Shown here one piece after another: positions 1 through 13,325 of a stretch of DNA of 13,325 bases. Origin of the DNA: Acidobacteriota bacterium. GTDB lineage: Bacteria; Acidobacteriota; UBA6911; JACQSX01. The notes under the pieces were generated by a model. The model worked only from the letters and a program-made list of their open reading frames with translations, had not been told where the DNA came from and made no database searches. Position 1 is the stretch's first letter. Each line of letters starts with the position of its first letter. A program made the translations under genes and the position numbers. The stretch is taken from positions 1 through 13,325 of the forward strand of contig DASXQR010000184.1 in assembly GCA_036507075.1 (NCBI GenBank), in the 5' to 3' direction.

Positions 1-4
1 AGTC

Positions 5-112
5 GCATTCCTTCACCGCAGAGGCGCAGAGAACGCAGCGGTTGCGCAGAGACGTGCAAACGAAACTCTGCGCATTCTCTGCGTCCTCTGCGCCTCTGCG
101 GTGAAGGAATGC
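5..112. repeat. Long inverted repeat built from CGCAGAG-type tandem units
   Basis: 5-31 GCATTCCTTCACCGCAGAGGCGCAGAG is the perfect 27-bp reverse complement of 86-112. Pairing continues with a few mismatches to 51/66, leaving a 14-nt loop. Confidence 0.95.
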
Positions 113-213
113 AGGTGCCAGACAAAACTTTGTTAGAAAAAGCGAGAAGTCGCCAACTGGTAACACAAAGGACACAAAGTCAGGGGATTTCGGCGGCGCC
201 GCCCCCAATTTCA

Positions 214-230
214 TTGACCGCTCAGGTCAC
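214..230. promoter_or_regulatory. Candidate operator palindrome TGACC-N5-GGTCA upstream of preA
   Basis: TTGACCGCTCAGGTCAC lies about 77 bp upstream of the preA ATG. It resembles the RutR/PydR box TTGACCAnnTGGTCAA but has a 1-bp longer spacer. TTGACC also looks like a -35 hexamer. Confidence 0.3.
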
Positions 231-306
231 CAAGTGGTTAAATTCATATAAACGCTTCGCTTGCGCCCTGAGCGTCTCTCACGGCCGCCTGCCTCAAAGG
301 AGAAGT

Positions 307-1419
307 ATGAGCCTGGATGTTTCAGTAACTTTTTGCGGTATTAAGTTTGACAATCCGTTTCTTCTGTCATCGGCCCCGCCCACCGAGTCGGACAGCAATA
401 TCATGCGCGCCTTTGATGCCGGCTGGGGCGGTGTAGTCACCAAGACCATCGGATTGCACCCGGTGGTGAACGTATACGGACCGAAAACCAAATTCTTGAG
501 AGCCACTCCCGGAACAACGGAGCTTTCCATGAGGAAGCGACTCGGGGCCGTGCTGCACTCATCGTGGAACTGGGAGCTGATCTCGGACAAGGCCCTGGAC
601 TGGTGGGTTCCTCGAATCCACAAGATCAAGAAAAACTATCCCAACAAAATCCTGATCGCCTCCATCATGGCCGGATCCGGTAACGACAAGGAACTGGCAC
701 ACTGGCAGACGCTGGCCAAGGCATGCCAGGAGGAAGGCGCCGACGGATTCGAGCTGAATTTTTCCTGCCCCCACATGGACCGCGAAGACATGGGATCCAA
801 TATCGGGAAGAGTCAGGAACTCTGCTCGGTGGTGACAAAGGCGGTCAAAGAGGTCGCCAAGGTCCCGGTCTGGGCAAAGCTCACCCCTTCCACCACCGAT
901 ATCGTCGCGGAAGCCGGCGCGGCATTTCGCGGACGCGCCGACGCGATTTCGTCTTCCAATACTTTCCCCTCACTGCCGCTGGTTGATCCGGAGACGCTGG
1001 AATTCGAAATGAATGTGGATGGATTCGTCTCCAGTGGCGGCCTGGGCGGACCGGCCATCCTGCCGTTGTCGCTGGCCAAGATGGCACAGCTCACGCAGGC
1101 TTTCCCGGACAAGAACTTCTCGGGCATCGGAGGGATCTCTGAGTTCTCGCATGCGTTGAATTACTTTCTACTTGGATGCGGAACGGTTCAGATTTGCACG
1201 GCCGCCATGCTGGACCATGCCATCGGGCCCAACGTCATCAAGACGCTCATCCAGGGGATGCATGATTTTCTGGAGCGGAATGCCCATCGCGGCTGGGAGC
1301 GCCTGGAAGATTTTCGCGGGCTGATGCGAGACCGGATTGTGGCCCAGTCGCAGATCCGCCGGCCCGACGATGCAGACTACCATGGCGGTCATGACGTGGC
1401 CGAAGGCTACGCAAGTTAA
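307..1419 (+). CDS. preA: Dihydropyrimidine dehydrogenase FMN/pyrimidine-binding subunit (PreA/PydA-like), 370 aa, no C-terminal ferredoxin domain
   Basis: Motifs NPFLLSSAPPT, RAFDAGWGGVVTKT, NWELISD, ELNFSCPH (catalytic Cys), VPVWAKLTP, SGIGGI and VQICTAAM. Start placed at ATG 307, which follows an AAGGAG Shine-Dalgarno at 297-302, rather than ORF-track start 109. Confidence 0.9.
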   Translation: MSLDVSVTFCGIKFDNPFLLSSAPPTESDSNIMRAFDAGWGGVVTKTIGLHPVVNVYGPKTKFLRATPGTTELSMRKRLGAVLHSSWNWELISDKALDWWVPRIHKIKKNYPNKILIASIMAGSGNDKELAHWQTLAKACQEEGADGFELNFSCPHMDREDMGSNIGKSQELCSVVTKAVKEVAKVPVWAKLTPSTTDIVAEAGAAFRGRADAISSSNTFPSLPLVDPETLEFEMNVDGFVSSGGLGGPAILPLSLAKMAQLTQAFPDKNFSGIGGISEFSHALNYFLLGCGTVQICTAAMLDHAIGPNVIKTLIQGMHDFLERNAHRGWERLEDFRGLMRDRIVAQSQIRRPDDADYHGGHDVAEGYAS

Positions 1420-1429
1420 ACCCAGATCC

Positions 1430-1636
1430 GAGCCGCGCGCGTAAGCAAGCGGACCCTCCGCGGGGATTTGCCACGAAGACACGAAGAACCGCTATTCATT
1501 TTTGAAGTAACACTTCTCATGAATCAATCCAGGTTGTCGGAGAAGTGGCACTTCTAACTCAATCGTTGTCCTTCGTGTCTTCGTGCCTTCGTGGCAAACT
1601 ACCAGCGGAGGGTCCGCTTGCTTACGCGCGCGGCTC
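1430..1636. repeat. Nested composite inverted repeat (REP-like outer pair plus CACGAAG tandem inner pair) between convergent genes; probable bidirectional terminator or 3'-end structure
   Basis: The outer 32-bp arms 1430-1461 (GAGCCGCGCGCGTAAGCAAGCGGACCCTCCGC) and 1605-1636 are perfect reverse complements. The inner arms are 1467-1486 (TTTGCCACGAAGACACGAAG) and 1571-1598. The terminator role is inferred from position. Confidence 0.92.
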
Positions 1637-1658
1637 CGTTGATTCTGCTGTATCGACT

Positions 1659-2984
1659 TTATCCGACCCTCATTGCCTGAAACGACTCGCGCAGAATTTT
1701 AAGGCCTTCTTCAATTTCACCGGCGGTGATGTTCAGCGCCGGCGCGATACGCAGGACGTTTCCGTAGAGCCCTCCTTTTCCGATCAGCAACCCGCGTTTC
1801 TTTGTCTCCTCCATCAATTGCAGCGCCTTATTGGACGCGGGGGTGCGGTCGCCCGTTGTTTCATCCTCGACCAGCTCGATGGCCTGCATCAGGCCCATGC
1901 CCCGGACCTCCCCGATGGTTTTTGGACAACGCTTTTGAATTTCCTCCAGTCCCGCCCGAAGCATGTTTCCCATTCGGTCCGCATTGGCAGGAAGATTTTC
2001 CCTTTCAATCACTTCCAGGGTGGCGGCGGCGGCGGCGGTCGAAATCGGATTTCCTCCGAAGGTGGAGAGCGACAGATGTTTGAGCGAATCGGCCACAACG
2101 GGTGTCGCAATGGTGGCTCCCAGCGGCAGCCCGTTGGCGATCCCTTTGGCCATTGTAATGACGTCGGGCTGCACCCCCCAGTGCTCGATGCCGAACATTT
2201 TCCTGCCGGTGCGTCCCAAGCCTGTCTGCACCTCATCGCAGATAAAGATGCCGCCATACTTTCGAACAATTCCCACCGCGATTTCGAAATACTCCGGCGG
2301 CGGCGTGATAAATCCGCCCACTCCTTGAATCGGCTCCGCCAGAAAACCGGCGACCTGTCCCGTGGTGGTGGTTTGGATCAGCTCTTCGATATCTCTGGCG
2401 CACTGCACGCCGCAGGATTCCGGCTGCAGCTTCAACGGACAGCGGTAACAGTAGGGCGCGAGCGCGTGTTTGATTCCGGGGATCTGCGATGAAAGGGGGC
2501 GCCAGGACGCGTGAGCCGTGAGCGACTGCCCGAGCATCGAGCGTCCCGAGTAAGCATGCCTCAGCGCGATAATTTCCTGGTTACCCGTGGCAACCTGCGC
2601 CAGCATGACACCCGTCTCGTCAGCCTCGGTTCCCGACGTGGTGAAAAATACTTTCCGCAGATTGCCGGGCGTGATGCGGGCCAGGGTTTCGGCCAGCTTC
2701 ACGATTCCGATGGTGGGATAAAGCGTGGAAACATGCCCCAGACGCTCAATTTGCGTCCGGATGGCGGCGTTGACGTGTTCATTGGCGTGGCCGACGGAGA
2801 TGGTGAGAATGCCGCCAAAAAAATCGAGGTAAGTCTTTCCGTCCAGGTCGGTAAGCCTGTTTCCCTTTGCCTGCACCGGGACGATCGGCTCGCTGTAATA
2901 ATTGATCGTGGAGAAAAGGAATTCACCATGTTTGCGCCGCACTGCCTGTGAATCGAGGGCCTTGTCTTTTTCAAAGATTTTCAT
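1659..2984 (-). CDS. Class III PLP-dependent aminotransferase, probable beta-alanine/beta-aminoisobutyrate aminotransferase (AGXT2/PYD4/PydD-like)
   Basis: Motifs YLDFFGGILT, SGTEADE, AEPIQGVGG, DEVQTGLGRTG, MAKG (PLP lysine) and STFGGNP. Substrate is inferred from the cluster. Start placed at ATG 2984 (alternative 3011) because ORF-track start 3065 lies inside a hairpin repeat. Confidence 0.88.
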   Translation of the reverse strand: MKIFEKDKALDSQAVRRKHGEFLFSTINYYSEPIVPVQAKGNRLTDLDGKTYLDFFGGILTISVGHANEHVNAAIRTQIERLGHVSTLYPTIGIVKLAETLARITPGNLRKVFFTTSGTEADETGVMLAQVATGNQEIIALRHAYSGRSMLGQSLTAHASWRPLSSQIPGIKHALAPYCYRCPLKLQPESCGVQCARDIEELIQTTTTGQVAGFLAEPIQGVGGFITPPPEYFEIAVGIVRKYGGIFICDEVQTGLGRTGRKMFGIEHWGVQPDVITMAKGIANGLPLGATIATPVVADSLKHLSLSTFGGNPISTAAAAATLEVIERENLPANADRMGNMLRAGLEEIQKRCPKTIGEVRGMGLMQAIELVEDETTGDRTPASNKALQLMEETKKRGLLIGKGGLYGNVLRIAPALNITAGEIEEGLKILRESFQAMRVG

Positions 2985-3025
2985 GAAATTATCCAATCGA
3001 GATGACTGCATTGCTAAAATCGGCG

Positions 3026-3076
3026 GGCTTGGTGCCTTGGTGGTAAAAAAAGAATGAACCACCAAGGCACCAAGCC
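3026..3076. repeat. 51-bp hairpin element (CACCAAG family), copy 1
   Basis: GGCTTGGTGCCTTGGTGGT (3026-3044) and ACCACCAAGGCACCAAGCC (3058-3076) form a perfect 19-bp stem with a 13-nt A-rich loop. Confidence 0.95.
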
Positions 3077-3110
3077 AGACCCTTAAAGCCGGCCGTTATC
3101 CCTGGCCTGA

Positions 3111-4496
3111 TCAACTGCGCGCGCTGCGTTTGAGAAAGTTTCCCCGCCCCGGTCTTCCCATGAACTTGCCGGAATCCACTACCAGCTCACCGCGGGAAAA
3201 CACGATTTCCGTTGTTCCGCGGACCTTCCGGCCTTCATATGGATTGTAGTCAACCCGCATGTGCAGGTCCTTTTGTCGCAGTACGGTTTCTTTTTGCGGA
3301 TCAAATATCACAATGTCGGCGTCAGACCCGGGGGCAATGGTGCCTTTTCGCGGAAACAGGCCGAAAATCTTGGCCGGGCCGGTCGCCGTCAGATCCACAA
3401 AGCGATTCAGCGAGACGCGCCCGGCTCCCACGCCGCCGTCGAAGACCAGACTCATGCGCGTCTCGATTCCGGGAGCGCCGTTGGGAATCTTTGAGAAGTC
3501 ATTTCGACCCAGCTCTTTTTGCTCTTTCATACAGAAGGGACAGTGGTCTGTGGAAATCGCCTGCAGGTCATTGAAGGCCAGTCCGCGCCAAAGTTTCTCC
3601 TGGGTCTCTTTGGAACGCAGCGGAGGACTCATGACGTATTTCGCGCCGTTGAATCCCTCCTCTTCATAATTGTCATACGAGAGAAACAGATACTGAGGGC
3701 AGGTTTCTGCGTAGGCCGGAAGTCCACGGTCGCGCGCCTCGGTCACCATTTCAAGGGCCTCCGCAGCCGAAAGGTGAACGATGTAGACTGGAACTCCGGC
3801 TATTTCAGACAGCGCTATAGCGCGATGTGTTGCCTCAGCCTCGGCCCGTGCCGGTCGGGTCAAGGCGTGGTATTTGGGCGCCGTCTTCCCTTCGGCCAGC
3901 GCCTTCTGTACCAGCACATCGATCGCTCCTCCATTTTCGGCATGCATGCAGATGGTGCCCCCGTTGTCGCCGGTGCGAAGCAGCGCGCGGAATATGGAAG
4001 CGTCATCGAGCATGAAGACTCCCGGGTATGCCATGAAGAGCTTGAAGGACGTCACGCCCTCGCGCACCATCTCGTCCATTTCCTTCTCCACGGAGGGGTT
4101 CAGATCGGTAATGATCATGTGAAAGCCGTAGTCGATCACCGCCTTCCCTTCCGCTTTCTTCATCCAGGCTTCGTATGCCTGTCGCAAGGTTTGTCCCTTG
4201 TACTGAATGGCAAAGTCGACAACGCAGGTGGTGCCTCCATGAGCGGCGGCTGTCGTGCCGGTCAGAAAATCATCTGTCGACATAGTGCCCCCAAAAGGCA
4301 TGTCGAGATGGGTGTGAACATCGATGCCGCCGGGAAGCACGCATTTTCCTTCAGCGTCAATGGTCTTGTCCGCCTTGAAGGCCGCGGGATCCAGCCTTTG
4401 CCCAATGATTGAAATCTTCTCGCCTTCGATCAGAAGATCACCCCGATATTGATCTGTGGCCGTAACGATGGTTCCGTTTTGAATCAGTGTTTTCAT
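3111..4496 (-). CDS. hydA: Dihydropyrimidinase / D-hydantoinase (PydB)
   Basis: Amidohydrolase motifs PGGIDVHTH, TSFKLFMAY (carboxylated Lys), MHAEN, YIVHLS, AETCPQYL, STDHCPF and KIPNGAPGIE; 461 aa. Confidence 0.95.
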   Translation of the reverse strand: MKTLIQNGTIVTATDQYRGDLLIEGEKISIIGQRLDPAAFKADKTIDAEGKCVLPGGIDVHTHLDMPFGGTMSTDDFLTGTTAAAHGGTTCVVDFAIQYKGQTLRQAYEAWMKKAEGKAVIDYGFHMIITDLNPSVEKEMDEMVREGVTSFKLFMAYPGVFMLDDASIFRALLRTGDNGGTICMHAENGGAIDVLVQKALAEGKTAPKYHALTRPARAEAEATHRAIALSEIAGVPVYIVHLSAAEALEMVTEARDRGLPAYAETCPQYLFLSYDNYEEEGFNGAKYVMSPPLRSKETQEKLWRGLAFNDLQAISTDHCPFCMKEQKELGRNDFSKIPNGAPGIETRMSLVFDGGVGAGRVSLNRFVDLTATGPAKIFGLFPRKGTIAPGSDADIVIFDPQKETVLRQKDLHMRVDYNPYEGRKVRGTTEIVFSRGELVVDSGKFMGRPGRGNFLKRSARS

Positions 4497-4564
4497 TAGC
4501 CGAATATTGGAAAAGATTCACCTGGACGATGCATTGCGGCACATCAGCCGCAACGAACCACAAA

Positions 4565-4741
4565 AATGCGGATTTCGGAATGCCGAATGCGGAATAACAG
4601 ACGACTTACGTCGGACCAACAAATTTTGGTCACCTGCATTCCACATTGTTCATCCACATTCCACATTCCACATTCCGCATTCCGCATTCCGCGTTCCGCG
4701 TTCCGCGTTCCGCGTTCCGCATTCCGCATTCCGCATTCCGC
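4565..4741. repeat. Facing heptamer tandem arrays (AATGCGG / CCRCRTT)
   Basis: 4565-4595 has four degenerate AATGCGG units. 4654-4741 is 3xCCACATT, 2xCCGCATT, 4xCCGCGTT, 3xCCGCATT and CCGC, ending flush against the pydC stop codon. Confidence 0.95.
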
Positions 4742-5608
4742 TTAGATTGCGACCATTCCCGAGTAAGTTTCGGGGCGCCGATCGCGGTAAAACTGCCATA
4801 CCCGCCGGACTTCTTCGATCATATCCAGATCCATCTCGGCTGCCACCAGTTCGTCCTTGTCCTCGGAGCCGACAGCCAGGAAGTTTCCCCGCGGATCAAC
4901 AAAGTAACTGCTGCCGTAAAATTTTCCAATGTTCCACGGGGCTTCCGTACCCACGCGGTTGCTGCATCCCATGAAATAACCGTTGGCTACGGCGTGCGCC
5001 GGTTGCTCCAATTTCCAAAGATACTGCGACAGGCCCGCCACTGTAGCCGACGGATTAAACACTATTTCCGCGCCGTTCAAGCCCAGCAGGCGCGCGCCTT
5101 CCGGGAAATGTCGGTCATAGCAGATGTAGACGCCGACCTTCGCGTAGCGCGTCTGAAAGACGGGATAACCAAGATTGCCTGGTCTGAAAAAGAATTTCTC
5201 CCAAAATCCGGAAGTGTGCGGAATATGGTTCTTGCGATACTTCCCCAGATATTTTCCATCGGCATCGTAAACGGCGGCGCTGTTGTAAAAGATCCCGGCC
5301 TGTTCACGCTCGAAGATCGGGACCACGACCGCCATCTGAAATTTCCTGGCCACGGTGGCGATGGCATTCGTGGTCGGGCCCGGTACTTCTTCGGCCGCGT
5401 CATACCATCGCGAATCCTGTGACGGGCAGAAGTACGGGCCGTTGAAAATCTCCTGAAGACAGAGAATCTGAACCCCGCGCTTGCCCGCTTCCTCGATCAT
5501 CGGCACATGCTTGTCCAACATCGCCTTTTTAATCGACTCGATGGAAGCGCCCGGATCGTTGACCGGGTTGCTCATTTGGATCAAACCACCGGTTACTTTT
5601 CTTGGCAT
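4742..5608 (-). CDS. pydC: Beta-ureidopropionase (nitrilase-superfamily carbon-nitrogen hydrolase)
   Basis: Nitrilase triad E (CLQEIF), K (YRKNHIP) and C (ICYDRHFPE), plus FWEKFFFRPGNLGYPVF and WQFYRDRRPE. GGAG Shine-Dalgarno at 5615-5618 on the minus strand. Adjacent to dihydropyrimidinase. Confidence 0.9.
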   Translation of the reverse strand: MPRKVTGGLIQMSNPVNDPGASIESIKKAMLDKHVPMIEEAGKRGVQILCLQEIFNGPYFCPSQDSRWYDAAEEVPGPTTNAIATVARKFQMAVVVPIFEREQAGIFYNSAAVYDADGKYLGKYRKNHIPHTSGFWEKFFFRPGNLGYPVFQTRYAKVGVYICYDRHFPEGARLLGLNGAEIVFNPSATVAGLSQYLWKLEQPAHAVANGYFMGCSNRVGTEAPWNIGKFYGSSYFVDPRGNFLAVGSEDKDELVAAEMDLDMIEEVRRVWQFYRDRRPETYSGMVAI

Positions 5609-5621
5609 GAATTACTCCAAT

Positions 5622-5797
5622 GTGGTCAGTGGTCCGTGGTCAGTGGTCCGTGGTCAGTGGTCAGTGGTCAGTGGTCAGTGGTTGGTTGGTCGTTAGGCGA
5701 TCGGTTGATTAGAGCGACACCCTCGACGGCGAAACAAAGCGCACAGCTCCCCCACGACTCACAACGGACCACTGACAACGGACCACTGACAACGGAC
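5622..5797. repeat. Facing heptamer tandem arrays (GTGGTCA/C and ACAACGG-ACCACTG)
   Basis: 5622-5677 has eight consecutive GTGGTC(A/C) units. 5761-5797 is (ACAACGG ACCACTG)x2 plus ACAACGG AC, the reverse-complement-type arm. Confidence 0.95.
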
Positions 5798-5802
5798 GCG
5801 AA

Positions 5803-7305
5803 TCAGAACCATCGGCTTATCGTGACCTTCTTTTCAGTGTAAAAATCGACTCCGTCGCGTCCGTGGGCCTTCAGGTCGCCGAAGAAAGAATCTTTCGAGC
5901 CGCCGAAGGGAAAGAAGGCCATTGGCGCAGCCACTCCGATATTGACGCCTACCATGGCTGCGGGGGCGTGATAACGAAACTGGCGCGCCACTTTTCCGCT
6001 GGAGGTAAAGATGGAAATCGCATTGGCATTGGGATGCGAATGCGCCAGCGCAATCGCTTCGTCCAGATCCTGCACATTTGTCACCGCTGCGACCGGGCCG
6101 AAGATTTCCTCGCGTCCCACTTTCATTTCCGGACGCACGCCATCGAAAACAGTGGGCCCCACAAAGTAGCCGTTTGGACGATCGGGAACCTCGACCTGGC
6201 GTCCATCCAGAACCAGGCGTGCTTTCTCCTGCAAGCCTGCCTCGATGTAACCGAGAACCCGCTCCTGATGGGCCCTGCTGATGACGGGCCCCATCTTCGT
6301 TTCGGGCTCGAGTCCGTCGCCCACGCGAATGGATCTGGCCGCATCGACAAAACGCTCCAGGATTTCGCCATGCTTTTTCCCCACTGTCACCACTACGCTT
6401 CCTGCCAGGCATCGCTGGCCGGAACAGCCGTAAATGGATTCGCTGACGACGGGCAGGGACCTATCCAGATCCGCGTCGGGCATTACGATGATGAAATTCT
6501 TCGCGCCGCCCAGCGCCTGAACGCGCTTGCCCTCTGCGGCAGCCATTTGATACACGCGCCTCGCCACCGGCGTGGATCCAACAAAGGAAACGCCGCGGAT
6601 ATCGGGATGCCTGCAAAGGCTTTCCACCACTTCCTTTGCGCCATTGACCAGATTCACCACTCCGGCAGGCATGCCCGCCTGGTGAAGGAACTCAAAGATG
6701 CGGCGCTGGGAAAGAGGCACCTGCTCGGACGGTTTTACGATAAAGGTATTGCCGGTCGCCACCGCAAAGGGCAGGAACCAGAGCGGGACCATCGCCGGGA
6801 AATTGAAAGGAGCGATTGCGGCAAACACTCCGATCGGCTGGCGCACCATCTCGCAATCAATACCGGAGGCGATGTCCTCCAGGCCGTAGCCCATCATCAG
6901 CGAGGGCATGCCGCAGGCGACCTCCACGCATTCAATTCCACGACGCACGCTGCCACGCGCTTCATCCAGCGTCTTACCGTGTTCCGTGGTAACGATCCGC
7001 GCCAGCTCGTCAAAGTGCTGTTCCAGGAGATCTTTGAAACGGAACATGTATCGTGCCCGCTCCACTACAGGCATCGCTCTCCACTTCGGAAAAGCCTGGC
7101 GGGCGGCTCGGATAGCTTCATCCACGTCTTCTCGCCTCGACAGCGGGACGCGCGCAATCACTTCACCGCGGGCCGGGTTTATCACGTCCTTGCAGTCGCC
7201 GCCGGAAGATGAGACCCATCGACCTCCGATATAGTTCTGCAGGTTTGCAAGTGCGGGACGAATCGCCTCGGCCGTGCTTGGTTTTCCATTCAAAGTCTTA
7301 GACAT
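5803..7305 (-). CDS. mmsA: CoA-acylating (methyl)malonate-semialdehyde dehydrogenase
   Basis: Motifs PFNFPAMVPLW, KPSEQVP, SFVGSTPVA, RVQALGGAKN, GQRCLA (catalytic Cys), EEIFGPV and FFPFGGSKDSFFGD. Start placed at ATG 7305 with GGAG 5 nt upstream. Confidence 0.93.
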   Translation of the reverse strand: MSKTLNGKPSTAEAIRPALANLQNYIGGRWVSSSGGDCKDVINPARGEVIARVPLSRREDVDEAIRAARQAFPKWRAMPVVERARYMFRFKDLLEQHFDELARIVTTEHGKTLDEARGSVRRGIECVEVACGMPSLMMGYGLEDIASGIDCEMVRQPIGVFAAIAPFNFPAMVPLWFLPFAVATGNTFIVKPSEQVPLSQRRIFEFLHQAGMPAGVVNLVNGAKEVVESLCRHPDIRGVSFVGSTPVARRVYQMAAAEGKRVQALGGAKNFIIVMPDADLDRSLPVVSESIYGCSGQRCLAGSVVVTVGKKHGEILERFVDAARSIRVGDGLEPETKMGPVISRAHQERVLGYIEAGLQEKARLVLDGRQVEVPDRPNGYFVGPTVFDGVRPEMKVGREEIFGPVAAVTNVQDLDEAIALAHSHPNANAISIFTSSGKVARQFRYHAPAAMVGVNIGVAAPMAFFPFGGSKDSFFGDLKAHGRDGVDFYTEKKVTISRWF

Positions 7306-7353
7306 GGCCACTCCGTAGTATGATTCTCGATCTTTACGCGTTATCAGGGGCCG

Positions 7354-7382
7354 ATTATACGCCAAACGCGCTAACGTGGCGA
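7354..7382 (-). promoter_or_regulatory. Putative sigma70 promoter of the mmsA-pydC-hydA-aminotransferase operon
   Basis: On the minus strand: TCGCCA (7382-7377, 4/6 match to TTGACA), a 17-nt spacer, and a perfect TATAAT (7359-7354), about 50 nt upstream of the mmsA start. Confidence 0.55.
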
Positions 7383-7405
7383 CGCGGCACGCCGCATCAG
7401 AGTCA

Positions 7406-7471
7406 GGCCGCGACAGGTCGCGGCCACGCAGGGAGCAACTGGCGGCAACGGAGCCGCGACATGTCGCGGCC
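7406..7471. repeat. Pair of GCCGCGACAKGTCGCGGCC palindromes
   Basis: 7407-7425 and 7453-7471 are 18/19 identical at a 46-bp period. 7453-7470 is a perfect 18-bp palindrome. Confidence 0.85.
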
Positions 7472-7494
7472 CTGGAGTTTGGACATTTTTGGAA

Positions 7495-7587
7495 GTGGAG
7501 AGACGGCCCGATGGCCGTCTCGGGCGGAGTCGACGGCAGGGCAATTCCACGACATTCCCTGAGACGTCCCTCAGGACGTCTCTCCGC
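7495..7587. repeat. Inverted REP-like doublet (REPIN-like), GYGGA foot plus GAGACGKCC hairpin
   Basis: 7495-7521 reads GTGGA-GAGACGGCC-cgat-GGCCGTCTC. 7561-7587 read on the minus strand is GCGGA-GAGACGTCC-tgag-GGACGTCTC. Confidence 0.85.
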
Positions 7588-7639
7588 GCAGCGAGCCGCG
7601 CACGGTCCAGAGGATCTCGAAATTAATTTCTTAAATCGA

Positions 7640-10060
7640 ATGCATCAGCCGGCCTCTTCACCGCACACGCGCGATCTTGCGTTTGGCATTTTCTTCATCT
7701 CTTTGGCTTCTCTTGCGTTGGAAATCACGTTAACCAGGATTCTGAGTGTCATTACCTGGTATTACCTGGCCTATTTTGCCGTGTCTCTTGCCATGCTGGG
7801 CATGACAGCCGGAGCGGTAGCGGTTTATCTGAACAAGGCGTGGTCCGACCCTGCACGGTTCGAAAGGAGACTGGCGGTAAACGCCATTGCCTTCGCCTGG
7901 ATCACACCGGTAGCCCTGTTGCTGCTCTGCTGGATTCCTCTCAGATCCCCTTCGATCGACCTGCTTTCCCACATCAGCCCGTTGTCTTCACTGCTGCTGG
8001 TCAGCGCTTCCTGTGCGCTGCCGTTCTATTTTTCGGGAGTGGCGGTAACGGCCGTTTTGACTCGATCCGCGGCTCCCGTCTCGAAACTCTACGGCGCAGA
8101 CCTGGTGGGAGCGGCCGTGGCGTGCCTCTTCGTCCTGTCGGGCCTGAACCTGATGGATGCGCCCTCGCTGGTTCTGGCCTGCGCGGCGTTCGGCGGCATT
8201 GCGGCATTCTTTTTTTGCCGTACCACGGGCCCGACAATACTTCGCGCAGCTTCGCTGGCGAGCTTTCTCCTGGTCCTCGCGGCGAGCGTGGTGAATGCCC
8301 TCAGGCCCGAGATCAGACCGAGATTTGTGAAGGATCAATATGAAAATCCCCGGACGTACGCCCTGGAAAAATGGAACACTTTATCCAAAGTAGGGGTGAC
8401 AAATGTCCTCACCGATATCCCTCAATACTGGGGGAAAAGTCCGAAGGCCCCGCTTACTCCGGTACGCCAGCGATGGTTGAACATCGATGGAAACGCGGGC
8501 ACCAATTTGCGGCAGTTTTCCCGGCTGGAGGACATCGAGCACCTTCGCTATGACGTCACTTCAGCAGCCTATTACATCGCTCCTCCGGGCCGAGCCGGGA
8601 TTATCGGGGTGGGCGGCGCCAAAGATATTCAGTGTGCCATTGTGTTCCATCACTCGCCGGTAATCGGCATCGATGTAAACCCGATCTTTATTCAGCTCCT
8701 GAGGCGGCAGTTCGCCGACTTTGGCGGTGTGGCCGCGAGAAAGGACGTAATACTGGTGGTGGATGAGGGCAGAAGTTACTTCAGCCGATCTGAAGATCAT
8801 TTCTCCATCATACAGATGGCGCTGGTCGACACCTGGGCGGCAACCGGGGCAGGGGCTTTCACACTCTCTGAGAACGCGCTCTATACCACAGACGCATGGA
8901 AGATTTTTTATCAGCGACTGGCCGATGGCGGAATCCTTACAGTCTCCCGCTGGTTTAATCCCAACGACCCAAGCGAAACAGGAAGGATATTGAGCCTGGC
9001 TGTTGCCACTCTGCTGGACGTGGGCGTAAAAGAACCGAGACAGCATATCGCTCTAATCAGTGTCGAGAACATCGCCACCTTGCTGCTCAGTCGCAGTCCG
9101 CTCGATGCGAAACAGATTGCCCGGCTGCGACAAGTCACCCGGGAATTGGAGTTCCAACCGATTATCATGCCCGACGAAATCTCACCGGTCCCGCTTCTTG
9201 CCCGGATCGCCGGCGCGCGCAGCCGGGAGGAATTGGAGAGCGTCGCTGCGCAGTCTCCGTTGAATATTTCGCCGCCGGGAGACGAGAAGCCTTATTTTTT
9301 CAATATGCTCCGCCTCAAGCACATCGGCTATGTGATGAAACACGGCATGGGCATTGCGAGCGGAAATCTGGTGGCGACGGTCTTTCTTGCAGGATTGATC
9401 GCGGTGCTGCTGCTCCTGCTGCTAGCCGTAGTGCTGCTGCCGTTGATCTTGAAATACCGGGGATCGCTGGCATCGGTGGTCAGGAGTCCAGGCTTTGTGC
9501 CGGGCGCTCTGTATTTTTCACTCATTGGCGCCGGGTTTATGTTTATCGAAATCGGCGTAATGCAGAGGATGAGCATCTTCCTTGGCCATCCGGTTTATGC
9601 CCTGGTTGTGCTGTTACTGACCATTACGCTCAGCAGCGGATGCGGCAGCCTTGCCAGCGATTATTTGCCAAAGACTCGAAGGTTGTTTTTTTGCTACCCG
9701 ATCGTAATCGGGGCGGGAATTCTGCTGTTCCGACTTATCTTGAATTACCTGCATGCATTCGCCATCGGTTATCCGCAATCGCTCAAAGTGCTCATTACAA
9801 TTGCAAGTCTCTTTCCGCTGGGAATGGCTATGGGAATGTGTTTCCCGCTCGGCATGTACCTGGTGCGCCGGCACCAGGATACGCAGACTCCGTGGTATTG
9901 GGGGCTGAACGGGATTTTCAGCGTGCTGGCTTCGACACTTGCTATCTTCACCTCGATTTATTTCGGGATCTCGACAACGTTCTACCTGGCCGCTGGATGC
10001 TATCTCAGCCTTCTGGCGTGCAATGTGAAGTTGGTGAAGGGGAGTTATGAAGGGTTATGA
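7640..10060 (+). CDS. Polytopic membrane protein with central spermidine-synthase-like class I SAM-binding domain (function unknown)
   Basis: N- and C-terminal multi-TM blocks (LALEITLTRILSV, LYGADLVGAA, FMFIEIGVMQR, WGLNGIFSVLAS) flank a soluble domain with IIGVGGAKD, IDVNP, VDEGRSY and DTWAATGAGAFTLSENALYT. Start placed at ATG 7640 because the ORF-track extension to 7376 runs through repeats. Confidence 0.8.
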   Translation: MHQPASSPHTRDLAFGIFFISLASLALEITLTRILSVITWYYLAYFAVSLAMLGMTAGAVAVYLNKAWSDPARFERRLAVNAIAFAWITPVALLLLCWIPLRSPSIDLLSHISPLSSLLLVSASCALPFYFSGVAVTAVLTRSAAPVSKLYGADLVGAAVACLFVLSGLNLMDAPSLVLACAAFGGIAAFFFCRTTGPTILRAASLASFLLVLAASVVNALRPEIRPRFVKDQYENPRTYALEKWNTLSKVGVTNVLTDIPQYWGKSPKAPLTPVRQRWLNIDGNAGTNLRQFSRLEDIEHLRYDVTSAAYYIAPPGRAGIIGVGGAKDIQCAIVFHHSPVIGIDVNPIFIQLLRRQFADFGGVAARKDVILVVDEGRSYFSRSEDHFSIIQMALVDTWAATGAGAFTLSENALYTTDAWKIFYQRLADGGILTVSRWFNPNDPSETGRILSLAVATLLDVGVKEPRQHIALISVENIATLLLSRSPLDAKQIARLRQVTRELEFQPIIMPDEISPVPLLARIAGARSREELESVAAQSPLNISPPGDEKPYFFNMLRLKHIGYVMKHGMGIASGNLVATVFLAGLIAVLLLLLLAVVLLPLILKYRGSLASVVRSPGFVPGALYFSLIGAGFMFIEIGVMQRMSIFLGHPVYALVVLLLTITLSSGCGSLASDYLPKTRRLFFCYPIVIGAGILLFRLILNYLHAFAIGYPQSLKVLITIASLFPLGMAMGMCFPLGMYLVRRHQDTQTPWYWGLNGIFSVLASTLAIFTSIYFGISTTFYLAAGCYLSLLACNVKLVKGSYEGL

Positions 10061-10260
10061 AGGGGTATGAGGGGGACGATTTATTGGCTTGGTGTCTTGG
10101 TGGTTCAGTTTTTTTTGACCACCAAGGCACCAAGCTACTGAACTTCGCTTTCCTCCCATTTTCATAATCCCTCGTAATCCTTCCTTCCCCTTCCGCCCCT
10201 TCATAACCCTTCCGTCCCCTTCATAACCCTTCATGACCCTTACTTCCCCTTCATAACCCC
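10044..10260. repeat. Facing 10-mer tandem arrays (TTATGAAGGG / CCCTTCATAA) overlapping both flanking stop codons
   Basis: 10044-10075 is GTTATGAAGG GTTATGAAGG GGTATGAGGG GG. 10161-10260 has about ten 10-bp-period units including TCATAACCCT, TCCGTCCCCT, TCATGACCCT and TACTTCCCCT. Confidence 0.9.
10086..10136. repeat. 51-bp hairpin element (CACCAAG family), copy 2, inverted relative to copy 1
   Basis: GGCTTGGTGTCTTGGTGGT-tcagttttttttg-ACCACCAAGGCACCAAGCT is 46/51 identical to the reverse complement of 3026-3076 by manual alignment. Confidence 0.93.
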
Positions 10261-11553
10261 GACTCCCTTCAGAATCTCCAGACATTCGATCATTGCCCGG
10301 CCGTTGTGATATCCGGCCTTCCAGATGTGCGCTTTGTCTCCTTGTGGGCGACCATCAGGCGTAATGTTGGCGTGCCACTCTCCGTTCTTCCAGTCAACCT
10401 GATACTGCTCGATGAAGCCGTAACTCTTTTCAAAGACGTCGCGGTATTTTCGCTCTCCGGTAAGCCGATACATGTAGAGCGCGCTCACGATGGCCTCGGC
10501 TTCCACCCACCAGATCTTGTTGAGACGATCGGCAGGCTGATTGAACGGCCCGCTGTCATAGAATCCCCCTTTTTGCGAATCGTATCCGTATTTGAGGGAG
10601 TAATCGAACAGCGTGCGGTATAAATCGACAAAAGGATGGGTGGGAATGCCTGCCGCCCGGCAGGCATCTATCAACAACCAGATGTTTTCCAGGTCATGTC
10701 CGTAAGAAACCCGGGCGAATTCGGGATCTAAGCGCGGGGTCCAGTCTTGCTCGTACTTGTCAGTGCACGCCCCCAGGGTTTTTCTTACCACTGTATTGCT
10801 CTCGATGTTGATCAGCTCGAGCAGACGCTCCCGAGCCAGTGGGAGCCGGCTGGCACGGTAGAAGGTGGTCATTGCCTCGAGAAGATGCAGGTGTGTGTTC
10901 ATCAGCTTGAAACCCGACTGTCCGGGACGGGTCATGTAAGAGGCTTCATCGGAAGGCGGAGGCGTCCAATCCTCGTTGAAGAATTCAACGTATCCACCGT
11001 AGTTGCTGTCATGCGATTTGGTCTCGAGGAGATTGAAGAAACGAACGGCGAAATCCAGGACGTCCTTCCTCTTGCTGGCCAGATAAAATTCTGAAAGAGC
11101 ATAAAGCCCGAAGGATTGCCCGTAGAGATGCTTCCTCGGCTTCATCTTCTGGTCGCCACCGGCGTCCACTTCCCAGTAGAATCCTCCGTTCTTGTGATCC
11201 CACATTTTGTCTCGAAGAAAGCGATAGCCAAGATCGGCAGCCTCGAGATATTCCTTGCCGCCATAGCCGGCGCGATACATTCTCGAGAAGAGCCACACAG
11301 TCCGGGCTTGCGTCACAATCATCTTGGTGCCGTCGCCTTTGGCCTCTCCCTGTGGACCGAAGTTGATGATGTAACCGCCGTTTTTTCGGTCCAGGCTCTT
11401 CGTCAACCAGAATGGAGCAATGTTCTCTTTCAGGTTCCTTTCGAGCCGGGGGATGCAGGTTTTGGCAAGGTCCTGAAGGTTCTGCCCAGAAAGGCTGGAA
11501 TCAAAGAATACGAAGATAATCAGAAGCCGTGCGAATTTTGGTAAGTGTCCCAT
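10240..11553 (-). CDS. AGE-family epimerase (cellobiose 2-epimerase / N-acylglucosamine 2-epimerase-like) with putative signal peptide
   Basis: Motifs NIAPFW...DRKNGGY, QARTVWLFS, KHLYGQSFGLYAL, MNTHLHLLEA, SYGHDLE, WWVEAE and WKAGYHNGRA. Start placed at ATG 11553 because the ORF-track extension to 11817 is translated repeat. Confidence 0.88.
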   Translation of the reverse strand: MGHLPKFARLLIIFVFFDSSLSGQNLQDLAKTCIPRLERNLKENIAPFWLTKSLDRKNGGYIINFGPQGEAKGDGTKMIVTQARTVWLFSRMYRAGYGGKEYLEAADLGYRFLRDKMWDHKNGGFYWEVDAGGDQKMKPRKHLYGQSFGLYALSEFYLASKRKDVLDFAVRFFNLLETKSHDSNYGGYVEFFNEDWTPPPSDEASYMTRPGQSGFKLMNTHLHLLEAMTTFYRASRLPLARERLLELINIESNTVVRKTLGACTDKYEQDWTPRLDPEFARVSYGHDLENIWLLIDACRAAGIPTHPFVDLYRTLFDYSLKYGYDSQKGGFYDSGPFNQPADRLNKIWWVEAEAIVSALYMYRLTGERKYRDVFEKSYGFIEQYQVDWKNGEWHANITPDGRPQGDKAHIWKAGYHNGRAMIECLEILKGVGVMKGK

Positions 11554-11581
11554 ATTTGTCCAGTTTGCCAGCGGCGTTGGC

Positions 11582-11806
11582 GGCACGCGAAGCACAGAGC
11601 CACGTCCCGCAAGGGCGTGGCGGAAGCATGGTAAGTCGGCTTGACATTCACCTGAATCTGCCGCCACGCCCGTATGAGGCGTCTGACAGACCGCGGGCCA
11701 GGCTCCCTCAGCCAAGCAATAAGGACCGAAACAGCCGGCCGGGTCGGAGGCGGCTGCATAGGTTCCGCCACGCCCTTGCGGGACGTGGCTCTGTGCTTCG
11801 CGTGCC
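11582..11806. mobile_element. 225-bp non-autonomous MITE/REPIN-like element with perfect 44-bp inverted termini
   Basis: 11582-11625 GGCACGCGAAGCACAGAGCCACGTCCCGCAAGGGCGTGGCGGAA is the exact reverse complement of 11763-11806, with a 137-bp interior. No target-site duplication is seen, and mobility is inferred. Confidence 0.7.
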
Positions 11807-11879
11807 CCGGTTTTCAAGACGTGGTGAAGTCCTTTTCATGATAGCAGCCAAACTAAGCTCTTGTTTGATGCCAGCCGAC

Positions 11880-13322
11880 TCAGATTTTTTGCTGTTTCCA
11901 TTTTCCCCGCCGGAACAGAATCACACTCACGACGGCTACCAGCGCGGCGGTAATCGGTATCGCTAAAAATACTCCCCGCGGACCCAGTTTTGCGGTGAAG
12001 GCAAGCGCGTAGGCCAGTGGAATCTGCACCAGCCAGTAACAAAACAGATTGATGAGCGTCGGGGTTGCAGTGTCCCCCGCTCCATTGAACGCCTGAACCA
12101 TCACCATTCCGTAGGCATAGAACAGGTAGCCGTAGCTCAAATATCGCAGGCAGCTCACGCCGTACGGAACGATTGCCGCGTCGCGCGTGAACAAACCTAT
12201 TACGGGCTCGGCAAAAAATATGAATACAAGGGCGATGCCCGCCAAAAAGCACATATTTGCGAGTCCCGCCAGCCACACCGCCTTCTCGGCGCGCGCAGGC
12301 TTGCCGGCTCCCAGGTTCTGTCCCACCATGGTGGCGGCGGCGCCCGCCATTCCCCACGACGGCAGAATCGTAAAGTAAATTACCCTTACCGCAATGGTGT
12401 AACCCGCTACCGCCGTTCCGCCGAAAGAAGAAATAATCCGGACCAGCCCCATCCAGCTCGCCGTGGAGATCAGGAACTGCACTATTCCACCAATCGATAC
12501 CCGCACCAGGCGCGCCATTATGTGGAGATCCAGTCTGAGTTGCTTTCTTCCCACCTTGATGCGGCCAGTTCCGCGAGCTAACAGGAACAGCTGAAAAAGC
12601 ACTCCGGTGCCTCGTCCAATGCTGGTAGCAACCGCTGCTCCCGTCACGCCCAGTTGGGGAAAGGGGCCAAGGCCGAAAATAAAACAAGGGTCCAGAACAA
12701 TGTTGATGAAATTGGCCAGCCAGAGCACTCGCATGGCGATTGACGCATCGCCGGCTCCGCGAAACACTCCGTTCATAAGGAAGAGCAGAACGATCACCAT
12801 GTTTGTCCCGAGCATGATGGAAGTGAAGCCCGATCCTGTTTGAATAATCGCCGGCGACGCGCCCATCAGTCTTAAAAGCGCAGGTCCAAAGAAGTAACCA
12901 GACAACGCGATCGGCACGGAAATCACGATTCCCAGTGCAACCGCCTGCACGGCGGTGACGGAAGCCGCCTCGGGATCTTTCTCTCCAATTCGACGGGCCA
13001 CCATCGCGGTTGTGGACATGCAGAGGCCGAGAGCCATGGCATAGATCAGAATTAACATCGACTCGGTCAACCCCACGGTCGCGACGGCGTCGGCACCCAG
13101 GCGCGCCACGAAAAAGACATCGCAGACGACAAAGAGCGATTCCAGCGACATCTCGAGCACCATGGGTACCGATAGAAGAAGGATTCCCCGACCGATGCTC
13201 CCTTCTGTGAAATCCTGCTGCGTGCCTACAACCGCTTCTCTTAGATCGGACCAAAGCGAGACCAATCTTCCGCGGCGAGGCGGAGGCAGAGGCAATGAGT
13301 TGACAGATGCAGAGTCGTTCAT
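11880..13322 (-). CDS. MATE family efflux transporter
   Basis: About 12 TM helices, with motifs DFTEGSI, LSVPMVLEM, DVFFVARLGADAVATVG, FRGAGDA, NIVLDPCFIFG, GVTGAAVAT, VGQNLGAG and FNGAGDT. The frame is open to the window edge, so the start could lie slightly further upstream. Confidence 0.92.
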   Translation of the reverse strand: MNDSASVNSLPLPPPRRGRLVSLWSDLREAVVGTQQDFTEGSIGRGILLLSVPMVLEMSLESLFVVCDVFFVARLGADAVATVGLTESMLILIYAMALGLCMSTTAMVARRIGEKDPEAASVTAVQAVALGIVISVPIALSGYFFGPALLRLMGASPAIIQTGSGFTSIMLGTNMVIVLLFLMNGVFRGAGDASIAMRVLWLANFINIVLDPCFIFGLGPFPQLGVTGAAVATSIGRGTGVLFQLFLLARGTGRIKVGRKQLRLDLHIMARLVRVSIGGIVQFLISTASWMGLVRIISSFGGTAVAGYTIAVRVIYFTILPSWGMAGAAATMVGQNLGAGKPARAEKAVWLAGLANMCFLAGIALVFIFFAEPVIGLFTRDAAIVPYGVSCLRYLSYGYLFYAYGMVMVQAFNGAGDTATPTLINLFCYWLVQIPLAYALAFTAKLGPRGVFLAIPITAALVAVVSVILFRRGKWKQQKI

Positions 13323-13325
13323 GAG

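Follow-up and report, generated by a model that had tools for sequence, protein, structure and literature searches.

MITEs are non-autonomous elements with inverted ends, and cyanobacterial STRR consist of 7-nt tandem units in non-coding DNA near stop codons. Like the elements described here, REP/REPIN sequences associated with RAYT transposases (TnpA-REP, Y1 HUH) are intergenic inverted hairpin doublets with variable spacers, accompanied by a few transposase genes that are flanked by their own repeats, and these repeats supply stop codons and insert into other palindromes (available sections of PMC3116915, PMC5581495, PMC3733652). The role of RAYT/REP is still open according to the accessible part of PMC5581495, which also reports, citing Sinha 2009, that E. 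coli yafM is raised in competence-induced cells. The Ssn GIY-YIG nucleases with their NTS/SRM repeats likewise comprise a small nuclease between its own repeats and many gene-less repeats; SsnA cuts single-stranded repeats, acts on transforming single-stranded DNA and alters transformation (PMC11893778, in excerpt).

Tandem-arm elements have their own precedents. The paired 7/8-mer sites of Geobacter metallireducens share with those studied here the tandem arrays on opposite strands, the variable distance and the existence of several classes, but were read as IHF/HU or global-regulator sites, with no cargo or mobility in the sections available (PMC2700814). Heptamer repeats of Xanthomonas and Nostoc are also 7-nt tandem, non-coding and near stop codons, but the accessible text describes them as G-quadruplex repeats and names no cargo gene (PMC4692102). 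In these sources, paired heptamer repeats are described without a cause (PMC2700814, PMC4692102).

Here we analysed a stretch of 13,325 nt of Acidobacteriota DNA, called the window throughout, for which a preliminary description had proposed one undescribed family of intergenic repeat elements. Our main reading, to which we assign a probability of roughly 0.55, is that the elements of the window are gene-less members of several cassette families, whose filled forms are likely co-induced with competence, so that the encoded proteins would target their own repeats when single-stranded DNA comes in, and thereby spread them.

Repeat Elements of the Window

The genes and elements of the window are listed in Table 1; G003 keeps the order of the pyrimidine-degradation genes (307..7305), and G001 and G005 keep part of it. 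All eight regions reported to hold facing arms do so at the coordinates given. Their fold-back scores of 33-95 far exceed both the highest values among 50 shuffles per region (17-26) and the 14-20 obtained for nine gene-interior windows. Folding yielded a z of -15 for the DNA of 1425-1640 and of -6 for the RNA of 4555-4750. Junctions of the window recur with 0 differences in contigs from public soil runs (X1 4030-4686, X1 being possibly the source sample; X2 11598-11792). Such contigs end at repeats and contained no empty allele, which counts neither for nor against mobility.

The statement that 8 of 8 spacers are occupied holds for the regions, but region 1 lies at the contig start, so that only seven spacers are bounded on both sides. 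Nor is the occupancy exceptional: a multicopy repeat sits in 1021 of the genome's 1387 spacers that measure 100-300 bp and, over all lengths, in 2101 of 3747 (genes called with a custom script, not a standard caller). Several elements are nested composites; the one at 1430-1636 has three layers, that at 10044-10260 (E7) has two. Units do not always differ between elements: 3027-3077 (E3) and 10085-10135 (inside E7) belong to one family (51 nt, 92%). No element was noticed deep inside a gene, and repeats are nearly absent from the genes of the genome. The stop codons of both genes flanking E7 (10058-10060 and 10240-10242) come from its arms, and the E4 arm with its end at 4741 borders directly on a stop codon.

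Table 1. Genes and repeat elements of the window.
Feature	Position	Strand	Arms and details
E1, fold-back doublet, 8-10-mer arms of GxxExxY style	5-112		5-51/66-112, 91%
Pieces of two more multicopy families beside E1	113-183		masked segments 57-135, 163-183
PreA-like gene	307-1419	+	pyrimidine-degradation gene group
E2, nested composite of three layers	1430-1636		outer hairpin arms 1430-1469/1597-1636, 93%; middle 8-mer arms 1467-1487/1578-1598; inner imperfect stem ~1501-1556
Class III aminotransferase	1659-2984	-	pyrimidine-degradation gene group
E3, short hairpin of commonest GxxExxY-style family	3026-3076		3026-3044/3058-3076
Dihydropyrimidinase	3111-4496	-	pyrimidine-degradation gene group
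E4, 7-mer tandem doublet, unique loop	4565-4741		4565-4595/4653-4741
Nitrilase-family amidase	4742-5608	-	pyrimidine-degradation gene group
E5, 7-mer tandem doublet, unique loop	5622-5797		5622-5682/5754-5797
Methylmalonate-semialdehyde dehydrogenase	5803-7305	-	pyrimidine-degradation gene group
E6, composite of REP-like palindromes	7406-7587		
806-aa membrane protein	7640-10060	+	NCBIfam: no match
E7, 10-mer tandem arms, nested E3-family hairpin 10085-10135	10033-10260		10033-10075/10161-10260
Sugar epimerase family gene	10240-11553	-	
E8, perfect 44-nt inverted arms, internal hairpin in each	11582-11806		11582-11625/11763-11806, 100%
MATE transporter	11880-13322	-	

Repeat Families in the Genome

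Instead of one family, we found at least nine genome-wide families in three styles, with fixed arm polarity, which together occupy more than 3% of the genome. Only 7384 of 201915 repeat bases lie in confident genes, although those genes make up 78.6% of the genome. The elements are multicopy and intergenic, and the window contains neither a cargo gene nor the promoter motif described below, which upholds their characterization as non-autonomous. Facing pairs prevail over reversed ones for E1 (37 arms; 16 versus 0), the outer arms of E2 (42 versus 0), E4 (404 arms; 151 versus 6), E5 (169 arms; 40 versus 1), the main unit of E6 (147 arms; 30 versus 0), E7 (47 arms; 11 versus 1), and E8 (62 arms; 23 versus 1); the E3 family has 314 arms. 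Among 453 pairs, 15 are nested, seven of them in one composite, and none are interleaved.

Like MITEs, E1, E2, E3, and E6 have been copied as whole units, with 18 whole copies of E1 elsewhere, 13 whole and 28 core copies of E2 elsewhere in the genome, and 156 and 14 whole copies in the E3 and E6 families. Unlike for MITEs, target-site duplications do not exceed the null in any of the nine families (E2 outer 4/42 against a null maximum of 4), and no DDE transposase is linked. A GTAG/CGTC tag beside the palindrome, a feature of REP/REPIN sequences, was absent from the consensus of the outer ends of all nine families. No whole copies of E4, E5, E7, or E8 occur elsewhere, and these elements therefore do not resemble recently transposed units.

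The unique loops of such elements could mean that no cargo protein takes part in forming tandem arms, which would instead result from slippage and template switching, enclosed small genes being mere passengers in repeat-rich spacers. Private changes common to both arms of an element point the same way (E2 outer 63 against a null maximum of 40, E8 26 against 24), although E2 middle stayed within the null and E1 and E3 fell below it, and heptamer repeats are common in other bacteria (excerpts of PMC4692102). Slippage explains neither the fixed polarity of the arms nor the copying of E1, E2, E3, and E6 as wholes, and we consider it quite unlikely, also in view of the enclosed genes described below.

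The repeats are biased toward the 3' ends of genes: among spacers of 100-300 bp, they occur in 256 of 282 convergent but 108 of 205 divergent ones, and ends of the E4 family lie within 15 nt of a stop codon in 61/152 cases, compared with 13/120 at start codons. This could indicate that the doublets are kept as RNA stem-loops, i.e., mRNA stabilisers, processing sites or terminators, and that the cargo cassettes resemble intervening sequences, i.e., inserts that folding conceals; cassettes of the same style do lie inside 23S rRNA in G015 and G032 (L100 and L384 being true rRNA cases). However, avoidance of promoter sides accounts for the bias equally well, and none of the 16 terminator-like sites of the window, a number equal to that in shuffles (14.9 expected), coincides with an element. 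As the competence motif and the family-specific cargo would also be left unexplained, this reading appears very improbable.

Genes Enclosed by Matching Arms

The preliminary description had associated such arms with four-helix-bundle and GxxExxY genes, and arm-enclosed genes of both kinds indeed exist. We found three classes of cargo, each with its own style of arms: four-helix-bundle (TIGR02436) genes with 7-mer tandem arms, GxxExxY PD-(D/E)XK nucleases with 8-10-mer arms, and Y1 transposases with hairpin arms. The filled form consists of an arm, a promoter-like motif, the small gene and the second arm. An enclosing inverted repeat scoring at least 30 was detected at 6/6 four-helix-bundle, 2/5 GxxExxY, and 8/12 Y1 loci, compared with 12/282 random genes and 2/12 competence genes. 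Across many genomes, 23 of 31 cargo genes are arm-enclosed (two rows are identical rRNA copies; eight loci gave no tblastn match, six of which were judged by eye), and this class-specific arm style again speaks against passengers of slippage.

To our knowledge, TIGR02436 and GxxExxY are large families of unknown function, and we know of no catalytic activity of the four-helix-bundle protein. The four-helix-bundle cargo passes TIGR02436, is closest to 2GSC among solved structures (E 2e-10, five chains), and belongs to the same family as the 23S rRNA intervening-sequence protein (TIGR02436, PF05635; PDB 2GSC, 2RLD). In contrast to intervening sequences, the cassettes here lie outside rRNA, carry their own promoter-like motif and are accompanied by hundreds of gene-less arm pairs; an Rfam scan of the window gave seven weak matches, none reaching the gathering score. 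One cargo copy exceeds the Pfam bAvd cut-off (DGR Avd, PF22296); on the NCBIfam Avd model the cargo scores 41 against a cut-off of 80. The GxxExxY nuclease corresponds to Pfam PDDEXK_3, for which our search for a solved GxxExxY structure found none, and thus differs from the GIY-YIG nucleases of the Ssn system; the sole short GIY-YIG gene of G000 (C5) lies beside a tRNA-like sequence without arms or motif. Five Y1 genes pass the IS200/IS605 model, whereas three are nearest to the RAYT model without reaching the 80 that it requires (scores 71, 79.3, and 43.6).

Several elements of the window could be matched to such genes. E1-like arms surround intact GxxExxY genes in G003 and G004, and arm variants of E4 with one letter changed flank four-helix-bundle genes in G001 (L314, with motif) and G038 (L406). 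An intact four-helix-bundle gene with the motif lies between E5 arms (G000:C88:58558-58935, L022). E6-family arms at C17:50761 and C82:44492 flank the motif and remnants of an internally deleted RAYT-like Y1 gene, with an intact homologue at C88:75572-76111. The elements resemble REPINs in being inverted, hairpin-forming doublets in extragenic space, but a connection with a Y1 gene exists for E6 alone, via the remnants and the related intact gene below the RAYT cut-off, while the tandem-arm families carry non-transposase cargo. E1, E3, E4, and E5 have other cargo, and no cognate Y1 gene was found for E2 outer or E8. The genomes searched yielded no cargo gene of any kind for the outer arms of E2, the outer arms of E7, or E8, and 35 metagenome loci with E2 outer arms included none with motif, closing arm or cargo. 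E8 was absent from four same-family genomes searched (63-94% complete); its one copy in G005 is a single arm without adjoining cargo.

The conserved single-copy state without polymorphism that would speak against mobility was not observed: repeat families turn over at one and the same orthologous spacer, and one such spacer is filled. The G003 spacer (L071) orthologous to window positions 2985-3110, which hold E3, contains a 683-bp GxxExxY cassette made of arm, motif, intact 130-aa GxxExxY gene and arm. Three families, including that of E6, show a series of deletions from filled to empty, the derivatives of which retain the motif and both gene ends, and one derivative has been amplified to 11 full-length copies. 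The earlier suggestion that the elements are empty derivatives of cassettes is thus borne out for the E6 family and two other families of the genome, but not for the tandem elements E4, E5, and E7, whose loops in the window are unique, with no cargo-profile match and no promoter remnant. None of 315 loops of E2, E4, E5, E7, and E8 pairs scored above 0 for a cargo remnant or motif, and in 2735 intergenic regions the cargo profiles pick up only 9, 6, and 15 pieces.

Units track protein clades, a further point against slippage. Across genomes, the similarity of two cargo proteins predicts that of their arms (Mantel rho 0.35, p 0.001, 715 pairs, 40 proteins, leaving aside one short protein and three without arm profile), which, as kin share both gene and arm, shows co-inheritance and not binding specificity. 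One clade of cargo proteins occupies non-orthologous loci in five genomes.

A Promoter-Like Motif Shared With DNA-Uptake Genes

The preliminary description did not include a bipartite motif with fixed spacing that precedes genes for DNA uptake and processing. Matches of at least 18 bits number 74 in the genome and 0 in the shuffled genome, and comEA, comEC, comF, dprA, comM, radC, recA, ssb, recG, recQ, pcrA, and a minor pilin gene were confirmed 3' of it. A matrix retrained on these 12 genes alone, which had originally been detected with a cargo-trained matrix, scores at least 15 for 22 of 25 cargo genes compared with 23 of 3918 genes (four-helix bundle 6/7, GxxExxY 5/6, scorable Y1 loci 11/12). 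The start codon follows 6 nt past the motif in 6 of the 12 training genes, as expected for leaderless transcripts.

The link between cargo and the competence motif is strong inside the family but weak outside it, where 6/39 cargo genes carry the motif compared with 2/37 controls; the class-level matrix comprised 11 dprA upstream regions chosen by eye from 28. Many cassettes outside the family sit directly behind a host gene or in 23S rRNA, and inspection by eye of upstream regions in nine further genomes made no motif evident. Before distant recA genes, the best match reached 1.6 bits (78 scorable of 80 loci), and the motif is therefore lineage-restricted. A LexA/SOS regulon does not fit, the motif being absent from both lexA (0.6 bits) and the presumed uvrC (-23.7 bits). 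Since the regulon includes repair genes, the signal could be DNA damage instead of uptake. The genome ties the TIGR02436 and GxxExxY families, paired heptamer repeats, and RAYT/REP to one condition, competence. A competence motif common to three cargo classes does not feature in the available descriptions of REP/RAYT.

A Model for the Cassettes

Because the cargo genes stand behind a promoter-like signal common to DNA-uptake genes, the cassettes likely act and spread when foreign DNA is taken up. The motif would be an alternative-sigma promoter, for which one of 34 candidates, a putative ECF sigma factor (C17:71533-72081), may be responsible; only G000 and G011 show a clear motif at the 3' end of this gene. 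The arms would fold back in single-stranded DNA and the nuclease or transposase would cut at its own arms, by analogy with the action of Ssn on transforming DNA (excerpts of PMC11893778). Host DprA, RecA, ComM, and RadC could then insert the product into the chromosome, in many cases within the loop of an element already present. Where tandem elements have unique loops, slippage and copying from one arm to the other likely renew the arms, and the loop sequence drifts meanwhile.

Alternatively, the system may be kept by the host as a gatekeeper, in which repeats mark the chromosome and proteins induced with competence cut or bind incoming strands at these repeats, so that integration is limited or steered and spread is a by-product. 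Such a function would fit the few cargo genes with strong motif copies, the bait model proposed for RAYT/REPIN (PMC5581495, in part) and the 5-fold increase of transformation with repeat-bearing DNA upon SsnA deletion (PMC11893778, in part). The cassettes, however, are often pseudogenes or deletion derivatives, change locus between relatives and are missing from many of them (four-helix bundle in 20/31, GxxExxY in 14/31 genomes), and their families turn over at the same spacer, which makes gatekeeping unlikely.

Spread of competence-co-induced cassettes, our preferred reading, also allows a more tentative proposal. Four-helix-bundle (TIGR02436) and GxxExxY proteins might be the missing mobilisers of two very widespread, unexplained classes of bacterial intergenic repeats. 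They would form selfish elements that need no transposase, borrow the competence promoter and exploit incoming single-stranded DNA, together with host recombination, to seed repeat-capped hairpins in the chromosome and between cells, each clade reading its own unit. Should each protein prove to recognise its own repeat in single-stranded DNA, these proteins would offer new sequence-specific tools for such DNA and represent a force on gene flow among soil bacteria. The matched protein-repeat pairs, the deletion series and the empty and filled site make substrate and timing directly testable.

The epithet "undescribed" applies only to the cargo and the promoter link, as paired tandem 7/8-mers (PMC2700814) and REP doublets (PMC3116915) are published, at least in the parts available. 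Within the literature searched, which covers subscription journals thinly, this link appears in print only as the remark on E. coli RAYT and competence, and nothing connects four-helix-bundle or GxxExxY genes with repeat arms or competence; a mention of GxxExxY in the accessible text of 10.1101/2021.01.26.428298 is unrelated to either. In G038 and G044, four-helix-bundle genes directly adjoin dprA.

Fold-back elements and their genome-wide families

All eight fold-back elements (E1-E8) reported in the preliminary description were recovered at their positions, scoring above both shuffled sequences and gene interiors, and public soil contigs match junctions exactly. The source genome (G000; 6.1 Mb, 95.7% complete) has a RecA whose closest sequences are from Acidobacteriota (best matches 72-76%), making this its probable phylum. 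The window is one entire contig of it (C184) and carries ordinary genes: a cluster for pyrimidine degradation plus genes encoding a membrane protein, an epimerase, and a MATE transporter.

In G000, 16-mers found at at least 6 loci cover 201,915 bases (3.3% of the genome), of which just 7,384 fall in confident genes, and 1021 of the 1387 spacers of 100-300 bp contain at least one such 16-mer. The arm types of the window each represent a family of fixed polarity, with between 13 and 404 arms; the 7-mer family of E4, for example, forms 151 facing pairs versus 6 reversed ones. Among 453 pairs from nine families, co-occurring families were nested in 15 cases, seven of them copies of a single composite; no interleaved arrangement occurred, nor any in which two families adjoined each other within 100 bp. 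Protein-free slippage of the repeats is a rival to the reading developed below, as is a role of the stems at the RNA level; neither is fully exclusive.

Fold-back elements of the window and other loci named in the text (G000, genome of the window; other G numbers, related or distant genomes; C, contig; L, extracted locus)
Feature	Position	Observation
E1	window 5-112	E1-type arms surround GxxExxY genes in G003 and G004
E2	window 1430-1636	Outer arms present in 5/5 genomes; cargo sought for outer arms, none found
E3	window 3026-3076	E3-family hairpin closes the GxxExxY gene on C37
E4	window 4565-4741	E4-type arms surround four-helix-bundle genes in G001 and G038
E5	window 5622-5797	Arms surround an intact four-helix-bundle gene on C88
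E6	window 7406-7587	Arms enclose RAYT-like remnants
E7	window 10033-10260	Cargo sought for outer arms, none found
E8	window 11582-11806	Cargo sought, none found; abundant in G000, not found in four same-family genomes
PreA-like gene	window 307-1419	Score under family cut-off; no PreT partner within the window; oriented against the other genes of the cluster; G003 is arranged likewise
Membrane protein gene	window 7640-10060	806 aa, multi-pass, no NCBIfam match; final codons supplied by a repeat arm
Soil-run contig (X1)	window 7560-11609	7 bases shorter over this stretch
DUF7674 gene (L019)	G000:C57:18379-18808	Downstream of left arm and motif from a four-helix-bundle cassette; apparently a captured passenger
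GxxExxY remnants	G001:C383:8799-8996; G003:C73:3250-3477	Shortly 3' of dprA
Short GIY-YIG gene	G000:C5:1100-1500	Lies between a tRNA-like sequence and an incomplete repeat of that sequence; no motif
Regulator locus (L010)	G000:C17:70859-72620	ECF sigma factor with an XRE regulator and a zf-HC2/TPR anti-sigma, close to recG; three motif hits nearby
Genes with strong motif hits	G000:C97:18644-19267; C48:57222-58103; C28:575-931; C28:1997-2368; C146:66803-67360	Weak or no family match, one IrrE N-terminal-like; possibly unrecognised competence regulon members

Filled forms and the origin of empty elements

G000 encodes three classes of cargo, namely four-helix-bundle proteins (TIGR02436; 8 hits at 7 loci), GxxExxY nucleases (6 hits), and Y1 transposases (12 hits). 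Inverted arms enclose 6/6, 2/5 (3/5 with a wider search window), and 8/12 of these, respectively, compared with 12 of 282 random genes; in more distant genomes, 23 of 31 cargo genes are enclosed. Each cargo class has its own arm style, in G000 and its class-level relatives as well as in the more distant genomes, with mostly 7-mer tandem arms around four-helix-bundle genes, 8-10-mers around GxxExxY genes, and hairpins around Y1 genes. Four-helix-bundle cassettes with tandem 7-mer arms also lie within 23S rRNA genes (L100, L384, L395), a location confirmed by Rfam for the first two, while L395 has flanks identical to those of L384.

A filled site occurs in G003, a genome of the same family with a dihydropyrimidinase 87% identical, where the spacer orthologous to window 2985-3110 spans 683 bp and holds an arm, the upstream motif described below, an intact 130-aa GxxExxY gene, and the second arm. 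By eye, repeat arms were present in 9/9 orthologous spacers of G001, G003, and G005. The window's own family was paired at the same site in only one of the nine, the G001 spacer matching E5, where the pair is nested inside another family and the loop is unrelated; thus, the spacers are reused by changing families.

The proposal that empty elements are deletion derivatives of gene-carrying cassettes holds for three families and is not supported for E4, E5, and E7. E6-family arms at C17:50761 and C82:44492 hold the motif and the joined ends of a RAYT-like gene, the element at C82:21436 retains both ends of the four-helix-bundle cassette on C231, and a fourth element, with eleven full-length copies, still carries the motif and, from a four-helix-bundle gene, the final 15-20 codons. 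Whole-element copies exist for E1, E2 (as a three-layer composite), E3, and E6. The loops of E4, E5, and E7 are mostly unique, with no cargo, motif, or whole copy elsewhere. A search for target-site duplications found none.

Between genomes, protein similarity predicts arm similarity (rho 0.35, p 0.001; 40 four-helix-bundle proteins), with a mean arm similarity of 0.56 in 39 close pairs versus 0.07 in 608 distant pairs. One four-helix-bundle clade with related units occupies loci in G000-G004 that are non-orthologous; a further two close pairs are plain orthologous loci. Such a pattern demonstrates co-inheritance and relocation, not binding.

A motif shared with competence genes

Cargo genes share a putative promoter-like bipartite motif upstream (approximately TCGCA and GTT separated by 18 bases, preceded by an A/T-rich stretch). 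A matrix built on 17 cargo loci gave 74 hits in the genome versus none in shuffles, and none in the window. Its non-cargo hits lie upstream of comEA, comEC, comF, dprA, comM, radC, recA, ssb, recG, recQ, pcrA, a minor pilin gene, an ERCC4 nuclease gene, and the anti-sigma gene that follows the gene of an ECF sigma factor; lexA of G000 lacks the motif. Retrained on 12 competence/repair genes alone, the matrix detected 22 of 25 scorable cargo loci versus 23 of 3918 genes overall. Often, the start codon lies 6 nt beyond the motif, which would fit a promoter of leaderless transcripts.

Judged by eye, about a dozen of the 28 relatives from the class have a variant of the motif upstream of dprA, and most of these also have close homologues of the ECF sigma factor. 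A class-level matrix from 11 motif-bearing dprA regions outside the family detected 43/67 cargo genes inside the family (controls 3/64) and only 6/39 outside it (controls 2/37). In more distant genomes no common motif was evident by eye; cassettes there often lie behind host genes, adjoining dprA in two cases, or within 23S rRNA. Four-helix-bundle genes immediately adjoin dprA at L405/L370 (G044:C60) and L406 (G038:C15). Close homologues of the L010 genes occur mostly in relatives with the motif upstream of dprA, and this locus is a candidate for the lineage's competence regulator.

Most likely, these are repeat-cassette systems timed to competence. In single strands brought in by DNA uptake the arms could fold; each nuclease or transposase would then cleave at its own arms, leaving integration of the product to host recombination proteins from the shared regulon. 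We infer the cut-and-integrate step by analogy with SsnA (PMC11893778) and RAYT (PMC3116915). Host gatekeeping of transformation is a rival, not fully exclusive, reading of the link to competence. The four-helix-bundle protein, to which Avd is related, has as its nearest structure 2GSC, an uncharacterised five-chain assembly.

The elements are real and are a variant on the repeat-plus-enzyme theme; that they are a categorically new, transposase-free kind is unlikely. Doublet architecture and paired tandem sites are already published (PMC3116915, PMC3733652, PMC2700814, PMC4692102), and PMC5581495 remarks on a rise of yafM in competence-induced E. coli. No paper found in our literature search connects genes of the TIGR02436 or GxxExxY type with repeat arms or with a competence promoter. 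What the window contributes is a filled orthologous site, family turnover at fixed spacers, an element-by-element assignment, and a negative result on loop origin.

A TTCGC direct repeat, not seen upstream of recA in G000, precedes recA at nine of 80 loci (L112, L117, L119, L121, L125, L130, L133, L134, L146), mostly from Acidobacteriota; we take it to be LexA-box-like.
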